The translations under genes and the position numbers were made by a program. From positions 87,048,001 through 87,112,000 of the forward strand of contig OX638151.1 of NCBI GenBank assembly GCA_951804945.1: 64,000 nucleotides of DNA. The letters run 5' to 3'. Of this stretch, positions 1 through 64,000 are shown in pieces. Below the pieces are notes generated by a model. That model was given only the letters and a program-made list of their open reading frames with translations, was not told where the DNA came from and did no database searches. Positions within the stretch are counted from its first letter, which is position 1. Each line of letters opens with the position of its first letter. The stretch comes from Podarcis cretensis. Lineage: Eukaryota.

Positions 1-266
1 CGGAGACACTTCCAGGTCACGTGGCCAGCGTGACATCGCTGCTCTGGCCAGAGCCAGAGCCGCACACGGAAACGCCGTTTACCTTCCCGCTGGTAAGCGG
101 TCCCTATTTATCTACTTGCACCTGGAGGTGCTTTCGAGCTGCTAGGTTGGCAGGCGCTGGGACCGAGCAGCGGGAGCGCACCCCGCCGCAGGGATTCGAA
201 CCGCCGACCTTTCGATCGGCAAGCCCTAGGCGCTGAGGCTTTAACCCACAGCGCCACCTGCGTCCC
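1..266 (-). mobile_element. Sauria SINE (young subfamily), 3' part cut by window edge
   Basis: Reverse complement of head GGGACGCAGGTGGCGCTGTGGGTTAAAGCC, with tRNA-like box B GGTTCGAATCCC. Near-identical to the copies at 41778 and 48957. Confidence 0.95.
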
Positions 267-1056
267 ATGGCCAAAAAGCTAGTGTGATGCAAATACTCCT
301 GGTGCTCCACCTGGTTTGTTTCCACTGTGCTGTCCACTCCTTGCACCTTCTGGTAAGCAACAGTGCCCCAACTGTTGGGAAGCTAGAGTGGCAACTTCGC
401 AAAATCCGGCGAGTCACTTCTGCTCAAAATGCTGGTAAGATCATAAGGGAGGTGTTGCTTGAGAGGCCCAGACTACTTGAGAAGGTCAAAATTGCCACCC
501 TGGACTTCAGAATATACTGGTAACAGAATGTTTCCAGATAGCTGTCATGCATTCTGGTCCACTCACACCTGCCACTAGATGGGTGGCTGCATTCTACATG
601 AGTTGAAGTTTCCAAGCAGTGTTCAAGGTAGCCCAAATTAAAGTGAATAACAGTTGTTTAAACCGAGAGTCACTGGAGTGAGCATCAGTGATAGTAACTA
701 GGTTCCTAGCTGCCGCTAATACATATTTCCTTTACATTATTTTTTTTTTGCACTGAACTCCACCTTCCATCACAACTGCCATAAGCAGCAAGAATACAGA
801 TGTAGCAAAGTCCTGCAAAGGGGGGGGGGGTAGCATTAGGGTTACACCCTTAGCATGTATGACCACTTTTTATTATGTTTATCATATGTAATTAAAAAAA
901 CAACAACATTTTACTTCTCTGCCACCTTGAGAGCTGTGTGGTATATGGCAACTCGTAAATAAAAATATTGGCAGATTTAAAACATTTGATTCCAAATAAA
1001 CAAACAACAATAGCTTACTTAAAACCAGCAGCTTAATATTGAATTCAGAAATATTA

Positions 1057-1110
1057 CATAGAATCGTAGAATTGTAGAGTTGGAAGGAAACCCAAGGGTC
1101 ATTTACTCCA
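1057..1110 (-). mobile_element. CR1 LINE 3' terminus fragment
   Basis: CATAGAATCGTAGAATTGTAGAGTTGGAAGG is the reverse complement of the CR1 3' UTR and its ATTCTRTG-type tail. Confidence 0.65.
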
Positions 1111-2245
1111 AAACAAGGGTGGACAAACAACAAGGATGCCTGTTTCAGAGTTCAGCTATAGCCAAAGTTATGTGAATGAGCCATTTGCTACAAACTTTCC
1201 CAAACTCATTTGTCAAAGAAAGAAAGAAAAAAACAACAACCATGAAAATCTCAGCGGGATTCCAGCCAGATATTTCTGAAACATTACAGCAGCAAGGAAC
1301 TTTTATTCTAAAGTTGTTGAGCATTTCCCCAAAGTAGAGACTAGGAGCTCTGCTGCATACTGAGGCAGCTGTAAAACTCTCTCCCACAAGGCTAGTGTCC
1401 CAGGGCACAGCAGCAGCAGCAGCTTCCAGAGTTTTCAATTTCTATGCTAGTGACTTTTTCTTTTTTTAAAAAAACCCCCATAAACTCTACATCCTTTGAA
1501 ACAAAAACATTTTATCAGTGGAAAAATGTGAATAAATCTCCTCCCCGATGATAAATCAGTAAAATAGATTTGGAAACTTCTAGATTGCAAAGTGCTCACA
1601 TAGCTTATCTAACTGTCAAACATTTTCTCCACAGAGCCTTTCAAAAATATTCGAACATGCGAAAGGGTTTCAACGTAATATGTTTACACATTCTCTCACC
1701 ATTGGAGAAAGCACTTCCCCATAGTATCTGAGGTTATCAACGTTAATCAGTGACACTTGCTTGACACATGATTGACCCATTTTAATGTAATTTTAAATAT
1801 GCTAGCTTTATAGCGTCACTCCCATAAAAAGATTTCCCCAAGATTTGATGCAAAAAGAGAGAGCACAAGGCATTATCTTAGCATGCACACAGGGTGCGAG
1901 CATTGCTTTCTCAGAAACATTTTAAAACATACATTGCATGTCTGGTGCTGTTCAGGTTTTCATAAACTGATTTTCTCCTCTCTTGGTGTAATAAAATAAA
2001 CTCTTACTCTCCAAAATAGTGGAATTATGTACCCAAAGGAAAAAAAAGATCTTATCTCCTCTTACGAATAGTACAATGTAATCTGAGGGTCATAAAAACA
2101 TAATTTAAATACTTTGCCTGGTGCAGTGGTTCAGCCCTACTTGTGTAACTGCAGCAGCCACTACTGGGTTTGTGGGAGAGGGAACTGTAAACAGTGGTCA
2201 TATAGACCTGCAACTCAGAGTAACAGTTCACAGCTACCCCACAGC

Positions 2246-2345
2246 CTATGACAGCTTATGCTATAATAAACTTTTTCGTCTTTAAGGTGCTACATGACTC
2301 TTTGTAGTTGTTTTCTGCATCAGATTAGCAAGGCTATGGCTCTGG
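2246..2345 (+). mobile_element. Degenerate Penelope-like pLTR relic (hammerhead 3' half plus tail)
   Basis: GACAGCTTATGCTATAATAAAC...GTCTTTAAGGTGCTAC...CAGATTAGCAAGGCTA is homologous to the 3' part of the pLTR at 15435-15502 and to the tail at 14391-14423. Confidence 0.7.
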
Positions 2346-2473
2346 CTCATGAGGAGAAACTCTGTTTTGCTCCTGTCCCCTGCCAAAACATTCTCCTTAC
2401 CTAAGCATCTGGGAATTTTACCCTCCCACCACCTCACAGGTTCTACAGGGAATTTCTTAACGTTATGATTCTA

Positions 2474-2656
2474 GGGTTGCTTCCAGATGACATATTCACT
2501 GATTTGTTTGCTTGGAGGTTAGATGACGCTGGTTGTTTATTGAACATGCATTGCAATACGTCCGTGGGGAGGTTATATGAGTTTTAATTGCATAATCTGA
2601 ATTTGCCATTATGTGGCTGAATCCCACCTGAAAACAGCTACAGCCTGGAAGCACCC
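2474..2656. mobile_element. MITE, PIF/Harbinger-like
   Basis: Terminal inverted repeats GGGTTGCTTCCAG / CTGGAAGCACCC flanked by CTA and TAG. Superfamily assignment is inference. Confidence 0.5.
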
Positions 2657-3362
2657 TAGAAGCAAAACACAAGACACTATAAAGTTACCTTCTTAAGAAA
2701 AAGGGTTTTCCAAAACCTCTGAATTTCCATTAAAAATTACAGGAGAGTAGCTGAATATTTGAAATGTCACCATGAATAAAGAGAAGGGAAATGGGCTCTA
2801 AAATGTTGGTGATATGCCTTGATTGAACTAAACCTTACCCAAGACATAGTCACTTTATTTTATAAAAAGCTATATGCAAGACTGACTTATGGTTCTGCAG
2901 CTAGTAGATTCTTCCACCTTGAGTCTACTTATTTTTGAACCAATTCAGGCAATAATATAATTAGAATGTTGGGCAAAACACTCACTTTCTAATAATAAAA
3001 GCTATTGGAGATAATTTAAATGCTTCTATAAATGTCAGCCTTGTTATATCATTAATTTTATATAACTTACCATATCTTTGGGTTTTCCCCCAATTAGGTG
3101 ATTAGAGTGCTTACATATTTTGTTTGCTGCAATGAAGAATAAAAGTAAAATTGACTAGATACAGCCAAAAAAAAAAATCTGCAGGAAAAATTGCTTCGGC
3201 AATTAAAACACAGAAGCCAGCAGTAAAACTGCCAGAGAAGTAATGTAATCTTAATGCTGAAAGAGTGAAAAACCATCAAGGAAAACAAGCAGAAATTAAA
3301 AGCTGAAAGAAATTAAAATGCAACTGGTAGCTGATCCTCCTCTTCTTTTTACTTTGTTTTAC

Positions 3363-3426
3363 TGCAGCAACCCAGTCAGATGGGTGGCGTACAAATTATT
3401 ATTATTAATTATTATTATTATTATTA
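3363..3426 (+). mobile_element. L2 3' terminal fragment with (ATT)n tail
   Basis: GCAACCCAGTCAGATGGGTGGCGTACAAAT(TAT)n matches the 3' end of the L2 at 12276-12710. Confidence 0.7.
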
Positions 3427-3429
3427 CAT

Positions 3430-3610
3430 AGCAGGCTGTCATGTATCTAAGTATCCAACCTCTGCTGAAAAACCTTCATGGAAGAAGAGCTTACCACTTC
3501 TTGTGGGAGTCTGTTCCACTGCTGAACAGCTCTTACTGTCAAAAAGTTCTTCCTGATGTTTAGTTAGAATCTCTTTTCTTGTATCTTGAATCCATTGGTT
3601 TAGGTCCTAG
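3430..3610 (-). mobile_element. CR1 LINE 3' ORF2 fragment
   Basis: GTTCCACTGCTGAACAGCTCTTACTGTCAAAAAGTTCTTCCTGATGTTTAG is a typical CR1 ORF2 end in reverse orientation. Confidence 0.75.
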
Positions 3611-3929
3611 GTGCATCAAGTACCACCTCTAATGACCTGTGGCCCTCAGACATCTCTTCAGATCTTTGTATAATTAGTATGAAGGTCTGAAAATAATTTT
3701 CAAGCACATTCAACTGAAAGTTTGTAGAAACACCTCCCACGATTCAAACCCTGAGAACCCAGGGTTCCAGCTTGCAGGAAGGGTTCTAAATATGTTCAAT
3801 GGAACACATTTAAAACCCTCTTTAGATCTTCACACCAATTGCATGAAGGTGTGAAGAGCAGCCTAGGCACATTGACAGCAGAGATGGTATGTGTATGAGT
3901 TCCACCCCATTTAACCTTCTGCATGTTCA

Positions 3930-4288
3930 GGACGCGGGTGGCGCTGTGGGTAAAACCTCAGCGCCTAGGACTTGCCGATCGCATGGTCGGCGGTTCGAAT
4001 CCCCGCGGCGGGGTGCGCTCCCGTCGTTCGGTCCCAGCACCTGCCAACCTAGCAGTTCGAAAGCACCCCCGGGTACAAGTAGATAAATAGGGACCGCTTA
4101 CCAGCGGGAAGGTAAACGGCGTTCCGTGTGCTGCGCTGGCTCGCCAGGTGCAGCTTGTCACACTGGCCATGTGACCCAGAAGTGTCTGCGGACAGCGCTG
4201 GCTCCCGGCCTATAGTGAGATGAGCGCACAACCCTAGAGTCTGGCAAGACTGGCCCGTACGGGCAGGGGTACCTTCACCTTTACCTTT
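3930..4288 (+). mobile_element. Sauria SINE, full length
   Basis: tRNA-like head with A and B boxes and an (ACCTTT)n tail. ATGTTCAG(GA) is duplicated at both ends. Confidence 0.95.
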
Positions 4289-4396
4289 ATGTTCAGGAAA
4301 CACAGTTATTATATCAACAGTAGCAGCAGTGCTCTTAATTCTTTGGTGTTCACAATTCCCCAAAAGGTTGAACTGTGTCGAACAACTGACAGCGAT

Positions 4397-4397
4397 G

Positions 4398-4443
<46 letters not shown>
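4397..4443. repeat. (ATT)n microsatellite
   Basis: Direct reading. Confidence 0.95.
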
Positions 4444-4949
4444 GATTTAGGTACCTTTATGAGTTAAGAAACTTTGATCGGGCTAGTAATACTGATATGC
4501 ACCACCCAATCAGACGATAATGAAGAGAAGGCAGCTGAGCTGTGATCAAAGAAGTGATCAAAGAAACAGCATGACAATACTACAAAATATCACATACTAG
4601 GACTTTTCTTTTGGGATCATTTGACTTCAGTTTATCTGAGAGACAGAGCTATTTGTACAGATGAAGGGATAGACTTAACCACATCAAATAGGGATTACAT
4701 AACTATGAGCTCTGTATCAACCTAATGTACTAAAGCTTTGTGGCTAGATATACATGATATATATAGTATTCTCACATTCCATTCCTTTGAACAGATGTTC
4801 TTTGGGGAATTATATTTGGGTAGCCAGATGTTTCCCAACCCCCCCCCCCAATCCATGAAGTACCCCTCCACAAACCTTCTGACTTTTCCTTTCAGAAAAT
4901 CCAGTTCACTTTGCAGCTTCCTTTGTTTACCGCATGCACAAAACTAGGC

Positions 4950-5062
4950 ATTGGGTAGTATTCAACCAAGTCTTATTCAGAGTAGATCAACTAAAATGAC
5001 TATGACTAAGTTAGGTACGCTAATTTCAATGAGTCTACTCTGAGTAAAACAAGTTACACTAC
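4950..5062. repeat. Ancient palindromic MITE-like element (related copies near 31180-31282 and 55605-55670)
   Basis: Inverted arms ATTCAGAGTAGA ... TCTACTCTGAGTA. Confidence 0.5.
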
Positions 5063-5109
5063 AGGTACATTTAGCAGCCTCACAGGAGGTTGAGGAGAGG
5101 CTGAATGGA

Positions 5110-5265
5110 GACCCAGGTTCTATCGCTGTCATCTCCAGTTAAATTAAAAGGATCTTGTAACAAGGGAAAGACCCAGATGCAGGAAATCTACTGCCAGTCA
5201 GAGTAGATAATATTAAACTAGACAGCCAATTGGTCTGATCTACTCTAAGGCAGCTTCTTACGCTC
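5110..5265 (+). mobile_element. Old SINE family ending ...TGGTCTGACTCAGTATAAGGCAGCTTC (related copies near 17475-17675, 21270-21420, 43605-43650, and 60300-60495 on minus)
   Basis: Shared 3' motif across five sites. A tRNA-like head is visible in the 17475 and 60495 copies. Confidence 0.6.
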
Positions 5266-5899
5266 CTGTGCAAGCAAAGTAGGCCACATGAAGTTCCCAA
5301 AACCAACCATTGGACGCTTTACCCAAAAACTACATGTAACTTGCACACAGTTGCATTGGGAATGTGATTTGGAGTGAAGCCACTAATTAAACCCTTTTCA
5401 CAATTGGTAGGGAAAATAAGATGACTAATTAAGGAGCAGTTCATCACTATTATCCCAGTCAGTCTGAACAGAAAGCAAACAAAGTTTCTAATTAAAGGTA
5501 CAATAGACCTGAAAAGCCTCAAAAACATTTTGCTGGCCCACAATGCATTTTTAAGTGAAAAGTTTCACTGCAACCAGGTTGGAAAATAGATAGTAGGACA
5601 ACTTAAAAACCAAACATTAGGATGCAGTGAGTTGGCAACAAGCTTTCTAAAATCTCTGTCCCAGTTGGTATCTGTCCTGGATTTGAATTGATTTTACATA
5701 TGTGCTCTAGCTTTAAGCTGTTCCCATATTTAAAACTGTTTTATATACAAATGTTTTTAACTGTTTTTTATATTTGCAACTGTTTATATGTCACTATATT
5801 GTAAATTGCTTGAGATGCCTCATGGGAAGTGATTCATAAATGAAATAAATAATAGTCTGGATTCCCTGTAAGAAGTGAGTAAATGAAGAATAGAAATTG

Positions 5900-6300
5900 C
5901 GAGCTAAATGGTTTGTGTGAGACCGAGCTTTTATTCTGTGTTATCTTATAGGCTGAATTTGAGGGTTTTCCAGTACTACCTTTCAGTGACAATATAATAG
6001 GAACTACAGTGATAATCTAACTATGTGTATGACAATGCCACCCTCCACATACTTCCTGTGATGCCAAATCCTGGATTTCTGCCATGCTGCAGTTTGAAAA
6101 AATGTGCCGCTTGGTATATATCTCTCCACATAAACTGCAACTCCATCCCTGAGAGTGAACCAAAGTTGGCAGAAGATCATGTTCTGCACTTAAGCAAAAT
6201 ATATTCTTTACTATCCATTTTCCATTGTTCCAGCCAAGAATGTTAGGAAGCCCTCTTTTCCCCTCCAGTTCCCTTGCTCCTTACATACAACTTTAATTCT
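5900..6300 (-). pseudogene. Possible highly decayed L1 ORF2 C-terminal (Cys-rich) remnant
   Basis: Frameshifted translation C-S-L-C...GTFFQ..W...IW resembles the L1 CxxC...GTFFHMxW motif. Confidence 0.3.
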
Positions 6301-6619
6301 TTCCTTCCTTTCTGTTTTACTCGAGAAGATCATATCTCATCTTACTCCTGTGATGGCTGCTCCCCAAATGCTGTTTTCCCTTATCCCCCTATCAATTTTC
6401 CTCCAATAGTTACTCTTAAGCCCCATAATCTTTTAATTTATGTCTTCTCTACTGGTTAGGCTGATTTACAGTTAAATGCTCTTTGCTGTTTGCAGTCACT
6501 GCAATCCTTGAGTTTCATAGTCAACTTGTATTATAACTTACATCAAAAACAGCGATAAAAAACACAGATTGCTTCCTTATAGCTAGTTTGTTTTTATCAG
6601 ATTCCCCAGCACCAGCACC

Positions 6620-6664
<45 letters not shown>
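6620..6664. repeat. (CA)n microsatellite
   Basis: Direct reading. Confidence 0.95.
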
Positions 6665-6669
<5 letters not shown>

Positions 6670-6830
6670 GACACATGAAATATATTCCTGAGTTAGGTTT
6701 TCTTCAAACTTTTTTCCACTGGGCTGTAAGACATAATGGCTCCAATGAACACCAACAGATTTAATTTAAAGTTCATGGTAGATACATGAACACGAGAGAA
6801 TTTTAACCATGCCTGTCCTTAACATATATC

Positions 6831-6940
6831 ATAGACTCTTGTCTATGAAAGCTCATGCCATAGTAAGGTCTTTAAGGTGCCGTAAGATTCTTTGTTATTG
6901 TTGCTGCAACAACAGGCTAACTTTGCCACCCTTCTGGAAA
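6831..6940 (+). mobile_element. Penelope-like pLTR relic with partial hammerhead (stem II plus GAAAGCTCA)
   Basis: ATAGAC-TCTT-GTCTAT hairpin followed by GAAAGCTCATGCC...GTCTTTAAGGTGCC...GCTAAC. The CTGANGA box is lost. Confidence 0.75.
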
Positions 6941-7828
6941 GTCTAACTTATCTACATAAAAGGTAAGAATGTTTTGTCTTGTCAGCTGGAGGATTAGGAT
7001 GAAAAAAATGAAAAAAATGTCTTTTCCCACCCACAATCAGGGCTTTGGTTTGGATCCTAAGTTAATTTAATAAGCTTCTGCTCTTCCCCTCTGTAGTCAT
7101 CTTTCCTCCCTGAAAATACTATTTGAAGAATTTGGAGCCATCCTGAAAAGAGAAGGCACCAGGTTTGAGGAGGCCCTGGGGAAATTGGCTTGGTGCAGCT
7201 TCAAAAAAATACCATCCTGGTAGGGGGTCAGGGAAATTTAGATTATGGCTGTGTCTGCAGCCACTTTGCTTGCCCCTCTTGTAGCTTGCCCCCTTGTGTC
7301 CACCTTCAACTGCCCCCCTCCCAAAAAAACCCACTTACCAGACCACGTGGAGATAGTCACTCCCAGCACTCAGCAGAGAAGTATTGAATAAAAGAACTAA
7401 AGCAGCTGACACCATCTTTCAATAAATGGGAATGCCTCTGATCCCCAGCAAGGGGCCTACAGGTAGTGTAGCAATGCTGATGGTGATTACAGGTGCCTCA
7501 GCCAGTGCTTCTCTTCAGCATGACAAGGCAATTCTTTCAAAGTGTGTGACATCAACAACTCCACTGCTCTTCAAGTAAACCCCCGGCAATTTGCCGTATC
7601 ATGGTGGATGCTGATGCCATGCCTGCTCTTGAATGATGTGAGCTGGGGTGCAGGGGCTGCGCCACTTAATTTTGGGCAGTCTTCCCCTCCCTGAGTAGAT
7701 CCCTGTATGTCATCCATGGAGGGGTGCATTTGGCTGCTAGGGTGGAGAAAAAGGAATTGGACACCTTCACTTGTATGAATTCCCTTCAGTTATTTTGTAA
7801 TGTCACAGTATTTGAGGTCCCACTAGGC

Positions 7829-8380
7829 CAGGCATAGGCAAACTCGGCCCTCCAGATGTTTTGGGACTACAATTCCCATCATCCCTAGCTAACAGGACCA
7901 GTGGTTAGACCACGGCCTAGGACCCTCATATCTATGGGACCACCTCTCCTGGTATGCCCCACAGAGAGCCTCAAGGTCCATAAATAGCAACACCCTAGTG
8001 GTACCGGGCCCTAAGGAAGTTAGATTAGCTTCAACCAGAGCCAGGGCCTTTTCAACACTGGCTCCGGCCTGGTGGAACACTCTGTCTCATGAGACCAGGG
8101 CTCTACAGGATCTGATTTCTTTCCGCAGGGCCTGTAAGACAGAGTTGTTCTGCCTGGCCTTTGGCTTGGAGCCAATTTTATTCCCTCCCCTCCCCCTCTT
8201 TCTTTTTCCTTTTTCCTTTCTCCTCCTGTGATGAGGCTGCATTTTAATATTTTAATGTTTCAATATTTTAATGTTGTATTTTAATCTTGTTTTTAAGTTG
8301 TATTCATTCAACTTGTTTTTATTATTGCTTGTTAGCCGCCCTGAGCCCATCCTTGGCTGGGGAGGGCGGGGTATAAATAA

Positions 8381-8430
<50 letters not shown>

Positions 8431-8462
8431 AACATCTGGAGGGCTGAGTTTGCCTATGCCTG
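7829..8462. mobile_element. hAT-type MITE interrupted by an L2
   Basis: TIRs CAGGCATAGGCAAACTCGGCCCTCCAGATGTTTT / AAAACATCTGGAGGGCTGAGTTTGCCTATGCCTG. 8-bp TSD CACTAGGC (7821-7828) / CACTAGGT (8463-8470). Confidence 0.85.
7911..8428 (+). mobile_element. 5'-truncated L2 LINE (same subfamily as 11017-12774) with (ATT)n tail
   Basis: Translation VPGPKEVRLASTRARAFSTLAPAWWN...FRRACKTELF is nearly identical to ORF 11254-12039. The 3' UTR also matches. Confidence 0.92.
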
Positions 8463-9194
8463 CACTAGGTAAATAACTTTAATAATGATTAAGCAAATTT
8501 TAAATGAATGGTCATTTAAGGTTAATCTGGCTGCGAAATCTAGCAGATAACTGACAAACATGGGCTGTTATCATTCTTTTGCTTTCAGTAACTTTATACA
8601 ACCCTGTGAGCTTCTTCTGAGGATCTGAGATTTATATCATTTTTATGAAGAAGTTGGCTCTGTGTTCCTGACTGGTCAACTTAATTTCTAATACAGATAA
8701 AGGCTCACATCAGTGTCCAAACTGATGACAGTCTGAAAACTGTAAGGCAATGCTGCAAGTAAAATCATGGCATAAAATTGCTGAGTCAGTGCCAGCGTTC
8801 CACCGGCTTCAAAATTGCAATAAAAATGAAACTCTTGAGGCCAAAAACTGTCATGATATGTTGCTTTAAATAGATCAAAATGGAAGCTGTTAAGAATACC
8901 AATCCAAAAATAATACTATAGCAGGCTCATGGAGACCTTGGTACTAAGAACCACTATTTATTTATCTATGCATAATACCCACCCTGTAAATGGCTTGAAA
9001 AGAAACAAAGGCAGTATCCAATTTAACAAGCACACAAACGAAAAAAAGGACAGATTTGTAACAGTTGGGCATTAATGTTGTCAAGAATAAAATAAAAATT
9101 GGGATCAGTCATTGATTATTTATCCCAGTATCCTAGGTGCAGCCTGATACCTTAAACAGCTAGCAGAGACCAATTCAGTCTGCAGTTTCCATAT

Positions 9195-9915
9195 TCAATT
9201 CATTGATTAAGGATCAATGAATCTGTCACTTTCAGTTTCTCTATTTTCCCATCTTAAGTTCAGATCTCCACATTTCATATCAGTTTTCTACTTGTTTTTT
9301 TAAATAATAAACCACCAGCATTTTATTGTATTTCTCATAATAAATACATGCTTGTCTGCAATATTGTCTATTATCTACATACAGTGGTGCCTCGCAAGAC
9401 GAAAAGAATTGTTCCGCGAGTCTCTTCGTCTAGCGGTTTTTTTGTCTTGCGAAGCAAGCCCATTGACGGCTTATCGGATTAGCGCTATTAGCAGTTTAGC
9501 GGCTTTTAGCGGCTTATCGGATAAGCGGCTTAGCGGCTTAGAAAAAGGGGGGGAAAGGAAAAAAACCCCGCAGGAACTCGCAAGACATTTTCGTCTTGCG
9601 AAGCAAGCCGAAATTCGTTTTGCGAAGCACCTCCAAAACGGAAAACTCTTTCGTCTAGCGAGTTTTCCGTCTTGTGAGGCATTTGTCTTGCGGGGCACCA
9701 CTGTATTTGCAAAGCAATCTTCCCTAATATAATGCATATTTGTATGATGTTTTACCCTAGTATACGCATTTTTGTACCCTGGAGAGTTGCATTGCAAAAT
9801 TCAAAGAAGTGTGAATTTCAAAGAATGGTTGTGTTTTGGTTTGTGTATTATTTTGGAAACTGCAAATTAGGTAGAATTGCCTTTAAATGTGAACGTAATT
9901 TATCCTGCATCCCTA
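9195..9915. mobile_element. Old unclassified dispersed repeat (related inverted copy near 48470-48780), host of the Tigger MITE
   Basis: The sequence flanking the MITE matches the reverse complement of 48470-48780. Confidence 0.5.
9382..9703. mobile_element. Tc1/mariner (Tigger/pogo-like) MITE, young
   Basis: TA TSD. TIRs CAGTGGTGCCTCGCAAGAC / GTCTTGCGGGGCACCACTG. CpG-rich, with repeated TCGTCTTGCGAAG motifs. Confidence 0.9.
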
Positions 9916-11014
9916 TTGGCATTGCTTCCAAACAACCTCTTTATCGAGCATTCATCCTCAATGATATAGAGTGAAAGAAGGTTTCAGAAGAGTTGTGCTT
10001 AAGGAAGCAGAGAGGCTTCAGCAAGCAGGGAGCTGGAACTCTAAAGCCAGCATAGTGGTCCTGATACAAATGAAAGTGTCTTTTCAGAAAGAAGACCTTA
10101 TTGTGGCTGAGCATTCGTCACTAAGTGCTGAACCTGAGAAAAGACTTTACTAGAGAAACCAACCCTGCTCTGTGAGTCCCGGCTTGCATAGATAGAAGAG
10201 GAATTAATGCCATTCTTTTAAACAGAGGGTTAACTAGATGATGATGACTTATATATTCCTTAGTAGCTATGCAAAGTTTAAATAAGGCATAATTTGCAAC
10301 TGATGTTGGAAACGATTTCTTCCATACACCGTGGAGCTGTGAAAAGGTAAAGTAATACTGTGCAAAGCTTATTAAAAATATTGAAACTGCGATTGGTTAT
10401 TCATTGCCTTTGAAATCTATAGTAATACTTCTGGGTAGTATGAAATATTAGAACAATGCATTTTAGTAGGGAATTTATTAATAGCTGCAAGAATGTTACT
10501 AGCTGCAAAATGACATATACCCACTATTCCTACAATAAAACATTGTATATTACAATGAAGTCTAAATTAACATAAATGATAGGATTGAGGGAAGGGAGAC
10601 AGAACAAAGAACACTTTGAAAAATCTTGTTCCCCTTTTACAACATTTATGAAATAAAATATTAAACTGACACCCGCTCTGGATTCCCCTCTGGCTTCCCC
10701 CCTCTCCCCAGGAAGGAAGAGGGGAAGTGGGAGTCCTGCTTCCCCATCTGGAGCAGCCACATCATGAGAAAGGGGTGTATCTGTTTCCTCCAGCCCCTGT
10801 TTCCCAGTCTAACTTCCCAATGTCATCATCCTGTTCCCCCACATCTGTCTCAGCCTGCCATGCCATCCCTGAGACTGTTGGCACCTTGGGACTCATGGCA
10901 ATAAGGTACTTTGTTTATTTGATACATTTAATCAATTTAAAAGTAAGTAAGATATAACAAGGGATGGCGGGTGGCACTGTGGGTTAAACCACAGAGCCTA
11001 GGACTTGCCGATCA

Positions 11015-11055
<41 letters not shown>

Positions 11056-11253
11056 TTTTTTTATTTATACCCCGCCCTCCCCAGCCAAGGACGGGCTCAG
11101 AGCGGCTTACAAGCAATAATAAAAACAAGATGAATGATTACAACTTAAAAACAAAATTAAAATACAACATTAAAATATTGAAACATTAAAATATTAAAAT
11201 GTAGCCTCATCGCAGGAGGAGAAGGAAAGGAAAAAAGAAAGAGAGGGAGGGAA

Positions 11254-12275
11254 TTAAATTGGCTCCAAGCCAAAGGCCAGGTGGAACAACTCTGTCTTAC
11301 AGGCCCTGCGGAAAGAAATCAGATCCTGCAGGGCCCTGGTCTCATGAGGCAGAGCGTTCCACCAGGCCGGAGCCAGAGTTGAAAAGGCCCTGGCTCTGGT
11401 TGAAGCCAATCTAACTTCCTTAGGGCCTGGGACCACTACGGTGTTGCTATTTATGGACCTTGAGGCTCTCCGTGGGGCATACCAGGAGAGGTGGTCCCGT
11501 AGGTATGAGGGTCCTAGGCCATGAAGGGCTCTAAAGGTCAAAAGCAGCACCTTAAATCTGACCCTGTACTCCACCGGGAGCCAGTGCAGCTTGAAAAACA
11601 CTGGGTGAATATGCTGCCATGGCAGAGACCCTGTGAGGAGCCTCGCTGCAGCATTCTGTACCCGCTGGAGTTTCTGGGACAGCTTCAAGGGCAGCCCTGC
11701 GTAGAGCGAATTACAGTAGTCAAGCCTGGAGATGACCGTCGCATGGATCACCGTGGCCAGGTCGGGGCAGGAAAGGTAAGGGACCAACTGCTTGATGCGG
11801 CAAAGGTGGAAAAATGTCGCCTTGGCTGTTGCTGTAACTTGCGCCTCCATGGAAAGGGAGGCGTCAAGGATTACACCCAAACTCTTAACGGAAGGCAATG
11901 GCACTAATTGGGCCCCCGCAAGAGAAGGGAGTTGGTCCCTCATCCCATGCCATCCAGACCTAGCCATAGGACCTCTGTCTTCGAAGGATTTAGTTTCAAT
12001 CGGCTCCCACGAAACCATCCAGCCACAGCTTCCAAGCATCTGGTCAGTGTGTTCGGGGCCGAGTCAGTGTGGCCATCCATCAGCAGATAGAGCTGAGTGT
12101 CATCAGCATATTGGTGACAGCCCAGCCCAAAGCTCCGGATAATCTGGGCAAGGGGGCGCATAAAGATGTTAAAAAGCATCGGGGAGAGAATTGCACCCTG
12201 CGGCACTCCACACACCAAGGAGTGGCGCGACGGCATTTCCCTCCCTAGTGCCACCCTCTGTCCCCGACCAGAGAT
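11254..12275 (-). pseudogene. L2 ORF2 reverse transcriptase C-terminal half (one frameshift near 11945)
   Basis: ORFs 11940-12254 (YADD) and 11254-12039 overlap in different frames. Confidence 0.9.
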
Positions 12276-12279
12276 GATG

Positions 12280-12323
<44 letters not shown>

Positions 12324-12710
12324 TTATTATTTGTACCCCGCCCATCTGGCTGGGTTTCCCCAGCCACTCTGGGCGGCTTCCATAAAAACCAGAAATACAC
12401 TAAAATATCACAGATTAAAAACTTCCCTGAACAGGGCTGCCTTAAGATGTCTTCTGAATGTCAGGTAGTTATTTATCGCTTTGACATCTGATGGGAGGGC
12501 GTTCCACAGGGCGGGTGCCACTACCGAGAAGGCCCTCTGCCTGGTTCCCTGTAGCTTTGCTTCTCGTAATGAGGGAACCACCAGAAGGCCCTCGGCGCTG
12601 GACCTCAGCGTCCGGGCAGAACGATGGGGGTGGAGACGCTCCTTCAGGTATACTGGGCCGAGGCCGTTTAGGGCTTTAAAGGTCAACACCAGCACTTTGA
12701 ATTGTGCTCG
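12276..12710 (-). mobile_element. Second L2 subfamily, 3' fragment nested in the first L2
   Basis: RAQFKVLVLTFKALNGLGPVYLKERL...FRRHLKAALF, its own (AAT)n tail, and GAGAT duplicated at 12271-12275 and 12711-12715. Confidence 0.92.
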
Positions 12711-13284
12711 GAGATAAAAGAGCACAACCAGTTACGGGCTATGCCCTGTATCCCCACGTCTGTGAGCGTGTTGGAGGTTGGTGGTTCGAATCCCTGCAAC
12801 GGGGTGAGCTCCCGTTGCTCGGTCCCTGCTCCTGCCAACCTAGCGGTTCGAAAGCACATCAAAGTAGATAAATAGGTACCGCTCCGGCGGGAAGGTAAAC
12901 GGCGTTTCCGTGCGCTGCTCTGGTTTGCCAGAAGCAGCTTAGTCATGCTGGCCACATGACCCGGAAGCTGTACGCCGGCTCCCTCGGCCAATAAAGCGAG
13001 ATGAACACCGCAACCCCAGAGTCGGCCACGACTGGACCTAATGGTCAGGGATCCCTTTACCTTTAAGATATAACATCTGAAGTTTTAAAATTTAAGTCTG
13101 TAGCAACATCTAACAATGATATATTTTCATGTGATCTTTAAAGTAATCACATATTTATTAATCTTTATTGTTTTGATATTTTGTTTAAGCTCTGACTAGA
13201 TCTAGACACATGAAAGAAGCGATTCAGTTAAACGTGCTGTAAAGTTCACACAGGGAAATCCCATTTGCGAAAAACGGGACTACA

Positions 13285-13301
13285 CAGCGCCATCTGGTGT
13301 C
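13285..13301 (-). promoter_or_regulatory. Candidate CTCF binding site
   Basis: The minus strand reads GACACCAGATGGCGCTG, close to the CTCF core CCACCAGRKGGCGC. It sits in unique sequence with locally retained CpGs. Confidence 0.6.
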
Positions 13302-14228
13302 ACAGCATTATAACGCACATAAAGTGCTTTATCTTAACGAATGTAGCTGAGTTTTAGGTCTCAGTTATGGGTCTCTCACACCGACACTATAGTAACCACG
13401 CTACTACAGAAAGAGGAGTAATTAAGGAATTGTTTATTTTTAAGGTATATGGTGGCAGCAGGAGTTTACTGGGAGGGTTAACTTAAAGATATATAAACTC
13501 CCTCCCCACACAGCAGTTCATCCGCACTGTACAGTCAAGGCACAATTTTAATGAGGTTCATAGAATCACAGAAGCTACTTTTAAGAGTGATGGCAGATAT
13601 ATGAATGGCTACTGGATTGTGGGTAAATGTTTTCCATAATTACTAAAGCACAGCATCTATTCCTGTATTTTTCACCAGCAGAGTTAGGAGGTGAGATTTA
13701 GATTAGGGAAAGGACTCCCTTGCCCAGTACCAATGAGGTGATCAAAACTGTTCCAACCTGTGCCTGTTTTAAAGTAAATAAAATAAAATGGATTTCCTGC
13801 ATCATGTCTGGTTTTAGTACTCTAAAGGAGGAGGAATCACTATTACAGTTTAAGTCTCAGGATGTACGCTCGTTAGGCCATTCACTTACATGCTCAGTGA
13901 TACAAAAATAGCTTTAATTAGTAGAGGTATAATTGTTCAAGCCAATCCCCTCTGTTGGAATGGTTAAGTCTTATCATTACTAAGGAGGATGACCTGAATT
14001 TTTCAGGTTCATTTAAAATGTAATATGTTAACAATGCTACTCCTATTATGGACATTGGAAAGGTAATTAAACACTAAAATGGCTACTAACGCAATTAAGC
14101 AGAAAATGCAGTTAGGCTATTACTAAACCTATTAGAGTTGCTGCACACACAGCCGTGCTCAGTAATAAATCACATCTGATTTTGGGAGGGAGAAGTACTG
14201 TGTAAGCAGCTGGCTTCTCACCGAAAAG

Positions 14229-14229
<1 letters not shown>

Positions 14230-14271
<42 letters not shown>
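14230..14271. repeat. (AT)n microsatellite
   Basis: Direct reading. Confidence 0.95.
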
Positions 14272-14275
<4 letters not shown>

Positions 14276-14479
14276 TGGAGACCATCTCAGTAATGACTGC
14301 TGCAAAGGACCAAGTGAATGGATGAAAGTCCCAGTCCGCCAAGATTGTGGTGACCAATTATAAGCACACTGTTATACATAAAAGCACAGCTACAGATAGG
14401 TAGCCGTGTTGGTCTGCCATAGTCAAAACAAAAAAATTCCTTCCAGTAGCACCTTAAAGACCAACTAAGTCAGTTCTTG

Positions 14480-14517
14480 GTATGAGCTTTCGTGTGCATG
14501 CACACTTCTTCAGATAC
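14480..14517 (-). ncRNA. Minimal type I hammerhead ribozyme motif (PLE pLTR)
   Basis: Exact mirror of 15409-15446. Confidence 0.8.
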
Positions 14518-14697
14518 ACTGAAACAGAAGTTTCCAGACCCTTCTATATAGTGAGAAGGTGGGGAGGGGTATTACTCAGAAGGGTGGTGGGAATGGGTGA
14601 TTGGCAGATAGCTGTGATGAGCCTGTTGACGACTCTTAACGACTGCAATAGGTCTTACAGGAAAAAGCAAGGGGTGAGAAGGTGAAAAATGGCTTTG

Positions 14698-15444
14698 TCA
14701 TGTATAATGAGATAAGAATCCAAGGTCTTTGTTCAGACCAGGACTCTCCATGGTTTTAAGTTTGGTGATAAGTTGCAATTCAGCAGCTTCTCTTTCCAGT
14801 CTATTTCTGAAATTCCTTTGTAGTAAAACAGCTACTTTGAGATCTTGTATAGAATGTCCTGGGAGATTGAAGTGTTCTCCTACTGGTTTCTCTGTCTTGT
14901 GATTCCTGATGTCAGATTTATGTCCGTTTATTCTTTGGCGTAAGGTCTGGCCTGTTTGTCCAATATAGAGAGCTGAAGGACACTGTTGGCATTTGATGGC
15001 ATACACAATGGCATACACAATGTTAGACGATGGCATACACAATGTACACGATGAGCAATTAAATAGTCCCGAGATGGTATGTGTGATGTTGTTGGGGCCA
15101 GTAATGGTGTTGTCCGGGTGTATGTGGCAGCAAAGTTGGCATCTGGGTTTATTGCAGGCTCTGGTGCCAGTGTCCGTGTTAGGTCTGGTTGTAGTATTAT
15201 TGTGGGTTAGGAGTTGTTTAAGATTGGGTGGCTGTCTGTAGGCAATGAAAGGCTGTCTGTAGGCAATGAAAGACCTATTGCAGTCGTTAAGAGTCGTCAA
15301 CAGGCTCATCACAGCTATCTGCCAATCACCCATTCCCACCACCCTTCTGAGTAATACCCCTCCCCACCTTCTCACTATATAGAAGGGTCTGGAAACTTCT
15401 GTTTCAGTGTATCTGAAGAAGTGTGCATGCACACGAAAGCTCAT
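14698..15444 (-). CDS. Open chimeric ORF (248 aa): antisense-pLTR-derived N-terminus fused to PLE Cys linker and GIY-YIG endonuclease. Expression unknown.
   Basis: IVYAIKCQQC...YIGQTGQTLRQRINGH...HF...H...REAAE...GLN. The catalytic Tyr, Arg, Glu and Asn positions are present and there are no stops. Confidence 0.55.
   Translation of the reverse strand: MSFRVHAHFFRYTETEVSRPFYIVRRWGGVLLRRVVGMGDWQIAVMSLLTTLNDCNRSFIAYRQPFIAYRQPPNLKQLLTHNNTTTRPNTDTGTRACNKPRCQLCCHIHPDNTITGPNNITHTISGLFNCSSCTLCMPSSNIVYAIVYAIKCQQCPSALYIGQTGQTLRQRINGHKSDIRNHKTEKPVGEHFNLPGHSIQDLKVAVLLQRNFRNRLEREAAELQLITKLKTMESPGLNKDLGFLSHYT
15322..15385 (+). promoter_or_regulatory. pLTR promoter-like module: CCAAT, CACCC-like boxes, TATA (mirror on minus at 14541-14604)
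   Basis: CCAAT at 15322-15326 and TATATAGAAG at 15376-15385, about 30 nt upstream of the hammerhead. Spacing is canonical. Confidence 0.5.
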
Positions 15445-15446
15445 AC
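15409..15446 (+). ncRNA. Minimal type I hammerhead ribozyme motif (PLE pLTR)
   Basis: Stem I GUAU/AUAC, core CUGAAGA(A), stem II GUGUG-CAUG-CACAC, GAAA, palindromic stem III AGCU. Predicted cleavage after C15442. Confidence 0.8.
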
Positions 15447-15691
15447 CAAGAACTGACTTAGTTGGTCTTTAAGGTGCTACTGGAAGGAATTTTTTTGTTT
15501 TGATAAAAGCACAGCATTAGAAATAAAGCAGTAAAAAGCAGCAGATAAAAAAACAACACAATAGAAGCCAAAAAGAGAGAACACTCAGTGGGACACAGTC
15601 ATTTTCATTGCCCATGAAGAAGGCCAAGCACACCTTTCTAGGCAAACACTTCAAAAATCTGAGCACCAGAATTGTGAGCACCGACTGTACC

Positions 15692-15760
15692 CCAGGTGAT
15701 ATGGAAGAGGGCCTCTGGAAGAGGGCCTCTTCCAGGTGATATGGAAGAGGGCCTCTGGAA
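15692..15760. repeat. 29-bp direct duplication with templated 11-bp spacer
   Basis: CCAGGTGATATGGAAGAGGGCCTCTGGAA at 15692-15720 and 15732-15760, spacer GAGGGCCTCTT. Confidence 0.85.
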
Positions 15761-15784
15761 CAGAGCTGAGTTATTGGACAAGTC

Positions 15785-15918
15785 CATAGATCACAGAATT
15801 GCAGAGTTGGAAGCAACCTTGAGGATCATCTAGTCCAACTTCCATATGGAGCCATCAGGGATTGAACCTGCAACCTTGGTGTTCTTAGCACTACTCTCTA
15901 ACCAACTGAACCATATGG
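15785..15918 (-). mobile_element. Short SINE-like element: tRNA-like head plus CR1-type 3' end
   Basis: Reverse box B GGGATTGAACC and CR1 tail CATAGATCACAGAATTGCAGAGTTGGAAG. Confidence 0.55.
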
Positions 15919-18900
15919 GACAAGGTGATTCCAATGGTACTTTGGCCCCAGGCTGTTCAGGGCCTTATAATTCTAAGCGGGCACCTTGAAGTGAGCCCAG
16001 AATAATTTTTTTGCAGTGGAGTTGGTAAAATACTGGAGTATTATGTCCCATTCTCCCACTTCCCTGCCGGAACATTATGGACCTATTAAAGTTTCCAGAC
16101 TGTCTTCAAGAGCAAACCCACAAAGCTGGACATCTCTAGTAAGAAAAACAGTATATTAAGTTTGATGTTGCAAAGTAATGGGAAGGAATTTAACATCACA
16201 CAAAGGCATTTGTTCCATCAAAGCAAGCATTTTGGCTTGCCAGATGGAAGAGTCTCCCTGCTGTGTGTTCCAGGGGGGTCTTCCCTGCACAGCCAATTGT
16301 GGGGGGCATGGGGAAAGAAAGGGGGGAAAGCCCAGTTGCACAAGCAGAAGTCCTTGCACAGCGCTTCAGCTGATGGGACTCATAGGTTGAATCCCACCCA
16401 TGGTGCGCTTTTTAAAAATGGCAATGAGAATGACAGAGGATACATTTCTTGTCAAAAGCAGCAGCTACTATAGTTTAAAAACATAATTTCAGAGATTCAA
16501 AACAATGTGCTTATTTAGTTTTTAAAACTGCATTTTTTAAAAACAACAACCCAATGATCTTTTTGTTACATTTCCCCTGTTGAAACTTCACACACACACA
16601 ATTTCCACTATAATTTTGTGTCTTAATTAAGCTATATTTCTTACTGAAATGTCCCAATCAAAACTTAAATCCATAATCAACCTTTATTTTATGTGTGAAG
16701 ACCTGACGTACAATTTTCAAACTGCTTCTTATAAAATTATCCTTACATCTTCAGAAGGGTAACTCTTGAGCAAATGTCTTGAGATTCTATTGCAGGTAAC
16801 AGGAGAACTGCACTCTTTACCCACTGAACCTAACAGGTGCAATTTGTTTTTGAGTATAAATAAAGTTGTGGCCAAAATTATGCCAAAAACCTTAAACAAA
16901 AATTCCGTGTGAGGGGTGGCTTGGGGACCTCGACACACAACTTGTTGCAGCAAACCTCACTCTTTGAGAACGTGTGCAGCTGGATTTACATAATACATAA
17001 TTTGGGCTCCATATTCCGACACCAACATGTGCAAGCCTCAGGAATATGAGTTTCCCATACTGTATGCTTAAATTAAAACTATGTTCCCATTTGCACCTTG
17101 AAACGCAGTGAGGTCATTTCCCCCCACTGCATTCCCAAGCCACTTTCTTCTGCCACTGTTCACAAAAGAGGGGGATGCGGGCTGGTGACTTCTTTCCGCA
17201 CACCAAGTGAAGGTTTCATCGGCACATGCGACATCACACAAAAGCCACAGTCGTATCACACCACAATGGAACCGTGGCTTCCATTTCTGAATCAGATGGA
17301 AGCTGGTTTGAGGAAAGGCACCTCTAAGAGGAGTATTTCTCTAAAAGCTACAGGTACACATATGGATTGTGGCTAATGTCATGTGAACCTGGCTTTTAAA
17401 AAGCCAGTGGTGGGAGCACACTGGCACTGTAGTAAACAGCAATGTGAATGCTAGCACCAGAGGCCTCAGGTGGGAAGGGCCATAGCTTAGTCGTAGTTGT
17501 AAAACGTCATTTCAGCCTATAAGAGCTCAGGCTCAGTGATTGGCATTTCCAGTTAAAGGATCTCAGACAGAAGGGTGGTGTGAAAGTCTTCTTCCTGGCA
17601 CTTCTGGCATTGCTAGTCAAGGTGCTAGGGTTAGATGCTCCAAACAGTATGAGCTGGCATAAGGCAGCTACAAGTGTGCTCATTCGGATAGTATTCTGCA
17701 CTTGTGGCATGGCGGAAGTTATCATATCACCTGAAAGAGCCACATAGCTGCAGCTTGTATTGTATGACTGCCGTAAAATGGGGCCTTGGTTTTTGGCAGC
17801 ATCCATAGCCTGAATCTTTCCAAATAACTGAAACAGTTAAGGAGTCAAGGCCAGCCCACATTTGACAGTGCTGTGTCTCTTGGTCACTCCCCAGTATAAT
17901 AAAGAGATGGGGTGAAAGAGATGTTTGTGCAAAGTTATTAAAACATTTTGAATTAGGAGAAAATACTATTTGGTAGGTTCTGTAAACAGAATGAATCTCA
18001 GAGTTATGCAAAAGCAGTTTCACAGTAAGTAGCATTATAGGTTCTAAAATTAAATGCAAATACAACGTATTCCGGGCTGGGGAGAGAATGCAAAGTTAGA
18101 GGAGTTATTCTTCTTTTTTAAAAAAATAAATGGGGCAGAACATGTTTAGAGCCTGCTTTAATGATCTCCTGATTTTTCTAAGACAGCTAAGTCTTGGCCT
18201 CTGTGGTGTGCCAGCTAATTTCATTACTGGAAATGGTAATTACTACATGCTGTTAGTATGAGTGCAGGAACATTAAATGTCTTTTCTTCAGTTATTTATA
18301 AATATAAGGTGTTTATTTTCCCCTAGAAATCATTATCATTACTCCTTCTCCACTAGTCCGATAATGCCTATTGTTGAAATATCTAAATCTGCTTTGAGAG
18401 CCCTTTTGGCTAAAGGTATGAATGCCTTATTTAAGGAATAAATGTCTTAAATAAATGAAAATGGTTTATTTGAAACTGAAATCTGACACACAAGGCAGAC
18501 TCGATAAACACTATTTGTTTTGTGTTTTGTTTGTTTAGAGAGTGGGAACAAAGCCAGCAGAATTATACTTACAACACTGAATGGTGTTTTACTCTACAGA
18601 CATATCATTTATTATCTGATGTACTTAGAAATTCCTCCTATATGTTCTTTCCCCTACAGTCCTTTAGATCCACTGAAGATTATCAGTTAAATCCTCAGTT
18701 GTAAGATGATCTTATCTTGCACATCCTGACAGAGGACTACAAAGACTGATTCTATCAGCCCCCTCTCTTTAAAAATACCAGACCGTGAAGAGCTTGGATG
18801 GTTTCTCTACCCCCACCCCAATATAAGGTAAAAGAATTATTTTGAAGGTTGCATTGGAATCAGCAGCAGAAAAACATTTTGCATTTAAGTTGTATAGAGC

Positions 18901-19290
18901 ATAATTTGTATGCAGTACAATTCATGCCCAAATCAAATTACCAACAGAAAAGGGCTAATAATCCTATATGCAACCTATATCCATTCATGGATAGTTTGCC
19001 ACTGATTTCAATATATTTGGCAACTTCTAATTTGTTCTATTACATAACCGTAATATTCCGTATTTGTTTGCTTCCTCCTTAAATCTGACGACTAACGGTG
19101 ACTAAAGGGCTGGTGATTATTACTAGAATATGAACTGAATGAAGGACAGCATACAAATGTTTTAAATAAAATACACATGTACCAACTGACACAGAAGGTA
19201 TATCCAATCCCACCTTCCTGTGCAACTGACAGAATGCTGCCTAAGGACTCAGCTACACAGCTAAAAATAAAACGTTTTAAATGTGTTGTA

Positions 19291-19485
19291 AAGTGGCACC
19301 TCTGGTTATGAACTTAATTTGTTCCGGAGGTTCATTCTTAAGCTGAAACCATTCTTATCCTGAGGCGCACTTTCACTAATGGGGCCTCCTGTTCGCATCC
19401 TGGGGCAAAGTTCACAACCAGGAGCAGCTACTTCCAGGTTAGCGTAGCTCGTAACCAGAAGCGTTTGTAACCAGAGGTACCACTG
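19291..19485. mobile_element. Tigger-like MITE
   Basis: TA flanks and TIRs (A)AGTGGCACCTCTGGTTA / TAACCAGAGGTACCACTG. Confidence 0.8.
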
Positions 19486-19599
19486 TACAAATATGACACT
19501 AGATGGCTATGCAAAATTAAATTATTTTTCAAAACATTTTTTTTTAAAAAAGGATTTTCACCGTGTCTTTTTATATGTGTGTAGATTCCACCTAACTAC

Positions 19600-19790
19600 A
19601 TCAGGGATGGAAAAACATTGGCCCTCCAGATATTGTTGTACTACTACTATTTCTTTATTAAATTTGTATACCACCCTATAACCATAGATCTCAGGGCGGA
19701 CTACAACTCCCATCATCCCAACTATTGCCTATTGCTGGCAGGGACTGATGGGGACTGGAGTAAACAACATGTGGAGAGAGTCACAGGTAC
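19600..19790. mobile_element. Decayed hAT MITE of the 7829 family (other relics near 34420-34585, 37915-38010, 41470-41590)
   Basis: GGCCCTCCAGAT...GGACTACAACTCCCATCATCCC...TGATGGGGACTG palindromic core. Confidence 0.6.
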
Positions 19791-22719
19791 AAACTAGGCA
19801 TGGTGCGAGGGATCTATGATAAGGATATCTTGTTAAATTTCATTTCATTTTAGTAAGTACTGCTTTGAAGATTGAGGAAATGGTGTCAGGGGAGGTGTTT
19901 GCACCTCTGCGGTGGGGGTGGGAGTAAACGCAGGTATAGTATCTGCAAGTTTCCCACATGAAGATAAAAGCAGCACAGGAATGATTTACGCTGGGGAAGC
20001 AGTACAGGGGAAATGGTAAGGGTTAAATTGCCACAGAGGGTCTTCTAATTATCTATAGAAAGGAAAATGCATGAGATTTTCACTAGCAGTTAGTGCCTAT
20101 GCCGGCACTGCTTCTCCAACAGAAGTGGAGGTGGCGGGGCACCCATTGGGGTGGCACCTCAGGGGCTTCTGCCTGAGGCAACTGCTTTACTTTGCTTCAC
20201 AGGTGGGCCAGTGCTGACAGTAGCCATGACCAAAGAAGCAGAAATGAAACCTATAAAATCAAGAAACCATATGCAAGCAAATGTAAACATGAGCTGTCTA
20301 AGTGCAATTGAGCTAACACAATATGTAATTAATAATCCTGAAAACTGAGTATTAGCAGTGGGATACTGAGAAATTGAAAATAGCCCTTCCGTGAAGGGAG
20401 AGAATAGCTCTTCTATTAAGTTTTCCTCCCCCCCCCCAGCATCTTTCTGAGCCCCTACAAAATCTTTTTCATTTCATTGTCTAAATGAAGGCCATGCCTT
20501 TTACGATTAGTAGTTTAATACAGGAAGAGATGTTAATCTTCGGCTGATTCTATTAATGTAATTTATGTAGCGGTTTTCTAATAATGTGATGTTAAGCAGA
20601 GCACACCAAACGTATTTATGTCTTTTCTAAGGATTTCCTTTGTGTTGAAAATGCAGAAGTATCTTGCACCCACAATCCATATTCATTCTCTCTCTCTCTC
20701 TGTGTATGTGACACACTGTTCTTTTTGTCTTCTATTATAAGTAATTTAAAATTTGCCAGATTGCCTACAGTTGGATGTCCAAAACTCCCACTAATTTCAG
20801 TGGGAGTTGTAATAACATTTCTTAGGGCTAGAATTTGACCTCATTATGGACAGAGATTTGGACGATTACAGCACAATTCAAGCCAAATCCATCACTTAAA
20901 TTTCTATCAACTCAACTTTTTGAAAATACAGATAAGAAGTGGGGTTGCAAACTTTAATGCATTAATCAGTGTAATTAATCAACTACAAGCTTTAATTTTA
21001 GCTCAAAATTGCTACTCCCACATCATGTTTGAGCTCCGTTCCCTGTACATCAAACTCGGTCAAACAGAAGACTTTTTTTTCCTTTTAGTTTTATCCAAAG
21101 CTAGGAGACATTTCCCCCTACCAAATGTGAAAACTACAGTGGGTCAACAAATCAATAGGAAGTACTGTAAATAGTATGTATATGATAATACAAAAACATT
21201 TTGAATATTCAGTCTCCAATCATATAAACACTTACTCTTAAGTTCCACTGAACCATGAGGCATGTCTGAATTCAGTTCTTCAGATGTCCAGTTGAAAAAG
21301 AATCTTAGGTACGACAGTTAGGAAAGGCTCCTATAATACCCTTGACAGCTACGGTCATCAGTCATAGTAGACTAGGCTACTTGAGCCAATGATCCAACTC
21401 AGTATAAGACAGTTACATATATAATCAGCACTCATTTAAGAACTAACATCATGAGACAACAAGCTCTGAATCTTGATTATACAATCAACTCCATTGTTTA
21501 CATACATGAACTAAGGACTGATTTCACACGGTATTATAATTGCACATGGTAATATGTTTGCATATTAGGTGATAGAGGCCCGATCGGTTCATTTTTGGAC
21601 AATTCATTAAATTACTCATGCAAATCTGCCCAAATTAAACTTAGAAAAATCCCCTCCTTCACTGGCTCTTAGCAAAGGAATAATTCGCAAAGCAAGCAAG
21701 CAGAGCATTTCATTCACAGCGAGAATAAAAATGCCTCTTGAATCAGTATTAATCTTGTCTCTAAAGCGCTTCCCTACAGGGTGATTTTAAATAATGTCAA
21801 CAGAAGCCTCTTACCTAATGCCATCTGAGTTCATAAGGGAATTGTTAAAGACAAGAAGTGAATACTGTAGATGAAAAGTTTTTCTTCCTCACTCTAATAT
21901 TTCTCCATTCCACAGTTGCCATGACAATCACAAGAGAAAGGGAATTCTGTGTTTACATTCCATTCTAACGAAACTTTTTCCAGAGAAGGAGCAGCTTTCA
22001 GTCCTTCATAATAATAAACTTTGCCTTTTATTTTCAAAATTGTACTCCTGCCCTATTATTAGGTTCTTTCTTGCTTGAACTGCAAATAAATTCCACATCT
22101 ACTATATAGGAATATTGCCCTGGGGAACTTGTCTCACCTGTTTTAAATTGGAAAACTATATTTCAGCATTCCAAATACATGTATTTACTTCCTTGACTTT
22201 TGGGGTGCATTTCCCAAATTTTGCAAAGTAGTAGGTATGGTACAGAATCCAACTTGTTTCAAAACAGAGACGAGGCAAGTACAAATGATTCTTGATGCTG
22301 ACAACCCTGGAGCGTCATTATTAGAGTGTTACCAAAAGCAATTACATTGTTGCTAGGTTGAAAAGATAATTGATAGCATGACTAATAGAGTAACAGGTGA
22401 TCCAATGCTAAAAACCAAAAAAGGCAAAAGCAAAATTATCTCTTCCTCTAGATCTAGCAGAAACAATCTGTAATAATGTCCCAAATTACTGTCATGTATT
22501 ATTCACACATACACTTTCATTCTGGTCTTTTCTCTTTAACTATTAAACAAAGAAACCAATTTCCCAGTATCCCGATTGAATCTATTTTCAGCAATGAACC
22601 ATCACCATAAAAAATAGAAAATGAAACTGTACTAAAGCATATAAAATAGGAAGTAGTCTGTCCCTTCTAGTTATTTTTTAAAAATGCTGATTTGATGGCC
22701 ATTTTCAGGTTCAACTCAA

Positions 22720-22920
22720 AGCCACAACAAAGAGTCTTAAAGGCAAGCAAATTTATGATGGCATAATTTTTTTTGTAGATCAGACTACACTTTATCAGAT
22801 ATATCTAACGAAGTGGACTCTGTCCATGCAACTTATCCCATAATAAATTTGTTCATCGTTCTCAACATGAACAGGAGTCTAGTGGCCCCTTAATGACCAA
22901 CATGGTTATCTCTCTTGAAA
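22720..22920. mobile_element. Palindromic Penelope-like relic with two head-to-head degenerate hammerheads
   Basis: Minus-strand CTGATAAAGTGTAG..CTAC and plus-strand CTAACGAAGTGGAC-TCT-GTCCATGCAACTTA, joined at the palindrome AGATATATCT (22797-22806). Confidence 0.7.
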
Positions 22921-22959
22921 CTCAAAGCCAGTGCACATATTTGCTGAGGCTGCTATTGG

Positions 22960-23960
22960 GGAGTGTGGAAGCTGTAGCCCTGTTCGTATATTGCATAAGA
23001 TCTTTCCAAACTGCTCAAAAGGCTTCTGGTTTAGTCCTACCAGACAAGAGTTTTACATGCCATGCAAGCTTTTCCCGTATAGCTATACTCCAGATGTTAT
23101 GCCACCATTTTCCAGTGCCAGTTTCCTCTAATGTTTTCCACTTCTGAACATGGTAGTACATGCTGCCACTAATAAAAGAATTAATGATGTCTTCAATTTC
23201 ATTTCCTCATTTCTACTATCAAATATTGATAATAGCACCAGTTGAGGTGTAGCTTGAACAGCTTCTCCAAGAATATTCCTCATTTCAATAAAAAAAATGG
23301 GACCATAATGCCTGTGCCTAAGGGTACTCCCACCACATATGAAAATACGTTCCTCTATTTTCATATCCTCTTTCACAACTGGAAGATTGATTGGAGGTGA
23401 TGCAGGGAAGTTGAACCAGTGTATAATGCCATCTGTAATTTATTTTTAATGCAAGCTCCCTTGTTTTGGCTGATATTGATATGTTTAACTATTTCCCCTC
23501 CAGACCCTTTCCCATTTATCCCCCACAATTTTCTCCTGCAAGTCTGTTTCCCATATATGCTTCAAGCTATTTAGATTTCCAAATCCCATGTTTACTAAGC
23601 TCCTGACACAAATCTTTAGCTGTTGGGCCCAGGTTAAAAAACAACAACAACGTTTTCCATTTGTGTAAATTCACACGTTGCTTGGGTCTTAATCACAGGA
23701 TCATGCAAAACTTTCCAAATACAGTATGGTATACCTGAAACCACTCTATATTCAGATCTTGGATTGCCAATTGTAACTGTTAACACATGATTGTTCTGTC
23801 ATTAGGATAGAAGTCCAGTATGCGATAATAACCCTTGGGACGTAACTTAAGAAGGGCTCTCTGTATTGATGAGTCAATAGCAGAGTAATTGGAGAGTAGA
23901 CAGGGATATATTTTTCTGCCATTTTCCCCAAATTGCCAACAAACATATGGTGAAGGGGTT
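22960..23960 (-). mobile_element. Old L1 ORF2 C-terminal fragment
   Basis: Frameshifted translation TPQLVLLSIF...LLLVAA...KWKTLE...WWHNIWSIAIREKLAW...VWKDL matches vertebrate L1 ORF2 ends. Confidence 0.7.
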
Positions 23961-24196
23961 ATCATATTTTTTTTTGTAATGTCACCACTGACACTAGACC
24001 ATAAATAAGTGGGACCTCAGTGTGGTTAGAATAAGTTTCCATCACACATACCAAATGCATACGAAACACCTCAAAATAAGATAATGAGTTGGGAAGCCCT
24101 CATTCCCACACATTACCCACATTCTGAAATAAGCTGTATCTACACAATAAAATATCTATTTTATTTTTTTCTGAAGTAGTAAAAAATAGCCTATCT

Positions 24197-24201
<5 letters not shown>

Positions 24202-24245
<44 letters not shown>
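24202..24245. repeat. (GA)n microsatellite
   Basis: Direct reading. Confidence 0.95.
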
Positions 24246-24248
<3 letters not shown>

Positions 24249-24254
24249 AAGGTA

Positions 24255-24572
24255 CAGTAAGCCTACAACTTACATGGGGTTTTTATTCCCAGCCACTATT
24301 CATGTCACTGGAATGCATGCAAGTCGGTTCCATCTCTGCCTGCTTTCAGCGCAGAAAACAGTGTGCATGTCAGCAGTTGTGCACATGCTGGTTGTGTGTG
24401 AGTGGGGAGGTGCCTGTATAGTCAAAATGCATTGGGTGCAATGATGGGTGGGATTACCAAAGTCTTTTCCCCAGACGCCCTCCCCCTTTCTTATTTTTTA
24501 ATTATTATTTTTTGCCAAGTGCACAAAGCAGAATGTGCACAAGTTAAAAGTGCACAAATTTTAGGCTTACTG
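24255..24572. mobile_element. Tc1/mariner-type MITE
   Basis: TA flanks and TIRs CAGTAAGCCTA / TAGGCTTACTG. Confidence 0.75.
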
Positions 24573-27157
24573 TACTTTTAAATCTTATCTTCCTTTCTCT
24601 CCTCAAAGTGCTCTGAAGATTCGTTCCCTTCTATTTCAGTTCTGTCAACTAAAAGATGCTTAAAACAATTAGCAAAATAATTCAAAGTTTATTCACAACC
24701 AGCTGTACCGCTAGTAAGCGTGACTTGTTCACAAAACCTTACTTTAATCTGAAGATGCACTTTAATTTAAAAGCATCCATATCACACAAAATCTGAATCA
24801 CATTGCTTATTTCTTTCTGTCCAGAAAGTTGTATGCCATAGCACTAAAGTGAACTCCAAACATAGGCAGACAAAATTGTCCAGCTAACTTAATGACTAAT
24901 TTTAAGGCAGGGCTTTAAAAAATTCTGTATGGTATATGCTATAAAAATTCAGGTTAGTTGTATGTACAAGTGATGATTTTGTGCTAAAACAGAATTGTAA
25001 ATGCAAATGTTCTAGCAAAGCGTATTATTTTATGTGTCGTTTTTCTTGGGCTACTACTGTATCTTTAGTTATTCACTTAATATTGTTGAGAAAATGAGGA
25101 ATAAATCTGAATCATACCACTTTACATATTAAATGAACTCTTTTGGAGAAGTGCCCATGCTTAATCTGAATGCTTAGAATAGTAGTGTAAGACCTAAATA
25201 AAAAAAATAGTTGGGCCACTTACCGTTCTGCCATCTTTTATTCTCTGACAACCACAAAGGGCAATTGCCTCCAAGTCCTTGTGGGAAATCTTCAGGTCTG
25301 CCTAATTAAGTCTAATGCCACAATTACCAATGATCACAACCTTTGTGCTCAAGCATTCATCACAGCTAAACTGCATTGTCACAAATGGCTCTCCCCAGGA
25401 TCTCTGTATTAAGTTTGCATTCAGGGGCATACACAACTGCTTATCAAAGCATGTTGGAAATGAGAGAAATAAAAGATGAAGTCCCATAAGTAATGAGCGT
25501 GTGTTGTTTCGCTGGATCAGAACGAAGTTTCAACTAGACTAGCATTATGTTTCCAACAATGCAGAGAGGATTGGTGAAACATAATAGCTAAGAATGTTTT
25601 GGAAAAGCTGTAACAGCCTGGCTTTATCCCAGTCTGCCACTGCTGGAGACTGAACACTGCCATCTTTGAACATTTAAGATTAAATGACTCCCTTTAAAAA
25701 AACAAGCTACATGGTGACTTTGCACTATTGGACAACATTTCTGATCACACAAGGCAGGGCACTCAATTTTTCCTTATCCCCCCTTCCACCTATTACGGTT
25801 CCCCACGCCCCTGAAAAGTTGCTCCTGAGGGTTAGGGGGCTCCAGAATAGAATGAGCAATGGCACAGATGGCTGCAGCAGGCAGGAACAAAAGTTTAGTG
25901 TCCCGCCTTATGAGAGCAGAAGCACTTTCCGCTAGTGCAGTTGGCTCCCAAACCCCGCTTGCCATGAAGCACTTGAAAATTTCTCAAGGTCTTTGCAAAC
26001 CATTTAATATTTTTTCTGTTTGTTGTAGCAAGTGTTGTGGGCTGTGCTAGATACAGTGTAATTTTTAACCGCATTTTTACAGACATACTGCAGATCACAG
26101 GGTGAGAAAGCCTGAGCTAGGTCATTGCCACCACTGGATACATGCCAATGAGCATCATCTTTAAAGGTCATTATGCTAGTTGACTATAATAATACCCTGC
26201 ACTGATGAAGCATGTGGTGTGGGAAGAACTTTTCTCTCTCTCTTGGATCAACTGACACTCCAGACTCTAGCCACCTTGGATTAACCTAGCACCTCAGACT
26301 ATTTCTACAACACAATGTAAAAACATCCAAAAATATAATTTCATTCACATCTCAAATTTAATTTAGAAGATGCAAGAGAAAGCATATCAAATAAGATAAT
26401 AATGTGCATTGTCAGTAAAATTTTGACTTAACACAACTCCTTAAACTCCTTCAAGGGTGAACTTCACAACTGGTTTTGTGATTATTTATATATATATATA
26501 TATGGAAAATTTCTCTGTTGTTCATATTCTTGATCATATTAATTGTCCTTTTCTGTATCTTCTAACTCTATAGCATCCTTTTTCCTTTTTTTTTAAAAAA
26601 GGAGTTAGTTGGAACTTCACACAATATTCCAAATGTGAACATACTACAAATTTATATCATGGGTTGAATTCCAAGGTGCATTCTGTGTATAGAAGTCTTC
26701 TTTTATTCACAGTAGATTTCATGTTAGAGTGCTGTGTGAGAAAAGTAAAATCCAAAGATGTTATTGAGCTTGTGTAAGAGCTTGTGTTTGTAGAAGAATG
26801 CTAATGGATTCCCCCCCCCTCACATTTGTGGGGGGTTGTTGTTGTTTTTTGGATCCAATTACTGGATTTATCTGGTATAGCTGACATGCAGGGCAAAAGA
26901 TGGGTAACCTGGTTGTCACATGATAATTGCAATATTCAGCTCAATGATCATGAACCAGCTAGAAAGGGCTAGAAAGGCAGATTAAACTCCATGATCAAAG
27001 GCAGAGTATTGTACACATCAGTCCACTTAAGGCATACTAGTCTAGCCTGAATCTCTTGACATTTTCTGTAAAATTATTTCAGTGGTTACAGTTAGAAAAG
27101 GTCTCCCACATTTTGTGTATGCAAGTGAACAAATGGTAAAAAATAAGACTCAAATGT

Positions 27158-27325
27158 GAGTCTTGTCACATCTTAAAAGCTAAGTAATTTATTATCGGAT
27201 AAGTTTTTGTGGACTTCATCAGATGCATGAAAGCTAATACCATAATAAAGATGTTAGCCTTTAAGGTGCCACAATACTCTGTTATTTTTGATACAGCAGA
27301 CTAAGACAGCTACACTACTGAAATA
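27158..27325. mobile_element. Palindromic Penelope-like relic (inverted pLTR ends, collapsed hammerhead centre)
   Basis: ...ATAAGTTTTTGTGGACTTCATCAGATGCATGAAAGCTAATACCATAATAAA...CTTTAAGGTGCCACAA...CAGACTAAGACAGCTAC. Confidence 0.75.
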
Positions 27326-28364
27326 TGTTTAAAAAGCCATTGTTTGCTTAAAGGATACCTTCATATTGAACCATCTTTTAAAATCAGGATCCCTATTATT
27401 CTTATTCTTTGCAAAATGTCAAAAGCTAATTCCTTACTTCAGTTTTGTACCATTCTGTGACATTTCACTCTCGTTGGATAAACTATAGTGTCAAAATTTA
27501 ACAACGTTGTGTCAAAATAAATCTTGCATGTCAAGCAACAATCAGAAAACAGGGTATAAGGAAGCTGATAAAAATACTCAGATGCAACTTCTACTGGTAG
27601 AATTTATTCAAATAATAACAGTGAAAAAGAATTATAGGGCAGTATATCTGCAGCAAATTATCAAATAATTACTGTGTTTGTTTAAAATTCATTCACGCAT
27701 GCAAACTCATACTTTGATTGCCAAAATAAAGAAATAAAATATAATCACTTGATCCAGAATCTAAATAACTTCGACCCTGGGTTTTTTAAATAAATGAAAC
27801 TGCTTATTTCCATGTATGCATTAGATCAATTGATGAAAAGCCCTTGGGGAAAATTTCAGTGTCCAAATGGACATCTGAGCTGATTACCATACTCAAACTG
27901 TTTTCTAGATGTGTATTTTACACTCAGTCTGGAATTCCCACCAGCGGTGATTACACCAGTAAAAGTGGCAGATTATTGTGTACACATCATTAAGAGAGCT
28001 GCTAATGAGCTGTTGTATCCTGGCATTTGGATAATTCATGCAACAGTTTTGATACTGGTGAAAATTAACAGCTTTGTGCTGCTTGAAGTTGCTAATTGGT
28101 GTAATACTGTACAGTAGAGTCACATGGCTGATTCAGATGCACCACTTGCTAAATCACAGCATAGCATTATGTGAATGAGCCTGGCCTTGCTCCCCTTGCC
28201 AGCTAGTGCACTTCCACCTTGTCCAGTGTAGCCGCAAGATGTTCAGAAGCGTTTGCTTCCATTTTGAACCATAATTGATGTAGCTGGCTTAGTTTCACTA
28301 ACCATAGTTAAGGTTATCCAGTTTGTCTGAGGTTTGGACGATACAACAAACTGCATTTATTATA

Positions 28365-28445
28365 GTAAAGGGGATTTGAACCACCGACCTTCTGATCGGC
28401 AAGCCCTAGGCTCTGTGGTTTAACCCACAGTGCCACCTGCGTCCC
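28365..28445 (-). mobile_element. Internally deleted 81-bp Sauria SINE
   Basis: Head through box B fused to a tail remnant (CTTTAC). TSD GCATTTATTATA at 28353-28364 and 28446-28457. Confidence 0.85.
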
Positions 28446-28750
28446 GCATTTATTATACTGGGAAGTAAAAAAATTCAACTCCTCCTCATTGTGGCTGCTC
28501 CAGGTGAGCAGTGCACTAGCCTGGAGAGATTCTAGGCTTGTTTTTGTAATGCAGAATCAGCTATTGTGAAATACCAGACATAAATACCTGCAAAACTTAT
28601 CATGGCAATCTCTGTGTTGGTATGATGGACCTGTTCAGACTCACTCTGCAATGGATTTACCTTACTTTTAATTACAAACTTTGCGGAAGCTCAAGGGCCC
28701 CACAATTCTAATTTTCACAATTCAAATAATGTTTGAGTACTCCCACTATT

Positions 28751-29091
28751 AGGGGCACGGGTGTGGGTTAAACCGCAGAGCCTAGGACTTGCCGATCAGA
28801 AGGTCAGCGGTTCGAATCCCTGTGACGGGGTGAGCTCCCGTTTCTCGGTCCCAGCTCCTGCCAACCTAGCAGTTTGAAAGCACCTCAAAGTGCAAGTAGA
28901 TAAATAGGTACCGTTCTGGTGGGAAGGTAAACGGCATTTCCATGCGCTGCTCTGGTTCGCCGGAAGCGGCTTAGTCATGCTGGCCACATGCTGAACGCCG
29001 GCTCCCTCAGCCAATAAAGCGAGATGAGCTTCGCAACCCCACAGTTGGTCATGACTGGACCTAATGGCCAGGGGTCTCTTTACCTTTACCT
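28751..29091 (+). mobile_element. Sauria SINE (older subfamily)
   Basis: Full body and tail. TSD TACTCCCACTATT at 28738-28750 and 29092-29104. Confidence 0.95.
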
Positions 29092-29669
29092 TACTCCCAC
29101 TATTTATTAAAAAAAAAAAAAACCCTTCCCCTCTTAATAATAAACAATTAAGAAAATGTCTGTGGGGGCAGGATATGGGAGGTCAGAATGACATGAGGCC
29201 CATTCAGACACACATGCAAGGAGAAGCAGGGACACATCGCCGAGCTCCACGTATCATAGCATGTCATTTCTATCAAGTTTGAGGGCGAAGGCTGAGGCAG
29301 GGCCCTCCTTTGCTCAATGAGGCTCCCCCATTGTGCAGGGTCTTAAATCACACACAGAGCCTCCATGGGTGGAGGAGACTTGCCCCCTCAAAACCATTCA
29401 TTGGGGCTTATCTTAAGGAAAGCATGTATAGGATTGCAGCCTAAGGCTATATTCTCCTCCCATTACCCAATCTTTTCTTTACACAATGGTTATGAGTTAA
29501 ACAAGAAAAATTTGGAAAGAGGAATGATAACAATATATAGTTTAGTATTCTCTTTATCACCAGTCTCTGCCTTAACTACAGAATGTGCACAAGTGTGTGT
29601 TATGTCTGTGGAACATGAATTTACCAAGGGATCAAAAAAAACAGTTATCTAAATTCTGAAGTGTTGTGG

Positions 29670-30105
29670 GCAACATAAATGCTCAGACGTCAGTGCTGAC
29701 AGCCGGCTAATGCCTTATTTTAATTACACACCCTGCAGAAGCTCAGGTGCCTCACGCTTCTTTCTGATTCCCACAATTAATGTTTGAAGAGCGACTCATG
29801 GATCTCACCAATCAGAAGGTCACCTGGAGTCTCACTTCAAATATTACTTTAATTGCAGGCAATTAAATTGTGAGGAGTGCAAATTGAGTTGCGAGGCACT
29901 CAAAGCTTCTGAAAGTCATGCTGTTAAAGTAATGTATGAATTGGCTTGCATAGCTCACTCGTGCTGCCATTTGCTGCTGTGTATTCTTTCATTTTTGGTC
30001 AACCGACGCCTTCTGATGTTGTCCATTATCTGCTGGTTTTCTTGGCACGCGGCTGCAGCTTTTTAGAAAAGTTGCCACTGAGTGCAGAAAGCCAATCCAA
30101 CTTCA
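29670..30105. promoter_or_regulatory. Candidate conserved non-coding enhancer
   Basis: Unique, repeat-free sequence with retained CpGs and clustered TAAT/AATTA, GACGTCA, TGACAG and CCAATCA motifs. Conservation cannot be tested here. Confidence 0.35.
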
Positions 30106-33100
30106 GATTAGGGGTTTATTTATTTATTTTAAACATTTCTCTATAGTGCCTTACTGATCAAGTATTCAAGGCAGCTATTGAAATAAATTAAATGAATTTT
30201 AAATAAGACACTTCTTTGGGGAAAAAATAGCCCTTTTCAGGCACTCAGGAGACTCACATGGTTAGAATTATGTAAGGGGAGAAGAAGGACATGCTAGCTA
30301 ATGCCATCCCTGCCATCGTGGTAGCCACTGAATACACTCATGAGTAAACCCTACTGTAAATGTTGGTTGTTACTTCTGAGCTAAACCTATTATCTATATC
30401 TATATCTATATCTATATCTCCAGTCTTCTTCTAGACTGGGCTGCAGATCTTATAACTGGTTCAACCAAGAACTTTTGAGAGGAGGCACTAGAAGGATTAC
30501 AGGAATATAATAAATTATTAGGGGGTATGATAAGGACAGTAAGAGGCCAAACAGAAAAAAGAGGAAGCAAAATAAACGATGGGGCTATGAGTGTTGCAAA
30601 GGTACAGGAGAGGTCATAAAGCAGAAGATACAAATGGAAAGCAGATTTGTGCTCTGGAAGCACAGAGACAGTGGTAAACGTCTATCTGAGCAAAGTGAAG
30701 GATACATTGGGCATAACTCAAGGAGGTGGTGGAGATTTGTGATCAGAACTCTCATCTCTTTCCATTTTATCAAATAGCAGCAACTGAAACTCTGTCTGTC
30801 TGTCTGTCTGTCTGTCTGTGTGTTTTAAGCTTTCCCTCTAGGCCATCTTCCGAATGAAAATCACCCCCTCTAAAGCTGCTATTTGTCCTGTGTAGGTTTG
30901 TAGGTGTGTTTGTGTGTGTGTGTAAAGTATACAAATAAAGTTTCCCCTAATGGTGCATACAACCATTCTGGTATGCGTGAGAAAGTGAGGGAGAGAAAGA
31001 TTATTAAAAAAACCCACCACTGAGGAAAGAACCCCCCCCCCAGAGCAAAACAGTCCCAATCTGCCCCCCTCCAACAGCTATTTACTAAAATTTAATGATA
31101 TCGCAGATGTAATCACAGCTCTTTGTTTACTTGTCTAATTAGGCCTGTATATAATTTTACTTACACCGAGTGATAATGAACTAAGTCACACTCGGAGCTA
31201 ATCCATTGAAATAAACGGTTACTTAATTCCATTGATTTCAGCGGCTCTACTCTGAGCGTGACTAGCACTGAATATCACCCATTGTATTTAATAATGCATT
31301 TATAGAACACGAGTTACAATACTGCTCATGACCTGCGGTGTTTTCAAATAACACCTAAACTGTGGAACAAACTTCCAACTCTCGAGGTTTTGAAGTGGTA
31401 TTTTGTAAATAAATGTATTATACAGTCAAATCATTGCCGTTTTTATTTGGTTTATATATTAGATATATCTTATACAAAACATTCTACCTCAGAGCACCAG
31501 GAGTGGCTTTCCTGGTAGAGGGGAGCCACAGCAATAGCCTCCTGGCAGCAGCGATGCTGCCACTTAAGAGGAGGGAGACAGGTGAGGTAGCAGTGAAGCT
31601 GGGACCATACAGGTACACTGGTTTGAGGGCTGGATTGGCTTTGCTAGTGTCCCTGTGCAGCCATTACCTTGCTTGCTGCAGCTCAACTCCAATGGACAAG
31701 CTGCTCCTACTGCACAGGACTACAGCTGATAAAAACAAATGTCCTAAGTCAGGTAGGAAAATGCATTGCACCTGATTTCCCACTGTGCAAACTGCAGGGT
31801 CACATGCTCCTCCTCTTTTGCACTTCTACTTTCAGTTTTAAATAAACCACAGCTCCATGTAATATCTGAACTCGGGAGACGGTGATTTGTTTTAAATTTG
31901 AAAATCAGAAAAGATCTAAAACCCTGGTATATCCTGATTTGTTGTAGCTATTTTGGGACACTAAGATTGCTGTCATAATGATAGCTCCCAATTTCCCCCC
32001 TCTCCTGTGAATACTGCATCAGTTATGTTATGTTGTGTGTGTGTAATCCTTCAAAGAACTATAGTGTAGGTGTCATGGTAGTATCGTCTTTTGCAGAAAA
32101 ACAAATCAAATCAAATATGTTTTCTGGAAAAATAGGACGTATTGTTTCTGAAGCATTTATGAAAAGAACAACCTTTTGCAATCTGTTTTGGCAAACAGCT
32201 GAGCTTTCCTTTCAAGCCCTCTTATAAGTGAGCAAATAATAAATGTTGCTGAATGTCACTCTTGTCATCTGTTAAAAACCATCAAGAGGGAACTTACTTA
32301 CATTGCTTAATGAGTCTAGTGTAGTAAACAGCTATTAGACTGGGACTAAGTTTGGATGCTGCATTGAACTATGGTTTAGTGCTATGTGAAGAAGCCTTGG
32401 ATTTAGTATGCTCCCCCCCCCCTTTCCTCCAGTGCAGCCATCAGGAGGACTTTGGAAGCATTTCCTTCCATTTTCAATGAATGCAGCTTGTCAATAACAT
32501 TTGAATTGGGAGGAACTGCTACTAGGTTTAATTATGCTTTGTCCAAACAAACTTCATAACGTAGTTTACAATCCTTGCTTGTTCAGATTAACTATTGTTC
32601 ATGGTTTGCACATAAAGTCAAACCAAGTGAAAATGGAAACAAACACTTCCAAAGTTTTCCTCACAGCTGGTGCTGTACGGTGGCACCAAGATTTAAGATT
32701 CAAGCCCCACATTCATACAATGATATCAGGATTTTAAAGCATCATTATTACAATCCCATATTCTCCTCATAAATGCCACATGTGTGGGGTAGCGGTCATA
32801 TGTGTATCGTAGAACTTAAATTTCACTATGGAACCTAAATTACTGGCACCAAACTTTGTGTGATACTCCCCCCCCAAAAAAAAAACCCCACCCCATTTCC
32901 CCCCACACCACTACTCATGGTCATATCTCAAAGGGATCCTTTTAGATGGCCTATCCATGTTCCAGAAATGGATGCTAAATCAATTTCCAACTTCCAACAT
33001 ATAAACAGCCACTGAGACCGTGTCACCTCTGAATGGGCATATTTAACACTATCCTCAAAGTGACTGTGTGATATACTTCCACTTTCCAGCTTTTATTTCC

Positions 33101-35177
33101 ATATTAAGTTTATATAGTTGGCAGGGAAATGAGTAGATGTAAAATATCAGAGTGTTGCTGTTTCTTAATTCTCACTGAAGTCAGACTAAGCCAGAAGCTA
33201 TAGTACAAAACTGCAACATAATAATGGCTGTCAAAATATTTTTAAAATATATCTGTATTAGACTGATCTTTTACCCAGAGGGGCTTCATAGATATCACTC
33301 ACAAAACTTGTAGCAATTATGCTATGCAACAATATCTTTCCATTTTTATTTTAGGAAGCTCAGAAGATATGCGATCCTTTAAACTGGTTGAATTGTGCTC
33401 CCTTGATTTATTTATGAGCTGATTCACATATTGGTGAATCAAACAGTTTCCTGGATATGGAAGTAAAGTGGAATTGGGCAGTGTAGGTGTACGTTGATTA
33501 TGCAACGTCCCCAGTTCCTGGAATTATTCCATCCAGTTTTGAGGAATATCACTTGAATATACATGCATCCAGTGTGACTCAGAGAAGACAGCACGTTCTG
33601 TGTGACATTTGTCTGCTTGCTCCTCTACTTCAGATAAAGAATTCACCAATATGCAAGCCATCTTTTAGAATAGGTTTACAGTCTCCTTTATAGCAACATA
33701 TACTCTCACATGAATGAAAAACTGCAGATATTTAGCACAGTTTCTCCTTTGGGACTCTTTACTTCTCTTCGGTTTGTTCATTTTGTATATGACTTATAAT
33801 AACTTCATCACTTTCTTCCTCTCCCCAGGGAGATATCACTTCAATGGTATTAACCTTCCCACAGCATCTTTTATACATAATCTGTATACAGAGAGGATGA
33901 ACAACTCAGTGTATTTTTCAAAGTTCCTTCTTAAGGCAGTATTATTGAACCATAAACTAATTTGTCTGCATTACAGAAGAACATAGGGCGATGGAGATTT
34001 CAAATGATGTTTTTCAGAGGTTTCCTCTCTCTATTGTTCTTATCCAAAAAATGCTATAAAGAAAGAATCTGCTTGAAATTCCAAGTTTGAATGATACCAA
34101 AATAGCTCATTGATGCAGACCAATGAAAACCCTGTTTGGATTGGGTTGTCATGTATTTCTCAGGCATAACTGGCTATGTAAACTGGATATCCCTGCAGTT
34201 TCATGGAGTTATGCAAAGATTTATGGGGAGATTTAAGTCCCCACCCATATAAGTAGCTGTTTTGCATTAAGAGGAAGAGTTGTCACATATAGCAATTTAA
34301 AGCAGTGTCCAGAGGATGCTTCCATACATACTAGCCATAAGAACAAATGACCAAGAAAATTCACTAATAAGGATTTGAAGCCCTTCAAACATCTGCATCA
34401 GGTGTATCTAATCTGGTGTCCTCTCCAGATACTGTTGGACCCATCCCTGATCATCAGCCATGTTGACAGGGGCTGATGGGAGAGCACCACATTTGTCAAT
34501 CCTGCTGAAGATATTGTTGGACACTATCTCATCGGTCACAGACAGCTTGGCCGATACCAGGTATGATGGGAACTGTAGTCCAACTTTCTCACCATTGTCT
34601 AGGACTGGTGAGGAAGCACTCTGTACCATGAACCAAACCCTACAACTCGAGTGACTAAAAGAAGCAGGAAGAAGGGTATTAGGCAGGATACAAGTCCAGC
34701 TGATTCAGGAAGGGCATGGGCAGTGAGCATTGATATTAGTTCAGGTGGACTTTTAAAAACCAAGAAGGGTTCTTAAGAATGGGGAATGCAATCCATATCA
34801 TTCAGTTAAAGCTGTGGGTGCTACATAAGGGTTGGATTATGAAATCATTAATATTAGTAAAGGGAAAAAAAATACCTACTGGAAATGATAATAACATGTT
34901 ACTATTATCTTTCATATACATGTCCAGTGTAACTGAAAAAGAAGCTGCTACCGCTATAGAATCAGCTGGTCCCCTGGCCTCATCAAAAGCATTTGTTCTC
35001 ACTAATGATAATTGCTCACATTAGATGTAGCATGGAATTTCTACATCTGCTGTAAAAGGTAATGCATTTCGTATTGGTTGAAATACAGACAATTTAAAGA
35101 ATGGTTTAAATTAAAGTCAATATATCTATGTTTTTCTAGCATACACATTTGTATGAATGATGCTAGATAATATAACA

Positions 35178-35234
35178 AATTTAGTTGATCTCTAAGGTGC
35201 TACTGGAAGGATTTTTTTTTTTTATTTTGTTTCG
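35178..35234 (+). mobile_element. 57-bp Penelope-like pLTR 3'-end micro-insertion
   Basis: TTAGTTGATCTCTAAGGTGCTACTGGAAGGATTTT...GTTTCG matches 15458-15502. 16-bp TSD GCTAGATAATAT(A/G)ACA at 35162-35177 and 35235-35250. Confidence 0.85.
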
Positions 35235-35574
35235 GCTAGATAATATGACATCCTTGCAAATGAGGGGTGGGTGGGACTTGGGATACTGAGGTTATATGAT
35301 AGACTGTTTTTTGGAATAGTAATAACATCCCCCTTATGTAGATTCACAGCATTACTGCCAAAGACCTTTTTTAACTGTACTTCCAGTCAGTCCAAAAGAA
35401 ATAACCACTTTTCTTCACCCACCCTTCCTTTTCCTAACTTATTTGAAAGAATTGCTCTAATCAAGCATAAGTGTCTACTATTTGTTAGTTCCAGAAGAAA
35501 CATGCCATCTATGTAATTCCATAGGGTCAGCACTATGCTAATATTACCAACAACACATCCATTGAATACCTATT

Positions 35575-35664
35575 CATAGCTGTCAACTTTTCCCTTTTCT
35601 TGCGAGGAATCCTATTCGGAATAAGGGAATTTCCCTTTAAAAAATGGAAACGTTGACGGCTATG
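35575..35664. mobile_element. 90-bp hAT MITE
   Basis: TIRs CATAGCTGTCAAC / GTTGACGGCTATG. Perfect 8-bp TSD TACCTATT. Confidence 0.88.
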
Positions 35665-36017
35665 TACCTATTCTTGTGAAGCAGACGAACCCATCAAATG
35701 TATGGCCACCACATGAAAGGCAGCCCAGGTTCAGCATTATGTCCAAACTGGGCCACTGAATAGTGGCATGGAAAAGTCATCAGGCAGGGCCCTGATTGAC
35801 TCCAACTGCAGAAGCTGAGACTGCTGAAGAGGCCAGAGACCATCTTGATTGGTTTTTTTTTGTGCCATCCCAGGTCATCAAACTTCAGCTTCCGCAGCCG
35901 TTGTCCACCATGAAACACCATTGGCAGGATTGGCAGCGACAGCAGCAGCTCTGTCCTGTGCTTAAGATACTATTTTATTCTCTTGCTAATTATGCTGTTT
36001 TAAATGTGAATTTTGCC

Positions 36018-36127
36018 GGAAGTGTCTCCGGACAGCGCTGGCCCCTGGCCTCTTGAGTGAGATGGGCGCACAACCCCAGAGTCTGTCAAGACTGGCCCGT
36101 ACGGGCAGGGGTACCTTTACCTTTACC
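36018..36127 (+). mobile_element. 5'-truncated Sauria SINE (young subfamily)
   Basis: 3' third of the body plus tail. 18-bp TSD TTAAATGTGAATTTTGCC. Confidence 0.93.
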
Positions 36128-38289
36128 TTAAATGTGAATTTTGCCTTCTTTTAATAATGTTTACTTTTGAAATGTTTAAGATAATATTTTAATTGCCTAT
36201 TAATTATGTTGCTTTGAACGTGTACTATATATTTGACTTTCTGGATTCTGGATATCTTTATTCTAGATTGTTTTATTTGATGTTTCAATGTGTTTATAAA
36301 CTGCTATGACTTTTTTTCTTAAAAACATAAAGTGGTATAGAAATGAAATAATAATAATATCAATAGATAAAGAAATAAATGCAAAACCATGTTGGTTTTC
36401 AATAGAGAGAGAAGGATGGGAGAAAGGGAGGGAGCATGCATTCTCAAGGCGGGTTCCTAAATGGCAAGGCTTGGTCTGTACTGGGTCTATGTCGGGTGGG
36501 TGTCAAACTACTATTACCCCGCTTCTTAAGCCTAACAAGCAAAAGAATATCACCACAGACTGACTGCAAAATTCTCCATAGTTGAGGAGGATGGTTTCAT
36601 GGCAACTCAAGAGGGGTTTAATTCCTTTTTGAATTAAGTGTTTGGTTGTTGTTTTTTTTAACCCAACAACAACATGACTTCTTTGGATTTCTCCTCCTAG
36701 GCCCTTTGAGGAACAAATGCATTTTCCCTAGCACACTGGGAAACCTTTATGTCCCTATGGGACTGCAGCATAGGTGGTCAATACCTCCAGTGGTACTGAA
36801 GAGCAAATGGCCAGATAATTTATTCCATCAGTTTCTAGCCTATCAGGAGAAAAGGACGAAACACCAGCCACTTCTAATTTGGTTAAAAAACAAAACAAAA
36901 AAGCACTGGTAGCTAAATTTAGAATTCCCTAATTACAAGCACCCCCCCCCCCCCGCCACTCCAATGGTGTTTTAAAAGGCTAGTAATCTCAGGAGGTCTA
37001 ATAACTATGCTGGAAACAGGGTTTTTTTAAATCAATAAGCTGCCTGCAGCAATAAGACAAGGACTAAACTGAATAGGATACTCTGGTTTCCCTTTTCAAG
37101 TCTTTCATTAAGGTGCAATAAGTGGAGAGTCAACACACTTTAAGAGTTAAACAAGATACGCCAAGAGCTTTCTCCAATGTTTTAAGCATTATAAATTGAA
37201 GAAATTCCCTCCCCCCCTTTATATACCCCTCCTAACCTTCTGTACCAGCAAGAGGGCTGGTTCCTAAGCGACCACTAGCTGTTGAATGAAAAGGTCACAT
37301 TCTATTGCACATTCCACCCTCAGCAGCCAGAAAGCCTGCAATCAAACGTTATGATTCATAATCTGCTCAGAGAGATAATTAATTAGGGTGCACATACCAC
37401 AAAAAAATCAGGGAAATGGGTGTTAAGTGAGCAACAGCATTCTAAATTCCATCTTACAGATAATAGCAATCTTGTAAATTGGAGGACATGTAAAAAGCCA
37501 GTCCTTCTACGGGCCAATTAGCCACGCACAGAACTCCATGGAGTTCAACAGAGCCTTGCCCCTCTTCCCCCACTCCATCACCACCATTAGTGTGCATGCA
37601 GGCATTGTGCCAGGCCATTATGGGAAATGGGTGGCCTGTGGTTGCCTCCCATATTCCACTTCAGCATTTCTTCTGTGCACAATGAATACAGCTGGTTAGA
37701 TTGCATATTGTTATTACTTCCTGTAATATCATTCTGATGGTAGGTCCAGGTGGCAGAAGTCACACAGTAGCCACTCTAAAGTCTGCCTCATAGCACATGT
37801 TATTGCCGTGGAGTCCATCTCGAGTCTGAGTTCACTCTGAAGCTGCTACTTTAATTACATATACCTGTTTCTTCTAATGCTTATGTGCTCTCTGGTTTGC
37901 CACACTGTCTAGAACAGACTTCCTCAACCTGGTGCCCTTCAGGTGTTTTAGACTACAGTTCCCACCCGTCCCCATCAACACATGTGGTGTGCACAAGGTT
38001 GCAGAAGGTCAGTCTAGAATGCCAGCTGTTCTAAAATGGGTACGCAATTGTTTGGTTGTTTGAACTATTTTCTTCCCCTTTCTGAAGCAGAGGAAGAGCA
38101 GACTTTTCTAACAGCTATTATACTAATGGATTAATTAATATTATGTATTTTTTATTATAAATACAATAATAATAAACACAGCTTTCATTCTGCAGGACTA
38201 GAAATATATTTTTATCTACCACTGCACATATCCTTTACCTTAATTTCAACCTGGCTTAACTGTGTGAAGCTGTTTTGTATGCTAATTCA

Positions 38290-38570
38290 TGATTTCAGAG
38301 GTACTTTGGTTCCTACAGAAATTTTTCAAATTATTTAATAGTTTGATAACAGAATTCTCCATTGATTTAGAAAGATGGGCATTACTCAGGTTTTGTATTG
38401 GGGGTAAAGTTAATACACCTAAGATGAAAATCTTGCCATCAATAATATATGTGCTGCATGGTATTTCTTTATATACTCCCCAAGCATATTTTGCAAACAT
38501 CAATGTGCTGTCTTGTTTGGGGGGCAATTATCCACTTCAACAATCCCTTAAAAGAATGCAGTTACCTATA
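38290..38570 (+). pseudogene. Old L1 ORF2 fragment (post-RT region)
   Basis: DLERWALLRFCIGGKVNTPKMKILPSIIYVLHGISLYTPQAYF matches the L1 motif DLxRWxxLxLSxxGRIxxIKMxILPxxxYxF. Confidence 0.7.
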
Positions 38571-41500
38571 CTGGAATAAAGATTTCATTTTCCAGACATT
38601 CGTCTACAACACATATCTTTTAGCACATACAAATGATTGGCAAGTCTCTTTTCCTATGAATACGTCCACAGGGCAGTTTTAGAAATGGCTTACTTAACAC
38701 CCCTTTTTGGATGGAAGGTGTTGTGGCCTAGGTATGTAAAATGGGAATGCCCTGCACCACCTTCCACTGCCATCAACAGAGAGGTGGTATGTATTGTCTC
38801 CTCAGTTACAATTTGACCCATATGCTAGGAGCCAGGACTGGTTTTACCCAAAGCACGTGGATGGACAGAGTTGGTTCAGATCAGCTCCCTCCAGCTCACC
38901 TACTCAGGTCTCAGTAATACATACATATATTATGTATGGTGTTTTTTTTAAAAGAGTTTTGCTGTTTTTAGCCATGCTTTATTGATAATTATCATATGTA
39001 TACTTGTTTTTAAAAAACAGTTTTGCTGATTTTTATTTGTGTTTAATTGATAGTTTTATCATGCATACCACTTGGGAGAGTTTTCTAATTAAGCAGTCTA
39101 TACATTTTTCTAAATGAAAACAAATGTAAGCAAGAATTGCCAGAGCCTGCAGCTGATGGATGAAACAGGACCACTTCCTTGGGGTAGGCAGGGAGGAGAA
39201 GAGCTATAAAACCTTGACCTGACTACAGCCCTTTAAAACCTCCATTTGGCTCCAGATCTTTCATGGAGTATAGTTTTATGTTCCCGAAATGTCTGTATTC
39301 AGCTATTATTCTTTCCAGCTCCCTGGGAGCTGTCTGTGGTACCACTCCCCTGCCTGAGTTCTTTCTCAAGCCCTCTCCTCCCTGCACTAGGAGCAAGATA
39401 GGCACCTAGAAGCTCTAATGAACTGGCTTGGAGGCCTAAACTAGATGTGAATATAGATGGAAGCAGTGAGGGGGTGGGGGAAAGGAGGGAGTTAAAAGCT
39501 TTCCTCAATGCTGAAGCCCTAATCCAGCTGCTGCTAGGAAAACAGGGTGCCTTAATGTCTCCCCCTTCACAGCTGGATCTGCTTAAAGCAACAGCAGCAG
39601 CAACAAAAGAAAATTAAGAAAACAGTGATGCACATCTAGTTTGGCAATGGATCAGAAACCCAGTATTTGGCAGTTTCTGAACTCTGCCATACTTCTTCCA
39701 CTTTGTTGTCACCTAGCTGTTCAGCACCCACTGATGCACATCTGCCCTGGTTAAAGGTTCAACCTGAACAACCACTAATGTTAGCTTTGATACAAGACCA
39801 GCCATTGGCATACATATGAGAGTCTCAATAAGAAAGAAACGGTGTTGCATGAGAAGAAAAGATAGGGGAGATCAAGACACTCACATTTCCAATTGTCTGT
39901 TTCTTTTGATACTGGTTTTTGGCTTGCAACAATTCCTGACTGTTATTTTTGGAAATCTCTACTGGTATAGAGAGAAACAACACAATATGCATCCTTCCTA
40001 ACAGTGTGGCACTTCACAGTTTCACGAGAAGGCAGCAATCATGATCACACTCTGCACGGCAGAACATGTTATATTCTCCTGAAATTCTGTTCATTGCTGT
40101 ATGCAATTACACCTCATTGCATGCTATGTTGTTGTGTAACTAGCAGCTGCAGTGTTGGGATTCCCCAGGCATGGAGATGAATGTTGGTTCTCTCTCAACA
40201 AACTGGGAAAGATAATTATATGACTCAACCTGGAGGCCACTAGTTCATTGCAAGTTTCTGAATTTTATGCTTGGCAGCTTGGGATAGCACCAAGTACACT
40301 CCATGAAATACCTCTGCCAAAAATCAGAAAACTAAAAAGCTTCTTAATCAAATTGTTAGTCTGGCTCCATGCACCTAAGTGGGAAAGCTGCCATTCATTT
40401 GAAATAAAAGGTGGCATCCAAAAGGGCATGTACACACATTATTATTTTTCTAGAGTTACCTCTGCAGTCTTTCTCTCTCTCTCTCACCCCCCCCCCCACA
40501 AAACTGCTCTTTGAACTGAGATCAAAAAGTAGTTTGGTGATTAGGTGCAAGAACTTTTCAAAGAAAAGTCAGTACAAACACACCAATTCCCTTCTTTGAA
40601 AGACTCTCACACCTAATTGGTGGAGTTCAAAGTGCACCTTGGATACACTTTGGAGGGCATCTTCTGCACAGATAGTTCCCACAACACAGCAGTTGTAGGC
40701 ATTGATCATGCATTCATCGCTCCAGATTGGAAAAAATAAAGCCTATACTTTTGCACCTACAAACAATTTTTGAAAATGCAAGACTACAGCATATAAAACC
40801 AGAGTACCTAACACATGTGCAAAAACATAGCTTTGAGCCATAAGAACAAACCTCATCATAAAAGCAATGGTTTTGTGCAGTCTACTTTAGTTTCCTAAAG
40901 GTTATGAGCCATTTGGTGTCTCCTCTGGAGTTCAATCTGTCTCCCTCTAAGGTTATTGTACACAGGACATATCCATAAGTATTGTTCGGATCTTCTGCTG
41001 AGAACTAGGCGCTAATGAATGTTTTGCCCACTTGGCCATTAGTACAGCTGTTCCTATTTGCATAAAACATACACTTGAGGATACTTTCCTATGGCTGGAC
41101 AGCTGCACATTAGCTGCTGTTCAAATCCAAATCTATATTTATTTTTTTTTTACAGGCAGGAACCATACTATTAGGGGTGGTTGAGTTCCCCCTGGCTCAC
41201 TTGGCAAATTGATTTGGTTTTTCTGAGCTTCCTCAGAAAATTATTATTTAAAATCTCAGTTTTTTCTGTGGTTTCCCATTGAAATCTCAGGGAAACCAAG
41301 TGTAGGGTTCAACTTCAGCTTTCCGTGTTAGCCATCCTCAGTAAACTTACCTTTGTAAATAGAGTGGTGGTGGGAGGGATTTGCTGGAGATAGGAGGGGA
41401 CTGACAGGACTCATCCTTAATGTCCAGATGCTCCTGAATGTCAATTTCCAATGCCTGGGGGTTCCACCTGACACTCTCCAGATGCTGATGCATTGCAACT

Positions 41501-41777
41501 CCCATCAGCCATGGCAAGCATGGCCAATGTCCAGGGGTGATGGGAGCTGTAGTTCAGCAATATCTGAAAGACCACCTGTCCCCCACATGTTCCCTATGCC
41601 ATTCAGCTGAATGTATTGAACTAAGTGCCATAGAAAATGACAAGTTCCAGAGACTCTGGCTGGAAATCTCTAGGACAATCCTTTAGAATGAAGGGCACAA
41701 TGCTTTATCTGTCTACAACAAGCGCTTTCCATCACTAGCTCCCTCCCCAAATATAGGCAACCCTATACTTTAAAAAA

Positions 41778-42143
41778 GGGACGCAGGTGGCGCTGTGGGT
41801 TAAAGCCTCAGCGCCTAGGGCTTGCCGATCGAAAGGTCGGCGGTTCGAATCCCTGCGGTGGGGTGCGCTCCCGCTGCTCGGTCCCAGCGCCTGCCAACCT
41901 AGCAGTTCGAAAGCACCTCCGGGTGCAAGTAGATAAATAGGGACCGCTTACCAGCGGGAAGGTAAACGGCGTTTCCGTGTGCGGCTCTGGCTCTGGCCAG
42001 AGCAGCGATGTCACGCTGGCCACGTGACCCGGAAGTGTCTCCGGACAGCGCTGGCCCCTGGCCTCTTAAGTGAGATGGGCGCACAACCCCAGAGTCTGTC
42101 AAGACTGGCCCGTACGGGCAGGGGTACCTTTACCTTTACCTTT
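41778..42143 (+). mobile_element. Sauria SINE, full length (young subfamily)
   Basis: CpGs intact. TSD TATACTTTAAAAAA at 41764-41777 and 42144-42157. Confidence 0.96.
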
Positions 42144-42685
42144 TATACTTTAAAAAATGGGCTGCTATCAAAACCATATTATTTGCTTACAGGTGAGAGA
42201 GCAGGTAGTTTAGGTCTATTCTCCTTGTTTTCATCCTTCCTCTTCCTCCTCTCTCCTAATTCTACAGCAGCAGCCTTGAAATTGGATGTGGCAAAAGTAG
42301 GGAGCAGGAATCACAGCTGCAAAATCATTCACCACTTAAGAGTCACCTCACTTGTCTCTTGCCATATGTGTAGTGCTCCACATGCAGATCTGGCAGGCTC
42401 AAGTGGAAGACTGGAAAGGGAGCAGCATACAAGTGCCTTAGTGGTACTCCTCCTCAGTGTCTCAATGCTCAACATTCAGGGCAGGCAGAGTGTACACGCT
42501 CCAGCTCAAGGCCACCTCCATCTTACATTTATCTCATAGCCAAACTAAACGGGATGCAGAAATTGCATGTATACATTTCATTACGTCTTCTTTTTTTCAA
42601 AGCAGTTGCAGAGTTGGCGATTCAGATCAGGGGCATAGTACTAGACCACAAGATTTCAGACTGTCATGGGTTTCCATTCTCTATA

Positions 42686-42893
42686 CAGTCAAACCTCGGT
42701 TGTTGAATGTAATCCATTCCGGAAGCCCGTTTGGCTTCCAAAATGATCAACAACCAAGGAGCGGCTTCTGATTGGTTGCAGGATTTTCCTGCACTCAAGC
42801 GGAAGCCACGTCAGATGTTCAACTTCCGGGTTTTTGGCATTTGGGAGCCAAAACGTTCCAAAACAGAGGCGTTCAGGATCTGAGCTTTGATTG
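42686..42893. mobile_element. Tigger-like MITE
   Basis: TA flanks and imperfect TIRs CAGTCAAACCTCGG / CTGAGCTTTGATTG. Confidence 0.7.
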
Positions 42894-45800
42894 TATTAAG
42901 ACATCAAGTAGACCATGAGGTTTCAGATTGCAACAGTAAGTCACTCCAAGTAAAACAGAATAAAACAAAAAACCCTGAAAGCTGAGGGTATGGCTTGCAA
43001 AAATAACTCAAAGACAAGGGCACAGCTTCCAATATTCACTCTTGATTTGGAACAAAAGAAAAGGAAGGGAACAGTATTAAGAACTCAAAATGCCCTATAT
43101 GGTTGTTGAGATAGTTTTAATTTTTAAACAGTAAGTGCAAGGACTACCATCTTGTTATCTTAAAATCTTACCATGTAGTCCCAACTCTAAGGGTGTGACT
43201 GAAGTTACTTGGGGGGGGGGCAGGACCAAAGCCCAGTGATAGAACCAATGATGTGTTTTTTTTCTGGCAAGTGCTGAATTGCATAAGAAATTTTTGCATG
43301 AGAAAAAGTTCTGATTCCCTAGAAAGTGACCTAATTTAGCATGTTTATTTTACTTGGACTGAGTAAACAAAGCTACAAACTTTGAAGCTGCGTAATGTTT
43401 ATTTGCAGTTGGCTTCCATCCATCCGTTCATTGATAGTAATAAACTTATGAAATGGGGGTGGGGGGAGAATCCACAGCAAAATAAAAGCACTGTGAAATC
43501 TTCTGCCCCATGTTGCTGGATAGAACACATTCCTTACAAGCATCTACATAGTGTAGTGGGGCTAAGACCTATATTTGTCTGGGTTTCTGCAGAGTAAATG
43601 CCTGGAGCTAGACAGATTAATGGTCTGACTCAGTATAAGACTGCTTTATGTGTGCTTTGTGGTGAGAACATTTAAAGACAGTTTTTAACATTTCACACGG
43701 CACAAGCTGAACTCTACCACTGAATATCAATTTTTTTGGGGGGGAGGAACCTTGACGAGGCCTTGTTTAATTGAAGCCCCGTGGCTGACCCTCATTTATC
43801 CTGGAACTGAAATGTTGACAGAAAGGGCTGAAAACTGGTCTAATTAACCTGGACGAACCTTCACAAGGGGGTTTGTCAGCTCTTCCTGCCAACAGCTCCT
43901 TTTCAAGAGGCCCACCTTCTATGAAAAGCACTGCAGCAGATGCATTTCAAGTAATCAGTTTGGTCTACAGATGAGCATCATCCCTAAAGTGGCTGGCATT
44001 ACCCTATATGCCACCACTGGTCTCTAACAGGAGCTCCAGCAATTAAAATGCAATGCATGCACAGCTGTAGAGTTTGTTCTAATATCACTTACTTCTAAAA
44101 TAAGCTCAAAATTACATTAGTTTGGACAGGTTTCCTAGGTACACAAGACAATCAGTGTAACCTAGATAAAGCTACACAGTTCACATAACAATTCTTCCGA
44201 TCCATTTCCACAGAAGGGGCTTTGCTTCAAAAAGTTTCCCACTGTTTTATTAGTAAAAGAAAAACAGCTTGCTGTTTCTACTCTACAAATTCCATGAGAA
44301 TTATAAACCCAATTGATGTAAACAAAACACGCCAATGCATATTTTTAAATGAAATATGCATATTGGGATGGTGTTCAGTGCGGGTAGCGCTTATTAAAAA
44401 ACACCTCTCTCAGCAAGGACAACAACAGGTATCTAAAGAGAAAAGCAAACCTTTTGTTCTGGTGGGGCTGTTACACATTTTACAAGATGCTAATAAAAAG
44501 AAGTGGTTCTTCATTCCTACTCAACATGTATTATTTACTTTCCTAGGTACAGATTATTTTTTTACACCACACATTAATAATAAGTTTTCAGGGCATTGTA
44601 CAGACAACTATAACATATAAAAATGTCACAGGAACACATTTTGAAAAAAAGTTAAAACAGCATCAGAATAAAAGCAGAACAAAACCAGGTACAGAGAGAA
44701 CAATGATGGCCAAGTTCTAAAAAGCACTAAAACATTTTTCTAAGCCTATTAAAATGAAAGGTTCTTCAGCTGGTACCAGGCAAGCCTCTCTGAAATTTCA
44801 AGGCCATGGTCTGGGGTTCTCCTGTTCACTGTTTACTGCTGAATGGAAGAGATATTAACACACAGAAAACATTTGTTCCGATTTAGCAGTAACCTGGAGG
44901 TTTTCCCAGGGAAAGTGGTAGGCAAAAGAAAAACCTCTTGGACATGTGACTGGAAGTGTGGGTGAGCCCTGAGTTTTCCATCATATCTCTCACTGGCACA
45001 GATTTCAACAGGCCACAAACCACTTGGGAAACAACACAGAGAAATAATTTTCTTTGCCACTATCATCACCACAGGATACTGTAGACCTGGAGATTAATTC
45101 CAACCTGTTCAGACTCAGCACGAGTCTTCCTCTGTGTTCTAGCCATCACCCCTCCTGTTTCTTTGCCACCAACTCAGGTGTATACCAAGGAGCTGCCTAG
45201 GCTCTGCTCAGAGGGAAAATGCGGTTGGGAACAATAATGTCAACTGCCCAAGTCATCTCCACATTATACAGAGCGACCAGCCACACCAGCGGGAAAATTC
45301 TCTAGAGTTCTCCAGAATACATCAGAATCCATTAGCCTCCAGGGGTCTGACCATTTTAATAGGTCCCCTGTTGTAAAATTCAAATGCAGAAAGGAATCTC
45401 ACTTGGCTTCCCATGGTTTTTGACTTTTTGCCCTTTTTGTTCTTTTCTTCTCCAATATCTACATCCCCTTACAAAAGTGATTTGCAAGCCAATTTGGGAA
45501 AACTAGCTCTCCTTCTCTCTCCTCTTCTTTCCCTGCATGAAGCAAACAGGGCTACCAATGTTTCTCACTCACTCACAAAGGCAGGCCTCACACAGGTCCA
45601 ATTACAAAACAAGATTTATATGTTCTTTTCTCTTCAGCATACTCTGCTGGATGTGAAATTAGGGAGGTGTTTCACAGAAGCAGCAGGATATTCTAAGGCT
45701 TGGCCTGTGAAACCATGCAATGTGTACGAACACACACACACACACTCGGGCAATATTCAGAAAGTATGTTTGCTCATTTTCTGAGAACAGTTCTGTGTTT

Positions 45801-47689
45801 GTTAAAAGGCTTAGGATGAAACGACACTATTGAGATCTCCACCCCAGAAAGAAATTAACACATTCCAAAGCTCTTTCATAGTAGGCAGGATGCAATTGTT
45901 TTACTTTGCAAAGCCCAACATTTGTGCTCATCATTTTTATCCCAATGTCTCAGGGAAGTTAACGATGATACTGTGGTGGCTACTTTGAATGCATGTTAAT
46001 GTGCAGCTCTTGCTCATGGCCTTGGTGCACCGAAAGAATGGTGTTCTCATTAGATTAGAAATTGCAGGTCAAGACAACTTTGCATAAGTAGGGTTAAAGC
46101 ACTTTATGTATTTGTTGGCCCAAATCAATGTGTCCAACTGAGTTTGTAAGGATATCTGGATCCAGGCTAGAACATGAAATAATGTGATAGGAAAAGGGTG
46201 TGTGTTTTAAAGCTACACACTATGCAGGAGACCCACAGCTGGGTGCCTTAATATATTTATTTTCATTTCAAAGTAGTCACTGGGGGAAGGGAGGGTTTGG
46301 GCTGGAGCAGCAGCACTGGAGTGTTTATCCTGTACCATTTCCCCAGTCTCTCTCTCTCTCACTCTCTCTCTCACACACACTTCCTGTGGCCTCACTAGTA
46401 TCATTCCATCGTAAGCCTTGCAATGATACATCTGGGTATAGGGAAAAACGAAAAAGTTTTGCCTCTCATCCGCTCCCAAGCCACACCCCCCAGCTCACCT
46501 GCGATTGGCCAGATCCACAGGCAAGCCCCAGAAGCCTCTGCAGTCATTAGAGGAGGAAATGGCATCCTCTCCCGATCATGCAAGAGCTGGCAGACTGCCC
46601 CCAGCACCGCCATGGGCCACAACCGCTGCTTCCCACTCAGAAGGTAAGCGGTCCTTATTCCTCCCCCTCCCCTTATTTACCCAGATGAATGGTTTTTTCT
46701 TTCATGCTGCCATCAATATTTCTGGTGCTTCTCATTATGGTGTGGTACAGTGTCAGTTTTCATCTATCAATAAATCATGGTTAATGTCTTTTTAAGGTGA
46801 AGGTGCGTATTAGTACAAGCTGCCTGACCATTCCCCCTGATCTTTTATCCTTTGGTGCCAGCAGGAGCAGCAAGCCATGAAGGCCAAACTGAGCCTGTGG
46901 TTTGTTTCTCACTAAAAAAAAACCCCAACTATGATCAACATGCCAACAGCAAATCATGGCTTCACAATGGGTAGCAATGGTGGTCTGTTAGAGAGAGGAA
47001 AAACCACAGTCCTGGATTGGACATAACAAGTCAAGGCTTCATGGCTTGTGCCAAAGAAGGACTAAGGTAGGAGTTAGCATGCTGTTCAATCCTGATTAAC
47101 CATAAGACATGGCTTAGTTGAAACTTAAACATACAGGGTAGTTTTTCTTATTTTCTGAGCATGTGTGAAACCAGCACCAAGAAACTGTAACAACCAAGTT
47201 TCATCAGTCAAACAGATATTTCACCTGGCATCCAATATTAAAGAAGGGGCAAAGATAAGCATATGCAGGCTAGTTATAGGGTATCATTCCAAATATAGTT
47301 CCAATAAACATTTATAGCCTGCAGTATTATACATAATGAAGTTGAACTTGAAGACTTGTCTTTGAATACAGTTTCTCCAGCCACTCAAAATTCCATTAAT
47401 AGTTGCAATTAAAGCCAGCAGCATCTGCAATGCATGTCTCTGAAAAGCACTTTTGAGCAGGTGTTCATGTGAAGCAATTACTACGTGAAATGTTTTAATT
47501 GCCTGGAACATGCAAGTTGTTAAATTTTGTTTGGTTCTTGTTTCTCATGTGCACATGAGGGCATAAAGGACTTCCTATCGTTCTAAAACACAGAACGATA
47601 GGAACTCCTTTCTCAAAAGTCTGCACTGTGAGACTCCCAGAACTTCAGAAGCATAACTGTTATTTCACAGGCACAGATTAGGCATTAGG

Positions 47690-47775
47690 ATAACAAAGAG
47701 TCCTCTCACACCTTAAAGACTAACAAATTTATTATGCCATTAAATATCTGTGGACTAGAGTAGATTTCATCTGCT
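47690..47775 (-). mobile_element. Penelope-like pLTR relic with degenerate hammerhead
   Basis: AACAAAGAGTC...CACCTTAAAGACTAACAAATTTATTATGCCAT...GTGGACTAGAGTAGATTTCATCTG is the reverse of the family. Confidence 0.7.
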
Positions 47776-48956
47776 ATATTACACATAATTAAAGACATAT
47801 TATAGGTGCATTAGTCACACATATGCTAAGTGTCAGAATGTTGAATGAGCATGCTTCTTTTATGAACTTACATAAACATGCATTATATATATATATGTTA
47901 AGTAATTATTACCCAATACTAAGTAAATCTCAAATCCTGCAAGATACCCCTTTGGGTCTCTTCTCACAATGTCTTTGTGTGCACAAAGGTCAAATGGGAA
48001 GCTCTGGCCAGTGCTCCCACACCAATATCAGGCTTAAGTGGGGCCATAGAGGCCTGGGTAGGAGCTGTCACATAGTTTCCTCTTGTCTCTCCTGGTAATT
48101 CTGGTAATAGCTTTGTGTGCATTGCAGTGGTATACATGTTATAAAGATAGTGTATGAAGGGAGCCCACTCAAAGTATCGCCTTAATATAGCAGATAACCA
48201 CAACATCACATTATTTCGGTTCTCTACCACACCCACACTCTAATAACACAGGTACTGCAATGATAATACTATATGTGATGGGGCTCTGACAGATAATGGG
48301 CATCTAAGGTATCATTGTAATGAGATACGACTAAAGAGTAGTGCTGTGATTGTCCTTCTTTTCTGAAGTGGAAATATCAGCAATATAACTCACTTTTCCT
48401 GCTTCTATGCTCTGCCATTGTGCAAATATTTCATTTATGTGACACACACACATACACACACACACACACCAGGTAGGAGGGAGAAATCCAGTTCAGTTTT
48501 CATATAAAGACAAACTTACTGAATTTGCACCTTCTGAAACAATACGTCAACAAAACACAGTCATCCTTCAAAACTCTCACTTCTCTGAATTTCTCCAGCC
48601 AAGAGATGTGTACAAAAAGGCATATGCAAGGGTAAAGTGCAATATAGATGCATATATTAGTGAAAATAACTTACAAGAATGCATCATATTAGGGGAAATT
48701 GATTTGCAAAAATGCACATATCAGGAGAAATTTGTAAGAATGTTGATGAATTTTCATGAATGCTTAAAAAAAATCACACATAAACATAGTTCTTTGAAAG
48801 TTGTGGCTTCTCTTTCAACACTGCTAGAGCAAAAAATAAAATAAAATAAATGCTCTACCGCTTTTCGAAGCCGCCAAAAAGAATATGGCTTATCCTCTTC
48901 AGCAATATTAATCTCCATTCATTACGTTGTGCTAGGATGTCTTGCAAGTTGTGTTA

Positions 48957-49333
48957 AAGGTAAAGGTAAAGGTACCCCTGCCCGTACGGGCCAGTCTTGA
49001 CAGACTCTGGGGTTGTGCGCCCATCTCACTTAAGAGGCCAGGGGCCAGCGCTGTCCGGAGACACTTCTGGATCACGTGGCCAGCGTGACATCGCTGCTCT
49101 GGCCAGAGCCAGAGCCAGAGCCAGAGCCGCACACGGAAACGCCGTTTACCTTCCCGCTGGTAAGCGGTCCCTATTTATCTACTTGCACCCGGAGGTGCTT
49201 TCGAACTGCTGGGTTGGCAGGCGCTGGGACCGAGCAGCGGAAGCGCACCCCGCCGCAGGGATTCGAACCGCCGACCTTTCGATCGGCAAGCCCTAGGCGC
49301 TGAGGCTTTAACCCACAGCGCCACCTGCGTCCC
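48957..49333 (-). mobile_element. Sauria SINE, full length (young subfamily, expanded CCAGAG hexamer)
   Basis: TSD TGCAAGTTGTGTTA at 48943-48956 and 49334-49347. Confidence 0.96.
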
Positions 49334-51914
49334 TGCAAGTTGTGTTAGATTACAGTTAATGCACCCAGTCACAACAAGGGGAAAGGGAATCTGTTTTTGT
49401 AATCTTCTGGAAATGTCACTGTCCTGTTTAATTTATAATCATGGGTGGCAACACCTAGCTTTTACTCACTGTTCTTTAAGATCTTCCCTGAAGGTATTAA
49501 AGTGTAGTTATTTCCTCCCTTAGGTTTCTTGTTACTGTTCAGGTCCAAAGGGGAAGGGGAATCATAGTAAATTATATATACAAAAAATGTGTCTCAATCA
49601 TAAATGCCTAATGGGTTCCATTTAATTAGGTTGGACCCTAACAATTATTTTTCACTGGTTATTATTAACTTGTCCCACAAGTTAAGATTTTGGAATAATC
49701 TTTTAAAAGGACTTTTAAAAGCTATATAAAGTGAGTTAATTCAAGTATAGTAACAATAAATGTCCTGCAATTCCATTTCCCTGGGATTAAGTCCCTTTGA
49801 ACAATGTTTGGCTTACTTCTGAGTAGAGAGGCGTGCACTGAAACCCCGCCACCCAAAAGCTGCCTACCTATTATGTGACTTACAGTGCAATTTGATACAT
49901 ATATTTAAGTCCCATAGAATTCAGTGGGGATTGCTTCCAGGGAAATGTATATAGATCACAGCCTGAAGCTGCATCCCTTATTGAAAAAGTAAACATGTAC
50001 AGGATTCCTCTGTTAGTATAACGATGCCATACAGCTGAGATAAGCAAAAAGCTTCCTGCTTAATAATAATTAAACTGGCTTCAGGATCACTGTGAAATTG
50101 AATCACCAGTTACTTCTATCAGCAGCAAAAGTGACAAGAGCATTAATCAGACCATTTTATGGAAAAACCTCAGCTCTAAAAAACCAGCATTTTTCTTTTT
50201 ATTACTGGGGCAGGCAGACAACGATTTCCTCCAGCTGGGGAATCAAAGTACTGCGCTCAGACAACTGGAGTTCGTAAGGAAAGCATGTTCATTCATCATT
50301 ATTCTGACCTTAGGGCGCTAAGCATATGCATGACTAATGACTAACTTGTAATTACTGTAGTAGAAGGCCCAAAATGATCAGAAGGCTGCAGCGAAAAAGG
50401 GAGTTGGGGTGTGTGTGTGAAGTTAGATGTTTATATGATTTGCTGCTGCCTTGTTTGAGTTCTTTTGCACAACTACTTGCATGGGTTTTAGTTAAGAAAA
50501 GAGAATTAGTTAAGTAGTTGTTGTTTATAAGAGCAAGTATTTTAGAATACTTGTGATACAACCCTGGAGATACAAACTCCATAGACTCCTGCTATTTTTA
50601 ATGGACCATACTTCCCTGTAAGCATGTATAGGTTTGCACAGCAAGTAACCCAATAACCACATGAGGCTTGCCATTATAATTCACATTTTCATGTAGTGAT
50701 CAGAGACTGTGATATGAGTTGGTTAATCTGATAAAGCACATCTACATTAGCTCCTAGCTGTGTTAGGATATAAACCTATTGCTTCAGGCAGGCGATCCCA
50801 AACCAAACACCGTTTCCCTGTAGACAACCTCCATCTCTGCGTACCATTTTTTTAAAAAGCGCTTGGAGGTGTCATTTGACATGCTTCCAGGGCAAATATG
50901 TCTGTAAGGCCTGTGCAGTACTTTAAGACATTATGAGTCAATAAATCAATGCAAGCAAGGACTGTGTTATTTAGTATTAACCAGGGAATGACGAGGATAA
51001 TATTCTGGTGAAAAAGATACTGATAAATCCTCCCCAAAACCACTCAAGCTGTGATTAATTTTTCTATGAGAATATTGTTTTAACAATGTGTGTCATCTTG
51101 TGATAGATGTAAGACCAGGTGAGGTGAAGCTGAAAGAAGAGTAGTTTAACACTGCCCATTGAAATAAAAGGCTGGGATTGAATGGGTTTTTTCTATTGCC
51201 CGGGTCATGTTCTTAATCACTAACTGTGCACTAAGGATGAGGCATCTCTGTGCACACACACACACAATGTTGCTTGATTACATCAGCCTCAACCATTTGC
51301 CATGTTGACTAGGACTAATGGGAATTGTTGGGCCACGGGTGCCCCATCCCTATACTACACCTTATAAATTCTTTCTCTGCCAGCTGTTGAAATTCCACCT
51401 TATACCTTGTTAATTCTGTTCTTGCCCTGCTTTTTAGTCTCATTGGGCTCTTATCTTCATGAGTTGTATCAACCCATGTATATATAAGAAGACTTGGGGA
51501 CAAATATATTCCCAGAGTATGAAAGGTCTGGATATAGAAGCTTAAGTAAAATTGTACAAAATCAGTGACATGCCCTAGATGAACAAAAAGGTCTTCACCT
51601 GATGCTGTGAATACCACAGTGGAGGCCCAGATAATAATAACTGACTTGGCTTGTGGTTCAAGAAGAATGCTCTCACATATATTTCTAGAGCAACCTCCAT
51701 CTTCAGGTTAAAGCTGTTCCAAGTCCCACTGATTTCAGTATTTTTTAATTCGAAATCAATGGGACTCTAACATGCTCAGGTTTGGTTAGATGCATTTATA
51801 TAGTTTATACATTTATTATGTTTCCTTCAAGGAACTCAGGTGGCATACATGGGTTTCCTTCTCTGCATTGTATCCCCACAACAACCCTACCAGTGGGTTA
51901 GACTGGGACTTTTT

Positions 51915-52003
51915 AAGGTTTAAAGTTTTATCATGTTTTTATATATGTTGGAAGCCACCCAGAGTGGCTGCAGCAACCCAGTCAGATGGGTGGGGTACAA
52001 ATA

Positions 52004-52046
<43 letters not shown>

Positions 52047-52050
52047 TTAT
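51915..52050 (+). mobile_element. L2 3' end with (ATT)n tail
   Basis: GGAAGCCACCCAGAGTGGCTG...CCCAGTCAGATGGGTGGGGTACAAAT matches the 3' UTR of 12276-12710. Confidence 0.8.
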
Positions 52051-53860
52051 TTTTTACTGGAATAAGTGGACTTGATGATTGAATGGCAATTTGTCTCTCT
52101 CGCCAGTCCTAATCCAACACTTTAACACAGGCTCTCCAACAATCCAATCTGAAGATCATTAAGCGGCAGTAAGAACTGTATTTTAAGAAATTTTCATTAT
52201 TATACTATAAATTGGTGCAGCCATTCTTCCTCTTATGATAGATCTACGGAAATGCAGATTTCAAACAAAATTGGGTTGAATACTTCCAATCTCTGGTGTG
52301 GTTTTCAAAACAATTGTCTGACCCGTTCTCATTTTCTCATTACAGATGTCCTATTCAGAGCATCATTTCTCCTATTCTCTTGTGTATCTAGGTTTTCCTG
52401 TAATGTTACCATCTAGGTGTAAGGAGGAGTTCAACAGGTGAGATAACGCAGATACTTCAGTTTTGGATTCCTTTCAACTACTTAGTACTGAAAGACATGT
52501 TAACCAAATAACGCTGTAGAATCCTTCTGGCATTTTTTTACCACCTCAAATTGCAGGCAGAGCACCTCATGCAAAGTACTAATTAACAAAAATACCCCTG
52601 GCACTAGGAAAATTAACATTTTTGAGTGAGAGCTAACCAAGAACCATTCTTCTCTCTGATGGGTTTTTACATAAGGAAGCATGAAAAATATGATTCCTCA
52701 TCTGCAATCTGAAGTGGCAGAATAGTGCAAGGGTTATACCATGATGAATGAGCAGGCTAACGCTGAGATCAGGGCTGTTGAGGGATGTAGCCTGGGGACT
52801 AGGGGGCATGGCTTGGGAAAGGATGGAGTCAGAAGAATACAAGGCCAAATAGGGAAACCTGTTTTCCCCATCCCTGCCTTAGATGAATGGGACACAGAGA
52901 CACGTGTACATTAATGGAACCTGGCCAACTGTTTTCAGCGTCCAGCCTCATAACCCAAGAGTGAGCAAACACTGAAGAGTGCATACATCAAAAAGCTCCA
53001 GCTGAATCTCAAATCTTTCTGAAATGCTGATTTGTCATTCTCTGCCATACCTCTGCTCCCTCTTGGGTGGTTTCTACACCTAATATGTGGTTGTTTCTTT
53101 AAGGACAGTGTAATGTATTCCTATCACATGGAGACTACATACCATTGGAAGATGTATTATTTCAGAAAATATTTTGAATACTTTCCAATAAAGATAAACA
53201 ACTTGTGACTGGTCCCCATATTGCTGAAGTGAAACATATTTTCATTTTAAAAACACAGGAATCTATGATTGCCAGGAACATGCAGCTTTTCTGAATATTA
53301 AAAATACAGGACTTTTGAGCTAACAAGCTCGTACTTAGGAATTTGTCTTGAACAGAGCAGAGCCAGTAGAAATGTTAGATTTTTTTTCCCAGGAAAAGAA
53401 TGTTTGACCTATGAGATACAGCTAAAACAAGTACCATACTGTCATTTCAGTAACCTTTAGCTTACTCAGGCACATATCAATGATCTCTTTATGCCAGACT
53501 TTCTTAGACAGCATTCATCTGAAGAGATTTTTATACTGGGCACAATCATGTCATGCTCCTCTCTTTTTCCCCTCTTATTATTATTAATTTACAAAAAAAC
53601 CTCAGATTACCAATAATCAGGATGGCACCGGAGAAGTTGCATCTAGACATGTTTGATCACAACCTAGTTGAGTTGAGCAAAATTTAATTTCTAGATCCAG
53701 GCTGCTGCTCAAGAATAACTAAGTATTTGTATAATACTTTTTTTTAAAGAGCTCACTCTTATATATGGTCTAGAAATGCCTCTGATTGTAGGTTGGACAG
53801 CTTTATAGTTATTGCTTGATGCTCAATACATGGTTTGATTTACACGAATAAGAGAATCTG

Positions 53861-54319
53861 CAAAGAATTGGAAAGGAGATTACATACCCACAAAAGAGGA
53901 TTGGCTACACAAATTATCTGAATTTATAGATTTCGCGAAATTAACAACAGCAATAAGATATCAAACAAACCAGAAATTAAGGGCCCAATGGAAATGGTTC
54001 GATGATTACATTAGTAAACACTGTTCTAAAGATAACATGCTGATATGTTTAGATTAAGTTTGTAAAGTTGATTAATAATATAAAGTTCTGGTAAAATAAC
54101 AATATTAGGGATGTGAGATATAAGCTGCAATGTAAACAAGAATATAAAGGAATCAAGAAATGACGTTCACTGGCAGAGGGAAGTCACATAGGTATAGTAA
54201 TTATTATTGTTAATGTTTGCATCTCTGTTTTTTTTGCTTTGGATTTTTTTCTAATGTGGGTGAGAATATGTCTGTTTGAATGTGAAAACTAAATAAAAAT
54301 ATTAAATAAAACAACAACA
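53861..54319 (+). mobile_element. 5'-truncated L1 LINE: ORF2 end, 3' UTR and A-rich tail
   Basis: Open frame KNWKGDYIPTKEDWLHKLSEFIDFAKLT...QWKWFDDYI...LD*, then AATAAA and an A-rich tail. 14-bp TSD AATAAGAGAATCTG at 53847-53860 and 54320-54333. Confidence 0.88.
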
Positions 54320-54589
54320 AATAAGAGAATCTGTTTATGAACCGTTATTCCCCTTATGAATGTCTTTATTAATAAATGAATCTTGGGTAACACAGAGATC
54401 ATTAGACAGTGATGCCGATACTGTTTACATGAAAATGAAATGTAGTATAGAAATGCTTGCAGAATACATTATCTACAAAATCTGATGCAAACAGACCTGA
54501 GCTGCATTTCCCTGACAAATGTTGGTATTGAAACACATTCGTTTCAGAATGTGTCTTTTGTGAGAAAATTCATTCAAAATACATGTTTA

Positions 54590-54733
54590 GGTGTGTATTT
54601 AAATATGGCTTTTCATACATTTTTAATTTTTTTTAACTGAAATTTAATGTGGAAATGGAACGGTGTGTATTTAAATATGGCTTTTCATACATTTTTAATT
54701 TTTTTAAACTGAAATTTAATGTGGAAATGGAAC
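54590..54733. repeat. 72-bp tandem duplication
   Basis: GGTGTGTATTTAAATATGG...GGAAATGGAAC occurs twice, differing only at the poly-T/A junction. Confidence 0.9.
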
Positions 54734-54880
54734 GGAACAGGTTTATGAATGAATGCTTGTGAAGCTCACACAGGCTATAGATAGCCATCTCTGATGTGGA
54801 GTGAAAGAGGTATAAGTTATCCCCTGCTGACTCATCGCTCACTTCAACTTCAAAATTACCCCTTGAAAGCCTTTTTAGAA

Positions 54881-54921
<41 letters not shown>
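54881..54921. repeat. (AAT)n microsatellite
   Basis: Direct reading. Confidence 0.95.
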
Positions 54922-54922
<1 letters not shown>

Positions 54923-55479
54923 TCTCTTTCTCTGTGTTGTTGTCAGTTCAGGGGCTGTTATTCTGGATGACAAATAGCTTAAAAAACCTTTTAAAGAACT
55001 ATGATTTTCTCCATTTAAAAAGTTATGTTTTAATAAAGCTATTTTAATCGAACTGTGGAAGTCTTCTACAAGTGTTCAATATTCCATACACTAATATGAA
55101 CGAGTAATGTTTAGAAACTCTTTCGTCATATACATATATCTCCATTATCCACACTGCTATGCTACAAAGAATGTATTTTTAGAAAGCTACTTAATTGACA
55201 AGACAAGAGATATAGTCCAAATCATGGTTTATTACACTAAGGCAAGGTGTGAAATTCTACCCTGCCCTACCCTGATGTGAAAACGTCTGCGATTTCTGCT
55301 GTGTTGGGGATTCAAATGCTCCATACAAGACCGGATCCATGTATATATTACTCAATGGTCACAATCACAATTTGCAAATTCTATGAGCACAGGCGTTCTG
55401 TTTGTGAAAAAGAGCTCTCTCCATAGTTTTCCCAAACAGCAGTCTTTAGAGAACAGCTGAAAGGGATCTACATTAGTAT

Positions 55480-55765
55480 TGTTAATTATTATTGTATTTA
55501 TTATTAATGTATTAATCACCCATCCTCAGAAAGACCCCAGAGCAATGTAAAAACTTATGACCAAAATATAACAAATAGCACTAAAAACATATACAATGAA
55601 GCTTTAGTTTGAGTTGACTCATTGAAACTAATGGACCTAACTTAGTCAAAGTCATTAATTTCATAAATCTGTAGTAGATAAATTACAACAGAAATACATA
55701 TGTTCCTGATAAGAACTTTACTTTTTTATTTATCAAATGGCAAAAGCCCCTAGCTTAGGGAGACA

Positions 55766-55806
<41 letters not shown>

Positions 55807-56200
55807 GAAAACTAGCAAAGTGGAAGACAGACATATCTCTAACAAAAGATTATTCCAAAGTTGGGGCTCTACCACAGAGAAGGTCCTTTTGAACGTTCCC
55901 TCACTCCAAATCCTTGTGGGGATCACAAACAGAGTCCTCCCCTGCCCATCTGATCTGAAGGATCAGATTGGCTGCTACCAGAGGAGATGCTCCTGCAGAT
56001 AAATGGTCTCCAAGTCATTTAGGGTTTTGTAAGCCACCACTGACAAATCTACTCCCAAATCTACCCCAGCAGCATATGGACAGCCATCGCAGAGCTCATA
56101 GGGAAGGTGATCCCTTCTTGTTGTCCTAGTTAATCACCTGACAGATGCATTCTGCACTTAAGTGTAGCTTCCAGATTGTTTTCAAGGGCAGCCCTTTGTA
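55480..56200 (-). mobile_element. Decayed L2 3' region, interrupted by a (CA)n repeat (55767-55804) and a palindromic element
   Basis: TTCCAAAGTTGGGGCTCTACCACAGAGAAGGTCC...GCATTCTGCAC...TTTTCAAGGGCAGCCC is homologous to 11350-11700. Confidence 0.6.
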
Positions 56201-57969
56201 AATAACCCAAACACAAGGTCATTAGAAAATGATGAGCTTCTGCCAGTAAATCCACGGAGAAAATACACATCTCCCAGGATTTCAGGCATTGCCTCCAGTA
56301 TGTATGCCACTATGAACACGATTCATGTAAAAATAGCCCCTGCAAGGAAGATAAAATACATTATGTAGTGCTTTCTGTGTAAATTGTTCCGTTATTATTT
56401 AGAGGATATAATCTTTTATAACAGAAATAAAATTGTTCTTAAACTGATTGCCTCCAAGCCCTATTAGCAATTTTCATAGACACATTTGTGTTTCGCAACA
56501 GATTCAGTTGCATTGCAAATGTGTTAATTTATTTTTTCTGGCTAATGATTTGGACGACACTCCTCATATTCTTTAAAACACACTTGCAGACAGAAAAACA
56601 AAACCATTTTTTCCTCTTGAGATACCAATGATACCATTTTTCACTTTGCTGCCCTCTAAAGTACCAGCATTCAGCATGATCACATGAGCTCTGTGAATCC
56701 ACAACATCAAGGCTGTGTAGTCAATATTATAAACAACAGGTCTGAAAGTCCAAAATAAAATGAACATATTACTGGGAGGTAGAAAGGACTGTTTTCTTTG
56801 TGTGTAAAGTGTAAGTAATGCATCCCTCATAAGGCTTCTTTTGAAGATTAATGTTTGCAATACTATCAGTACAGAAAGTGAGAGGCACAATCCATCCAAT
56901 TTGCAGCAGTGTTGTGCATCTTCTATCCATTTCTGCAGGACTTGCACAATTATTCTTTGCAAAGGCAAGTGAAATGAATGGAGGATGCAGATCAGCAATG
57001 TTTAGCGGGTTGTATGTGTTGTGACGTGGGGTTTGTGATTTCAGCTCTCTTGACATAATATGCTGGAGACAGTTCTCTAGTAACACTTCTTTACTAAAGC
57101 AACAAGACTGACACCTGAGGAGGGGAGAGCTACATTTATAGGGACAGGGAACTAGCTAGAAAGGATACATTTTGGAGGGAACAATATCAGGCAATCACAG
57201 TCCTGCCTTTTGGAGGAAACCAATAAGACAGAGGATCCAAATACAGCAGCTTAAATGAACCAATAGTAGCTGTACCCTCTGGAACCAAAAGGCAGTTACT
57301 TTACCCTAATGCAAATACAGACAATAATAATACAGATATAAAATCCTTTGACTCAATACACAACAGCATGTATATCTTTTGAACCAGAAAACCATACTTT
57401 AGTAGCAATTTCGATCATTTGAAAACTAGATGGCAAATGAACCAGATTACTATTATTCTTTTTCCATGTGACAGCTAGATAACGTATTTCAATTTGGAAT
57501 AGTATTAACTCCCTCTTTCCACAGACATTCACTGACAGAAACAAGTGAGATGATGGAGCAGTGAAGTGTAAGATATTGGGTTAACTCATTGGGATTTAAC
57601 TTTCTTAACATCACCTAGACCAAAATCAGTCAGCGGATACTGGTCCATTGGGTCAAATGGAGCACTATCTGGCCAAACTCAGTCTGCCCTCAGACAGCCC
57701 CCACCTGTTTACTTAAAACCAGTCCAGGAGGTGGCACTCGCTGTCGCCCTTGTCAAATCCACACCGTATATTTAAAACATGTTGCTTTCCCAATAAAATG
57801 CCAGGAGCCTTTGTTTCTGCTGTGAGGAGTAAACTACAACTCCTAGGATTCTTTGAGGGAAGCCATGTGTTTTACCTGTTGGGTGTGGATGTGAGGCTCA
57901 GTGTTGTTTTTTTAGAATTCAGCAATGAGACAAAACCAGAATTATTTGTTTCCAACTATTACTATCTCT

Positions 57970-58299
57970 AGGGACGCGGGTGGCACTGTGGGTTAAACCA
58001 TAGAGCCTAGGACTTGCTGATCAGATGGTCGGCGATTCGAATCCCCATGATGGGGTGAGCTCCTGTTGCTTGGTCCCTGCTCCTGCCAACCTAGCAGTTC
58101 GAAAGCACATCAAAGTGCAAGTAGATAAAGGTAAATGGTGTTTCCGTGCGCTGCTCTGGTTCGCCAGAAGCGGCTTAGTCATGCTGGCCACATGACCCGG
58201 AAACTGTACGCTGGCTCCCTTGGCCAATAAAGAGAGATGAGCGCCGCAACCCCAGAGTCGGTCACAACTGGACCTAAGGGTCAGGGGTCCCTTTACCTT
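57970..58299 (+). mobile_element. Sauria SINE (older subfamily, small internal deletion)
   Basis: TSD TATTACTATCTCT at 57957-57969 and 58300-58312. Confidence 0.95.
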
Positions 58300-61200
58300 T
58301 ATTACTATCTCTGGCGCCAACTCCTGTCAGCCTCCCTTACTTCTGCTCTACCAATCCCAATGGGCAGCAGCCTCTCCTGCAGCCTGCAATGTATAGACAG
58401 AGATTTGTACCACTTTGAATAAGGTAATAAGATAATTAAGCTAATATAGAATATCCTAAAACACAACCCAATATAAAACTAATAGTCAACACATATTAAA
58501 AATATAAACAGATTTTGAAATGGCATCAACTTGGCATATGATGCCATCCATTCTGAACAACAGCAATACTTTGCGCACTCGTCTTAGACCACTGAACACA
58601 GTGGCGCTTTACTTCTGAGCAAACAGACATTGGATTGTGCTGTAAGAGACCTAATCCTCTAAAAACAAAGACTTGAGATATATTTACTGTAACTAACAAA
58701 ACAACAGGGAATGGGAAAACAACACACATTTATTAGCTACATAGTCACTGCATACATAGATTTGGAAAAGTAAATGGTATATAATAATCTTCCAGTTATG
58801 TTAATACCAAAAGTGTCCTCAATTATGCTTGAGAACAGACACAAAACAGAGAAAATTGATTTCTGTAATTCATGCAGAAATGTCATGAAATCAATCTCAT
58901 TTTTTTTTCTGTTTCAACAAGTCCTTAAATAACACTTCCTATTTTACTTCAAAGCTTTGCTTCATGAAAAACAGAATGTTAAGTGCCCAAAAATCTGCTG
59001 TAAAGCTAATTATACTGTATCAATTCAGTCAGAGGTGCTCTGTGACACTATATGGAGGACACAAGGAAACCATAAGTACTTTATTGTGATTTTCAAGTAC
59101 ATCAACAAACTGCCTTCAGCAAATAGGTATCATGAGCTAATGATTCACTGAGAGCTCCATGGGCTCACAAGAGCTTCCCCATTCACTTTAATGGAGGGGA
59201 AGCTTTTTTGCATGTAGGTCTGTTCTAAAATGCCAGCAGTCAATCAGCGGGTAGTAGGCAAAACAAGGAGGGAAGATGCAAAAGCTCTAAGACAGTGTAT
59301 GGGTGCCTCTGTTAATGTCACCCTGACACCTGCAAGGCAAGTGACCAAGTGATTTAAACGCCTGCTATTGCTATCAGTTGATCCCAAATAAAAAGAAAAA
59401 AGTAGGCTATCTTAATACCATGGAATAGCTGACACTATTTGACGATGGTCAAATAACAGATGCTCAACTGACAATATCTGTTTGGTCAACTGATCAGTTT
59501 CAGAATCCCATTTTTATACACAAAAATGTAAGCAGAAAGAAATTTTAGTGTCCCCAGATCGTAAGGGCACATAAAATATGGTACTACCATTTTTGCAGGG
59601 ATAGATTTGACTTTTATTCTGGTTACAAACTGCAAATCTTCTCTGAATATATAAAATGCACCTTTTAAAGATTCCATGCAAATGCGTAGATTTTTGCAGC
59701 AGATGAAAAAGAATGCCAAACCTACTCAAATGTTAACTGGCAGAAATATTTGACATCAGTTCTAGTCTTTTAATCAGTGCAATCATGACTTCCTCTACTC
59801 TTTTACTCATTTAGGATATTAATATCTGTAGCAATACTTTTCTGTATAAAGATATTATTACCCAGAAATTGATGTTTTTGCATTTAAATTAGACTATATT
59901 TGGTTGGGCCCACATCAAAGACTAAATTTAGTTCTTGAGACAATTGAGGTTATAAGACATGATAGCTTTTTAACCAGTGTTTATTAAAACACACTTTCCA
60001 GAATATTTTAGTTCAGCTTATGCACATTAAAAAAAAAATAGTTGCTCAGAACTGGATCAGTGCCAGGGTTGCCTGATTAAGAATGCTGAAATATGCAAAT
60101 ATTATCTAAATGTATTTGCATATCAGCACTATAGGTTTTGGAACTGACATACTGGACCTTCTTTAATCATGTTCTTTATTCACAGTAAGCTGACATGTAA
60201 AAATAGCTGTGAAGTAAAAACTTGTATCTTCTTGTGCTTGGATATGCTATCGCAAGAGCAAGTGATCCTATTCTACTTGAGGCAGTATGCTACAGCATAT
60301 AGAAACATAGGAAGCTGCATTATACTGAGTCAGACTATTGGTAGTACATCCAGCTCAGCATTGTTTACACTGGCAGCAGCTCTCCAGGATTTCGGACAGT
60401 GTTCTCTTCAAGCCCACACTGTAGATGCCAAGAGTTGAGCCTAAGAACTTCTGCTCGCAGAGCAGATGATCAACCACAGAGCTATGGCCCTTTCCCCTTT
60501 AAAGTAGTTAGTTAAGACTGCGGAGACCTGGATTCAAATCTGCACAGGCATGAGATTTGCTGGGTTACCTTGGAAAACTGGCCCTTTCTCAGCCTAACCT
60601 ACCTCATTAGAAGGACAAAGTTGGTGGGGATAATGTACACTGCCGTAATCTCATTGGACAAAGGGTGGGCAACCTAAACCCCTGGCCAGCAGCGGCTGGG
60701 CTAAAAGGAATGGCATAGTTGCCACCACACCGAGAGCTCTGCCACTTACACATGCTAGGGAGGAAAATGAGAGGGGAGATAATGTCTTCACTTAGCCGGG
60801 TCCCAGGCTGGCAAAGCAAAGAGGCCTGGTTTGGGCCCATAACCTTCACATGATGGCCAAAGAGCAAGGTTAGGATCCAGTTGGATCCTGTGCTGGTCCC
60901 TCACTGCCCTGTTTGGGGGTTTACACTAGCTACCATTGGTGGAGACACTACCGGTGGTAGCTTCCATCCTCCCATCATTTGAGCATTAGAAGCAAGTGGA
61001 TCAGGCAAGGCTAGGTGGAGGGGCACAACAAGCTCATCCAGCATGGCAGGTCAGAGGTATGGGCTGCTTTGCCCATGTAATAAACAAAAAAAAAAAGCTA
61101 AGCATGCCTCACTCGCCAAATGAACCCCTTTCCCACTAAAGTCAAATTGACTTTTCAAAACAGTTTTTTTAAAAAACTTTGGTTGAATTATGAGATGTGG

Positions 61201-61905
61201 GTTCTTTGGCTGTGAAAAAGATGAAACAGGGTAAAAAAAAATTCACAGGCTACATGCAATTGGAGCTCCATTCGACTCCCAAGGAACTTGCCTATAGTGT
61301 CTTCCTCAACTGTATTGTTTCACACACACACTTACTCCACAGCACAGGGAAATGGTTAACACATTGCACCGTCATTTGAGGGACTGGTAACAACAGACCT
61401 TTCATTTAAAACTATTTAAAGTAGAAAAGATAATAATTAAAATCTACAATAAGCGGGGTGGAGTGAGGAACAGATGAAAACACATGTCAACATTCTACAT
61501 TTCTGGATGGGCTTGCCTAAACAAAAATGTTTTTAGCAGGCACCAAAAATGTACAGTGAATGTACCCGAAGTGTGGGTGCTTCATTCCTTACTTTCCTTT
61601 CAAATGTTGCAAACAATTAGAAATTCTAATGATTAAGCAGTGTATAAATGTCTTAAATAAATAAATTGCAATAAAGAATAACTGCACAGATCAGTTACAC
61701 ATCTTTCATTCCCTCTGTGTTGCAAGACAGAGAAAAGCAGCAGTCTTTCGATTTTAACAGAACTTGCTATGTTAGGAGTCCTAATTTCTTTTGCCAATGA
61801 CCTCCCTTCCTGTAAGGGAGATCAGGCCCAGCTGTCTATTGAGGACTTATGCTGATTATGTTCACACAAAACTTGTATGGGGCTTAAAGAATGTTACAAC
61901 TTTAA

Positions 61906-62158
61906 GAGAGCCAGTGTGGTGTAGTGGTTAAGAGCGGTAGTCTCGTAATCTGGGGAACCGGGTTCGCGTCTCCGCTCCTCCGCATGCAGCTGCTGGGTAA
62001 CCTTGGGCCAGTCACACTTCTTTGAAGTCTCTCAGCCTCACTCACCTCACAGAGTGTTTGTTGTGGGGGAGGAAGGGAAAGGAGAATGTTAGCGGCTTTG
62101 AGACTCCTGAAGGGGAGTGAAAGGCAGGATATCAAATCCAAACTCCTCTTCTTCTTCT
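61906..62158 (+). mobile_element. tRNA-derived CORE/MIR-like SINE with L2-type 3' end and (CTT)n tail (Squam3-like)
   Basis: Head GAGAGCCAGTGTGGTGTAGTGGTTAAGAGC, box B GGGTTCG, core TGGGTAACCTTGGGCCAGTCAC, tail CTCTTCTTCTTCT. Confidence 0.85.
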
Positions 62159-62447
62159 ACATCTGTGTTGAGTATTCGTCCTTATATGCTTGTACTGAAG
62201 TTATCACCAGCAAGTGGTAGTTATCGAACACTTTTTAGTGCGATTTTCTTTCTCTTTTCTTATCACTTTTTTGAAGTTACAAAAAGGACAGGGCAATTTT
62301 ACTAGGAAGTATGAGAGAACAACCAAATTTTATGCAAATAAACAGTCTATCTGGACGTACCCTAAGTCTTGTTCTATTCATGATGAAGACCTATGTGTGC
62401 ATTTTTGCTTGTATGTAATGTCCACATGGTCCCAGCATTGGTGGGGT

Positions 62448-63109
62448 TAGTGATGTTAAATTCTTGAGAATAATCTTTTCTCGAGAATATTCTTGATTAA
62501 TGAGAATATTGTATCATTGAATGGCACTGCAAAAACCAGTTACTGGCCCTAAATAAAAATATAGAAACGTCAACTGTTTAAATCAAGCCCACTTCACATG
62601 CTGTTACACATAATTGTATTGGTCTAGGTACTTTAAGTTTATAAAGCATTAAATCTACTTTCTGTAAAAAAAAATCACACTGTATGGCCAAGGGTATAGA
62701 ATTGCTAAAAATAAAGTCACACCAAAACAGAAAAAAGGCTATTACATATAGTTGAAATACATATGAATTCAAATGTTCATCGAATTAAATGAATAGCATT
62801 TTTAAAACAAAAAACAAAAATATTTTCTGTAGCTCACATTTCAGAACTGCCAATGGTGAATGACACAATGGCCAGTGTCATTACTGGATTAAAAAAAAAT
62901 TAATTATTCATTACCTACACTGGCAATATCACAGCTTGACTTTATTATTTACTAGATTTTTAAAATGTGGGTTGTAAAACTGGTTCTTACATTAGAATTT
63001 ACAGTTTGTGGAGAGTATTCTCTGGAGAATTTTCTAGCAGAGAATATTCTTGAGAATATTCTCATTCTCTAGAATATTATCCAGAGAATATTCTCACCTC
63101 ACATCACTA
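62448..63109. mobile_element. Non-autonomous DNA transposon (hAT/Ac-like TIR) with palindromic subterminal arrays
   Basis: TIRs TAGTGATGT / ACATCACTA. Multiple GAGAATATTCT(C) units at both ends. The TSD is decayed. Confidence 0.7.
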
Positions 63110-64000
63110 GGGTTGGATGAAAGATGGGAAAGCAGCTAACAGTATAAATAAGTTGATTTTTCCTTTTCATATGTAGACAGAGTCAGCAACACACATAAGA
63201 GGGTATACTGAGAAACACTATCAGGAAAGAATATGGCAGGGCTTGTGTGGGAGAAGGAAGAAAATCGGTTCTTGAACCTGTAATTGTGACTCCCACACTG
63301 TTTCTTTCAACTGCCTAAGAGGAACAGTGTTTATATAGTACCTCGTCCCTTTGAGGACAACACATTTTAACAATATTTTGCAACCTAACTTTTTTCATCG
63401 TCAGTATACTAAAGGATGCCTTATAGTCCTCAAAATGCTCACAATCTCTTGCTTTCTATCTATCTACACATAATTATATGAATGCAAGTTACAATGGTAT
63501 CAAACACGGAACACTTTAGCTGCAGTTCTCATTTTCAGGAGAAAGATGCAGGAAATGTAACTGACCCACTGTGCTGGTCCATCAGCTAAGCTTGATGTGT
63601 AGTCTGAGCAATACTGTCTCTAGCCTTAAAAATGTTCAGTGAGAAGACACTTAAAATAAACAGGAGGTGATGATAGGAGGAACCCAGATGGTATTTTGTT
63701 CCTACATAATTGCAAAGCATTTATTTTATGAAAATGTTATTAAGCCTTAATCAATCTGCTATAGAAAGTAATTACCATACCATTCATGAATTTGTTATGT
63801 CAATTAAAACATACTCAAAAGAAACTCTCTCTGTCTTTAATTTAAAAGGGAAAGAAGGGACTATCTTTGGGAACATGATGTGAGACAAACTGGGAATATT
63901 TTCAAAGTTGCTGGTATACAGGAAGAGCAACTTTGTGAAACCTTATTACCCTGCTGAATCAAAATAGCTGGGAGTGATTTTGCACCCAACAGGAAAGCAC

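Follow-up and report, generated by a model that had tools for sequence, protein, structure and literature searches.

A young insertion of an abundant Neptune-type Penelope-like element, truncated at its 5' end and with head-to-head pLTR arms, likely formed by two-strand priming and likely dead on arrival

In the EN+ Penelope-like elements (PLEs) described by Craig et al. in 2021, an inverted, 5'-truncated copy gives rise to flanking inverted repeats, a tail of 30 to 40 bp stands at one end, the pLTR carries a hammerhead, and at the C terminus a GIY-YIG endonuclease is reached, in Neptune and Nematis, through a CX2-5CxxC linker (PMC8557442). According to the same source, this linker between the reverse transcriptase (RT) and the endonuclease is absent from Penelope/Poseidon, and the hallmarks of EN+ PLEs include a DKG motif and a CCHH motif with two of its cysteines inside GIY-YIG. 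Pen2/Pen2a of the rotifer Adineta vaga includes incomplete copies held between inverted pLTRs and a target site duplication (TSD), with a 31-bp tail, a pLTR whose TATA and Inr can be read both ways, and an ORF start that is included in both pLTR and tail (Arkhipova et al. 2013, PMC3846280). Minimal type I hammerheads without helix III (min-HHRs) are described from metazoan PLEs in thousands per genome, and among them dual motifs on opposite strands about 100 to 700 bp apart have been reported (Cervera and de la Pena 2014, PMC4209133). For insertion itself, the purified protein of a lizard PLE of the Poseidon type was found to cleave both target strands and to extend them from two internal RNA start sites that define the tail, with hammerhead cleavage dispensable for insertion (PMC11167929). 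The layout that concerns us, an inverted 5' copy with a tail of 30 to 40 bp and hammerheads on opposite strands, is already published. Here, we describe a locus of this layout at 14378-15515 of the window, the 64,000-nucleotide stretch of Podarcis cretensis DNA that was analysed, which, with its family, shares structural features listed above with the EN+, A. vaga and min-HHR systems. We read it, with a probability of roughly 0.87, as a single insertion, young and 5'-truncated, of an abundant Neptune-type PLE; its head-to-head arms likely arose by two-strand priming, and it was likely dead on arrival.

The two arms (14424-14656 and 15270-15502) are 233 bp each and reverse-complement identical with 0 mismatches, just as the original prediction had judged them, and they enclose a spacer of 613 bp. 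Outside them lie the two copies of a TSD recognized as a sequence repeat (14378-14390 and 15503-15515), whose length is set at 13 bp because empty-site contigs from other samples contain the 13-mer once, so that its description as a clean 13-bp duplication stands. The 3' end of the element is marked by a 33-bp tail on the minus strand (14391-14423), of the kind described in PMC8557442 and PMC11167929, which includes the opening 10 codons of the family's ORF (ATG at 14420) and is found on the left side only. Both arms face outward: the left is the 3' pLTR of the longer copy in minus-strand sense, and the right is an inverted, tail-less, 5'-truncated second pLTR copy in plus-strand sense. The cassette had been called symmetric, which holds for its identical arms and fails at the tail, whose presence on the left alone makes the whole asymmetric. 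Measured from the element 3' end (distances written as d hereafter), one arm of the copy extends to about d830, the other to d265.

Within the spacer, the minus strand holds a 5'-truncated ORF end (14698-15252) with the thumb/linker end, a CX4CxxC linker motif (15156-15130), a GIY-YIG endonuclease (PF01541, E 8.8e-6 in a Pfam search; matched stretch 15012-14863) and a stop at 14700-14698, and the CCHH motif of EN+ PLEs is present as a CxxC directly before the YIG with His residues downstream. The earlier reading of this spacer as a Cys linker plus endonuclease with no RT was correct: in the intact unit, 1,390 nt separate the RT catalytic motif from the 3' end (d1390), and the window copy ends at about 830 nt, so that the endonuclease stands alone because the truncation fell between RT and linker. 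Private local duplications (15011-15053, minus strand) add 33 bp, or 11 codons in frame, between the linker and the GIY-YIG core, and the added 11 aa adjoin the first strand of the catalytic core; apart from them, the endonuclease matches that of the intact family copy. Compared with three other family copies, the window copy shows this in-frame insertion and 3 to 5 point differences in about 830 bp. The inversion junction (15230-15272), unique in the genome, consists of a 21-bp tandem duplication (15230-15271) and 3 nt of microhomology (15270-15272).

The family to which this copy belongs is abundant, with 4,760 exact matches to a 28-mer of the tail and 6,322 to the 38-nt hammerhead in the 1.5-Gb assembly. 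Its intact form was found on contig C14, where a partial tandem of 3,011-bp units carries an uninterrupted 925-aa frame with RT and GIY-YIG domains (RVT_1 at aa 453-601, GIY-YIG at aa 823-869, DKG at aa 332 and CX4CxxC at aa 785). The tandem units on this contig (L112:3478-10000 and L113; G000:C14) are identical over 3,512 bp, with the ORF start inside the tail. Other landmarks of the unit are the ORF ATG at d29, the hammerhead cut at d93, the hammerhead start at d127, the Inr-like A at d130, the TATA at d160, the stop at d310 and the YIG at d577. The single ORF of EN+ PLEs, with an RT followed at the C terminus by a GIY-YIG, is present in this intact unit, the window copy retaining the endonuclease end only, and the pLTR formed from a partial tandem, the inverted copy, the 33-bp tail and the 13-bp TSD are likewise structures of that group; the identification of the locus as Penelope-like, with hammerheads in its pLTR arms, was well founded. 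Because CX4CxxC occurs in both the intact unit and the window copy, as in the CX2-5CxxC linker of Neptune and Nematis, we provisionally class the family as Neptune-type, a placement made from the linker motif and a vertebrate-sized genome rather than from a phylogeny.

Each arm carries a minimal type I hammerhead core, as originally noted. By motif scan these lie at 14480-14517 on the minus strand (predicted cut after 14484, no helix III) and at 15409-15446 on the plus strand (predicted cut after 15442), and a minimal hammerhead in the pLTR, here scanned for against the description in PMC4209133, is a membership feature of EN+ PLEs; a search of the whole window against Rfam at the gathering score gave no hit. 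Mapped contigs and reads show loose ends at 14517 and 15409. A predicted pLTR core promoter in the left arm (14520-14550, minus strand) points leftward out of the cassette and combines a TATA (14550-14544) with an Inr-like A (14520), a call suggested by motif spacing and by a pile-up of copy 5' ends, and its predicted counterpart in the right arm (15376-15406, plus strand) points rightward and combines a palindromic TATA (15376-15382) with an Inr-like A (15406). The spacing from TATA to Inr is 30 nt in both arms and both motif pairs face outward, away from the endonuclease; in both, "promoter" denotes a motif call, with activity presumed from the letters. Given the head-to-head layout, each transcript direction has one sense hammerhead.

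RNA reading through the copy had been expected to form a 233-bp double-stranded stem, and minimum free energy (MFE) folds agree, pairing 233/233 arm positions for the plus strand and 232/233 for the minus strand. The accompanying suggestion, that self-cleavage would compete with hairpin formation, fares poorly. The motif is without helix III, one such motif on its own is described as giving no cleavage in vitro (PMC4209133), the hammerhead of the Anolis element PAc needed protein (PMC11167929), and the local hammerhead fold is worth -6.8 kcal/mol versus -73.8 kcal/mol for the arm duplex over the same bases. Real competition between the two is unlikely.

The insertion occurs once in the genome and is young. 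A 28-mer across the junction has 1 match in 1.5 Gb, as does a 30-mer across the internal duplication, and a junction unique to the locus was half of what the original prediction had linked, together with a lack of transcription and small RNA, to an ordinary dead-on-arrival copy. The TSD, for which genotyping was also proposed there, is represented by an empty site in other samples: in X1, one 339-nt contig runs across 14272-14390 and 15503-15720, the two segments overlapping by 13 nt, and holds the 13-mer once, and in X4, one 1,476-nt contig likewise covers both flanks with a 13-nt overlap (contigs matched between two analyses by length and depth), and right-flank contigs of X2 and X5 are consistent with an empty site. 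Over 706 bp of flank no difference separates X1 from the window, so that the X1 organism is likely of the same or a very close species, and the empty sites of X1 and X4 mark the insertion as young and unfixed. The filled allele rests on the assembly and was not seen among the contigs listed for the four DNA runs, as would be so if repeat sequence had been misplaced at the locus by an assembly artefact; we give that account hardly any credence, because the true empty-site sequence is duplicated exactly over 13 bp, the tail offset is typical of the family and the internal duplications are private, all of which is unlike misassembly.

Other features of the neighbourhood were recorded as well. A 40-bp tandem duplication in the right flank (15692-15766) is absent from the X4 and X5 contigs, those of X1 and X2 break there, and it is a second local polymorphism. 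To the left lies a (TA)n microsatellite (14231-14271), and microsatellite targeting was rejected as an explanation for the insertion site because the run ends 106 bp left of the TSD. Further left, two long minus-strand frames (11254-12323) stand beside a (TAA)n run; the 269-aa frame has no Pfam hit at E 0.001, and we take the two to resemble the C-terminal RT region of a truncated LINE.

Inverted copies are common in this family. Of the first 83 tail matches listed for contig C1, 80 made up our survey sample (the three left out lay inside another sampled stretch). The sample represents one chromosome end, the first 17 Mb (L032-L111, G000:C1), and was chosen by exact tail matches. Only 14 inverted pairs, some of them unrelated, came out of a self-BLAST of these loci, which misses short-spacer palindromes; it was replaced by mapping all copies to one natural full-length unit, which misses some long-spacer cases (e.g., L067). 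By this mapping, an inverted piece is present in 56 of the 80 position-ordered copies and none in 22, with 2 unmapped. Among the 56 inverted copies, a TSD of at least 10 bp flanks 43 (12 to 13 bp in 30 of the 43), and the inverted arm starts 27 to 44 nt inside the 3' end (d27-44) in 51; both arms extend beyond the TATA in 8 of the 80. The first 100 exact hammerhead matches include 16 pairs within 3.5 kb, 16/16 of them divergent as in the window copy. Extrapolated family-wide from this one chromosome end and its exact tails, inverted units would number roughly 3,000. Endonuclease cassettes that lack the RT core and have inverted arms and TSDs were also found among the 29 closest other loci (L002, L007, L009 and L027), with different junctions.

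The arms in this sample tend to end at a particular place. Of 134 arm 5' ends, 45 fall within 11 nt at d123-133 and 76 at d100-135, and hammerhead cleavage was rejected as the source of 5' truncation, given that 4 of the 134 ends lie at d90-100, where the hammerhead cut is, versus the 45 at 123 to 133 nt. With this pile-up near the predicted transcription start, most family copies are hairpins of ~200 bp, likely made by run-off copying of the mRNA's first 130 nt. We did not find the pile-up of copy ends at a predicted start stated in the literature that we searched, and Fig. S2 of PMC11167929 may show it. Most insertions at L032-L111 are ~200-bp MITE-like hairpins with individual junctions, and four are complex, with three to six pieces within one TSD (L057, L084, L094 and L087); L084 includes ORF-start sequence, and the inversion in L087 is of upstream sequence, not the 3' end.

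From the structure of the window copy and the behavior of a Poseidon-clade protein, we propose two-strand priming as its origin. The element protein would nick the target strands 13 nt apart, and one nick would prime cDNA at the tail-end start site (d0) that runs through about 830 nt of unit sequence before stalling with local re-copying, from which the 33-bp and 21-bp duplications may stem. The other nick would prime about 33 nt further inside (d33) and run 233 nt, after which the two cDNA ends would be joined head-to-head via the 3 nt of microhomology and fill-in would produce the TSD. Both arms extend beyond the predicted start (130 nt from the 3' end), which makes pLTRs located downstream of an ORF, as in a tandem read-through RNA, their likely templates. 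Within insertions the arms tend to agree at subfamily sites: at site d88, 6 pairs are variant/variant, 37 reference/reference and 0 mixed; at d142/143, 6 and 2 are concordant with 0 mixed; three other sites have one mixed pair each, and d80 has two. Such agreement is consistent with one source per insertion event, and might also arise if subfamilies had been active in different periods. An alternative origin, proposed for this kind of structure, is that an antisense template primed itself (self-priming; PMC3846280), and the present data do not separate it from two-strand priming. The window copy is of use as a clean, recent footprint of PLE insertion.

Could the copy nevertheless do something at its locus? 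A host or cryptic transcript that crosses it might feed the 233-bp stem to Dicer or ADAR, with an effect traceable to the locus, such as the silencing trigger that the original prediction had considered. The near-complete pairing in the MFE folds favors this, small RNAs of PLEs have been described from a rotifer (PMC3846280), and sequence of the family is common in the RNA of another organism, where 84% and 77% of mapped reads continue into unlike sequence, which indicates that family copies sit inside host transcripts. We consider it improbable all the same, because 56 of 80 sampled family copies are hairpins too, so that one non-fixed locus adds little, and because the stem spans the pLTR only, not the ORF. 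In addition, the left flank (102 bp) drew 0 reads from two RNA runs, about 12% and 6% of which were read (another organism, hence a weak guide), and editing-type changes (A>G/T>C) show no excess relative to C>T/G>A in the differences listed (20 versus 24 in X23 and 20 versus 18 in X21, at the level of the family). RNA of X23 and X21, again a weak guide as it comes from another organism with a diverged family, showed no start pile-up at the hammerhead cut or the predicted start. As for a host gene around the copy, 0 of 115 exon-like frames, picked from 577 of at least 45 aa, hit Pfam at E 0.001, with which a long intron is still compatible. We conclude that the window copy is likely inert.

Two further possibilities concern the copy as a gene or as a mobile unit. 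If the palindromic right-arm TATA fired inward, the first AUG, at 15333, would open a 211-aa protein of linker and GIY-YIG, that is, an accidental endonuclease-only gene. A 256-aa minus-strand frame (14698-15468; AUGs at 15444, 15333 and 15309) is indeed open from the inverted arm into an endonuclease that matches the intact copy but for its insertion, the AUG at 15333 sits a short way downstream of the TATA's reverse face and has G at -3 and +4, and bidirectional pLTR promoter motifs are noted in PMC3846280. Yet the predicted RNA would pair its opening ~82 nt, among them the AUG, with the left arm, the in-frame fusion with this arm peptide is found in 1 of 13 loci checked (the window locus), as chance joining allows, and the 11-aa insertion lies beside the first strand of the catalytic core, all of which leaves such a gene very improbable. 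The original prediction had also entertained an amplifying non-autonomous unit, a MITE-like master, to which the layout with cis-acting pLTRs and the mobility in trans of pLTR-bounded sequences in a rotifer (PMC3846280) would lend themselves. This idea is refuted and is the least probable of those weighed here: many copies with the same internal junction would be expected of such a unit, whereas junction and internal duplication are single-copy, sister cassettes carry other junctions and the site is empty in other samples. Moreover, both predicted promoters face outward, and the RNA would be without the ORF sequence beyond the tail that the Poseidon protein needed in vitro (PMC11167929; an analogy across clades). 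The window locus is likely an ordinary dead-on-arrival PLE insertion, of an already known kind, whose copy did not spread, and as a routine insertion product it matters little in itself.

What the family does as a whole may be another matter. We raise the idea, unlikely as we hold it to be, that through its insertion chemistry the family makes a silencer of itself: priming on two strands at internal sites, with run-off at the mRNA 5' end, would have seeded some 3,000 hammerhead hairpins (an extrapolated figure), many of them read through in host RNAs, which might jointly supply double-stranded RNA that restrains the active source. Should the many hairpins jointly supply RNA silencing, the products of its own insertions would hold an active retrotransposon in check; the window copy would then be one of the longer and youngest hairpins, still segregating, and carriers versus non-carriers would form a natural test. 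A literature search at the level of listings returned nothing on point for hairpins or siRNA from inverted PLE copies, for short inverted squamate copies, or for Chompy.

The 5' inversions of L1 that arise by twin-priming share with the window copy two target-strand primers, an inversion, junction microhomology and a TSD, but there the inverted part is upstream sequence, whereas in the window copy both arms repeat the 3' end. From the EN+ PLEs of Craig et al. 2021, as described in PMC8557442, the window copy shows no structural difference, and the present analysis contributes an inversion frequency, 56/80, measured in one vertebrate family. Pen2/Pen2a of A. vaga is described as having few copies, TSDs of 8 to 10 bp and palindromes at the inverted junction (PMC3846280), in contrast to the window family with its thousands of copies and TSDs mostly of 12 to 13 bp, and to the window junction with its microhomology and local duplication. 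Compared with the dual motifs of min-HHRs (PMC4209133), those of the window copy are about 890 bp apart and have the endonuclease between them. Animal non-LTR retrozymes (bioRxiv 10.64898/2026.07.22.740005) are likewise non-autonomous, hammerhead-bearing PLE derivatives, but are described as head-to-tail tandem units, an arrangement of hammerheads for dimeric cleavage, whereas the window copy is head-to-head, single-copy and carries an ORF fragment. The A. carolinensis Poseidon element PAc (Frangieh et al. 2024, PMC11167929) belongs to the Penelope/Poseidon clade without the linker motif, and its ORF starts in the hammerhead, unlike that of the window family, which starts about 100 nt downstream of it, in the tail. 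PAc is nonetheless alike in that the tail is set by two internal RT start sites and both strands are extended. The family data fit this in vitro two-strand, two-start-site extension, and they further place the ends of most copies close to where transcription is predicted to begin instead of at the hammerhead cut.
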